The notes under the pieces were generated by a model that worked only from the letters and a program-made list of their open reading frames with translations, had not been told where the DNA came from and ran no database searches. This document shows, piece after piece, positions 1 through 37,193 of a stretch of 37,193 nucleotides of DNA. How positions within the stretch are numbered: position 1 is the first letter of the stretch; every line of letters starts with the position of its first letter. The position numbers and the translations under genes are program-made. Origin of the DNA: a virus (lineage: Duplodnaviria > Caudoviricetes); the IMG/VR virus record IMGVR_UViG_3300033067_001088, positions 1 to 37,193 of that record; one strand, 5' to 3'.

Positions 1-191
1 CACGGGCGATTGGCACAGTAGCCAAGGGATTGGTAAAACAAGCGATGGATGGCAACACAAGCGCGGCTATGTTTTATCTAAAAACACAAGCGGGATGGAA
101 AGAGACAAATGTGCAGGAGCATACGGGTGAAGGTGGCGGCCCAATAAATCACAGCATCGAGGTGTCTTTTGTCGGCACAAATCAAGGCTGA
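1..191 (+). CDS. terS: Terminase small subunit, C-terminal part (gene begins at 37012 and wraps across the window ends)
   Basis: Frame from nt 3 reads RAIGTVAKGLVKQAMDGNTSAAMFYLKTQAGWKETNVQEHTGEGGGPINHSIEVSFVGTNQG*. The FYLKTQAGW and HTGxxGGPI motifs are typical of TerS C-termini. It overlaps the terL start. Confidence 0.85.
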   Translation, partial: RAIGTVAKGLVKQAMDGNTSAAMFYLKTQAGWKETNVQEHTGEGGGPINHSIEVSFVGTNQG

Positions 192-1437
192 GTTTCCAAA
201 AAAGCTACAGTTTCTTTTCAGGCCGAAGCGATACAAGGGCGCATATGGTGGTCGTGGGTCTGGAAAGTCATGGTCTTTTGCCCGAGCACTATTGATCAAA
301 GGTGCACAAACGCCGCTCCGTATTCTCTGCGCCCGTGAGGTGCAGAAGTCAATCAAGCAGTCTGTACATAAGCTGCTATCAGATCAAATTCACACACTAG
401 GCTTGAGTTACTTCTACGAGATTCTGGAAACCGAAATCCGTGGGAAAAACGGCACTGAGTTTTCATTTTGCGGCCTTGCTCAACACACTGTTGACACGAT
501 CAAGTCGTATGAGGGCTGCGATATATGCTGGATTGAGGAAGGACAGGCCGTTAGTAAGCGATCATGGGGTGTGCTGATCCCGACTATCCGCAAGCCAGGC
601 TCTGAAATCTGGCTGACGTTTAACCCAGAACTGGAAACAGACGACACATATCAGCGTTTTGTGGTAAACATGCCTGATGACGCCGAAATGGTGAAGGTCA
701 ACTACTGCGACAATCCTTGGTTCCCGGATGTTCTTGAACGCGAGCGCCAACACTGCAAACTGACCGACCCGAAAAACTACGAGAACATTTGGGAGGGCAA
801 CTGTAAGCCCGCAGTCGAAGGCGCGATCTACTACGATGAAATGCAAGCCGTTGAATTGCAGCGCCGCATCTGCAATGTGCCATACGATCCGCTCATGAAG
901 GTGCACGTTGTTTTTGACCTGGGCTGGAATGATGCAATGGCAATCAGCCTGGTCCAGCGATCATCGTCAGAAATCCGAGTGATTGAGTATATTGAGGACA
1001 GCCATAAGCCGCTGGATTACTACAGCTCTCTACTCAAAAACAAAAACCTCAACTGGGGTAAATTGTGGTTGCCGCATGATGGTCGGCATAAAAGCATTCA
1101 GACCGGGAAAAGCGCTCAGGAAATCATGCAGGCATTAGGTTGGCAGGTAGAAATAACACCAAACATGAGCATTGAGGATGGGATAAAACTCACACGCATG
1201 ACGTTTGGCCGCATTTATTTCGACAAAGAGAAAACCAAGCGACTGATAGAGTGCGCGAAACGGTATCGTCGGCAAATCAATCAGGCAACGAATGAGCCTG
1301 GCCCACCATTACATGATGAGTTTTCACACGGTGCTGACAATTTGCGCTATATTTGCGTTAATGCAGAGAGTTTGGTTGATCGGCCTGCTATCAGCCCGAT
1401 TAAACGAGTAGTCACAAATCACGGCTGGATGGGTTAA
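169..1437 (+). CDS. terL: Terminase large subunit (PBSX-like)
   Basis: Walker A YGGRGSGKS, CARE motif, Walker B WIEEGQ, TFNP motif, nuclease motifs FDLGWND and HGADNLRY. Confidence 0.95.
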   Translation: MSAQIKAEFPKKLQFLFRPKRYKGAYGGRGSGKSWSFARALLIKGAQTPLRILCAREVQKSIKQSVHKLLSDQIHTLGLSYFYEILETEIRGKNGTEFSFCGLAQHTVDTIKSYEGCDICWIEEGQAVSKRSWGVLIPTIRKPGSEIWLTFNPELETDDTYQRFVVNMPDDAEMVKVNYCDNPWFPDVLERERQHCKLTDPKNYENIWEGNCKPAVEGAIYYDEMQAVELQRRICNVPYDPLMKVHVVFDLGWNDAMAISLVQRSSSEIRVIEYIEDSHKPLDYYSSLLKNKNLNWGKLWLPHDGRHKSIQTGKSAQEIMQALGWQVEITPNMSIEDGIKLTRMTFGRIYFDKEKTKRLIECAKRYRRQINQATNEPGPPLHDEFSHGADNLRYICVNAESLVDRPAISPIKRVVTNHGWMG

Positions 1438-1439
1438 TC

Positions 1440-1727
1440 ATGACTGAAGTCACCGAAGAAATCGTATTTAAAGTCGACGGCGTTGACATTGCGTTCAAAT
1501 CCCGCGAGGAGGCTGAGGCGCATGTTTCCCTCGTGCAGCATAATGACGCATTAACATCGTTGCGCAACAAAGCCAGCAACATTCCGCTGCTAAATATCGC
1601 GTTTGCCGAGGACCAGAACATATTGTCTACTGAGAGTTTTCAGGCGGCGGCTAGTGTTTTTGCTGATGCAAACCGGCTCTATCAGGCGATTTATGGCGAG
1701 CCTATGCCTGCTGACTGGCTGACGTAA
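1440..1727 (+). CDS. Hypothetical protein
   Basis: 95-aa ORF tightly packed between terL and portal. Confidence 0.7.
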   Translation: MTEVTEEIVFKVDGVDIAFKSREEAEAHVSLVQHNDALTSLRNKASNIPLLNIAFAEDQNILSTESFQAAASVFADANRLYQAIYGEPMPADWLT

Positions 1728-1739
1728 AACCAAACAATA

Positions 1740-1754
1740 TTGTCGAGATGACAA
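1740..1754 (+). promoter_or_regulatory. Hairpin TTGTC-GAGAT-GACAA over the portal ribosome-binding region
   Basis: 5-bp stem ending just before the portal ATG (1756). The 14-mer TGTCGAGATGACAA recurs at 9526-9539. Confidence 0.5.
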
Positions 1755-1755
1755 A

Positions 1756-3828
1756 ATGAAAAAAACCGACGACCGCTATCAGTCTATTTGCGCAACTATC
1801 AAACTGGATGTTGAGGCCAAAAACGAGGAGCGCGAGTTAATGCGCGATGACCAGCGGTTTGCTGCTGGCGATCAGTGGCCAGATGTTATCCGTAAAGCGC
1901 GGGAGTTGAGTAATCGCCCCATACAAACGGTCAACAGGATTCCGGCGTTTATTGACCAGGTAACGGGAGACGCCCGGCAAAACAAACCATCCATCAAAAT
2001 CCATGCGGCTGAGGATGGCGACGAGGATGTAGCGCTGATCTATGATGGCCTGGCTCGGGCAATCCAAAACGAGTCAAATGCAGATTTTGCCTATGACACA
2101 GCGGTAGAGCATACGGCTAATTTTGGGTTTGGCGCGTGGCGCGTGAAAACTGACTACGAGTCTGAGGATAGTTTTAACCAGATTTTGCTGATCCAGCGTA
2201 TTACCGATCCGCTATCCGTCTATTTTGACAAAAACGCGCAGCTGCCTGACTACTCTGATGCCCGGCATGTAACGGTTAAAGTGGTCATCACAAAAGATGA
2301 TTATCAGTCACGCTGGCCGGGCAAAGACAAATCGGCCTACAGTTTTGATGATTTTGCGCCAGAATGGGTAGTAGGTAAAGACCAAGTGGTCGTCGCCGAG
2401 CATTGGTACAAGGTCGAGGAAAAGAAAACGCTCTATCTGTTGCAGGACGTCGATGGCAACACAAAATCATCGTTTGAGTTGATGCCAGAGACAGTTGTTG
2501 TGCAACAGCGCGAAACAACCGTCACATCGGTAAAAATGTGCTATCTCAGCGGCGGTGATATTCTGGAGGAAAAAGACTGGGCTGGGAAAATCCTGCCCAT
2601 TGTCGGCGTCAACGGCAAAGAGGATCTGGTTGACGGCAAGCGCACTTTGCGCGGGATCGTCCGTTTTGCCAAAGACCCGCAGCGGATGTACAACTACTGG
2701 CGCACGATTGATACTGAGCAAAAAGCACTCGCGCCAAAAGCGCCTGTTTTAGTGTCGGCAAAACAGATTGAGGGTTATGAGCAATATTGGCAGGACGGAC
2801 TAACAACGACTGCGCCCTATCTGATTTACAATCCTGACCCATCCAGCCCATTACCAAATCGAGTCAATGCCGGGATTGTCGACAAAGGCGCAAACGAAGC
2901 TGCGCTGATGTGTGTTGACGAACTGAAATCGACAACCGGCATATTTAGCGCCAGCCTGGGGGAGGAGGACAACGAAAAATCAGGCCGTGCAATATTGGCT
3001 CAGCAACGTAAAGGAGACACGGCCAATTTTGCCTACATTGACAACGTATCTCGCGCCATTCGTCTGACTGGCCGTATCCTGATTGAAATGATCCCGAAAA
3101 TCTATGACTCGGCGCGGGTTGTATCGATCATGGGGGTTGATGGCGAGAAAAAACTAGCCAAAATCAATCAGGTCGATCAGGTCAAGGGTCAGCCGAAAAT
3201 GATTGATTTAACGGTTGGAAAATATGACTTGGTAGTCACGCAAGGCGCGAGTTATGCGACAAAACGCATTGAGGCGCTGAACATGCTCATGGAGTTGATG
3301 CGCGTCAATCCGGCCATGCTCAACATTGGCGGTGATTTGATGATGAAGGCAATGGATTGGGACGGATCGGAAGAAATGGCTGACCGCCTGAAAAAGCTGC
3401 TGCCGCCGCAATTGCAGGAAAACAACGGTGAACAGGAATTGCCGCCCGGCGTGCAAGGCATGATTGAGCAGGGGAAACAGATGATTGACGAAATGTCGCA
3501 GCATATCTCGGCGCTGGAGCGTGAAAAGGACGACAAAGACGATGAGTTGAGATTGAAAAAATACGAGATTGACGTCAAGGCTGAAATCGAATTTGCGAAA
3601 ATAGCCGCCACTGCTGGGTTGTCGATAGATGATGTTAAAAACATTGTCAACGATGCTCTGGCTAATGCCGCGAAACAGCCGGAATTACCAGATGAGCCAG
3701 AAACTAATGAGGATGCCGCGCCTATCGTTCAACAGCCAGAAATAGAACAGCCTGCCGCCCCGCCAGAGCTTGTTGCAGAACAGATGCCCGTGCTGCCGGA
3801 TGTACAACAGAATGAATTGACGGAATAG
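1756..3828 (+). CDS. P22-like portal protein
   Basis: 690 aa with F-x-x-G-D-Q-W, KDPQRMYNYW and SGRAILAQQ motifs and a long C-terminal coiled coil. Located after terL. Confidence 0.93.
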   Translation: MKKTDDRYQSICATIKLDVEAKNEERELMRDDQRFAAGDQWPDVIRKARELSNRPIQTVNRIPAFIDQVTGDARQNKPSIKIHAAEDGDEDVALIYDGLARAIQNESNADFAYDTAVEHTANFGFGAWRVKTDYESEDSFNQILLIQRITDPLSVYFDKNAQLPDYSDARHVTVKVVITKDDYQSRWPGKDKSAYSFDDFAPEWVVGKDQVVVAEHWYKVEEKKTLYLLQDVDGNTKSSFELMPETVVVQQRETTVTSVKMCYLSGGDILEEKDWAGKILPIVGVNGKEDLVDGKRTLRGIVRFAKDPQRMYNYWRTIDTEQKALAPKAPVLVSAKQIEGYEQYWQDGLTTTAPYLIYNPDPSSPLPNRVNAGIVDKGANEAALMCVDELKSTTGIFSASLGEEDNEKSGRAILAQQRKGDTANFAYIDNVSRAIRLTGRILIEMIPKIYDSARVVSIMGVDGEKKLAKINQVDQVKGQPKMIDLTVGKYDLVVTQGASYATKRIEALNMLMELMRVNPAMLNIGGDLMMKAMDWDGSEEMADRLKKLLPPQLQENNGEQELPPGVQGMIEQGKQMIDEMSQHISALEREKDDKDDELRLKKYEIDVKAEIEFAKIAATAGLSIDDVKNIVNDALANAAKQPELPDEPETNEDAAPIVQQPEIEQPAAPPELVAEQMPVLPDVQQNELTE

Positions 3829-3924
3829 CATCTATAGTTTATTTTTATAGTACCGCACTAGTTCGGTCATATAGCTAGGTCGCCGTGAGGCGCATGTAAA
3901 TCCGATACCAGGAAACCCAATCCC

Positions 3925-4719
3925 ATGAGTGATACTACTCAGTCTGATGTTGTTGTGGATTCATCCCCACAGGTCGAAGTCGTTGAGTCCCCCGTTGTTG
4001 CAAAAGTCGAAACTAAAGAGCCTGAAAAAGCTCCTGTTGCGACTGAAACGCATGATGAGGAGCCAGACGAAACCAGCCTACCCAATGGCGTTAAAAAGCG
4101 CATCGACAAATTAACTCGTCAAAAATACGAGACTGTTGCGGAAAACAACCGTTTAAAGGCAGAACTTGATCAGTTGAAGGCGAAAACAGCACCAAAGCTA
4201 GAGCCGCCCGATATCAGCAAGTACGAGGATTTTGAATCCTATGCCGAAGCGTTGGCTGAATACAAATACAGCCAGAAAACGCAGGAAACGCAAAAGCAAC
4301 AGGCTCAGCAGTCTACGGCTCAACAGATGCAGCAGGAATGGTCTGCAAAAGTTGATGCCATCAAAAAGACTGCTCCAGATTTTGACGCCGTATTTGCCAG
4401 TGTCGCCGAAGTTGAATTTGCACCGCAGGCGCTGGAAGCCATTGCACAACACCCGAAAGGCGCAGAAATTGCGTATACGTTGGGCAAGGAAATTTCAGAG
4501 GCCTACCGCATTGCCGCCTTGCCGCCCTATCAACAATTGATGGCTATCGGCGCACTGGCAGAGCGGTCAAATGTGCCAAAACCCAAAACGGTATCGACCG
4601 CGCCGCCTCCGGTTAAACCTGTTGTCAGTAATTCGCCCAGCCAAAAATCGGTTAGCGATATGACAGACAAAGAATACGCGGAGTTTCGCGCTCAACAAAT
4701 CAAACAACGTCGCAGATGA
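3925..4719 (+). CDS. Scaffolding protein
   Basis: Acidic N-terminus, GVKKRIDKLT coiled coil, APPPVKPV, basic C-terminus. Located between portal and coat. Confidence 0.85.
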   Translation: MSDTTQSDVVVDSSPQVEVVESPVVAKVETKEPEKAPVATETHDEEPDETSLPNGVKKRIDKLTRQKYETVAENNRLKAELDQLKAKTAPKLEPPDISKYEDFESYAEALAEYKYSQKTQETQKQQAQQSTAQQMQQEWSAKVDAIKKTAPDFDAVFASVAEVEFAPQALEAIAQHPKGAEIAYTLGKEISEAYRIAALPPYQQLMAIGALAERSNVPKPKTVSTAPPPVKPVVSNSPSQKSVSDMTDKEYAEFRAQQIKQRRR

Positions 4720-4735
4720 CGTGGAGTAGAAAATT

Positions 4736-5953
4736 ATGGCGAACAGCTTTAACGTAACCGACCTAGTGACCCGTGAAGTGCTGCGGGTTGCACATGAAAA
4801 ACTGTCTTTTATTGGCACGATTGACCGTCAATACGATGCCTCTTTTGCTGCCAATGGTGCTAAACACGGCGATTCGTTGCGTGTTCAAAAGCCGAACCAA
4901 TATCTGCGTCGTCAAGGCTCTCGAGTCATGGATGTGCAGGATCAGGACGAGCATACCAGTACGATTACCGTCGCCACTCAAGACGGTGTTGACATGAAAT
5001 TCAACAGCGCCGAATTAGCGTTGATCACACCTGAGTCAATTGACGAATTCAGCAAAAAATACATCGAGCCTGCTGTTTCCGTGCTGGCATCTGGCATTGA
5101 AGGCGACTTTTTGTCATTTGCCACAAAAGCGGTTTACCAGCAGGTCGGTACTGCTGGCACGCCGCCGACAGACCTTGCTGCGATTGGTGCCGCCCGAGCC
5201 AAACTCAATCAGCAACTGGCCCCGAAGGATGGCAATCGTTACGTGCAAATGGACTCGGTTACAATGGGCGGTTTAGTCAATGGTCTGAAAGGTCTGTTTC
5301 AAGACTCAAACCAGATCAAAGAACAATACCGCGAAGGCATGATCGGTCGCACTGGCATGGCGGACTGGTACGAAAACGAGCGTATGTATGCACATACCAA
5401 CGGCTCCAGTGATAACGTTGGTACAGTCAACGACTCCGTGGCCAGTGGTGACACTGCCGTTACGCTGGCCGCGATGGGCAACAACGGCACGATTACCGCT
5501 GGCTCTATCATCACGTTTGCCGGTTGTTACGATGTGCATCCTGAGACCAAAGAGGCCTACGCACATCTCAAACAGTTTGTCATTACCGCTGATGCTACTG
5601 CCAACGGTTCCGGCGCTGTCACGGTGTCGATTAGCCCTGCGATCATCACTACGGGCGCACGTCAAAACTGCTCAGCTGTACCAACAAACACCGGCGCGGC
5701 ATTGATCACCGGCTCGGCATCTACCGCCTACACGCAAAACCTCATGTACCACAAAGAGGCGTTCCAATTCATTACCGCTGATTTGCCGTTGATGGCCGAT
5801 GCTGCCAAATGCGTGCGTCGTAACCAGGATGGCTTGTCAATGCGCGTATGGCAGGGCAGCGATATCCGCAACGATGAGTTGTTGATGCGTATTGATATCC
5901 TCTACGGGATGGCTGCATTGCGTCCAGAGTGGGCTTGCCGTATCACCAACTAA
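4736..5953 (+). CDS. Major capsid protein (P22 coat family)
   Basis: 405 aa. MANSF start and C-terminal RIDILYG...RPEWACR typical of P22-like coats. GGAG RBS. Confidence 0.93.
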   Translation: MANSFNVTDLVTREVLRVAHEKLSFIGTIDRQYDASFAANGAKHGDSLRVQKPNQYLRRQGSRVMDVQDQDEHTSTITVATQDGVDMKFNSAELALITPESIDEFSKKYIEPAVSVLASGIEGDFLSFATKAVYQQVGTAGTPPTDLAAIGAARAKLNQQLAPKDGNRYVQMDSVTMGGLVNGLKGLFQDSNQIKEQYREGMIGRTGMADWYENERMYAHTNGSSDNVGTVNDSVASGDTAVTLAAMGNNGTITAGSIITFAGCYDVHPETKEAYAHLKQFVITADATANGSGAVTVSISPAIITTGARQNCSAVPTNTGAALITGSASTAYTQNLMYHKEAFQFITADLPLMADAAKCVRRNQDGLSMRVWQGSDIRNDELLMRIDILYGMAALRPEWACRITN

Positions 5954-5991
5954 TTTATGATGGGGCGTCGTCCCCATCTGGAGAATGCAAA

Positions 5992-6327
5992 ATGACTGCT
6001 GTAAATCCTGCATCGTATGAAACCCTCAGCTATGGGGCGACAGACGGTTGCCGTGTGGTTGCCTCTGCAACCGAAAAACTCGCCTTTTGGGGTGGCACTC
6101 CTGTTGTTCAGCCTGCCGTGCTGACCGACCAATTGACCACGATTACCATTGCTGACGCTGCTGGTACGCCGGACTATGCTATCTCGGCGGTGACAAGCAC
6201 CACTCCCTATGGTTTTGCCAATGCCGCCGAGTTGATCAGTTTGCTCTACGTTATCAAAAACCTGCAAACCCGCGTGTCTGAGTTGGAATCCCGTCTGACC
6301 GCTGCGTCCCTGCTGGCATCGTCGTAA
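5992..6327 (+). CDS. Putative virion (head-associated) protein
   Basis: ATG 5992 with GGAG RBS. KLAFWGGTPVVQP motif and C-terminal helix. Immediately follows coat. Confidence 0.7.
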   Translation: MTAVNPASYETLSYGATDGCRVVASATEKLAFWGGTPVVQPAVLTDQLTTITIADAAGTPDYAISAVTSTTPYGFANAAELISLLYVIKNLQTRVSELESRLTAASLLASS

Positions 6328-6337
6328 GGGGTTGGCC

Positions 6338-6490
6338 ATGTTGGTTATTATGAAACACGATCAACATGGCCATTGTTTTGCCTACAACACCAATGATATC
6401 GCCCGGCTCAAAGCATTGGGCTGGTATGAAAAACCCACAGAATTACCTGTTTTAGAAAAACCGAAAAAACCCAATAAACGGAGAAAATAA
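6338..6490 (+). CDS. Small basic hypothetical protein (50 aa, not in the ORF track)
   Basis: MLVIMKHDQHGHCFAYNTNDIARLKALGWYEKPTELPVLEKPKKPNKRRK. AAGGGG RBS. Stop overlaps the next ATG (TAATG). Confidence 0.7.
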   Translation: MLVIMKHDQHGHCFAYNTNDIARLKALGWYEKPTELPVLEKPKKPNKRRK

Positions 6491-7179
6491 TGATCACTGC
6501 CGATTTGGTTCGATCCATCCTCCGATTAATTGGGGCAATTTCCTCATCTGAAACACCCGCTGCCGACGAAGCCACTGACACGCTCGAATCCATGAACATG
6601 CTGCTGGCGTCATGGGGTGCAACCCGGTTTTTATCTGCATCTACTGGCAAAGTCAGCAAGACGATGACCGGGGCGTTGAGCTATACGATTGGCCCAGGCG
6701 GCGATATCAACGCCACCAGACCGACAGCGCTTTATGTTGTGACTTATACGCTGAGCGGCATGGACTATGACGTCAAGGTCATTGATTACGCCGACTATCA
6801 AAAAATCGGCCTGAAAACCGTTACCGGCACTATCCCCGAATTTATCGCGCTGAAACCAGACAATCCACTATCAACGATTTATCTCTATCCAGCACCAAAT
6901 ACCGGCACGCTGACGATAGACAATATCCGACCGGCTGATGAGTTAGGGCTGGATGATGATTTGCCGTACCCGCCAGAATGGATTCGGGCGCTGAAATTCA
7001 ATACCGCTATCGAGATTGCGCCAGAGTACGGATTTTCGGTATCTCCAGAACTGGTCGAGTCTGCGCGTGAGTCAAAGGCGATTGTGATGCGCTCTATGGT
7101 CAGCGTCCCGGTTGCCCGTATTGATCCGTTATTGTTTCCGACGCGAGGCAACAACCGGATATTGAGCGATGGGGTGTAG
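6490..7179 (+). CDS. Head-tail adaptor (P22 gp4-like)
   Basis: N-terminal helix ILRLIGA...ESMNMLLASW and C-terminal ALKFNTAIEIAPEYG. Synteny fits. Confidence 0.75.
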   Translation: MITADLVRSILRLIGAISSSETPAADEATDTLESMNMLLASWGATRFLSASTGKVSKTMTGALSYTIGPGGDINATRPTALYVVTYTLSGMDYDVKVIDYADYQKIGLKTVTGTIPEFIALKPDNPLSTIYLYPAPNTGTLTIDNIRPADELGLDDDLPYPPEWIRALKFNTAIEIAPEYGFSVSPELVESARESKAIVMRSMVSVPVARIDPLLFPTRGNNRILSDGV

Positions 7180-7181
7180 TC

Positions 7182-8594
7182 ATGCGCTTTAATTTCCTCG
7201 GCGGTCAACACAAGGGGTTTAGTGCCAACCAGGACGCCCAGGAAACTATCAACATGTTTCTGGAGATCGACGCCAGTGAAGGCGACAACAAACTGGCGCT
7301 GCTTCGGGTTGATGGGAAAAAAGCATTCATTCAACTGCCAGAAGCGCCAGTATTTGCAATGGCGGAATACCGGGGCTTTTTGTACGTTGCCTGCGGGGCG
7401 TCGCTGTACCGTGTTTCTGCTGATTTTTCCTATACGAATGTCGGCTCAATCACCGTGACCTATGGCGCTTCGATTGCGTTCAACAATGCCGGGCAATTAT
7501 GTATTGTCTCCAACTTTAACGGTTACGTTTTCGACACCAATACCAGCGTTCTGAGTCAGATCACATCGCCAGCGTTCTATGGCTCGCCGCGTGTCGACTA
7601 TATCAGCGGTTACGGCGTGTTTGTGCGGCCAAACACCCAGCAGTTTTACATCTCGGCGCTGAATAACTACCTGATGTTTGATGGTCTGGATTTTGCGTCA
7701 GACGAGGCTGATCCGGATAACCTCGTCACATTCATTGTTGATCACATTGAGCTGATTCTGTTTGGCGAGCGCACGTCGACCGTGTGGTTTGTGACCGGTG
7801 AGTCTGATTTTCCATTGTCCCGCCGTGAGGGTGCGACAATGGAGGTGGGATGCGCTGCTGCATTGTCCGTTGCTCGCGCCGACAATACTGTGTTTTTTCT
7901 GGGCCGATCCAGTCACGGCACAGGCATAGTTTACAAACTCAATGAGTACACGCCGCAAATCATCTCTAATCGAGGCATTGAACATCAAATCAATAATCTC
8001 GACCGCATTGATGATGCGTTTGCCTATACCTACCAAAAAAACGGCCACACGTTTTACGTGCTGACGTTTCCGACCGACAACAAAACCTTTGTCTATGATG
8101 CGTCGATTCAAGACCCTGAAGCAGCCTGGCACATGCGGCAGACCTATCAGATGGGCCGTGACCGTGCATCGTGCTATGCGTTTGCGTTTGGCAAACATCT
8201 GGTCGGGGATTTTGAGAGCGGCTACATCTATGAGCTAGATTCAGAAACACATTTGGATGGCGGTCTGCCGATACGATGGTCGCGCACCTGTCCGCACATC
8301 ATCAATGACTACAAGCGTCTGCGCCATCACCAGGTAGTGCTTAATTTCGAGACTGGTGTCGGATTGGAGGACGGGTCTGAGCCGCTTTGCTATCTGACCT
8401 ATTCCGACGATGGCGGTCATGAATTTAAAACGCCGCGTGAGTCTACGCTCGGTGTCGTTGGTCAGCGCAAAAACCGGGTGCAGTGGTCGCGTTTGGGTCA
8501 ATCCAGAGACCGTGTTTACAAGGTTTTCGGGTCGGCTCCCGTCAAAACAGTGTTGATGGGTGGATATATTGATCTGGAGGCAGGGGCGACATGA
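7182..8594 (+). CDS. Packaged-DNA stabilisation / tail hub protein (P22 gp10-like)
   Basis: 470 aa, beta-rich, with GHTFYVLTFP, SDDGG and WSRLG motifs. Confidence 0.88.
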   Translation: MRFNFLGGQHKGFSANQDAQETINMFLEIDASEGDNKLALLRVDGKKAFIQLPEAPVFAMAEYRGFLYVACGASLYRVSADFSYTNVGSITVTYGASIAFNNAGQLCIVSNFNGYVFDTNTSVLSQITSPAFYGSPRVDYISGYGVFVRPNTQQFYISALNNYLMFDGLDFASDEADPDNLVTFIVDHIELILFGERTSTVWFVTGESDFPLSRREGATMEVGCAAALSVARADNTVFFLGRSSHGTGIVYKLNEYTPQIISNRGIEHQINNLDRIDDAFAYTYQKNGHTFYVLTFPTDNKTFVYDASIQDPEAAWHMRQTYQMGRDRASCYAFAFGKHLVGDFESGYIYELDSETHLDGGLPIRWSRTCPHIINDYKRLRHHQVVLNFETGVGLEDGSEPLCYLTYSDDGGHEFKTPRESTLGVVGQRKNRVQWSRLGQSRDRVYKVFGSAPVKTVLMGGYIDLEAGAT

Positions 8595-8998
8595 GCAAAA
8601 TTCCATCCCCGCTGACTCTAGACCTGACAAATACTCGGGCCTTCAAAACGTGGCTGTACGATTTGTGGCGGTCTACCGGTGGCGATACATCAACGGCAAC
8701 AGATGAGATTGATTTATACGTTGGCGCTGACTTTTTAGACCCTGCGCTCATGCAGGCAGAGGCTGACCGGGTGCTGCTGATGCAAATTCGCGACGAACTG
8801 GCAGAGATCAATAAAAAACTTGATGAGCAAATGATTATCGGCAGGCCATCAGAAAATATTGCTGTTGATGGCGGAGATTTGTCAGCGTTGCCATTGGCGA
8901 TTGAACCCGCCGAGCCTCATTATCCGCAAATCCAGGTTGAAGAAATTTCAAAACGTATTGACGACATCATGATTTTTTTAGGAATGCCAGTGTTATGA
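8591..8998 (+). CDS. Hypothetical tail-region protein
   Basis: ATGA overlap with the gp10-like gene. 135 aa. Confidence 0.7.
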   Translation: MSKIPSPLTLDLTNTRAFKTWLYDLWRSTGGDTSTATDEIDLYVGADFLDPALMQAEADRVLLMQIRDELAEINKKLDEQMIIGRPSENIAVDGGDLSALPLAIEPAEPHYPQIQVEEISKRIDDIMIFLGMPVL

Positions 8999-9183
8999 GC
9001 AACACGCATGAAATGCAAAAACAAATTGATGTGCTAGTGATGCGCCTCGGCAGCCAAGGCCGGGTTGTTATATGGACTGGTGCAGGGCATCATCAATCAA
9101 AACACGGCTGCTGTTACCGAATTTGCATAAAAGGTCAATTCGATCCTAAAAGCGTTGCGTAAACACAAATCATCAGGGGATAA
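8995..9183 (+). pseudogene. Frameshifted small coiled-coil gene (or local assembly errors)
   Basis: Pieces MSNTHEMQKQIDVLVMRL / AKAGLLYGLVQGIINQNTAAVTE / KVNSILKALRKHK / IIRG* are interrupted by frame changes and a stop at short homopolymers. Together they fill the gap between two genes. Confidence 0.45.
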
Positions 9184-9185
9184 TT

Positions 9186-9521
9186 ATGGGCACAACACCA
9201 AAAAATTTAATTCCATCCGCGCAGCTCACTGCCTCGGCGGCAACAATTTACACGGCAACCAATGTCAAAACGCGGATAGATAAATTCACCTGCACCAACA
9301 ATGACACGGTTGCTCGCACAATCACTATCCATTTGATCAACAGTGGCGGTACGGCGGGCGATGACAACAAAATCATCAACGCAAAGTCGTTGGCGGCGGG
9401 TGAGTGCTATACTTGTCCTGAGATTGTTGGGCATTGGCTCAATGCAAGCCAGTTCATTCAGGGGTTGGCTGATGTGGCAGCAAAGGTCACTGTCCGAGCC
9501 AGCGGCATCGAATCCACTTAA
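9186..9521 (+). CDS. Putative virion protein (beta-rich, 111 aa)
   Basis: AGGGG RBS. Lies in the tail gene block. Confidence 0.75.
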   Translation: MGTTPKNLIPSAQLTASAATIYTATNVKTRIDKFTCTNNDTVARTITIHLINSGGTAGDDNKIINAKSLAAGECYTCPEIVGHWLNASQFIQGLADVAAKVTVRASGIEST

Positions 9522-9550
9522 TCACTGTCGAGATGACAACGGGGTGAAAT

Positions 9551-10651
9551 ATGGGCTGGCATAGTTTCTGGTCAAAAGTTGAGGATCAAGTCAAAGGCGA
9601 GGCCGAAAATCTTGATGACACTCTGCGCGATAACCCTCTGGTCGCCGCTGGCATCCCATTTACACCTCAAAATTTGGCTGTAAACAGTGCTGGCGCTATC
9701 GCGATTGGCGCTCCATATCTGGCTGGTATTGGTGGCGCTGGCGCAGCAGGTGCTGCTGGCGCAGCAGGTGCTGCTGGTGGATCAGTTGGCGGCATGTCGC
9801 TAGGTCAGCTTGGCCTTGGTTTGGGGTCTATTGGTGCCAGTATCTACGGCGCGAAACAGGCCGATAAAGCGGCTGACGCTCAAATCGCGGCCGCTGATAG
9901 AGCTGCACAACTGGAATCAGAATCAGCCGCCAATCAACTGGCATTGCAAAAGCAGATTTGGGAAAAACAGCAGGCCGACCAAGCGCCATACTTGCAACAA
10001 GGCCAATGGGGCATTAACCGCTTAGGCCAATTGATGCAAAACACATCGAATGGCGCAGCAATGCAACAACCACAATCGACTAGAAAACACTTGTTGAAGG
10101 TGCATGGCAATGGTCAGCAACAACAGCAATATACTCAAGTCGCGAATCAGGGCGGTGGGCAACTCAATAACCCATTTGACACCTACCTGAAAAGCAAGGG
10201 TTTAGCTAACGGTCAGTTCGATATCAACAATCCAGCGTACAAATTCCAATTGCAACAGGGTCAGCGTGCATTAGATTCATCGGCGGCGGCTCGCGGCATG
10301 GGCTATAGCGGTGCGCAGATGAAAGCGGCTCAGCAGTTCGGGCAGGGCTTGGCATCGCAGGAGTACGACAAACAATATGGACGGGCATCTCAAGAATTTG
10401 GCGATTACTTCAACCGCGTTGCAGGGCTATCTCAGGGCGGTCAACAAGCAGCGAATACGCTCGGCAGTCAAGGCAGTAATTACGCACAAAACGCGGGTAA
10501 TACTTATGCGAATCTGTCCAATGCTCAAACAGGCATTTTAGGCCAACAAGCCAATGCGCGAGCAAGTGGTTATGCTGCCCGCGCAAATGCCTTGGGTAAT
10601 ACGCTGGGCAGTCTGACAAATCTTTATGCGCTCAACAAAATGTACGGGTGA
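9551..10651 (+). CDS. DNA ejection / pilot protein (P22 gp7-like)
   Basis: Gly/Ala/Gln-rich with a hydrophobic Gly-Ala stretch. PAYKFQLQQGQRALDSSAAARG...SG motif. Confidence 0.8.
   Translation: MGWHSFWSKVEDQVKGEAENLDDTLRDNPLVAAGIPFTPQNLAVNSAGAIAIGAPYLAGIGGAGAAGAAGAAGAAGGSVGGMSLGQLGLGLGSIGASIYGAKQADKAADAQIAAADRAAQLESESAANQLALQKQIWEKQQADQAPYLQQGQWGINRLGQLMQNTSNGAAMQQPQSTRKHLLKVHGNGQQQQQYTQVANQGGGQLNNPFDTYLKSKGLANGQFDINNPAYKFQLQQGQRALDSSAAARGMGYSGAQMKAAQQFGQGLASQEYDKQYGRASQEFGDYFNRVAGLSQGGQQAANTLGSQGSNYAQNAGNTYANLSNAQTGILGQQANARASGYAARANALGNTLGSLTNLYALNKMYG
9737..9777 (+). repeat. 18-bp in-frame tandem repeat GCTGGCGCAGCAGGTGCT (2 copies plus a partial)
   Basis: Directly visible. Encodes AGAAGA repeats. 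Confidence 0.8.
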
Positions 10652-10655
10652 TTAG

Positions 10656-12032
10656 ATGGCCTTTAACATTGATCCAAACATCCCTCTGCAAGCCAAAACA
10701 GTGTTTGATCCTGCCGCAATCATCATGCAGGCTCAACAAGGGGCGGCAGTGCTGGATCGCCACCGTCTTGAGATGCAAAAACTGCGCGAGGAGTACGACA
10801 CGGCGAAAGAGGTGCGGGCGCAGCAAAAACGGATGCAGCAGGGTATTGCCAATGATTTGCAAACAATCCGATCCGGTTCGCCAGCCCAGTATGCGCCATT
10901 GCAATATCAGCAAACGCCACAAACCGGACAAATGCCGTTTGGCATGACCGGCGTATTGGCATCGGAGGCTGGCAAAAACACGCCGCAACCACAGGTATTC
11001 GGTCAGGATTTGCTGTCAGGCAATTACAACGTCAGTCAGCCTATTGTCAAACCGGCTATCGCTGGTGCTGAGCCATCCTATGCCGACCAATTGCAAATCG
11101 CTGTCAAAAACGCACTGGCGGTTGGAGATGTGGACAGCGCTTTTAAATACTCGCAGGCATTGCAGCAGCAACGGGTCGCTGAGCGCGAACAAAATGCGCC
11201 AGTCGGTAATCCGTACCCTGTTTATGATGCACAGGGTAATTTTGTCGGGACGCGAATTATGACCAAGGCCGGGCAAGAAATTCCGTTCGGCGCTGCCGGT
11301 ACGACTACCGTCAAACCTGATGTACTGACGGCAAAAGATAAGGAGCAGATGGCGTTTGAGATTAAAAAGCAGGATCGTCAATTAGCAGCGCAAGCTGCCA
11401 GCGACGAAAGAAAAGCGCGTCTAGAACTGGCAAAAGGCGATCCAGTTGAGCGTGCATTGGCTATTGCTCAAGGAAAAGAAGATATCAAGCAAAAAGCGTC
11501 CATCGAAGCGGCTCGCAAAGAGAAACTCACTAACGCCAATGAAGGCTTGCCGCTGATTGATAACTATATCCAAGCGCTTAAAGAGTCTCCTGGCTCCGGT
11601 TTTGGAGAATCCTATCAAGAAATAGCTGGCTATTTTGGGATGGGCGATGAAGAAAAACAGGCAGGCATGGCCAAGGCCAAACAGGCGGGCGAGGCGCTGG
11701 TCACATTTGCGCAGAAACAGCCCGGCCCATCTACTGACCGCGACGTACAGAGTTACCGGGCACAAATGGGTGTTGTTACCGATAAAACTTTGCCTGCCGC
11801 CTCACGTATCGCAGCCGCCGAACAGGCCAAGTCGCTTTTGCTGAAAATACAGGCCAAATACGGGGACTATAATGGCGCTGCTGAGCCAGTAAAACCCGTA
11901 AATCACGGCGATATTGTCAATGACCTGCCTGCAACTGCACCTAAAGGCGCTGTTGCGAAAAATCCAGAAACGGGTAAACCGGAATACATTTTCAATGGCG
12001 TCAAATGGATACCATTCGGGAGTGCTAAATAA
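10656..12032 (+). CDS. DNA ejection protein (gp20-like position)
   Basis: 458 aa, Gln/Ala-rich and helical, GPSTDRD motif. Synteny fits. Confidence 0.65.
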   Translation: MAFNIDPNIPLQAKTVFDPAAIIMQAQQGAAVLDRHRLEMQKLREEYDTAKEVRAQQKRMQQGIANDLQTIRSGSPAQYAPLQYQQTPQTGQMPFGMTGVLASEAGKNTPQPQVFGQDLLSGNYNVSQPIVKPAIAGAEPSYADQLQIAVKNALAVGDVDSAFKYSQALQQQRVAEREQNAPVGNPYPVYDAQGNFVGTRIMTKAGQEIPFGAAGTTTVKPDVLTAKDKEQMAFEIKKQDRQLAAQAASDERKARLELAKGDPVERALAIAQGKEDIKQKASIEAARKEKLTNANEGLPLIDNYIQALKESPGSGFGESYQEIAGYFGMGDEEKQAGMAKAKQAGEALVTFAQKQPGPSTDRDVQSYRAQMGVVTDKTLPAASRIAAAEQAKSLLLKIQAKYGDYNGAAEPVKPVNHGDIVNDLPATAPKGAVAKNPETGKPEYIFNGVKWIPFGSAK

Positions 12033-14128
12033 TGCCCTATGTTATTGAATTGCCAAAAAGCAAAAGGAAAGGCTATGTCATCGAAACTCCGCCAGCGGCA
12101 AAAGTTAATGCTGATGAGCAGAGAGGCCGCGATCTACCATCTCCAGCACAAGGCGCAATTACTGCTGTCAGTAATGGCCTCCTTGGCTTTGGCGATGAGC
12201 TATATGGCGCTTTAGGCGGGCTTGGTGCGGCAGCTACTGGAAACGATATCAGGCAGGCATACATCGAAAACCGTGATTTGATCCGTGGCGCACAGAAACA
12301 GTACACCGAGGATTATCCGGTCACAGCGGCGGTCACAGGCGTGATGGCTGGCGCTCCATTGGCTGCGTTTACTCCATTCAAAGCGGCGCAATTAGCACAA
12401 GGCGCAACCAAGGCCGAGAAGGCTTTTTACGCCGCCAAATTGGCTGCGCAGTCGGCGAAAACCGGGGCTTTGTATGGTGGTGCATATGGCGCTGGCACTA
12501 GCGAGGCAGATACTGCTGGCGGTGTTGCGGCTGACGCTGCTAAAAACGCGGTTGTCGGCGCGGTTGTCGGTGGTGTTGCGCAGCCGGTTATTTCGGCGGC
12601 CTCTGGGCTAGGCAAAAATATTGCAATTCGGGCATTTGGCGATATAAAAAATGCTACCCCAACTCCTGTCGGGCCGGGTCGTGGTCAGGTCGGGGCTGTT
12701 GATCCATATGGCGCGATCATCGGCAAATCACAGGAATGGATCAAACGTCAGGGCGACATGAAAATTGCTGAGGCCATCGCGCAAACGGGTCGCGCACGCA
12801 ATAAAAACCCACGTTTCTCGCTAAACGGCGACGAAATACCATACTCCGACCGGCTGGCGGAAAAAGTTGATGTGATGCCGGTAGGGACGCCGATGGCTGC
12901 GCTGAGTGGGCCGAAATCCAATGAGTTGCGCTCTCTTGATGCAGTGTCTTTGTCGAGTGGCCGCACCGCTCCGGCTGTTGCTGATATGCAAGCCAGATTG
13001 GCGCAAACTGCCTCAAAACGCTACCTAAATTATGCCGATAAAGTGTTGGGCGGAGGAAAACCAGACTTTAACAAATCCATTGCCGCACTGGAAACACAGG
13101 CAAAGACTGAATCAAAGCCATTTTACGATGTGCTGCAAACAGTCAAAGTCCCGATTGATGATGAGGTGCGCGACCTGGTGCAGCGCTCTGGCCGCTATGT
13201 CTCCAAAGCCAATCAAATGGCACGTCTGGAGGGTGAGGACTTTTCGGATATCGTCAAATACATCAAAGATGGAAGTGGAAATGCCGAAATCCCACTCATG
13301 CAACTGGAGAGGCTGAAACGGGCAATGAACGGTGCTATAGGCAATGCCAAAGCGTCGGGCGATGCCGAGTTTGCCCGCAGTATCTTGACGGCAAAAAATG
13401 CGCTGATGGATAAACTGGAGCGGTCGTCCCCGGTAACTCAGGACGGTCAATCCATTTACCGTCTGGCCAATCAGAAATTTGCCGAGCCTAAACAATTGAT
13501 TGATTCGGTCGAAGAGGGAGGCAATCTCTTTAAACGCAATCACATGGATATTCGGGATTACAAGGCGACACTCAATGATGCCGAGAAGAAAGCCTATGAA
13601 ATCGGCGTGTTTCGCGCACTAGAGGAAAAACTCGGCACGCCGTCTGGGCGTAATTTTCTGACCGAGATCAGCAAAAACCGCAACACCAGCCAGGCATTGC
13701 TTGAGGCAATGGGGCCAGCGCGTTTTCGCCAGTTTGCCAAAATGATGAAAGGCGAGCAATCGCTCAAAGGTCTTTACAGTGTCAACACTGGGTCGCAAAC
13801 GGCACAGCGGGAAGCGGCGATAGCTGAGTTAGGTCTTGATCCGATGAAAGACGCTGCCGAAAGCATGGTGCATTTGATGGGTGGGAGTCCTCTTAGCGCA
13901 GCCGGTAAAGCCTCTGCGTTTTGGCAGAAAATTAGCACGCCAGAGCAGGTACGCGATTACATGGGCAGACAGTACCTCCTGACTGGCAAGGAGAGTCAGG
14001 ATTATTTGCGCACGCTAGGCGGCTTGATGAAAAAAATCGAACGAGTAAAATCACAAAGAGCCTCTGCAACAGGTACGCTTGGCGCATTAGGTACAGGCAA
14101 TCGCAACAAACCGCAGGAATCAAAATAA
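12032..14128 (+). CDS. DNA ejection protein (gp16-like position)
   Basis: 698 aa. Gly/Ala-rich N-terminal region (GFGDEL) and GSQTAQR motif. Synteny fits. Confidence 0.65.
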   Translation: MPYVIELPKSKRKGYVIETPPAAKVNADEQRGRDLPSPAQGAITAVSNGLLGFGDELYGALGGLGAAATGNDIRQAYIENRDLIRGAQKQYTEDYPVTAAVTGVMAGAPLAAFTPFKAAQLAQGATKAEKAFYAAKLAAQSAKTGALYGGAYGAGTSEADTAGGVAADAAKNAVVGAVVGGVAQPVISAASGLGKNIAIRAFGDIKNATPTPVGPGRGQVGAVDPYGAIIGKSQEWIKRQGDMKIAEAIAQTGRARNKNPRFSLNGDEIPYSDRLAEKVDVMPVGTPMAALSGPKSNELRSLDAVSLSSGRTAPAVADMQARLAQTASKRYLNYADKVLGGGKPDFNKSIAALETQAKTESKPFYDVLQTVKVPIDDEVRDLVQRSGRYVSKANQMARLEGEDFSDIVKYIKDGSGNAEIPLMQLERLKRAMNGAIGNAKASGDAEFARSILTAKNALMDKLERSSPVTQDGQSIYRLANQKFAEPKQLIDSVEEGGNLFKRNHMDIRDYKATLNDAEKKAYEIGVFRALEEKLGTPSGRNFLTEISKNRNTSQALLEAMGPARFRQFAKMMKGEQSLKGLYSVNTGSQTAQREAAIAELGLDPMKDAAESMVHLMGGSPLSAAGKASAFWQKISTPEQVRDYMGRQYLLTGKESQDYLRTLGGLMKKIERVKSQRASATGTLGALGTGNRNKPQESK

Positions 14129-16794
14129 TGGCGTTTTCTCTGTCTCCCTGGTTAAAGCCGCGCTTTTTCATCACTGGTACAAATCGGCCTTTGGCTGGCG
14201 GTTTGCTTTACTCGTACATGGCCGGTACAACTACGCCGCAGAATAGCTATAGTGATGATTCTGGCACACTCAATACCAATCCAATCGTTTTGGACGCAGA
14301 CGGCCAGTGTAATCTGTATCTGGCTGATGATTTGTCGTATCGGTTTATCCTGAAAGATGCGAACGATGTTACCCAGTTCGACAAAGACAACATCACCGGA
14401 CAGGCATCAAGCCGAACGCAATCAGTTGACACCATCTATGACCTGTTGAGCATTGCGCCAACAACAACTGGCACACGGGTAATTGTAGCGAGCTATTGGG
14501 GAGGCTGGGCAACGAGCAGCACGCCAAGAGGCGGCGGCGTATTTGTCTGGTCTCCAACGATGGCCAAATCTCGGCACAATGGCGGGACTATTATCAGCCC
14601 GACCGTGCCTTGGGATGGTACAGCGGCTGGACATGCGAGTTTTTCTGGAACAACCAGCGGAAATATTGAATTGCCAGTCGGAGTGACAACTGGAGGCTAT
14701 CCATCAGGAGACCCCAATAACATCACGAATGTCCGTACACGGCTGCCGGTAATGAGTGGGTTTTTAGGTGGATCAGGCGAGACTCAACCTAGTGGCATCG
14801 GCTGTTGGGTGCGTGAGGATAACGTCTATTCGTTCTGTAATTTCGGCGCGAAAGGCGATGCGGCGGAAAATGTCAACGGAACAGATGATAGTTACGCCAT
14901 GCTCCAGGCGGTGCGCTCAGTACCGACAACGGGTGGCGTGTTGCATATTGAGCCGTATTACTACACCCATGGCAATGGCGATAACCGTGTCATTTTCCTG
15001 TACATGGACGGCTACAAAAACATCACCATCAACGGCTATGGTGCAGTTATCCAATCACATTCCAGCAATCCTGCGCTTGTCGCAAATTGCGGATTTTGGT
15101 TTGTCAACAGCAGCAATATCACCATCAACGGCCTGAAATTCGATGGCAGGCTAGATGTCAGAACCCCGATTGGCGGCGATCCAAACCAAACCAACAAACA
15201 ACATGGCTTCAATATTGGTCTGAACTGTCATCATGTGACCCTCAATCATTGCACCGCCTCTCGCTGTATGATGGATGGCTTTGTCGTAGGTGGGTCAACA
15301 CAGGCTATTCCGTCACCATCAAAAATTACGCTGCGCAACTGTTTCAGTGAATACAACTACCGGCAGGGGCTTTCCGTCCTTCGATGCGTAGGTATGCTGG
15401 TCTCTGGTGGAAGCTACAGCAATACTGGCCAATTGGGGGCCAGCAAAGGCACAAGCCCTATGGCTGGTATTGATTCCGAGTCTGAGGGAGTTGCTAGCGG
15501 GTATTACAATTTCGGATTGGTTATTGATGGCGTAACGCTGGATAACAACAAAGGCGCTGGCATTTATTTGGCGCTTGGTTCGCTCAAATCAGTTTTGAGG
15601 AGCTGCATCGTCACGAATAACGGCGCATATGGTACAGCCTGTACGGCGGCATCAAACGAATGTGTTATTGAAAATAACTACATCAAAAACAATGGATTCA
15701 CAAACTCATCAGATGGCTGCGAGATTTACAACCTTGGATACAACAACGTGTATTTGGGCAACGCTGTCTATCCTACGGGCCGAGCGATTCTTGATATCTC
15801 AACGGTTTCTGGCTCTCCTGCGGGAGCTGATGCAATTTACGATGGAAATACCATCGACAACACAGCAAATACTGCCGGGGCCGGTTATATTTCTATTGCG
15901 CAGGCACGCTCATATATCAACAATAAACATATCAATCTGCAATCCCTAGCGGCAGGTCATGCGGTTAACTTTACATCGCCTAAATGTGTCATTAGAGGCA
16001 ATGTAGGCCTAAACACTAATGCTGCGAACACTTTCGGTTTTATGCGGGCTGACAAAGGCTTGGTCGTCTCTGATAATTATTCGTTTGGCTATCCCCTTGT
16101 TAGCGGATTCCAGATTTACATCCGCCCGGCGTCGCTGACAGGATCATCGACAAGGGATAAAGTTATTTCGTATGGTCGCAACTATGAGGATTTTTCGCCA
16201 AAAGTCGGCATGAGCAGCGGCGAGCAAATGGGGTTGATCGACTATCCGCCAGTTTTCCACAACACGCGGCGCATGGGATCAGCCTCGGCAGCTCCGACAA
16301 CTGGCGATTGGCAACAGGGCGACATTATATGGCGGGCAAGTCCATCAGCAACAAACGTCGCCAGCAGCAATACCTATTGGGTTTGCACAACAAGCGGTAC
16401 GTTTTCAGCCGTCGCGGCGACTGGTGATACCACAAACGGAACTAAAATTATCACCAATCCCAGTAACATGACCAATATTTTCCCTGGGAGCTTTATCACT
16501 GTTGCTGGAGCTGGCATCACCAACAGCATGGTAACGCAGGTAGATACGGTCAATAACACGATTACCGTAACAGCCAATGCTACGGCAACCCTGACTGGCG
16601 CTGCTATTAGCGCATCTTCACCAGTATTTACGCCTAAAGGCTATCAGAGCGTAAAAGGATCTACTGCCAGCCGCCCAGCTTTAGGGTCAGATGCTGCTGG
16701 CTATCTGTATTTTGATACAACCCTGGTAGCCGCTGGTAAACCAATATGGTGGTCTGGTACGGCGTGGCTTGACTCTACAGGCGCTGCGGTATGA
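14128..16794 (+). CDS. Tailspike / receptor-binding protein with parallel beta-helix (putative polysaccharide depolymerase)
   Basis: N-terminal virion-binding domain (PLAGGLLYSY..GTTTP..NTNPIVLDA.G), FGAKGD neck, Asn-ladder beta-helix repeats, C-terminal GSTASRP..YFDTTL..GKPIWW module. Confidence 0.88.
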   Translation: MAFSLSPWLKPRFFITGTNRPLAGGLLYSYMAGTTTPQNSYSDDSGTLNTNPIVLDADGQCNLYLADDLSYRFILKDANDVTQFDKDNITGQASSRTQSVDTIYDLLSIAPTTTGTRVIVASYWGGWATSSTPRGGGVFVWSPTMAKSRHNGGTIISPTVPWDGTAAGHASFSGTTSGNIELPVGVTTGGYPSGDPNNITNVRTRLPVMSGFLGGSGETQPSGIGCWVREDNVYSFCNFGAKGDAAENVNGTDDSYAMLQAVRSVPTTGGVLHIEPYYYTHGNGDNRVIFLYMDGYKNITINGYGAVIQSHSSNPALVANCGFWFVNSSNITINGLKFDGRLDVRTPIGGDPNQTNKQHGFNIGLNCHHVTLNHCTASRCMMDGFVVGGSTQAIPSPSKITLRNCFSEYNYRQGLSVLRCVGMLVSGGSYSNTGQLGASKGTSPMAGIDSESEGVASGYYNFGLVIDGVTLDNNKGAGIYLALGSLKSVLRSCIVTNNGAYGTACTAASNECVIENNYIKNNGFTNSSDGCEIYNLGYNNVYLGNAVYPTGRAILDISTVSGSPAGADAIYDGNTIDNTANTAGAGYISIAQARSYINNKHINLQSLAAGHAVNFTSPKCVIRGNVGLNTNAANTFGFMRADKGLVVSDNYSFGYPLVSGFQIYIRPASLTGSSTRDKVISYGRNYEDFSPKVGMSSGEQMGLIDYPPVFHNTRRMGSASAAPTTGDWQQGDIIWRASPSATNVASSNTYWVCTTSGTFSAVAATGDTTNGTKIITNPSNMTNIFPGSFITVAGAGITNSMVTQVDTVNNTITVTANATATLTGAAISASSPVFTPKGYQSVKGSTASRPALGSDAAGYLYFDTTLVAAGKPIWWSGTAWLDSTGAAV

Positions 16795-17084
16795 CGATCA
16801 GCCGACTACCTAAGTCGGCCTTCTTTCCAGCGATTCGCATCAGTCCGCAGCGTCTGATTTTCGGCCTCAAGCTCGGCGATGCGTTTGTCGGTAGCCTCCC
16901 CCAACTCCGGCGCTGGACTGGCGGCGATCATGGCGCAAACGGATCTCGATTGCAGCCGCTGGAGTACCAAGGCCGGTGGCTGTTGCCAGAGGCCGTATTG
17001 TCCGACCCCGACTATATCGACCAGCGCGATTTTTTATCAAGCCTGCCGACCGAGGACGTGACCATTGAAATACTCGATAGCTGA
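16791..17084 (+). CDS. Hypothetical protein
   Basis: ATGA overlap with the tailspike. 97 aa. Confidence 0.6.
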   Translation: MTISRLPKSAFFPAIRISPQRLIFGLKLGDAFVGSLPQLRRWTGGDHGANGSRLQPLEYQGRWLLPEAVLSDPDYIDQRDFLSSLPTEDVTIEILDS

Positions 17085-17433
17085 ATCGGTAAACGCTGAC
17101 GTAAATACCTCAGTGACGTACAAAACCGATCTGGAGCAGTACGGCAAACTGGAGTTTTGGGAGCCAGCCGGGGAATTTGGTGACTGCGAGGATTATGCCC
17201 TACTTAAACGGTCTAGACTTGCAGAGGCTGGCGTACCGTCAACTGAGATGCTGTTAGCCACTTGCTACATGCCTGACGGTCAGGGGCACATGGTGTTGCT
17301 GGTTAAAACCGATCAAGGCTGGTTTGCACTGGACAACAATTACAACTGGCCGATGATCCCGTCACAACTGCCGTATCGCTGGGACAAGTGTCTAAGGGGT
17401 GATCAATGGGTAAAATTATCGTTTTGGGTTTGA
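17065..17433 (+). CDS. Transglutaminase-like cysteine peptidase core (BTLCP / peptidase C93, LapG-like)
   Basis: VN..VN, TD..YG..EFW, GDCEDYALLK (catalytic Cys), GHMVL (His) and LDN (Asp). No signal peptide. TTG start with upstream GAGG. Confidence 0.85.
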   Translation: MKYSIAESVNADVNTSVTYKTDLEQYGKLEFWEPAGEFGDCEDYALLKRSRLAEAGVPSTEMLLATCYMPDGQGHMVLLVKTDQGWFALDNNYNWPMIPSQLPYRWDKCLRGDQWVKLSFWV

Positions 17434-17552
17434 TTTTGGCCGGGTGTGCTGCTACATCGCACGACGCCCCGGTTTTTGGGGATAAAGTCACGCCGCCCAT
17501 CGGATGGTTCGGGTATTGCGCCCGCCATCCGACAGACGTTGATTGCCGCTAA
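17406..17552 (+). CDS. 48-aa lipoprotein carrying a BTLCP N-terminal-like motif (not in the ORF track)
   Basis: MGKIIVLGLILAGCAATSHDAPVFGDKVTPPIGWFGYCARHPTDVDCR. Lipobox LAGC. AAGGGGT RBS. Confidence 0.8.
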   Translation: MGKIIVLGLILAGCAATSHDAPVFGDKVTPPIGWFGYCARHPTDVDCR

Positions 17553-17598
17553 GTTCCCGGTCGTTTTCCAGGGATTCGCGCCGGTGCAATGTCGTTCG

Positions 17599-18156
17599 TC
17601 AGCCTGCGCCTTCCTGCATCAACAGCCAGTCGTTGAAAAAATGCCAGAACAGACTGCTATCATCCAATCTGCACGCCGTTCCGCCGCGCTCAGCTTTGCC
17701 ATCCACCCCGATTTTTGAAATGTAGATTTGATCACGCGGCTGAAACTCAACATCAGGCACTCGGACGACTTGCCACCCTGGTGGGAGGGTTGGCTTGTCG
17801 ATGACGGGTTCGTCAGACACTTGCGTCGGGGCTAGCACCGGCTGGGCGTAGAGCTTTTTATATCCGCCAGAATCAGCGCCGCCCATGACTGCTTCGGACT
17901 CATCTGTGGTATAGACAAAACCTGACGAGCTGGAAAAAATCTTGTATGCAAAAAGACACGGCTTCTGCGCCCGCATCGCCTCCAATCCTACCAGCGCTTT
18001 CTTGTGCTCGCCAATCGCCCATCCGCGCTCGATTTCGGCTTTGCTGAGTTTGCGCTCAAGATCAAATATGCGGGTGCTGGCAGCAGCCAAAGCCGACTCC
18101 AGTTTATCGCGCCAGCAATACACACAGTCGTGCTGTTCGTGCTTTGTGCATTTCAT
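17599..18156 (-). CDS. Hypothetical early protein
   Basis: 185 aa with a Cys/His N-terminus, a coiled coil and a KLYAQP motif typical of Ea-region mosaics. Confidence 0.7.
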   Translation of the reverse strand: MKCTKHEQHDCVYCWRDKLESALAAASTRIFDLERKLSKAEIERGWAIGEHKKALVGLEAMRAQKPCLFAYKIFSSSSGFVYTTDESEAVMGGADSGGYKKLYAQPVLAPTQVSDEPVIDKPTLPPGWQVVRVPDVEFQPRDQIYISKIGVDGKAERGGTACRLDDSSLFWHFFNDWLLMQEGAG

Positions 18157-18157
18157 C

Positions 18158-18464
18158 TCATTCCCCCTTCATCAGCGCGTCTATTGTGGAGCGCGGGTTT
18201 GTGCAGTTTTGTTTAAGATTCCTTGACTTCAGTGTTGTTTTGATCAGTCCATTCACACCATAACAGATCATTTTGATTGCCTTGTATAGCGCCATGTTTT
18301 AATGACCAGTCCAGCCGCTTTTGCTCTTGCGCCAGCTCTAAACGTAGCCACGCTATTTCATCTGCGGCATAAGCGGCCAGCGAGGTTTGGCGATCACCTG
18401 CTATTTGCCGCAATTGCCCTTCGTATGACCGTTCAGGAGCCTGTGGTTGATTGTTTTCAGTCAT
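18158..18464 (-). CDS. Hypothetical early protein, apparently frameshifted near 18215
   Basis: ORF 18213-18464 contains KRLDW. The expected tail KQNCTNPRSTIDALMKGE* continues in the adjacent frame to 18158. Confidence 0.55.
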
Positions 18465-18987
18465 GATGTTTTGCCTCGCAATATGGACAGCCCAGAGGAT
18501 TCAGCCCATCATCCAGCCATGTGCAGCCGCAGTTGTCGCAATGGGTAGCGCCAGGGTGTGTGGGTAGCTTTGGCTCGGCGTAGAGAATAGTCTCCGGCGA
18601 TGGTTTTCTGTCCTTATACCAGCATAACCCATACCGACTATCCATGTATGCAACCGGCTCTTGACCCCGCAACCTCTCCAACTCCGCCGTAGCCGCCTCA
18701 AGCCGGGCAATCAGGGCGAGGATTGTTGCGGGATTTGCGGCGGCGATGTATGCAGCGTTTTCCTCGGATATATGGCAAAAATATATTGGTTTGTCGCCGA
18801 TGCCTACTCCTGTCGCAGTTGCGACGATTGGATATGGCGATTTCAATTGACCGTCATCATAAGCGGTAACAATCATCCGCTCGATATGATGCCCCATATA
18901 GCGGCGTGGGTATTTCTGTTCGGCAACAGCCCATCCACCCGGCGTCGCAGCCTCAGCCAGCCGCTTCAGTTCGTCAAATTCGCTCAT
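18457..18987 (-). CDS. Ead/Ea22-like protein
   Basis: FDELKRLAEAATPGGW and NAAYIAAANPATILALI motifs, C-terminal CxxC..CxxC. GAGG RBS before ATG 18987. Confidence 0.8.
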   Translation of the reverse strand: MSEFDELKRLAEAATPGGWAVAEQKYPRRYMGHHIERMIVTAYDDGQLKSPYPIVATATGVGIGDKPIYFCHISEENAAYIAAANPATILALIARLEAATAELERLRGQEPVAYMDSRYGLCWYKDRKPSPETILYAEPKLPTHPGATHCDNCGCTWLDDGLNPLGCPYCEAKHHD

Positions 18988-19054
18988 AAAAACCTCGGTA
19001 TTTGCCCTCATAACGGATTATGAGGACATTTGGTGTATAACTACGAGTTAGATA

Positions 19055-19375
19055 CTAATCTGCTAAAACTGCATTTATTGGCCTGTAACATTCGTGCGCG
19101 TTTTTGTATTTCTTGCAAAGCTCGCCAAATTTAAACGACAAGCATCCTTTTTCTGCCGACTTTGTTACTTTTTCAAAATCAGAATGAGGAAAACGCAAGG
19201 TAATACAAAACATTTTATTAGAATCAATAAAGACTATTGGTGCAATGAATGTAACCTCTACTCCTTCTAGTGCTTTATTAACTTGCGTTTGGCAGGAAAA
19301 ATGAAAAGTCTTTCCTGCTAATAAATCTAAAACCTTTTTGTTTCGATATAAATACTCGCCTAAATCAGGTCTCAT
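19055..19375 (-). CDS. AT-rich hypothetical cargo protein
   Basis: GGAGG RBS before ATG 19375. Visibly lower GC than its neighbours. Confidence 0.65.
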   Translation of the reverse strand: MRPDLGEYLYRNKKVLDLLAGKTFHFSCQTQVNKALEGVEVTFIAPIVFIDSNKMFCITLRFPHSDFEKVTKSAEKGCLSFKFGELCKKYKNAHECYRPINAVLAD

Positions 19376-19376
19376 T

Positions 19377-19472
19377 TTACGCCTCCACACCAAAATTAGA
19401 TTCAAGCACGTCAATAATGGCCTCTTGCGCGTCAGCCGTATAACCGGCGTCGTTTAACTGTACTGTTTTCAT
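19377..19472 (-). CDS. 31-aa peptide MKTVQLNDAGYTADAQEAIIDVLESNFGVEA
   Basis: GGAGAG RBS, tight packing, and similarity to the peptide at 32348-32449. Confidence 0.45.
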   Translation of the reverse strand: MKTVQLNDAGYTADAQEAIIDVLESNFGVEA

Positions 19473-19473
19473 C

Positions 19474-19563
19474 TCACTCTCCATCCGGGTCTAAATTATC
19501 CCACTCGTCCCATAGCTCATGGTCGAGCGGGTCGTTGTATTCATCTTCGTGTGCAAAAATCAC
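19474..19563 (-). CDS. 29-aa highly acidic peptide
   Basis: GTG start with GAGG RBS. MIFAHEDEYNDPLDHELWDEWDNLDPDGE. Confidence 0.5.
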   Translation of the reverse strand: MIFAHEDEYNDPLDHELWDEWDNLDPDGE

Positions 19564-19578
19564 TTTGTTTCCTCAAAA

Positions 19579-20367
19579 TTAAATGCCCAAATACTGCACA
19601 ACCATATTCTTTGCAGCCTCAACATCCATTGCTTTGACTAGTTTGTTTTGGCTTTTTGCTTTATCAAACAACACTAGGCCGCGTGCTAAATCCTCGCACC
19701 TTGTTGTATAGCTCCCGGACACAGACAAAGACCCGGACAGCATCATTTTTATAAAAGCATATCCAATTGGCGGAAGATTTTCTGAGTCGCCTAATCGTAG
19801 ATCGTTGTGCAATTTTTGAGGGTAATCTGTCTGGTCTATCATTGACCTCACAGCCAACGCTAAAATATATCCAGACCGAGTGACTATCTTGACGCCATTA
19901 TGATTTTTGGCAAAATAGGCAGATCGCCGACCTAGCTCGGTATTCAATATCAACACCAATTGATCCGCGCTATGATTTTTTGCACCAAAACGAATATCGC
20001 TAATCAATTTCAGCGCTGCAACCTCGTGCGTACTGATGTGTAAAATATCGCCATAGGTGCGCGTTACCTGTTTGTCAGTGACTTTAAACACATTATCACT
20101 TACGTTTCGAGATACTAAAACCTGAACCGGTATCCCTGATTTGATAATAGCGTGTAGCCGATGCTGGCCATCAACCAAAATTCCAGACTTATCAAACGCA
20201 ATTCCTTGGTGACTCAGAACCCATTCACCGCGTTTGATTGCATTTGACAGGTATTCAACATGAGACGTCCTGATGTTACGGTTATTGGTATTATGCTTTA
20301 AATACTCAGCCGCAATTTCCGGCGTAATGGTTTCAGTTGTAATTTGCATCTCTCTATCCTCACTCAA
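19579..20367 (-). CDS. ParB-like / DGQHR-motif protein
   Basis: ITPEIAAEYL..N..NR and LVDGQHRLHAI motifs. Confidence 0.75.
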   Translation of the reverse strand: MSEDREMQITTETITPEIAAEYLKHNTNNRNIRTSHVEYLSNAIKRGEWVLSHQGIAFDKSGILVDGQHRLHAIIKSGIPVQVLVSRNVSDNVFKVTDKQVTRTYGDILHISTHEVAALKLISDIRFGAKNHSADQLVLILNTELGRRSAYFAKNHNGVKIVTRSGYILALAVRSMIDQTDYPQKLHNDLRLGDSENLPPIGYAFIKMMLSGSLSVSGSYTTRCEDLARGLVLFDKAKSQNKLVKAMDVEAAKNMVVQYLGI

Positions 20368-20746
20368 AAATCACGCCCAGCTCTGAAACGGCGTAGGCTG
20401 TTACTTTAGTCACATAGTCAGCAAATTCGCTGACCGATAGTTTTGTGGTCGTTTCGCCGATCTTCCGACCGCCCGGCAGGTCAACCAGACCTAGAAAATT
20501 CCCTTTAAACCACTCATGCCAGCACTCGTCTGAATAGCGTTTGCCGTCAATCATGGCCTGTTCGCTGATCTGCCTCAGAAAAGCCCAATACAGGCGATTC
20601 TGTTGGTTATGGCGCTTGTCCTTGTACTCCGCCACCGTCACAGACAACGGCTTGCCAGACTCAGCACAGGAAGGCCAGTTGTTTTTCAGGTAGGCGTATA
20701 GCGCCCTGCATTGCGTTTCCTCGCGGAGTACAAAGAGCCTAGCCAC
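20360..20746 (-). CDS. ninB: NinB-family recombination protein
   Basis: R..QQNRLYW, WHEWFK and TTKLSVSEFADY motifs. Confidence 0.85.
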   Translation of the reverse strand: MARLFVLREETQCRALYAYLKNNWPSCAESGKPLSVTVAEYKDKRHNQQNRLYWAFLRQISEQAMIDGKRYSDECWHEWFKGNFLGLVDLPGGRKIGETTTKLSVSEFADYVTKVTAYAVSELGVIFE

Positions 20747-21353
20747 GATTTACGCGCCCCAGAACCTGATCATAATACTCGCGCAACTGTTCAACCCGGC
20801 AAATAATGGCCTGCTCTTTTGCCTCGTCACGCTCAAACGCAAACGATTTGACGCGCTTGGCCGGGTCAATGTGCGAGACAATGTGCAGGTCGCGCTGTTC
20901 ATATCCGATCAGATTCTCCGGCGTATCAACCAGGCAGTAATCAACAACCGCCGTGTCAACATCCCAGAGCCACATGTACCCGCGCATCTGCCATTCGTAA
21001 TCGCTGCAATCGGTTTCAAACAGCGGAAACGTCGCAATAGACCAGGATGTTTTGATGTCGCGAATCATGCTGCTGGTGAATATGTCACACTCCCCGGTTA
21101 TATAGTCATTAGTCCGGCGCTCGGTGTTTTTGGTGTACGACTCAAAAAACACGCTGTTCAGCAGGTCTATGCTGGCCTGCTCGCACTCAATGCCTTTTTG
21201 CATGGCTTTGCTGGTGATGACTTGACGGACTCCAAAATACTGCTCACGCACTAGATCATGCACAATGGATTTTGCAGTGTCTGAAAGAACCGCGCTTTTT
21301 GTGCGCGGCTCGGTCATCGCTGCTTTCAGTTGGCTACAGCGCAGCAGCAGCAT
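20739..21353 (-). CDS. YqaJ / lambda-exonuclease-like nuclease
   Basis: RCS, KGIECE, GECD, DIKTSW and YEWQMRGYM (PD-(D/E)xK fold). Adjacent to ERF. Confidence 0.8.
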   Translation of the reverse strand: MLLLRCSQLKAAMTEPRTKSAVLSDTAKSIVHDLVREQYFGVRQVITSKAMQKGIECEQASIDLLNSVFFESYTKNTERRTNDYITGECDIFTSSMIRDIKTSWSIATFPLFETDCSDYEWQMRGYMWLWDVDTAVVDYCLVDTPENLIGYEQRDLHIVSHIDPAKRVKSFAFERDEAKEQAIICRVEQLREYYDQVLGRVNRG

Positions 21354-21891
21354 GGCGTTGCTCCGGTGTCAGGTCATAATCGGTCAGCAGTTGTTCTTTG
21401 CTGAATTTTCCAGCTTCCACAGCGTCACAAGCAGACTTGAATCGAGCATCATTAAGCGACTGCTTTTGCTTTGGCGCTTGAATTGTCGCTTGTTGCGGTC
21501 GATGGCATACGGCGCTATTCCCGTCGTCATCCTCTTGTGCAATGCCGCACATGGCGGCCAGGCTATACCGGCGCAGATAGGTGATGGCAGATCCGACGCC
21601 TTGGGCATCTTGCTTGCCAACCGGCGATGAACAAACAGAGCTAATCCATTCGCCAGATGAATGGCTGATCATTGTTTCGACACTGGCAACGCCAGCATCA
21701 AACGATGGCGCTTGGATGATGGCCAGGCTGTGCGCGGCAAACACTGGGCGAACCGTGTTTAGCAGTTCGGCAAGGTCGGCATACCGGCTCTTGAAGTGTG
21801 GGTTTGCGCTGTTCTTGCTGGCGTTTTCAACCTCGGCTTGCGCCTTGGCGATGGCGGCGCTAATGGCCGCAATAGATTCAGAACGATTCAT
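21334..21891 (-). CDS. erf: ERF-family single-strand annealing protein
   Basis: NPHFKSRYADL, HSSGEW and GSAITYLRRYSL..GI..EDDDG motifs. Confidence 0.92.
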   Translation of the reverse strand: MNRSESIAAISAAIAKAQAEVENASKNSANPHFKSRYADLAELLNTVRPVFAAHSLAIIQAPSFDAGVASVETMISHSSGEWISSVCSSPVGKQDAQGVGSAITYLRRYSLAAMCGIAQEDDDGNSAVCHRPQQATIQAPKQKQSLNDARFKSACDAVEAGKFSKEQLLTDYDLTPEQRHAAAAL

Positions 21892-21998
21892 AACAAAACA
21901 CTCTCTATAGCCTCGCGCATAGTCTTACCCCATGCGCTTTTTTGTTGGTTTAACAGCACGACGAAATAGCCGTGCTGTGGGACGTGGACGATACTCAT
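21888..21998 (-). CDS. 36-aa hypothetical protein
   Basis: MSIVHVPQHGYFVVLLNQQKSAWGKTMREAIESVLL exactly fills the gap between two genes (ATGA overlap with erf). Confidence 0.55.
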   Translation of the reverse strand: MSIVHVPQHGYFVVLLNQQKSAWGKTMREAIESVLL

Positions 21999-22193
21999 TT
22001 AGCCGCACTCGCGCAGATAACGGTTCAATGTTTCGCCGCCCTTGATTGCGGCAGTTTCTGCCGCACGCAACTCAGCCATGAGCGCGTCAATTTTGGCGTC
22101 AGCCCATGCGCGATACGCTTTGTGCGCCCGGCCAATGACCATTGCTGTCAGGCCAGCAATGGCGCATAACAGCAGGAGGATGATAAATTCCAT
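21999..22193 (-). CDS. Small membrane-anchored protein
   Basis: MEFIILLLLCAIAGLTAMVIG hydrophobic N-terminus. GGGG RBS. Confidence 0.6.
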   Translation of the reverse strand: MEFIILLLLCAIAGLTAMVIGRAHKAYRAWADAKIDALMAELRAAETAAIKGGETLNRYLRECG

Positions 22194-22194
22194 G

Positions 22195-22377
22195 TTATTT
22201 CCCCAGTTTTTCCAGAGCTTCGCGGATACAAAATGCTGCATCTGCTAACTGCTCGTTTGTTGTTTTGCAATCGCCAGTGCGTTGTGCATTGGCAGCCTGT
22301 TTCAGCGCATTGATAGCGCCGTCAATGTCCCAGTAGATTTGAGCATCTGAATGATGCGGTTGTTGATAGTCATTCAT
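22195..22377 (-). CDS. 60-aa hypothetical protein
   Basis: MNDYQQPHH... start overlaps the upstream gene end. Confidence 0.6.
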   Translation of the reverse strand: MNDYQQPHHSDAQIYWDIDGAINALKQAANAQRTGDCKTTNEQLADAAFCIREALEKLGK

Positions 22378-22684
22378 TTGCGTTAATCCGAGTCCGGTCA
22401 ACATTTGCATCATAACCGCCTTTGCCAGCAAAAGCGGGATCAACCACCGTATTTCTGGCGTCGTGCTCGATTGCGGTGCAAAGTGCTGTAGTGCGCTCCA
22501 GTGCCTCTGTAGGCGTGTAGTTGCGCCACATGGCAACCTGATTACGATCAATCACAGCGCCCGTACTGTCGCGCCAGTGGTTCGGACGGTATGTGCAGCC
22601 GTCCAGAACAGTGCCATCTTCAAGTTCTACGCGCACTTCGCGCATTGGGATAGGTCGTTGTTGTTTTGCGTTTTGCCATTTCAT
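22370..22684 (-). CDS. Hypothetical protein, first gene of the leftward operon
   Basis: GGAGAG RBS. 104 aa. Confidence 0.7.
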   Translation of the reverse strand: MKWQNAKQQRPIPMREVRVELEDGTVLDGCTYRPNHWRDSTGAVIDRNQVAMWRNYTPTEALERTTALCTAIEHDARNTVVDPAFAGKGGYDANVDRTRINANE

Positions 22685-22729
22685 TTTTCATCTCTCCAGG
22701 GCGCAGACAACGCCGTCTGCATGGCATTG

Positions 22730-22790
22730 ATTATGTCACAACTGTTTATCGTGTCAACAGTATTGACATTATTTTTTTATGCTTTATGCT
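22730..22790. promoter_or_regulatory. Back-to-back divergent sigma70-like promoters
   Basis: TTGACA on the minus strand (22752-57) with CATAAT (22730-35), and TTGACA on the plus strand (22763-68) with TATGCT (22785-90). Both spacers are 16 nt. Confidence 0.7.
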
Positions 22791-22809
22791 TTGGTCATCG
22801 GGGGTAAAA

Positions 22810-23001
22810 ATGACTGAGTTAAAAGACGTGTGCGAGCTGGCGCGGGAACTGGTGGTTAAATACGACACCCAGGAACGCGCAGCAGACGCTGCAAAAGTGC
22901 ATCAGAACATCATTAGCCGTCTTTGTCGTGGCGAACGCTCAGATGTGCGTTTGAGCACGTACAAACGGATGATTGATGCACTCGAAAAATCTGTGAGGTA
23001 G
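22810..23001 (+). CDS. Cro/XRE-like helix-turn-helix regulator (63 aa)
   Basis: TQERAADAAKVHQNIISRLCRG HTH. GGGGG RBS before ATG 22810. Confidence 0.8.
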   Translation: MTELKDVCELARELVVKYDTQERAADAAKVHQNIISRLCRGERSDVRLSTYKRMIDALEKSVR

Positions 23002-23009
23002 GATTGCAT

Positions 23010-23153
23010 AGCACATGCGCCAAGGACGGGAGCTGATAGGTTACGGTGTGAGGCTGGCCTATCTGATTGGGATGAATGTGCAGGCAAGGTTTTGTACCAC
23101 CTAAGTACGGATTCATCATCCGGCCGATTCGATGTGCTGGCGGGCAAGCCGCC
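23010..23153 (+). ncRNA. Putative multi-stem structured RNA
   Basis: Nested stems AGCACAT/ATGTGCT, GATAGGTTA/TGGCCTATC, GATGAAT/ATTCATC and GTAC/GTAC, then GGCGG/CCGCC. Confidence 0.45.
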
Positions 23154-23161
23154 GACACTAT

Positions 23162-23237
23162 GGGCGTACAGCACTGGGTGTGCAGTCAGGTGATCATGAC
23201 CCTGAAAGGCGCGGTTCGATTCCGTGGTAGCCCGTCA
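23162..23237 (+). tRNA. Degenerate tRNA-like element (CAT in an enlarged anticodon loop)
   Basis: D stem GCAC/GTGC. Anticodon stem TCAGG/CCTGA around TGATCATGAC. T arm CGCGG-TTCGATT-CCGTG. Imperfect acceptor GGGC(G)TAC/GTAGCCC. Ends TCA rather than CCA. Confidence 0.55.
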
Positions 23238-23261
23238 ATTTTAATAAACGAGGATTTCAAA

Positions 23262-23831
23262 TTGAGTAATCACGTAACCCCATCCATTGGCCGCATCGTC
23301 TGGTATCGCGGTCAGGACAATATTGTCCGCGCCGCCATTGTCACCCACGTCTGGAGTCAATTCCTGATCAATCTGCACGCCTTTGGCAAAGACCAGAACG
23401 ATCCAGAGGCGGGTATTCATACATCGGTAACGCATGGCGATATTGAGCACGAGCCGAGCTGCTGCCCGTCATGGAGCTGGATGCCATACCAGAAAGGCCA
23501 GGCCGCAAAGACCGAGCAGTTGGAGCAGAAGCTGGTGAGCGGTTCTGTTGGCTGCTCAACTGACGTGGGCTGCAGCAGTTTACTGCCGCACCAGCAGCGC
23601 GTAGTCACCGAGCGCGATGAACTGGTAGGCCGCCTGTCTCGGCTCTATGACTTCGTTGACGACGATAACCCGGTGTTCAGCAAACTGGATGACGAAGAAA
23701 AAAGCCGTTTGCGCCGCCAGCTTGGCCACATGACTGGTTATGCCGAAGTGCTGGGCGAGCGCATTGCTGCTTTCCAGCAAGCCATCATTCCGGATGCGGT
23801 GATCAAGTCACATGGGGCTGTCTCAAGTTGA
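23262..23831 (+). CDS. Two-domain protein: unknown PSIGRIVWY domain plus crAss001_48/Y16Q-like domain (candidate anti-defence)
   Basis: TTG start with GAGGA RBS. The C-terminal half has PHQQRVVTERDEL...RLRRQLGHMTGYAEVLGERIAAF. Confidence 0.75.
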   Translation: MSNHVTPSIGRIVWYRGQDNIVRAAIVTHVWSQFLINLHAFGKDQNDPEAGIHTSVTHGDIEHEPSCCPSWSWMPYQKGQAAKTEQLEQKLVSGSVGCSTDVGCSSLLPHQQRVVTERDELVGRLSRLYDFVDDDNPVFSKLDDEEKSRLRRQLGHMTGYAEVLGERIAAFQQAIIPDAVIKSHGAVSS

Positions 23832-24030
23832 GACTGGCTCGCCACTGGAATTGCTGACCTTCTGCGTCCTGGTGCTGCGCAACGGTTTCACCGTGACCGG
23901 CGAGAGCGCATGCGCCAGCCCTGAAAACTTTGATGCAGAAATTGGCCGCAAGATCGCCCGGCAGAACGCCATCAACAAAATATGGCCGCTGATGGGTTAT
24001 GCACTCAAACAGCGACTGCACAATCAATAA
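23812..24030 (+). CDS. tad1: Gp49-family / Tad1-like nucleotide sponge domain, probably fused to the upstream ORF through a frameshift
   Basis: LTFCVLVLRNGFTVTGESACASPENFDAEIGRKIARQNAINKIWPLMGY. No Shine-Dalgarno before its ATG. Confidence 0.7.
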   Translation: MGLSQVETGSPLELLTFCVLVLRNGFTVTGESACASPENFDAEIGRKIARQNAINKIWPLMGYALKQRLHNQ

Positions 24031-24047
24031 CCTCCAAGCTACATAAC

Positions 24048-24073
24048 AAAGCCCTGCAAGTCAGGGCTTTTTT
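24048..24073 (+). terminator. Rho-independent terminator
   Basis: AAAGCCCTG-CAAGT-CAGGGC-TTTTTT. Confidence 0.85.
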
Positions 24074-24154
24074 ACGCCCGCATTTTGGCCTAATCTGACA
24101 ATGTATAACGTGTGTTGTTTGTGTACACTGGCAGCACATTACAGAGAGGTAGTT

Positions 24155-24292
24155 ATGAAAACACGAAAGAACATCACCATCTGCCCGATAGTCTGGGCGG
24201 AGTTGAAAAAGCAGGCGCAGAAGATGGGGCGCAGTGCGGCAAGCCTGAACGAAGAAGCTGTGCGTAAGTATTTGGCGGAGGTGAAGAAATGA
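24155..24292 (+). CDS. Ribbon-helix-helix DNA-binding protein (45 aa)
   Basis: RKNITI strand plus two helices. GAGGT RBS. Confidence 0.75.
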   Translation: MKTRKNITICPIVWAELKKQAQKMGRSAASLNEEAVRKYLAEVKK

Positions 24293-26778
24293 ATGTCGAT
24301 TACATGAACTTTGTTCGCAGCAAAATCCAGCTGGCCAAGTTTGATGGGTTTGAAATTGATGAAATTGAAATTTCCCCTATCCTGAAGCCGCACCAGCGAG
24401 ATATTGTCAAATGGGCAGTTCGCGGCGGTTGTCGTGCTATTTTTGCCGCGTTTGGTCTTGGTAAATCGGTAATGCAGATTGAAACGCTGCGTCTGATTCA
24501 TGCGCACGCTGGCGGCAAGGTTTTAGTTATTTGCCCGCTCGGTGTCCGTCAAGAGTTCAAGCGCGATGCTCAAATGCTTGGCGTTCAGTTTGAGTTTATT
24601 CGCCGCGAATCCGAAATGGTTGAAGGTTGCGATTTCTATCTGACCAACTATGAATCCGTGCGAGACGGCAAGCTGGACGTTAACCTTTTTACGGCTGTTT
24701 CTCTGGACGAAGCATCGGTTTTGCGCTCGTTTGGCAGCGATACCTATCAGACGTTTTTGCAGGTGTTCAAAACAGTCAAATATCGTTTTGTCGCGACCGC
24801 AACACCATCGCCAAACCGATTCAAGGAATTGATTCACTATGCAGGTTTTCTTGGCATCATGGATACAGGCCAAGCATTGACCCGGTTCTTCAAGCGCGAT
24901 TCGACAAAGGCTAATAACTTGACGCTTTATCCGCACAAAGAGCGCGAGTTCTGGCTATGGATGAGTTCATGGGCGGTATTCATTAGCAAGCCGTCAGACC
25001 TTGGATACGATGACGACGGATACGATATGCCACCGGTAAAGGTCATCATTCACGAGTTGCCGACTGATCACGATGGAGCCGGAGCAGACCGCGACGGTCA
25101 GGGCATCCTGTTTCGTGATACGGCAATGGGGCTGTCATCGGCAGCGGCGGAAAAACGGGAAAGCCTGGAAGCTCGGATTGCTAAGACGGTCGAGATCGTC
25201 AACGCATCGCCTGATGATCACTTCATTATCTGGCATGACCTAGAAACCGAACGTGCGGCGATTCAGAAGGCCATTCCAGAATCTGTTGCCGTTTACGGAA
25301 ATCAAGACCTTGAAGATCGTGAAGATCGGATTATCGGATTTTCCAATGGCGATTTTCGGATATTGAGTACCAAGCCGGTTATTGCCGGTTCAGGATGCAA
25401 TTTTCAGCGTCACTGTCACAAGATGATTTTCACCGGCATTGGCTACAAGTTTAACGACTTTGTACAAAGCATCCATCGGGTTCAACGATTCCAGCAGCAA
25501 TATGAGTGCGAGATTCACATCATCCACACCGAAGCCGAGCGCGATGTTTTGAAGGTGCTTTTTGAAAAGTGGAAACAACATAACGAGATGGTGACCAACA
25601 TGACCGAGATTATCCGCAAATATGGCCTGAACCACATTCAGATGGCCGAAGAACTGACCCGTTCCATTGGAGTTGACAGAATCGAGGTATCTGGCAATGG
25701 CTGGACAGTAGCTAATAACGATTGCGTTATTGAGGCACGTCGCCAGCCTGAAAACCATGTAGACCTGATTGTCACGTCGATTCCGTTCGCCAATCATTAC
25801 GAGTACACCCCGAGCTACAACGATTTCGGCCACACTGAGAACAACAATCATTTTTGGGCGCAGATGGACTTTTTGACGCCGGAACTGTTGCGCATCCTAA
25901 AGCCTGGCCGCATCTACGCTTGCCACGTTAAAGACCGCATCCTGTTCGGCAACGTGACCGGCGCTGGCGCTCCGACTGTTTCCCCGTTCCACTGTGAAGC
26001 GACGTTCCACGGCCTAAAACACGGTTTTGACTACATGGGCATGATTACCGTAGTTACTGACGTGGTGCGCGAGAATAACCAGACTTACCGGCTCGGCTGG
26101 TCTGAGCAGTGCAAGGACGGGACAAAAATGGGTGTTGGCTCACCTGAGTATATTATTCTGTTTCGCAAGCCGCAGACTGACCGCACAAGAGGTTATGCTG
26201 ACGACCCGGTCAAGAAATCGAAAGAAGACTATACCCGCGCCCATTGGCAGGTTGACGCTCATGCGTTCTGGCGGTCAAGCGGAAACCGCATGATTACCGC
26301 CGAAGAAATGGCCGGTTATGGCCCGGATAAACTGGCATCTCTGTACACAAAATACAGCCTGCAAAACGTCTATGACTACGAGCATCACGTAAAATTGGGT
26401 GAAGATTTGGAATTGCGCGGGGCTTTGCCTTCAACGTTCATGTCATTAGCGCCAGGTTCGCACCATCCTGACGTATGGCATGATGTTAATCGCATGTTGA
26501 CACTGAATAGCGATCAATCAAAACGCGCCGTGGAGCAACATGTGTGCCCTTTGCAGATCGATATTGTTAAACGACTGATTGAGCGTTACAGCAATAAGGG
26601 CGAACTGGTTTACGATCCATTCTGCGGGCTTGGAACTGTGCCCTACTGTGCGCTGGAAATGGGTCGAAAAGGTCAAGGCAGTGAATTGAATCCGGGTTAT
26701 TTTATGGATTCCACATACTATCTGAAATCAATGGAGCAGAAGGTAAGTTCGCCAAAATTATTTGATTTTGAGTTTTAG
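24289..26778 (+). CDS. SNF2-like helicase fused to an N4C/N6A DNA methyltransferase
   Basis: FGLGKS, LDEAS, TATP, GCNFQ and R..RFQQ helicase motifs. DLIVTSIPF, HVCPLQ and DPFCGLGT methylase motifs (beta order). Confidence 0.9.
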   Translation: MNVDYMNFVRSKIQLAKFDGFEIDEIEISPILKPHQRDIVKWAVRGGCRAIFAAFGLGKSVMQIETLRLIHAHAGGKVLVICPLGVRQEFKRDAQMLGVQFEFIRRESEMVEGCDFYLTNYESVRDGKLDVNLFTAVSLDEASVLRSFGSDTYQTFLQVFKTVKYRFVATATPSPNRFKELIHYAGFLGIMDTGQALTRFFKRDSTKANNLTLYPHKEREFWLWMSSWAVFISKPSDLGYDDDGYDMPPVKVIIHELPTDHDGAGADRDGQGILFRDTAMGLSSAAAEKRESLEARIAKTVEIVNASPDDHFIIWHDLETERAAIQKAIPESVAVYGNQDLEDREDRIIGFSNGDFRILSTKPVIAGSGCNFQRHCHKMIFTGIGYKFNDFVQSIHRVQRFQQQYECEIHIIHTEAERDVLKVLFEKWKQHNEMVTNMTEIIRKYGLNHIQMAEELTRSIGVDRIEVSGNGWTVANNDCVIEARRQPENHVDLIVTSIPFANHYEYTPSYNDFGHTENNNHFWAQMDFLTPELLRILKPGRIYACHVKDRILFGNVTGAGAPTVSPFHCEATFHGLKHGFDYMGMITVVTDVVRENNQTYRLGWSEQCKDGTKMGVGSPEYIILFRKPQTDRTRGYADDPVKKSKEDYTRAHWQVDAHAFWRSSGNRMITAEEMAGYGPDKLASLYTKYSLQNVYDYEHHVKLGEDLELRGALPSTFMSLAPGSHHPDVWHDVNRMLTLNSDQSKRAVEQHVCPLQIDIVKRLIERYSNKGELVYDPFCGLGTVPYCALEMGRKGQGSELNPGYFMDSTYYLKSMEQKVSSPKLFDFEF

Positions 26779-26780
26779 AA

Positions 26781-27128
26781 ATGAAACTTGGCCCTGAATC
26801 AAAACTATCAATCATGGCCGCTCGGTTAGGGAAGACCGAGCATCAATTCCTGTCAGCCGCCATCAAAAGCGGCATGACGGGCAAACAGATAGCCGCATTG
26901 ACAGGAGTCGCGGAATGTACCGTAAGCCGCCGTATAAACGCATTGGGATTGCGTACGGTTGCAGAGTATCAGCATTTGAGCATGGCCGATGTCCTGTCAG
27001 TCGAAAAACTTGGTTTGTCGCTTAACCGTAGCGCCTACCTGCTCAACTGCCCAATAGCAAGCCTCTCCGACTACGTCGCCCGGCACAACATAGCCTGGCG
27101 CGGAAAGGGCAGGTGGAACGGAAAATAA
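26781..27128 (+). CDS. HTH-repeat protein
   Basis: GMTGKQIAALTGVAECTVSRRI HTH plus a second degenerate HTH. Confidence 0.7.
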   Translation: MKLGPESKLSIMAARLGKTEHQFLSAAIKSGMTGKQIAALTGVAECTVSRRINALGLRTVAEYQHLSMADVLSVEKLGLSLNRSAYLLNCPIASLSDYVARHNIAWRGKGRWNGK

Positions 27129-27132
27129 CCCC

Positions 27133-27156
27133 AACCCGCACACGCGGGTTTTTCTT
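27133..27156 (+). terminator. Rho-independent terminator
   Basis: AACCCGC-ACAC-GCGGGTT-TTTCTT. Confidence 0.7.
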
Positions 27157-27288
27157 CACCCATCTGTTGCCTACCGTACAGACAGGGCGTAAAATTGATG
27201 TTGCCGCTAGCGCATTGGGTCAAAGAACCGGCCAGTTCTCCGATGTAGCCTTTTCACCCTATCGGGCGTGCGACGCGGCTTTCACTTT

Positions 27289-27312
27289 GATAGGGTGTCA
27301 GATAGGGTGTCA
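27289..27312 (+). repeat. 12-bp tandem repeat GATAGGGTGTCA x2, with an upstream complement at 27255-27263
   Basis: Directly visible. The second copy contains the likely RBS of the gene at 27315. Confidence 0.85.
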
Positions 27313-27314
27313 AT

Positions 27315-27605
27315 ATGCAAAAATCCTGCAAACATTGCGGCGACAAATTCGTTGCAGACAAAGAATGGAAAACGATGTGCGTCCCTTGTTATATCAAGTG
27401 GAAAAAAGCATCTGAAGAAACATCGCCAGAAAAAAAGATAGAAATTATCCAGGCCTACGAATTTATCCCGGAAGACATGATCGACCGGTTGATACGCCTT
27501 TGTCATCCAGATAAACACAAGAACAGCCCAGCATCAACGCAAGCAACTCAATGGCTTTTAGAAATCCGTGATTTTCAGCGTAAAGAGCGGGAGAAGGCGC
27601 AATGA
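27315..27605 (+). CDS. Zinc-finger plus J-domain-like (HPD) protein
   Basis: CKHC..CVPC followed by RLIRLCHPDKH. Confidence 0.7.
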   Translation: MQKSCKHCGDKFVADKEWKTMCVPCYIKWKKASEETSPEKKIEIIQAYEFIPEDMIDRLIRLCHPDKHKNSPASTQATQWLLEIRDFQRKEREKAQ

Positions 27606-28546
27606 GCAATAAACTTATTGATGCGTCTCTCAAGCTGAAAGGCATGTCATCAACATGTAAATTGGTGCTTCTGGTTTTGGCAAATAGTGCGCGTGATGAT
27701 AAAGGCGGGTCATGCTGGCCGTCTATAAGCGTCATTGCTGAGTCGTGCTGTCTGTCTGATAGGGCCGTCAGAAATGCGCTCAAATGGCTTGTTGAAAGTG
27801 GCGCGATCACATCAAAACGACAGTTCAACAGCAGTAGTATATATACTGTTACCCCTGAACACTATTCCATAGTGGCACTAAATTCACCCCCTGAACAATG
27901 TGCCTATACCACTGAATATGGTTCCACTACGGAACGTCGTTCACCCCCTGAACAATATTCACCCCCTGAACAATGTGCCGCACCCCCCTGCACCACGTTC
28001 CGCCCCCCCCTGAACAATGTGCCGAATAAACTGAATTTAAACGTAACTGAAACGGAATTAAAAAAAGAAAAGAGCGCACGCGATGTTTTTGAAAATCCGC
28101 CACCGGAGCCAGAACCGGCCTATGCCAAAACCGACACTCAACAACCATACACCGACAGCCGGGCAATGTTTGAAATGTCGCTGGACTGGAAACCGACAGC
28201 CAACATCAACGGCGTGCTGAAATTCAACGGCCTGCCGTGGAGCATCGACACAATCCCTAATGACCGTCTGACCGAGTTCGTCACGCACTGGTTTGGCAAG
28301 CCCGACCGCAAAACACAAGACGGGTGGCATGGGGCGCTGGCTGGCTGGCTGAAACGGACGCAGCACGACAAGCCGAAGGCGGTGGCAGGGCAGGCGCAAC
28401 AGCCCAAGCCTGACCAACCTGCCAAACCAAAATACGACGATCCATCGCACCGTCCATTCAAGCGCGATGAACCGTCACCGGGTTTGAGTCCGGGCAAACT
28501 TGAAGAATTAAAACAAAAAGCGCGTGACATGGGGATTGCCGTATGA
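27602..28546 (+). CDS. Replication initiator (N-terminal winged HTH, C-terminal DnaT-like region)
   Basis: KLVLLVLAN...CWPSISVIAE..LSDRAVRNALKWL, internal iterons, EFVTHW...W motif. Upstream of DnaB. Confidence 0.85.
   Translation: MSNKLIDASLKLKGMSSTCKLVLLVLANSARDDKGGSCWPSISVIAESCCLSDRAVRNALKWLVESGAITSKRQFNSSSIYTVTPEHYSIVALNSPPEQCAYTTEYGSTTERRSPPEQYSPPEQCAAPPCTTFRPPLNNVPNKLNLNVTETELKKEKSARDVFENPPPEPEPAYAKTDTQQPYTDSRAMFEMSLDWKPTANINGVLKFNGLPWSIDTIPNDRLTEFVTHWFGKPDRKTQDGWHGALAGWLKRTQHDKPKAVAGQAQQPKPDQPAKPKYDDPSHRPFKRDEPSPGLSPGKLEELKQKARDMGIAV
27852..28072 (+). repeat. Replication origin: iterons plus AT-rich tract
   Basis: TTCACCCCCTGAACAAT at 27883, 27940 and 27958, variants near 27852, 27981 and 28005, then an A/T-rich tract at 28025-28072. 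Confidence 0.8.
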
Positions 28547-29883
28547 GCCTGGAAACCATAAACACCGAACAGATTTTGTTGCTGTCTGTGATGAATTACC
28601 CTGGCTATCTGGATATTGTCGGCGCGGTATTATCGGAAAACGATTTTAGTTGCGAACAACATTCGACGATCTGGAAATCCATTAAATATCTGGACGGCAT
28701 TAAACGCCCGTTTGATATTGTCAGCGTGATGGAGCACGTAAAAGCAATTGGCGAATTGGATTCAATCGGCGGTGAACAATTTTTCAATAATCTGGAAAAA
28801 AACAACTATGCGTCATCTGACGATAAAAATGTTACGTCTTACGCCAAATATATCCGGCAGGTATCGGTTATTCGCTGTTTACGTGATGCGGCACATAGTA
28901 TTTCGGAGCTGGCGCATACGCACGGCGGCAGGCCATTAGACGACATTTTGTCGGAGGCTGAAAGCATCCTGCAATCCGTCATTGCCATCCAGAAATCGGA
29001 CGACATCGAGATATTGGACGGCAAACAGATGATGGACGCTGTTATCGCTGATTACGTCCAGAAGGCGGAAAATCCAGGAATATGCGGCATATCGACCGGC
29101 ATACAGGTCATCGACGAAAAAACGGACGGCCTGCACCGGGGCGACATGGTGATTGTCGCCGGGCCGCCAAGCATGGGTAAAACTACGTTTGCCGTGAACC
29201 TGTTGCAAAACGCTTTGATGACTACCGAGTTTCCGGTGGTGCTGTTTAGCATGGAGATGCCGGCCAAAGACATTGGGAGGCGCATGTGGTCTACCGCGTC
29301 ACGGGTAGAGTACAAAAAAATCAGGCATGGCAAGGTTGATGATGTTGAGGGCGACCGCATGTTCAGGGCTGTTGCTGGGTTATCCAGTCCATTGCTCAAA
29401 GTCACTGGCCATTCGCCGCTGACGCCGGGGAAAATTCGCATGGTGCTGAAAAAATTGGCGCGTAAACACGGCGGTATCCAGATGGCGATGGTTGATTATG
29501 TGCAGCTCATGGAGTGCGACGGCAAACAGGATAACCGCAACAACGAGCTAACCATTGTCAGCCGCGAGTTAAAGCGCATGGCGATGGAGTTTAATATGCC
29601 GTTTATAGTGTTGTCGCAGTTGACGAAAGCCGTCGAGACCCAGCGTCGGCGGCCAACAAACGGAGATCTGCGCGAATCAGGCGCATTTGCCCAGGATGCC
29701 GACATGATTTTGATGGTTCACCGGCAGGAAAAATACGATGAGGATAATCAGGAGCATCAGGGCAAGGCCGAAATCATCGTAACCAAAAACCGTAACGGCG
29801 AGACCGGAACTGTGCTTGTTGGGTTTGACGGCCCGACATTTAGATTTTACGAATTGAATGGTGGTCAATCATGGCAACAATGA
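28543..29883 (+). CDS. dnaB: Replicative DNA helicase
   Basis: GPPSMGKT, FSMEM, VDYVQL, LSQL, DLRESGAFAQDAD and KNRNGETG motifs. Confidence 0.95.
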   Translation: MSLETINTEQILLLSVMNYPGYLDIVGAVLSENDFSCEQHSTIWKSIKYLDGIKRPFDIVSVMEHVKAIGELDSIGGEQFFNNLEKNNYASSDDKNVTSYAKYIRQVSVIRCLRDAAHSISELAHTHGGRPLDDILSEAESILQSVIAIQKSDDIEILDGKQMMDAVIADYVQKAENPGICGISTGIQVIDEKTDGLHRGDMVIVAGPPSMGKTTFAVNLLQNALMTTEFPVVLFSMEMPAKDIGRRMWSTASRVEYKKIRHGKVDDVEGDRMFRAVAGLSSPLLKVTGHSPLTPGKIRMVLKKLARKHGGIQMAMVDYVQLMECDGKQDNRNNELTIVSRELKRMAMEFNMPFIVLSQLTKAVETQRRRPTNGDLRESGAFAQDADMILMVHRQEKYDEDNQEHQGKAEIIVTKNRNGETGTVLVGFDGPTFRFYELNGGQSWQQ

Positions 29884-30089
29884 AAATTGGTAAGGCGTAC
29901 ATTGATTTTTATGAAGGCAAAGACACGTTTTACGAGCTGGATCTTCGGCCTGTCCGCGCCGACAACCGGCAGATGTGGATTGACCACATAAGCCGCAAAC
30001 GCTGGTTTGTGCAAGATCAGATGCTGGATCGGTTTATCCAGGCGCTAGATAACTGGCTGGCACGGGGCGACGCGAGGAAACCATTATGA
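29880..30089 (+). CDS. Hypothetical protein
   Basis: ATGA overlaps at both ends. WIDHISRKRW motif. Confidence 0.65.
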   Translation: MKIGKAYIDFYEGKDTFYELDLRPVRADNRQMWIDHISRKRWFVQDQMLDRFIQALDNWLARGDARKPL

Positions 30090-30625
30090 CCAATCGTCTA
30101 GAACGCTACGCCGCTGCCCGCGGCATGACGCCGAAACAGGCGCTTGAATCGTTGTTTGCTGGCGGTCAAAAACTGGAAGCCGTCGCTGCCGAATTGCACC
30201 TGCATTACTCCGGTCTGTGGCAATATGTCCGCCGATACAGTGTTGATTGGCATAGCTGCAAGTCGTTTGTCTACAACGGCAAACGTCAGACGATGGTTGC
30301 ACACTGCCGCGATCTGGGCATATCGCATAGCGCGGTAATCCAGATGGGTTGGCGTCGTGGTCTCAAACAAGCGCAGCTACTGACCGCGTTTATGCAAAAC
30401 CGACCGGCTGTCGTGACACAGCACGCAATCGACATGATCAACGGGTTAACGGCAGTACACGGCAAAACCGCTGTTGCCCGCGTAGTTGGCGTGTCTTATA
30501 ACATGATGCGAGATATGTGCGCCGGACGGTTGAAAACCGTCAGGCGGGTATACGCCAAGCGTTTTGCCGATAACCTGGGCATTGATTTGGAGCACACGCC
30601 ATGCCAAAAAACCACAACACAATAG
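30086..30625 (+). CDS. HTH-repeat protein
   Basis: Several helix-turn-helix-like segments. Similar to 26781 and 30601. Confidence 0.65.
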   Translation: MTNRLERYAAARGMTPKQALESLFAGGQKLEAVAAELHLHYSGLWQYVRRYSVDWHSCKSFVYNGKRQTMVAHCRDLGISHSAVIQMGWRRGLKQAQLLTAFMQNRPAVVTQHAIDMINGLTAVHGKTAVARVVGVSYNMMRDMCAGRLKTVRRVYAKRFADNLGIDLEHTPCQKTTTQ

Positions 30626-30972
30626 CTCGACAGGCCAAGGCGGCAGGCATGAGCAAGCGCGATTTTTTGGCTGATCTAAACAGCCGTCATGCAAAAATCA
30701 CGTCAATGGCCGCCGAGCTGGGCGTGACACACGTTGCGGTCACCTGTGCAATGGCCGCCGCCGGTATTGAGCATCAGCACGCCCGGCATTTTGAGTATTG
30801 CGGTATTGTTGACTGCGCCACCAACCATGCCCGGCGTCATGGTGTCGAGCCGTGGCGCGTTTTCAGGCTCCGGGATAAACACGGCATCACGGCATATCAG
30901 GCTCTGGATTTAGCTGTCCTGAATCACATTTGGCCTGCAAATTGTCCCAAAGTGACAAGCGCCGTGGTCTAA
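30601..30972 (+). CDS. HTH-repeat protein
   Basis: AKAAGMSKRDFL...MAAELGVTHVAV. Confidence 0.65.
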   Translation: MPKNHNTIARQAKAAGMSKRDFLADLNSRHAKITSMAAELGVTHVAVTCAMAAAGIEHQHARHFEYCGIVDCATNHARRHGVEPWRVFRLRDKHGITAYQALDLAVLNHIWPANCPKVTSAVV

Positions 30973-30973
30973 A

Positions 30974-31267
30974 ATGAAAACAACGGCGTTTCTCGACCAC
31001 TGGACAGCCTGCCCTGACTGCCGACCGCGACATGACCGCTACTGTGAGACTGGCCGGGAATTGTGGATTCAGGAGCAGGTTGATTGGTTCATGCGCCAGA
31101 CGGACGAGACGAAACGGATTGAGCTTGCAGCGATGCAAAAAAACAATCCTAAGTGGCATGGAGTGGTGAGGCAGCGCGTTGTTGATGCGTACAACGCACA
31201 GAAACGCGATACAAGCGACGATCAAGGCAAAAGCAATGTCTATGTACTGCGAAGCGATGATCGTTGA
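30974..31267 (+). CDS. Hypothetical protein with a possible metal-binding motif
   Basis: H..CPDC.....C motif. Confidence 0.65.
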   Translation: MKTTAFLDHWTACPDCRPRHDRYCETGRELWIQEQVDWFMRQTDETKRIELAAMQKNNPKWHGVVRQRVVDAYNAQKRDTSDDQGKSNVYVLRSDDR

Positions 31268-31293
31268 ATATGGGCGAAAATAGAGAGGTTGGT

Positions 31294-31692
31294 ATGAGTT
31301 TGCATGACGAGATTATGAGTCTGCCGGTGAAGTCAGATGTTGAGGAGTTTACTATTTCTGCGCGGGCAAATTACAAACAGGGACACCGCGACGCACGGCA
31401 CGCCGCTGCTGAGTTAGCGATTAAGTATGACCAGGATATTGAGCGGGTTAAGGCCGATCTCGACCGCCTGCACCGGGAGCGTGACGCTTTCCAGGAGCAG
31501 TGCCGGGTCATGGCGGAGGAGAATGCGCGGATTAAGGCGGTTTTGAATGATGCTCATTTGTTGAGTATGTCGTGGGCTTTGTATTATCAGAGCATTCATG
31601 ATTTATCTGATTTTCTTCCTGCGCACAAAAAAATTATTGATGCGTGCTGTCGGGAGTTAGGGTTATTAGGCAGGCGGGGTGTTTATGGCTGA
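31294..31692 (+). CDS. Conserved phage hypothetical protein
   Basis: LHDEIM and YKQGHRDARHAAAELA motifs plus a coiled coil. GAGGT RBS. Confidence 0.7.
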   Translation: MSLHDEIMSLPVKSDVEEFTISARANYKQGHRDARHAAAELAIKYDQDIERVKADLDRLHRERDAFQEQCRVMAEENARIKAVLNDAHLLSMSWALYYQSIHDLSDFLPAHKKIIDACCRELGLLGRRGVYG

Positions 31693-31894
31693 TGTCAAAG
31701 TAAAACGAAACGGCGCGTTCTGCGAATTTCACTTGCATGACGCCTGTCTGTGGGCTGAGAACATAACCAACATTGCCACGCACCAGGATCTGGCCGCGAA
31801 AATGGCAAGCCTGGCGGATGATTTTACGTGGTTCCGGGGTGAGATTATGCGCGAGTTTGAGCGCATAGTTGAGCAGCGATTGAATCGGTTCTGA
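31685..31894 (+). CDS. Hypothetical protein
   Basis: GGGGTG RBS. Overlaps the upstream stop. Confidence 0.6.
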   Translation: MADVKVKRNGAFCEFHLHDACLWAENITNIATHQDLAAKMASLADDFTWFRGEIMREFERIVEQRLNRF

Positions 31895-31994
31895 TTATGA
31901 CAAGCCCGGTTGCCCGGGCTGTCGGCCTCACGAGCACGACGCTAAACTGCGCGGTCTAGAGGTAGTGGGTGAAGTATAACAGAGAGGTGCAACC

Positions 31995-32096
31995 ATGAGT
32001 CGTCGAGAAATGGCAGAGATTGACAGAATATTCTGGTACATGACCGCGATTTTCGCGGTTGTGTTTGGCGGGTATGTCGTGGGGAGGATGATGTGA
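31995..32096 (+). CDS. 33-aa single-pass membrane peptide
   Basis: MSRREMAEIDRIFWYMTAIFAVVFGGYVVGRMM. GAGGT RBS. Confidence 0.55.
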   Translation: MSRREMAEIDRIFWYMTAIFAVVFGGYVVGRMM

Positions 32097-32296
32097 TGTA
32101 TCAAGATGAAATTGATCAATTGGTTTTTCCATTTGGAAAAGATGATGTGGCTGGATTTGGAATACGGGACGATGCTTTTTGGATTGACCTTAAAATCGGT
32201 AAGCCATTCAAATGCTTTGACTTGATGGAGCCTTTACGCAAAAGTGAGTTCAACAGCATTTGCATGCTGATTGCCAGAAAACTCGGAGCCATATAA
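32096..32296 (+). CDS. Hypothetical protein
   Basis: GGAGG RBS and TGATG overlap. Confidence 0.6.
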   Translation: MYQDEIDQLVFPFGKDDVAGFGIRDDAFWIDLKIGKPFKCFDLMEPLRKSEFNSICMLIARKLGAI

Positions 32297-32372
32297 CGGG
32301 GTCTTAATCCCGTATAAATCCGGGAAGTGTTAATCATCCGTGCAGCAATGCAAGATTACAGTCACGTTATAG
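32291..32372 (+). other. attC-like imperfect palindrome
   Basis: ATATAAC (overlapping a stop codon), 5 nt, CTTAATC ... GATTAC, 6 nt, GTTATAG. 82 bp. Confidence 0.35.
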
Positions 32373-32452
32373 ACTGGATTGATTTTCCAAAAGAAGCACA
32401 GTTGAAAATAACTAATGCTCTTAAATCTAATTTTAGCGTTGAGGATTAAGCA

Positions 32453-32692
32453 GTGGATAGTAGTGTTGATTTTTGCAAAGCATTTGAAGCGTTAAAAAAT
32501 GGATGTGCAATAACAAGATGGAAATGGGGAGATAAAGCAAAGTTTTTGTTTTACGTTAGAAAACATGAAGGTTTTAATTTTGCCGTTGATAGGCCATATA
32601 TTGCCATTAAAGAAGTGAACGGCTCTATTGAAAAATGGAATCCTTTACAAGATGACATACTTGCCAACGATTGGGTTGTAATGACTGCCTAA
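32453..32692 (+). CDS. tad2: DUF2829 / Tad2-like anti-defence nucleotide sponge
   Basis: F..AFEALKNG..ITRWKW...PYIAIK..NG..EKWNPLQDDILANDW matches the DUF2829 signature. AT-rich. Confidence 0.8.
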   Translation: MDSSVDFCKAFEALKNGCAITRWKWGDKAKFLFYVRKHEGFNFAVDRPYIAIKEVNGSIEKWNPLQDDILANDWVVMTA

Positions 32693-32751
32693 CTCAGTTT
32701 TAGGCGACACTTGTCGCCTAAGAATTTATAGATAAAATCACGGAGCGGGAA

Positions 32752-33228
32752 ATGACAACAAAAACGATCATTGACAAAGCGATTGCGGCTAATCCCTCCG
32801 TAAAGCCGAACCGGATCCGAGCGGCACTCAAGCCGCGCAAACACGAAGAAGCTGACGAGCAGGCAAAATTCATCGAGTGGGTGCGCTGGGCATCGCGGTA
32901 TCAGTCGGACATCTATCCGATGTTGAGACTGATGCACTGCTCGCTCAATGGGGTCAAGCTGTCGATCAGGCAGGCGGTCAAAGCCAAACAGCAGGGGATG
33001 CTGAAAGGCGTCAGCGACCTGTTTTTGCCGGTTCCGCGCCAGGGGAAACACGGACTTTTTATTGAGATGAAGTCAGAGAAAGGCAAGCTGTCATCGGAGC
33101 AGTCGCGTTTTCTGCGCGACGTGACCGATCTGGGCTATTCCGCGCATGTGTGCTACAGCGCGAAAGAGGCGGTTGACGTTGTGATGGGTTATTACGGGGT
33201 GAAAAATGGTCAGCCAAGAAGCTGTTGA
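32752..33228 (+). CDS. VRR-NUC domain nuclease
   Basis: EADEQ, H..NG, GMLKGVSDL, LFIEMK and SSEQ..F motifs. Confidence 0.88.
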   Translation: MTTKTIIDKAIAANPSVKPNRIRAALKPRKHEEADEQAKFIEWVRWASRYQSDIYPMLRLMHCSLNGVKLSIRQAVKAKQQGMLKGVSDLFLPVPRQGKHGLFIEMKSEKGKLSSEQSRFLRDVTDLGYSAHVCYSAKEAVDVVMGYYGVKNGQPRSC

Positions 33229-33484
33229 TGCTTATAGCCGCATTGTCAAATATGCCATCTGGCGGGCAATAACCGACCTAGAGTCCCACTGCCGACATCG
33301 GACGGCTGGACAGCATCAGGATTGGCTGCAGGTTCAGTCGGAGGATAGAGCTAGTACGCCGGTGATCGAGCGGGCGCTGAAATGTTTGCAGGATTGCGGG
33401 GTTGAAGTCGTGCGCGATCCAAAATACCCAAATATCCGGATTGTGTATGATCGGGCGAGCAATGAAAATTTTGGCTATCACTAG
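33206..33484 (+). CDS. Hypothetical protein (late-regulator position, possibly truncated)
   Basis: 92-aa ORF. The frame reopens after TAG-CAG-TAA. Confidence 0.5.
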   Translation: MVSQEAVDAYSRIVKYAIWRAITDLESHCRHRTAGQHQDWLQVQSEDRASTPVIERALKCLQDCGVEVVRDPKYPNIRIVYDRASNENFGYH

Positions 33485-33601
33485 CAGTAACGCAAACAGC
33501 ATGATCAGCATCACCTGAATAGCCGTATACGTCGCCTGGTTATGCTCATGCGCCGACAGTTCTCGGCGCGGTTGTTGGTGGAGGTGCTGGGGTATGAAGT
33601 A

Positions 33602-33784
33602 TTAGGCCAATATTTCAGGAAGACTTTGCAGCCAGTCTTTAACCTTGGCTGACGCATTTGGCAGGGACTGCCATTTTGCGTAAAGTGCTGCTTCTGCTGG
33701 ATCGGCCATGTTAAAGCTGATGACGCCGGTTTTACGCTTGGCTTGGTATTTGGTGTCAGCGTTTTTTTGTGATGGTTTGCGCAT
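33602..33784 (-). CDS. Small putative DNA-binding protein (60 aa) in a moron
   Basis: Basic helix KYQAKRK, strand VISFN, two helices. AGGAG RBS. Confidence 0.65.
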   Translation of the reverse strand: MRKPSQKNADTKYQAKRKTGVISFNMADPAEAALYAKWQSLPNASAKVKDWLQSLPEILA

Positions 33785-33801
33785 GGATGCTCCTGAAATG
33801 G

Positions 33802-33821
33802 AAAAGCCCCGGATGGGGCTT
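33802..33821 (-). terminator. Terminator-like hairpin between the moron genes
   Basis: Minus strand AAGCCCC-ATCC-GGGGCTTTT. Confidence 0.65.
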
Positions 33822-33836
33822 GATTGATGATTTGAT

Positions 33837-34067
33837 TTATACGTACAGCACCCATACGCTGTTTTTGTAGGTCGTGCCACCCACGCGGGCTACCTGATAG
33901 CCTGCGTCATTGCAGGCCTTGACGATGTATGCTGGCAGAGTCAACAGGTGGCGATCCAGTTTGAAGGCGCGGACGGCTTTCAGTGCTTCGGCTTTATCGC
34001 ATTGATCGCCAGCAAAATTAAATTCGGTGGCTGGGACGGTTTGGGTTGCTACGTTGAAGTTTTTCAT
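33837..34067 (-). CDS. Hypothetical moron protein
   Basis: MKNFNVATQTVPATEFNFAG... Start is 34067 or 34076. Confidence 0.65.
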   Translation of the reverse strand: MKNFNVATQTVPATEFNFAGDQCDKAEALKAVRAFKLDRHLLTLPAYIVKACNDAGYQVARVGGTTYKNSVWVLYV

Positions 34068-34117
34068 GGTGGTCATCTCTCTGTTATCCGGCATTATTGC
34101 CTTGGTATGGATTCATT

Positions 34118-34139
34118 ATATATCGTGTATACGATATAT
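34118..34139. promoter_or_regulatory. Palindromic operator candidate
   Basis: ATATATCGT-GTAT-ACGATATAT lies between minus-strand TTGACA (34145-50) and TATAAT (34115-20). Confidence 0.6.
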
Positions 34140-34189
34140 GGTAGTGTCAATTTAGGCCAATATTTTACCGTTCATCGGCTGAGTTTTTG

Positions 34190-34198
34190 TGTTATGAT
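34190..34198 (+). promoter_or_regulatory. Extended -10 promoter candidate for the late operon
   Basis: TG-T-TATGAT about 30 nt upstream of a terminator that precedes the lysis genes. Confidence 0.45.
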
Positions 34199-34230
34199 TG
34201 CTTGCACTCTCTAGGGTTTAACCGCCCATT

Positions 34231-34254
34231 GCCCGCACTCAAGCGGGCTTTTTT
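34231..34254 (+). terminator. Rho-independent terminator ahead of the lysis genes
   Basis: GCCCGC-ACTCAA-GCGGGC-TTTTTT. Confidence 0.85.
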
Positions 34255-34307
34255 ATTTGCGAAACTGTAATCATGTGCTAGATTTAGACGATTATCGGAG
34301 ACGCATC

Positions 34308-34796
34308 ATGCAAGACCCGGAATGGATTGTCGAAGCAAAAAAATACATTGGTCAGCGCGAAATCAAAGGCGCAAAAACCAATGGCTTTATCAGCGTCTGG
34401 CTGAAAACATTGCGGGCCTGGTGGTCTGATGATGAGCAGCCCTGGTGCGGGGTATTTGTTGCTCACTGTATCCAGTCTGCCGGACTGCCAATTCCTAAAA
34501 ACTGGATGCGTGCTACAGACTGGTTAAGTATCGGTAAAGTGCTGCCAAAGCCTGCCGAGGGCTGCATTGTCGTGTTTTCCCGCGCCGGTGGTGGCCATGT
34601 CGGGTTTGTTGTGGGAAAATCAGCGGCGGGAAATCTTATGGTGCTGGGTGGCAATCAGGGTGACGAGGTGCGAATCAGCGAGTTTAGCCTGGATCGGGTG
34701 GTCGGCTACCGCTGGCCGTCTGTTGCCCCATTGCCAGAGCGTTATAACCTGCCTATTATGGGGAGCAACGGCAAACTATCGACTAATGAGGCGTAA
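34308..34796 (+). CDS. Endolysin, TIGR02594 / NlpC-P60-CHAP-like
   Basis: DDEQPWCGVFV (Cys), GGGHVGFV (His) and LGGNQGD motifs. GGAG RBS before ATG 34308. Confidence 0.85.
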   Translation: MQDPEWIVEAKKYIGQREIKGAKTNGFISVWLKTLRAWWSDDEQPWCGVFVAHCIQSAGLPIPKNWMRATDWLSIGKVLPKPAEGCIVVFSRAGGGHVGFVVGKSAAGNLMVLGGNQGDEVRISEFSLDRVVGYRWPSVAPLPERYNLPIMGSNGKLSTNEA

Positions 34797-34799
34797 CAC

Positions 34800-34955
34800 A
34801 TGAAATGGTTTAGCAAACTCCCCCCTGAATTGCGCCACCTGATAGCCAGTGCATTGACTCTGCTGATTACAGGTCAGGCAATCAAACACGGATACATCAC
34901 TCCGGATCAGGCCTCAACAGTCATCGCGCCAATGGTGCAAGGCGTGGCAAAATGA
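34800..34955 (+). CDS. Putative holin-like membrane protein (51 aa, not in the ORF track)
   Basis: MKWFSKLPPELRHLIASALTLLITGQAIKHGYITPDQASTVIAPMVQGVAK. GAGG RBS. Follows the endolysin. Confidence 0.55.
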   Translation: MKWFSKLPPELRHLIASALTLLITGQAIKHGYITPDQASTVIAPMVQGVAK

Positions 34956-35161
34956 CGATTGATTTGGCAGTCATACTAAACGGGCTGATACTTGCCGCAA
35001 TTTGCTGGTTTGGGAAAAAGGCTGTTTCGATTTGCGAAACCATTGTGCGACACGACGAAAAGCTGAATAACCACAACAACCGCATCATTGAGCTTGAGCG
35101 TTGCCCGCCGTGTCCAAACGTACAGCCGTTGCGAGACACTGATTATGACGCCCGCATTTGA
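34952..35161 (+). CDS. Membrane-anchored coiled-coil lysis-cassette protein
   Basis: N-terminal TM helix, then RHDEKLNNHNNRIIELE. Confidence 0.6.
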   Translation: MTIDLAVILNGLILAAICWFGKKAVSICETIVRHDEKLNNHNNRIIELERCPPCPNVQPLRDTDYDARI

Positions 35162-35243
35162 ACTGCTCGCTGCATCAATCATTTTCGGGCTTGTGTTTGG
35201 TGTTGGCGTGATTGCCATGGCCGCTATGGTTATGGGGTATTGA
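35145..35243 (+). CDS. 32-aa hydrophobic peptide
   Basis: MTPAFELLAASIIFGLVFGVGVIAMAAMVMGY. Confidence 0.5.
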   Translation: MTPAFELLAASIIFGLVFGVGVIAMAAMVMGY

Positions 35244-35245
35244 TC

Positions 35246-35356
35246 ATGTTTAAGTGGTTTATGCGTTATCTGCTCCTGCTTGGCGTGTTGTCGATTCTCG
35301 GTTTTTTTGGTTGGTTGCTGTATTTGGTTTGGTGGTTGATTCAGGGGATGGTTTGA
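35246..35356 (+). CDS. 36-aa hydrophobic peptide
   Basis: MFKWFMRYLLLLGVLSILGFFGWLLYLVWWLIQGMV. GGGGT RBS. Confidence 0.55.
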   Translation: MFKWFMRYLLLLGVLSILGFFGWLLYLVWWLIQGMV

Positions 35357-35452
35357 TGCCTGCTCCAAAAGGTAATACAAGTACTTGGTCATCTACGCCT
35401 TTGCCTGTTCTATTATCCTGCCCGTGGTGGCGGTTTGTTGGGTGTTTAAATA

Positions 35453-35968
35453 ATGAATGATTTAAAAGTTGAATACAGAAATATTAAAGAATTAATTCCT
35501 TACTGTAACAACTCAAGAACGCACAGTGACGAGCAAGTTTTACAGATTGCATCAAGCATAAAAGAGTTTGGTTTTACTAATCCAGTGCTAATTGACGAAC
35601 AGGGCGGCATTATTGCAGGTCATGGTCGCGTCATGGCAGCTAAGAAACTAGGCCTTGCCGAAGTGCCTTGTATCGTGTTGGATGGGCTGAGCGAAGCGCA
35701 GAAAAAGGCTTATATTATTGCAGATAACAAACTAGCTCTTAATTCGGGTTGGGACGAGGAATTGCTACGGGTCGAGTTTGCCGAACTTACAGATTTGGGC
35801 TTTGATTTGGCGCTGACGGGGTTTGAGGTTGCCGAGCTACAGAATATATTTTTAGAGTCTGAAAAAATTGAGTCTGAAAAAGATTCGAGCGCAAAAGAGA
35901 TCGACGTGGACAGCTACGAAATGAGCTGCATTTGTCCAAAATGTGGATTTGAATTTGATGATAAATAA
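35453..35968 (+). CDS. ParB/Sulfiredoxin-like domain protein
   Basis: NNSRTHS, SIKEFGFTNPVLI, IAGHGR, ADNKL and C-terminal CPKCGFEF. Confidence 0.9.
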   Translation: MNDLKVEYRNIKELIPYCNNSRTHSDEQVLQIASSIKEFGFTNPVLIDEQGGIIAGHGRVMAAKKLGLAEVPCIVLDGLSEAQKKAYIIADNKLALNSGWDEELLRVEFAELTDLGFDLALTGFEVAELQNIFLESEKIESEKDSSAKEIDVDSYEMSCICPKCGFEFDDK

Positions 35969-37022
35969 ACCTGATTGTGCATGGAATCTATCCGACCTTG
36001 AAGCCATTAAAAAAAATGGTGTAAAGGTTATGAGTACGTTCGCTTGTGGTGGCGGCTCAAGCATGGGGTACAAGCGGGCAGGATGCACGATAGTTGCAGC
36101 AAACGATATCGACCCCGAGATGGCGTGGCATTACAAACGCAACCTGAATCCGCCCCTGTATTTTCTTTGCCCGATTGGTGACTTGCTGACCAAAGACCTG
36201 CCGCCCGAATTGTACGATCTGGATATTTTAGACGGGTCGCCGCCTTGCAGCACTTTTAGTATGGCGGGCAGTCGTGAAAAGTCGTGGGGCAAGGATAAGC
36301 ATTTTAGAGAGGGGCAGGCGAAGCAGGTATTGTCAGATCTGTTTTTTGATTATCTTGATTTAGTCGGTAAGCTACGGCCAAAAGTGGCAATCGCTGAAAA
36401 CGTCAAAGGAATGCTTCTTGGAAATGCCAAGGGTTACACCAAGATGATCATGGCGCGATTCAAAGAGCTAGGTTATCGTGCGCAACTGTTCCTGTTGAAT
36501 GCTGCTGATTGTGGCGTTCCGCAAAAGCGCGAGCGGGTGTTCTTTGTTGCGATTCGAGATGATATTGAAGCGCCGCCGTTGAAGCTGGCGCCGACGCATC
36601 GGTGGATTAGCGCGGGTGAAGCGACGGCTGATTTGCAGGTGTTGACGGATGATGAGGTGATTGATACAAAAGCAACTCTGACCCATACAAGGCATTGGCC
36701 GCATGTTAAACCGGGTGAAAATTATTCAGATGCTCACAAAAAAAGATGCGGTAAAGAAGGCGCATTCAATTACTTTAGGCTGAACGGAGATAAGCCATCG
36801 GCAACGCTTGCTGGTGTAGTCGCTCTTCCTGGTCATTGGTCAGAAATGCGGCTTTTAACCTACCGCGAATGGAAGCGCCTAGGCAGCTTCCCCGACGACT
36901 ACCACGCTAAGACCGACAAGATCGGTAAATACATGATCGGTATGAGTGTACCGCCTAAGATGACCGAGCAGGTGGCACGGGCTGTTTGTGAGCAGTGGCT
37001 AGGAGTGATTTATGACGACTAA
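35958..37022 (+). CDS. DNA cytosine-C5 methyltransferase
   Basis: FACGGG (motif I), GSPPC (IV), ENVKG (VI), QKRERVFF (VIII), SFPDDY and GMSVPP (X). Confidence 0.93.
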   Translation: MINKPDCAWNLSDLEAIKKNGVKVMSTFACGGGSSMGYKRAGCTIVAANDIDPEMAWHYKRNLNPPLYFLCPIGDLLTKDLPPELYDLDILDGSPPCSTFSMAGSREKSWGKDKHFREGQAKQVLSDLFFDYLDLVGKLRPKVAIAENVKGMLLGNAKGYTKMIMARFKELGYRAQLFLLNAADCGVPQKRERVFFVAIRDDIEAPPLKLAPTHRWISAGEATADLQVLTDDEVIDTKATLTHTRHWPHVKPGENYSDAHKKRCGKEGAFNYFRLNGDKPSATLAGVVALPGHWSEMRLLTYREWKRLGSFPDDYHAKTDKIGKYMIGMSVPPKMTEQVARAVCEQWLGVIYDD

Positions 37023-37193
37023 CAAAGGCGGGCAGCCGCCACATGTTTTTACACCCGAGCAAGTGATTGAGGTTGGCGCACTTGCAGCAGTATTATCGCA
37101 AGAGCAAATCGCCGATTATTTTGGTATTGCCCGCAATACGTTTACCGCAATATGCGAGCGACAGCCTGAAGTTCTTGAGCAATATAAAAAAGG
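37012..37193 (+). CDS. terS: Terminase small subunit, N-terminal HTH part (continues at the window start)
   Basis: MTTNKGGQPP...SQEQIADYFGIARNTF..ICERQPEVLEQYKKG runs off the end. AGGAG RBS. Confidence 0.85.
   Translation, partial: MTTNKGGQPPHVFTPEQVIEVGALAAVLSQEQIADYFGIARNTFTAICERQPEVLEQYKK

What the first reader, a model, noticed from the sequence alone, without database searches (positions are those of the whole stretch)
17065..17552. Split, order-permuted BTLCP (LapG-like) protease: signal-less catalytic core plus a separate lipoprotein carrying the missing N-terminal motif
Seen: 17065-17433 has an intact Cys-His-Asp triad but starts at the VN..VN helix and has no export signal. An overlapping 48-aa ORF missed by the track (17406-17552) has a lipobox (LAGC) followed by TPPIGWFGYCARHPTDVDC. 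Known, from my recall of the family: many full-length BTLCPs have a signal peptide and a P-x-G-x-x-x-(F/Y)-C-x-x-x-P-x-x-C motif N-terminal to this core, and LapG cleaves the LapA adhesin. Inference: a two-component protease. The core would stay in the cytoplasm (or virion) and be completed by the membrane-anchored lipopeptide only when compartments mix, for example at lysis. Possible roles are outer-membrane disruption (no canonical spanin pair is visible), receptor or adhesin cleavage, or superinfection exclusion.
Basis: partly seen in the sequence, partly recalled or inferred. Interest (0 to 1): 0.85.

Follow-up and report, generated by a model that had tools for sequence, protein, structure and literature searches.

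The report
Phage protease split across two compartments
This uncultured phage makes a LapG-family cysteine protease as two overlapping genes, a catalytic piece with no export signal and a tiny predicted outer-membrane lipoprotein carrying the enzyme's usual N-terminal loop; the pair recurs in dozens of phages in both gene orders and likely works as an enzyme that assembles only when lysis opens the inner membrane.

Summary
Observation confirmed. ORF 17065-17433 is a PF06035 (BTLCP) core with an intact Cys-His-Asp triad and no signal peptide. ORF 17406-17552 is a conserved lipoprotein gene matching the N-terminal P-x-G..C..C segment of single-chain alphaproteobacterial BTLCPs (hhalign E 1.4e-6; an HMM trained only on bacterial proteins finds it). 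A partner was found in 81 of 94 non-fused loci and 51 of 80 metagenome loci; most misses are contig ends or signal-bearing forms. Both orders occur (64 core-first, 17 lipoprotein-first), and a tree nests this window's swapped order inside the ancestral one. Both genes are under purifying selection. Complex prediction gave weak support only (0.59, best control 0.00). The spanin-substitute idea is weakened because Rz/Rz1 pairs co-occur in several phages. The best reading is a lysis-gated envelope protease (about 0.45); substrate and need for the peptide are untested, and the core folds alone in prediction. I did not find the split in the papers searched. This scan noted it before on other genomes (e1-5248703, e1-6093982, e1-3466963). 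New variant of a known family.

The parts
17065..17433 (+). Signal-less BTLCP/C93 catalytic core, 122 aa; C41 (17185-17187), H75 (17287-17289), D90 (17332-17334); DCED calcium-type motif; extra Cys67 typical of split cores
17406..17552 (+). 48-aa lipoprotein: type II signal, lipobox Cys14 (17445-17447), Ala at +2 (predicted outer-membrane sorting), short tether, BTLCP N-terminal module
17490..17546 (+). P-x-G-W-x-x-Y-C-x3-P-x4-C motif, homologous to columns 3-32 of the fused-BTLCP profile
17406..17433 (+). 28-nt overlap, downstream gene in the -1 frame with its own ribosome-binding site; read as translational coupling (inferred)
16791..17084 (+). 97-aa ORF of unknown function overlapping both the tailspike stop and the core start; links the pair to the late operon; among the loci compared, seen only in the window and its near-copy L001
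14128..16794 (+). Beta-helix tailspike, last large gene of the P22-like late operon (context)
34257..35161 (+). Separate likely lysis cassette: CHAP-type endolysin 34257-34796, 51-aa ORF, XhlA-like holin candidate 34952-35161; no spanin seen (context)

Best explanation
The two overlapping genes are the halves of one ancestral BTLCP protease and likely form a lysis-gated enzyme: the catalytic core is predicted to wait in the cytoplasm and the lipopeptide on the inner face of the outer membrane, and they would join once the holin opens the inner membrane. The disulfide-loop peptide would then re-dock where it sits in single-chain BTLCPs, holding the calcium-activated core within about 20 residues of the outer membrane. 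There it would cut periplasm-exposed anchors of host surface structures (a LapA-type adhesin retention domain is the model case), helping progeny leave the dying cell's envelope or biofilm alongside, not instead of, spanins. Shown: split, homology, conservation, selection, late-gene context, absence of a signal. Predicted: sorting and docking. Inferred: timing, calcium gating, substrate.
For: The peptide and core profiles map to adjacent, non-overlapping parts of the fused profile, columns 3-32 and 40-169. A partner was found in 81 of 94 non-fused loci and 51 of 80 metagenome loci. Both orders occur, and in L006 and L011 another gene lies between the two, which fits two separate products. dN/dS is 0.14 (lipoprotein) and 0.13 (core) over 17 disjoint pairs picked at 70% or more lipoprotein identity, a filter that biases the first value down. 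78 of 78 partners have a non-Asp +2 residue, and in 76 of 78 the motif Gly is 16-23 residues from the lipid Cys (sorting rule recalled). D40, E42 and D43 are kept in 65, 63 and 64 of 66; LapG binds calcium near its active site and calcium stimulates LapA cleavage (PMC4359373, PMC4241560, passages). Lysis, tail or head genes lie within 2.5 kb in 58 of 81 loci, lysis genes in 17; an endolysin is the direct neighbour in L002, L020, L050, L053, L059 and L061. Complex prediction: weak support, 0.59 against best control 0.00, runs agreeing in at least 97% of contacts, partner pLDDT 82; the mark was reached by 116 of 157 solved complexes and 2 of 215 mismatches, but at 0.60 or under by only 18 of the 157 and by both mismatches, and halves of a split gene can pass by likeness.
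Against: No expression, localisation or activity data. The core alone is predicted at pLDDT 95.4 and holds the whole triad. LapG aligns only from model residue 42-43 in three of four rows, and signal-bearing BTLCPs without the motif exist (L036, L040; P0137-P0152 group), so the motif is not universally needed for this fold. Tail genes are nearby more often (26 of 81) than lysis genes (17 of 81), and in this window the pair lies 17 kb from the endolysin. Three partners lack both motif cysteines (L027, L028, L082), two lack a lipobox (L273, L274), one has Tyr for the lipobox Cys (L252), and L095 has no partner in 2.1 kb downstream. HvyA's substrate is unknown (PMC4241560, Discussion), so the substrate is a guess from LapG.
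Confidence: 0.45

Rival explanations
1. Enzyme plus inhibitor. The core is carried in the virion or works in the cytoplasm (tail-fibre maturation, or envelope penetration at infection), and the lipoprotein is the old propeptide, now a membrane-bound inhibitor that blocks the core of superinfecting kin or shuts it off at lysis.
For: The pair follows tail genes most often (26 of 81) and is coupled to the tailspike operon here. T5 Llp is a small outer-membrane inner-leaflet lipoprotein that gives superinfection exclusion (10.64898/2026.03.26.714494, abstract). LapD sequesters LapG through a GWxQ tryptophan (PMC4359373, passages), and the partners carry a G-W pair. The core folds alone.
Against: The segment is invariant in P, C, C in 56 of 56 fused enzymes, has pLDDT 83-96 in their model and no sign of removal. 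Both genes share one late transcript with no promoter signal above chance, whereas Llp is made shortly after infection. The Trp is His in 45 of 56 fused proteins, so the LapD likeness is not shown.
Confidence: 0.2
2. HvyA-like surface remodelling before lysis. The core reaches the periplasm by a non-canonical route during infection or lysogeny, is captured by the lipoprotein, and suppresses capsule or another surface structure.
For: HvyA, a periplasmic BTLCP, prevents capsulation and sets phage sensitivity (PMC4241560, passages). The cultured phages checked carry signal-bearing single-chain forms. BTLCP was the commonest auxiliary gene in river phages (PMC11283719, passages). Some carriers are proviruses.
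Against: Split cores have no hydrophobic leader. Sec, used by lipoproteins, cannot carry a folded partner (established knowledge, recalled). Loss of the signal has been kept across the clade, which this reading does not explain. No tyrosine integrase was found in the window (96% complete).
Confidence: 0.15
3. Spanin substitute: the pair removes the outer-membrane barrier in place of Rz/Rz1.
For: No spanin candidate in the window. In L050, L053, L059, L061 the pair follows the endolysin where Rz-Rz1 usually sits. 91 of 677 surveyed phages had no spanin found (PMC6139136, Table 1 passage).
Against: An Rz-like gene follows the pair in L003, L006, L007, L019 and L083, with an overlapping lipobox ORF read in L003 and L083. 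Rz-like genes also lie near it in L046, L048, L051, and G017 has an endolysin-holin-i-spanin-o-spanin-like cassette elsewhere (by eye). The core has no transmembrane helix.
Confidence: 0.07
4. One protein made by frameshifting, or a decayed or mis-assembled gene.
For: The downstream gene is always in the -1 frame where the two are adjacent; in the lipoprotein-first order a -1 shift would rebuild the fused protein.
Against: A slippery heptamer occurs in the shared open window in 2 of 79 loci. Lipoprotein-first cores have their own start codons. The swapped order and inserted genes cannot give the fused chain. Purifying selection and other assemblies exclude decay or error.
Confidence: 0.03

Closest known systems
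Single-chain alphaproteobacterial BTLCPs (PF06035, MEROPS C93; Rhizobium and Mesorhizobium proteins fetched here; Caulobacter HvyA, PMC4241560)
   Same: Core 35% consensus identity, hhalign probability 100; same triad and DCED motif; same N-terminal P-x-G..C..C module. Fused lipoprotein versions exist (11 of 120 listed).
   Different: Here the module and the core are separate genes, the core has no export signal, the order is reversed, and the core has an extra Cys67 (64 of 66, against Val or Ala in 56 of 56 fused). Whether HvyA itself has the motif was not checked.
LapG (P. fluorescens 4U65, L. pneumophila 4FGO)
   Same: Best solved fold: Z 14.9, rmsd 2.7 over 117 residues; triad and calcium-type motif.
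   Different: LapG is one exported chain held by the LapD receptor; no LapD or LapA gene was seen in the window; the N-terminal module mostly does not align to LapG.
Two-component spanins Rz/Rz1 (PMC6139136)
   Same: Late, overlapped gene pair whose second gene is a small outer-membrane lipoprotein; often beside the endolysin.
   Different: The first gene is a soluble protease, not an inner-membrane protein; true spanins co-occur.
T5 Llp / Cor superinfection-exclusion lipoproteins
   Same: Small outer-membrane lipoprotein; encoded near tail genes (position of llp and cor recalled).
   Different: No sequence match found; this lipoprotein is a fragment of a protease and is kept with its core.
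Phage BTLCP as auxiliary gene in river viruses (PMC11283719)
   Same: BTLCP in freshwater phages, moving between phage groups.
   Different: The main text does not mention a lipoprotein, signal peptide or split gene; supplements not seen.

Membership tests
BTLCP / Peptidase_C93 (PF06035) | Profile match above the curated cut-off | tested here: met
   101 bits against 27; positions 43-145 of 162
BTLCP / Peptidase_C93 (PF06035) | Cys-His-Asp triad | tested here: met
   C41, H75, D90 invariant in 66 of 66
BTLCP / Peptidase_C93 (PF06035) | LapG-type transglutaminase-like fold | tested here: met
   Predicted model, Z 14.9, rmsd 2.7, 117 aligned to 4FGO
BTLCP / Peptidase_C93 (PF06035) | Export signal on the catalytic chain | tested here: not met
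   No hydrophobic leader; the signal is on the separate lipoprotein
BTLCP / Peptidase_C93 (PF06035) | Calcium-dependent protease or transamidase activity | not testable with these tools
   Acidic residues around the catalytic Cys conserved; no assay
Alphaproteobacterial single-chain BTLCP | N-terminal P-x-G-x3-F/Y-C..C module | tested here: met
   Present, but on a second gene
Alphaproteobacterial single-chain BTLCP | Module and core on one chain | tested here: not met
   Separate ORFs, reversed order, no slippery site
LapG/LapD/LapA system | LapD receptor and LapA-type substrate encoded nearby | tested here: inconclusive
   None among 39 window proteins scanned; host unknown, so host copies could not be sought
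Two-component spanin | i-spanin with N-terminal transmembrane helix | tested here: not met
   Core is a soluble protease domain
Two-component spanin | Outer-membrane lipoprotein overlapping the first gene | tested here: met
   Lipobox, non-Asp +2, 28-nt overlap; sorting predicted
Llp/Cor superinfection exclusion | Binds and blocks the phage receptor | not testable with these tools
   No family hit

The most novel reading that the evidence does not exclude
A fourth kind of phage lysis-stage component: a naturally split protease used as a compartment-mixing AND gate. The cytoplasmic half and the outer-membrane half reconstitute only after holin triggering and cut host envelope anchors, so that progeny escape adhesin, capsule or biofilm layers that endolysin and spanins leave intact. 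It has spread across podo-, myo- and sipho-like phages and has swapped gene order.
Probability: 0.35. Interest if true: 0.85.

Novelty: new variant of a known kind. Interest (0 to 1): 0.62.

Why it matters
If the halves meet only at lysis, phages have a timed envelope protease beyond holin, endolysin and spanin, built by gene fission and gated by cell topology. It would reinterpret the commonest 'auxiliary metabolic gene' of one river-virus survey (PMC11283719), if those copies are the split form, which I could not check. It also offers a natural way to test what the conserved two-cysteine module of alphaproteobacterial BTLCPs does, since core and module can be assayed apart. A lysogen may be available: the L083 core is identical to a protein that NCBI names as Sphingomonas oleivorans, and its provirus has an integrase and a full lysis cassette.

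Tried and rejected
Chance ORF or assembly error: rejected. Programmed frameshift: rejected. Spanin substitute: mostly rejected. My lipobox scan of 14 fetched records (one only its first 20 kb) saw no clear o-spanin in G002, G004, G005, G012, G013, but it also missed the nested Rz1-like ORF of G015, so those absences are weak. Own promoter for the pair: 4 promoter-like sites against 1.8 +/- 1.3 in shuffles, none convincing. Cultured model phage: 7 of 50,697 records match the core, at 34-37% identity; the two checked (CcrColossus, L338C) are single chains with a leader, RHph_I4 and CcrPW were not checked. Peptide-first search: the related-loci tool could not use the short peptide; two DNA patterns gave 23 loci, 20 with a core, one at a contig edge (L317) and two low-scoring matches without lipobox (L301, L303), but the patterns came from known partners and mostly re-found them. 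ESM Atlas: best hits 0.83-0.88 to unnamed small proteins, a lead only. Expression: no RNA holder listed; one RNA-labelled run laid one contig, probably DNA. Host: the DnaB search gave only 37-40% matches to named bacteria, so the host is unknown. A second tree with fused lipoprotein forms could not be run, so the nearest fused ancestor is open. No artificial fusion was tested; the two halves were compared with the fused profile separately. Literature: searches listed no paper on a split phage BTLCP, and term searches in PMC12596118, PMC6139136 and PMC11283719 found none; subscription papers and supplements were not seen.

Full report
Setting. The window is a 37,193-base virus record, 96% complete. 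It has terminase, P22-like portal, scaffold and coat genes and a beta-helix tailspike at 14128-16794. The tailspike stop overlaps a 97-aa ORF, which overlaps the core gene, which overlaps the lipoprotein gene; oppositely oriented genes begin 47 bases later. The pair is thus the end of the late operon (inferred). The likely lysis cassette lies at 34257-35161. No tyrosine integrase was found and the host is unknown.

Observation. The 122-aa ORF matches PF06035 at E 7.5e-29 from profile position 43 and is predicted to have the LapG fold (pLDDT 95.4; Z 14.9, rmsd 2.7 over 117 residues). A search limited to 67-214 residues gave 106 homologues, most of 119-145 aa, so the short form is a family. The 48-aa ORF is the only strict lipobox ORF in the window. 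Contigs from two studies cover it without an indel in either ORF; one listed change keeps the lipobox Cys and another ends the core two residues earlier, as in its closest homologues.

Homology of the peptide. I sorted 171 loci plus the window into 78 fused and 94 non-fused by a motif rule. An HMM from the N-terminal motif of 64 distinct bacterial fused proteins hit the window lipoprotein at E 8.5e-4 among 28,798 segments, and its hits in other loci fell beside the core. Profile comparison placed the 66 mature lipoproteins on columns 3-32 of the fused profile (probability 90.4, E 1.4e-6) and the 66 cores on columns 40-169. The halves tile the ancestral protein. In the model of a fused protein the module forms a strand and two short helices at pLDDT 83-96 and mostly has no LapG counterpart.

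Conservation. A partner was found in 81 of the 94 non-fused entries: 64 core-first (including the window and its near-copy L001) and 17 lipoprotein-first. The 13 misses are three contig ends, eight signal-bearing divergent forms, one fused protein missed by the rule, and L095, whose core has an aberrant end and no partner. Many loci are close relatives; 66 distinct pairs went into the alignments. In 80 metagenome loci there were 51 with a partner, 17 fused, 11 cut by the contig end and one cut upstream; three partners there lack a usable lipobox (L252, L273, L274). dN/dS was 0.14 for lipoproteins and 0.13 for cores over 17 disjoint pairs, selected at 70% or more lipoprotein identity. A slippery heptamer occurred in 2 of 79 junctions.

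History. In a tree of 106 cores (121 columns, many forks unresolved), all 74 split cores and one fused viral protein (L087) form one branch at 99/97. The lipoprotein-first forms are basal and the core-first forms nest inside them, as one side of a branch in 48% of bootstrap trees. This suggests fission in the original order and a later swap; L087 means re-fusion or more than one split. Fused lipoprotein BTLCPs exist (11 of 120 listed), so the lipid anchor may predate the split; the tree to test that did not run. Split cores gained Cys67 (64 of 66; no Cys after the catalytic one in 78 of 78 fused). It persists where the partner has lost its cysteines (L027, L028, L082), so it is not simply an inter-chain disulfide; it is unexplained.

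Interaction. Complex prediction gave weak support: 0.59 against a best control of 0.00, at least 97% agreement between runs, partner pLDDT 82. The mark was reached by 116 of 157 solved complexes and 2 of 215 mismatches, but at 0.60 or under by only 18 of the 157 and by both mismatches; no contacts were given, and halves of a split gene can pass by likeness. The prior from homology is high, so I put binding at about 0.75. Need for the peptide is a separate matter: the core has the whole triad and folds alone in prediction.

Context. With hand-mapped PHROG labels, genes within 2.5 kb were lysis in 17, tail in 26 and head or neck in 24 of 81 loci, any of these in 58 (truncated loci and missed genes make these lower bounds). 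An endolysin is the direct neighbour in six loci. Rz-like genes follow the pair in L003, L006, L007, L019 and L083, with an overlapping lipobox ORF read in L003 and L083, and G017 has a full spanin-type cassette elsewhere. The pair is therefore not a general spanin substitute, though the window and some other records show no spanin.

Mechanism. The core has no leader, the partner is a predicted outer-membrane lipoprotein with a 16-23 residue tether in 76 of 78 cases, and the calcium-type motif is kept. The simplest time at which they share a compartment is holin triggering, as for signal-less endolysins (established knowledge). I therefore favour a lysis-gated protease at the outer membrane that cuts host surface anchors, by analogy with LapG on LapA (PMC4359373), at 0.45. 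Rivals are enzyme plus inhibitor (0.2), pre-lysis HvyA-like remodelling (0.15), spanin substitute (0.07) and frameshift or decay (0.03).

Known work. I saw passages of PMC4241560 (plus its whole Discussion), PMC4359373, PMC11283719, PMC10318531 and PMC6139136, the abstract of 10.64898/2026.03.26.714494, and a term search of PMC12596118; no supplements. Phage BTLCPs are reported as auxiliary genes (PMC11283719), but seven searches listed no paper on the split form. No cultured phage in the collection matched closely. Earlier notes of this scan describe the same split on other genomes; I reached the reading before seeing them, and they are not independent evidence.

Verdict. Real, conserved and apparently undescribed in the literature searched; a new variant of the BTLCP family with an untested but testable compartment gate. 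Interest 0.62.

Noticed in passing
L273:508-706 and L274:2821-2907, 3245-3403: In two related contigs the downstream partner keeps the motif but has no lipobox and two arginines in its leader; L274 also has a motif fragment upstream of the core and its downstream copy lacks both cysteines. A non-lipidated variant, decay or a chimera.
   Followed up: partly
window 17263-17265: Cys67 is kept in 64 of 66 split cores and absent from fused BTLCPs; role unexplained.
   Followed up: partly
L087:3860-4354: A fused BTLCP with an ordinary signal peptide in a complete phage, nested among lipoprotein-first split cores in the tree; possible re-fusion.
   Followed up: partly
L006:1311-2061 and L011:1087-1746: A LamG-like gene lies between core and lipoprotein.
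   Followed up: no
L182:9066-9188 and L183:9513-9629: Small 39-41 aa lipoproteins with a shared cysteine-proline tail in two phages that carry the pair; the first has a weak phrog_1275 (Rz-like) hit.
   Followed up: no
L028:1317-2950 and L054:1176-2825: Genes that look by eye like Avd and a reverse transcriptase (diversity-generating retroelement) lie just upstream of the pair in two unrelated phages; not scanned.
   Followed up: no
window 34800-35356: Four small ORFs, several hydrophobic, follow the CHAP endolysin; one is XhlA-like; no spanin recognised.
   Followed up: partly
window 24289-26778: 829-aa fusion of an SNF2-type helicase domain and a DNA methylase domain; a separate C5 methylase lies at 35943-37022.
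   Followed up: no
L058:4387-4566 and L062:656-826: Partners with a tether about twice the usual length (41-43 residues to the motif).
   Followed up: no

Follow-up and report, generated by a model that had tools for sequence, protein, structure and literature searches.

A phage accessory cassette joining an unnamed barrel domain to Sequestin, next to a truncated Acb4: a candidate family of anti-immune modules

The locus

The window, i.e., the whole stretch of DNA that was analysed, is the complete 37,193-bp record of a tailed phage. Its terminase, portal and coat genes are P22-like by Pfam, with best matches to the coat at <60% identity. After the beta-helix tail gene there is also a BTLCP transglutaminase-like protease gene (PF06035; 17065-17433). 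The region of concern here is flanked by a small HTH gene (22810-23001) on one side and by an SNF2/methylase gene (24289-26778) on the other, and has these features:

23162..23237, plus strand: degenerate tRNA-like sequence, by sequence and fold, directly 5' of the cassette
23243..24049, plus strand: accessory cassette; related phages have an empty site
23262..23831, plus strand: ORF1, TTG start, 189 aa; a domain without family name ('N-domain') followed by Sequestin
23262..23531, plus strand: the unnamed N-domain (PSIGRIVW...AAIVTHV...INL...WMPYQKGQAAK); five-strand barrel plus C-terminal helix in an AF2 model
23586..23768, plus strand: Sequestin domain (PF21825) by Pfam match, with R113, E117, Q153 and R167
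23798..23804, plus strand: SD-like GGTGATC, 7 nt 5' of the ORF2 ATG
23811..23812, plus strand: deletion junction, at which the parent gene has lost an estimated 212 bp, coding for a linker and the initial 28 residues of the Acb4 core
23812..24030, plus strand: ORF2, 72 aa, +1 frame; most likely an Acb4 (PF13876) remnant lacking N-terminal helices and first strand
24048..24073, plus strand: intrinsic-terminator-like hairpin and T-run, fold z -4.15; retained in the empty-site form

An empty-site joint (23242 to 24050, 807 bases skipped) is found in contigs of 4 of the 4 runs examined. As the short sides of these contigs are only 21-29 letters long, the contigs are attributed to related phages, and given that an empty-site form exists in related phages, the ORF1/ORF2 region is an accessory cassette, one inserted between the tRNA-like stretch and the terminator hairpin. 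That stretch has a D-arm, a T-arm and CAT in its loop; ARAGORN and Rfam made no call there. In locus L086 a tRNA-Trp (1212-1285) occupies the same place, so that the insertion hotspot appears to come after a tRNA array that is variable. The strong terminator which the initial annotation placed after the coding region is present as the hairpin and T-run listed above, which a simple terminator scan did not pick up. Run X3, for its part, holds a second allele (record 21) over 23236-23770 with 36 differences, mostly third-position, which diverges from the window sequence past the Sequestin domain.

ORF1 and its Sequestin domain

ORF1 has GAGGA upstream of its TTG, at 23250-23254, and shares 170 of 183 residues with an intact relative, P0066. 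Its residues 109-169 match PF21825 (E 9.6e-18; 64.3 bits vs a cut-off of 24.8), with no Pfam match over residues 1-108. The initial description, that is, of one ORF joining a nameless domain of about 90 aa to a crAss001_48/Y16Q-like domain, was correct. So was the statement that the Y16Q-like family is a signal sponge: Tal et al. (10.1101/2025.07.12.664507) gave PF21825 the name Sequestin, describing it as a 3'cADPR sponge with anti-Thoeris function, 10 of 13 tested family members being active. The pocket residues named there for SequestinB, R7, E11, Q45 and R59, correspond in an alignment by eye to R113, E117, Q153 and R167 of ORF1. Going by family membership and these four key residues, the Sequestin half of ORF1 likely binds the Thoeris signal 3'cADPR.

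The unnamed N-terminal domain

An AF2 model of the N-domain (pLDDT 79) consists of five strands and a C-terminal helix. Among the matches listed, the solved structures closest in fold are barrels of the Tudor, PWWP and KOW types (best Z 6.9); the model is thus of a Tudor/KOW/SH3-like barrel, a common arrangement. No solved sponge was among those listed matches, an absence that excludes nothing. Searches domain by domain, as had been proposed for this locus, gave a split outcome: Sequestin and Acb4 were matched, and the N-domain found no sponge among the matches listed.

No Pfam, NCBIfam or PADLOC family matched the N-domain, PDB sequence searches gave nothing significant, and matches in the ESM Atlas were viral clusters without names only. 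It corresponds to the N-terminal part of PHROG 2293, the function of which is not annotated, with 41 of 41 aligned members matching. The family is nevertheless large: a profile made from short members without fusion partners yields 5,612 representatives (50% identity) at E 0.001 and 3,132 at 1e-10. Conserved are G10, R11, W14, N37, W73, M74, P75, Y76, Q77 and K83, which cluster in the model at the barrel's two ends and the helix start. This clustering is what a putative binding site would look like, yet the domain carries no net basic charge (6 K/R vs 9 D/E). A complex prediction for two copies scored 0.02 (mark 0.42), which counts neither way.

Three named candidates were considered. The domain is not gp68_N of RyR Tad, which scores -0.3 bits against the profile, and identity with Lockin or Acb5 is unsupported: five N-domain motifs were absent from the Lockin table and from the Acb5 rows listed, and named members of both look, by eye, unrelated. 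A name for it was found in no paper among open-access texts. Two reviews list no such family in the parts available (PMC13712596, PMC13728456), and PMC13243611 and 10.64898/2026.07.21.739742, to the extent available, deal with other proteins. The Sequestin homologue table of Tal et al. does contain the domain as an unremarked passenger, with 17 WMPYQ matches (PMC12265669 file 7); their search used Pfam families only (10.1101/2025.07.12.664507), to which the N-domain is invisible.

Association with phage sponges

Among the best 150 of the 5,612 representatives, 19 have a Pfam partner, with 18 of these partners belonging to sponge families (10 Acb4, 4 Sequestin, 3 Tad2, 1 RyR), the other being a weak Rad17; the remaining 131 of that 150 have none. 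A fifth sponge family, Tad1, lies behind the N-domain in P0098 (8KBB, E 2.8e-14, PDB search). For that Tad1 part the best PDB match is in fact a phage protein, gp184 (8Y6V chain I), above the named Tad1 structures. Fusion to RyR is seen in L001, L064 and P0056. Other three-domain stacks run N-Acb4-RyR (L001 3001-4062) and N-Acb4-Sequestin (L034 2998-3990), and stand-alone copies are found between sponge genes, i.e., Acb4-N-Tad2 in L040 and RyR-N-Acb4 in L063, as well as in L083 and L106.

Using home-made profiles of the five families (Acb4, Sequestin, Tad2, RyR-Tad, Tad1), a sponge was found fused to or flanking the N-domain at 24 of 80 viral loci, or 18 of 59 after de-duplication, vs 0 of 80 loci (47 distinct) of an ERF control; these viral loci are the closest 80 of 349, which biases them towards the fusion-rich clade of the window. 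Over de-duplicated loci, Fisher's test gives p 8e-6 for fused or adjacent sponges (18/59 vs 0/47) and p 0.012 for neighbours only (7/48 vs 0/47), with the N-domain loci not being phylogenetically independent. A DnaB control set had 1 locus only and was left out. With 4-kb flanks, 15 of 25 genome loci show the same association. The survey suggested by the initial annotation thus came out in its favour, with the domain joined to all five families.

The tree of 161 N-domains, made with a quick method, has 5 of 157 branches well supported and 18 partner-label changes (27.7 when shuffled), of which only 2 are forced. With so little support and so few forced changes, that tree is not usable for counting fusion origins. 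The five partner families are unrelated, so several separate joining events would be needed.

Immediate neighbours at the 59 loci (115 ORFs) are mixed, involving recombination, packaging/head, lysis and integration genes, with a packaging or head gene immediately adjoining at about 9 of the 59. The only cultured-phage match in the phage collection is Pseudomonas phage PA8 (L084 2992-3798, QYC52271.1), in which the N-domain is fused to a C-terminal part of no known identity, two genes after terminase. A second unnamed module (QREQLEYALVSGAA...) repeatedly separates the N-domain from Acb4, Sequestin or Tad2, in P0079, P0088, P0104, P0146, P0152, P0163, P0167 and P0208, and may be another candidate anti-defence unit.

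A sister subfamily (120 loci), characterized by a YGTPGG loop, is homologous to the N-domain (hhalign 98.3%, E 2e-14). Sponge fusions are seen in 0 of its 120 ORFs and sponge neighbours at 2 of 80 loci examined. Three proteins of 74-77 aa with the N-domain barrel motifs are found in the Tal et al. screen table (PMC12265669 file 6, rows 20, 40 and 105), as located by motif search, the proteins themselves being compared by eye only. Unlike the window's N-domain, they have the YGTPGG loop and no WMPYQKGQAAK helix; a search of that table with five motifs did not find the window's own subfamily. These look-alikes passed the structure filter as predicted hexamers. When they were combined with Thoeris I, Thoeris II, CBASS I (3'3'-cGAMP) and Pycsar cUMP, cultures collapsed for 0 of 3 (PMC12265669). 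With Pycsar cCMP, 1 was negative and 2 were not transformed (PMC12265669). Negative candidates, according to the authors, may bind signals outside of the panel (10.1101/2025.07.12.664507). The earlier reading of the locus had missed this screen result.

What the N-domain may do

Judging by the company that it keeps, the N-domain probably has an anti-defence role. Its further description, as a domain binding a nucleotide within an oligomer via R11, W14, N37, W73, Y76, Q77 and K83, is about evenly balanced between right and wrong, and the same may be said of the suggestion that it sponges up some signal which the panel of Tal et al. did not include. Supporting a sponge role is that the same fusion logic yielded Sequestin. 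The partner domain gp68_N, fused to RyR-Tad, is inactive alone against type I Thoeris (10.64898/2026.06.04.730250), and fusion partners therefore need not be sponges. The proposal, derived initially from fusion, that this is a candidate immune-signal sponge or anti-defence module is accordingly strengthened by five sponge partner families and weakened by the negative screening of a related subfamily.

It is rather unlikely that the N-domain lacks an independent immune role and serves instead for oligomerisation, stability or virion targeting, or is a roaming accessory gene that shares insertion hotspots with sponge genes. Members are mostly stand-alone, their contexts vary so as to include head/packaging modules and phage PA8, sponges are rare near the sister subfamily, and the inactive gp68_N serves as precedent. 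A general tag or passenger, however, should join other proteins as well, rather than sponges in 18 of 19 cases (Pfam partners, best 150 of 5,612), and stand-alone copies are hard to explain for a pure scaffold.

Also unlikely is an anti-defence domain that is not a sponge, i.e., a Tudor/KOW-like barrel whose binding partner is a defence protein or nucleic acid, or which cleaves a signal as does Acb5. Tad3-8 and Bes1/2 are precedents for acting without signal binding, and the nearest folds (Tudor, PWWP, KOW) are peptide- or nucleic-acid-binding barrels. Association with sponges, furthermore, indicates shared context rather than mechanism, and a domain that is not basic, with a sister subfamily negative in the screen, would be in keeping with such activity. 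Against this, each of the five partner families identified is a family of sponges, and the sister subfamily passed the pocket filter.

ORF2 and the truncation of Acb4

The match of ORF2 to PF13876 (E 1.5e-29) covers only positions 26-82 of the 82 in the profile, as one would expect of the Gp49-type domain which the initial annotation had seen in the +1 frame without its usual N-terminal part. The equating of that family with Tad1 was mistaken. PF13876 is Acb4, an anti-CBASS family, as PF11195 is Tad2 (10.1101/2025.07.12.664507), and the sole PDB match of ORF2 is Acb4 (9E4W, E 4e-4), which rules out Tad1; the same PDB search does recover Tad1 for P0098.

Within the window protein's cluster, P0064 (325 aa) and P0066 (345 aa) have all three domains intact. 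With P0066, ORF2 shares 68 of 72 residues, and the gap between IKS and MGL relative to that protein is 71 codons less one base, or about 212 bp. L086 DNA aligns with the window to 23811 and then runs on into the linker. For the right breakpoint, parent DNA gave 0 matches in the search and none among the collected loci, and the 212 bp is therefore an estimate from protein P0066. These comparisons identify the frame break as an out-of-frame deletion of about 212 bp in a three-domain parent gene. The initial idea of a three-domain anti-defence fusion consequently applies to the ancestor, for which P0064 and P0066 stand, rather than to the window's allele, in which Acb4 is truncated and out of frame.

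Against a model of the full-length relative P0058, in which ORF2 would begin at residue 46, the part lost comprises helices 3-16 and 22-28 along with strand 29-36. Retained are the C-terminal two strands and long helix; the complete Acb4 fold, of N-terminal helices and three-strand core, is present in P0064 and P0066. The three-strand core forms the Acb4 dimer interface (10.1101/2024.12.30.630793). Since that core needs three strands, and one of these plus the helices are gone, ORF2 is most likely a remnant that has lost function.

It is quite improbable that ORF2 is, alternatively, a working mini-Acb4, the deletion having split the fusion into two genes. ORF2 had been described as lacking an SD. 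In fact GGTGATC precedes its ATG, pairing with the anti-SD at -14.5 kcal/mol, as reached by 5 of 767 plus-strand ATGs, and ORF2 may be translated from there. That pairing is absent at the same place in L086, the frame is open and close to its parent, and P0063 starts at the same Met. The 7-nt spacing is long, however, one core strand of P0063 contains a proline, and what the deletion removed belongs largely to the fold just described, including part of the dimer interface.

Very improbable is a programmed frameshift or phase variation at GGGG (23814-17) that toggles between two- and three-domain forms. The ORF1 and ORF2 frames do overlap, such that shifting by +1 would connect the two; removal of one G, as initially proposed, does open the frame. 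The result is not a continuous natural protein, with 71 codons still missing. The G run, moreover, has no extra base, its four Gs being the native M-G codons (ATG GGG CTG, i.e., the M-G-L of P0064 and P0066), there is no slippery heptamer in 23700-23831, and runs of four or more Gs are common in the window (n=68). The check that had been suggested for these positions, done on contigs, which drop rare variants, found no indel in 4 runs. Slippage at the G run is ruled out by the native codons, the shortfall and the lack of a heptamer together.

Assembly error is barely credible, and is ruled out by exact repetition of the junction, with 0 differences, in contigs of the separately assembled runs X1 (756 bp, depth 58.7) and X2 (777 bp, depth 12.4), which are of one study, possibly the source study or even sample of the window, with a third run showing it as well, on a 97-bp contig whose left side has just 25 letters. 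Neither of the two causes initially offered for the frame break, assembly error or a programmed or phase-variable switch, is retained.

Among close relatives, the locus displays gain and loss of modules: Acb4 is gone in P0062 and P0014, and Sequestin in P0065 and P0010. Phage Ab09 escapes Panoptes upon deletion of its Acb4-Sequestin gene (10.64898/2026.06.04.730250). By analogy, Panoptes is a possible selective reason for Acb4 loss, which is only a lead, as losses go both ways among relatives.

Proposed explanation

In the explanation that we favour, and to which we give an even chance of being right as a whole, the ancestral gene combined the unnamed barrel, Sequestin and Acb4, as an accessory of the phage. 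A deletion then cut into the Acb4 part, leaving a predicted two-domain protein. The Sequestin half would remove the Thoeris signal 3'cADPR, and the Tudor-like half, likely a further sponge, would sequester another immune nucleotide. That ligand would fall outside of the five systems of Tal et al., e.g., other CBASS di- or trinucleotides, type III CRISPR cOA, or N7-cADPR and the like. Alternatively, the ligand site could depend on the WMPYQKGQAAK helix, which is missing from the screened sister subfamily.

More generally, and with slightly less than an even chance, the N-domain may found a large family, numbering in the thousands, of Tudor/SH3-barrel sponges for an unscreened signal. These would be stacked with Acb4, Sequestin, Tad1, Tad2 and RyR-Tad, with modules such as Acb4 dropped upon betraying the phage to Panoptes-type guards. 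Speaking against sponges are the negative sister look-alikes, the solitary state of most members, the commonness of the barrel, its not being basic, and packaging/head neighbours. With no Pfam entry, 5,612 representatives and five unrelated sponge partners, the N-domain is nonetheless a cheap, testable candidate anti-immune family. Because relatives were negative in five standard systems, the ligand may lead to a bacterial signal that is less studied or not yet recognized.

Comparison with known systems

Sequestin, Acb4 and their fusion have already been published. Tal et al. counted 91 Sequestin-Acb4 fusions, and a PF21825-Acb4 fusion of YH6 is among what is described (10.1101/2025.07.12.664507). 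The gp59 of Pseudomonas phage Ab09, an Acb4-Sequestin fusion, binds gcADPR and 3'3'-cGAMP and triggers Panoptes (10.64898/2026.06.04.730250). Like these, the window has the Sequestin and Acb4 families in one gene, if its ancestor is considered; it differs in having an extra barrel before Sequestin, with Acb4 last and, in this allele, truncated.

With Sequestin itself (the T4 Y16Q family), the likeness consists of a Pfam match far over the cut-off and retention of four key residues, in a domain here fused C-terminally to an unnamed one. The known hallmarks of the family are a dimer, 3'cADPR binding and a block of type I Thoeris. To Acb4 (SPO1, PDB 9E4W) the relation is one of family match, with the C-terminal two strands and long helix in common; ORF2 differs in that its N-terminal helices and first strand are deleted, and in being out of frame. 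The Acb4 hallmark is a tetramer binding cyclic dinucleotides.

RyR Tad, the gp68 of Pectobacterium phage CB1, was recently described as a sponge for gcADPR (10.64898/2026.06.04.730250). It resembles the window in that an unnamed N-terminal domain is fused to a sponge, the two N-terminal domains being different ones. With phage signal sponges as a class, lastly, the N-domain shares small size and frequent fusion to other sponges. The hallmark of that class is a homo-oligomer with positively charged inter-subunit pockets, and the sister subfamily is listed as a predicted hexamer (PMC12265669).
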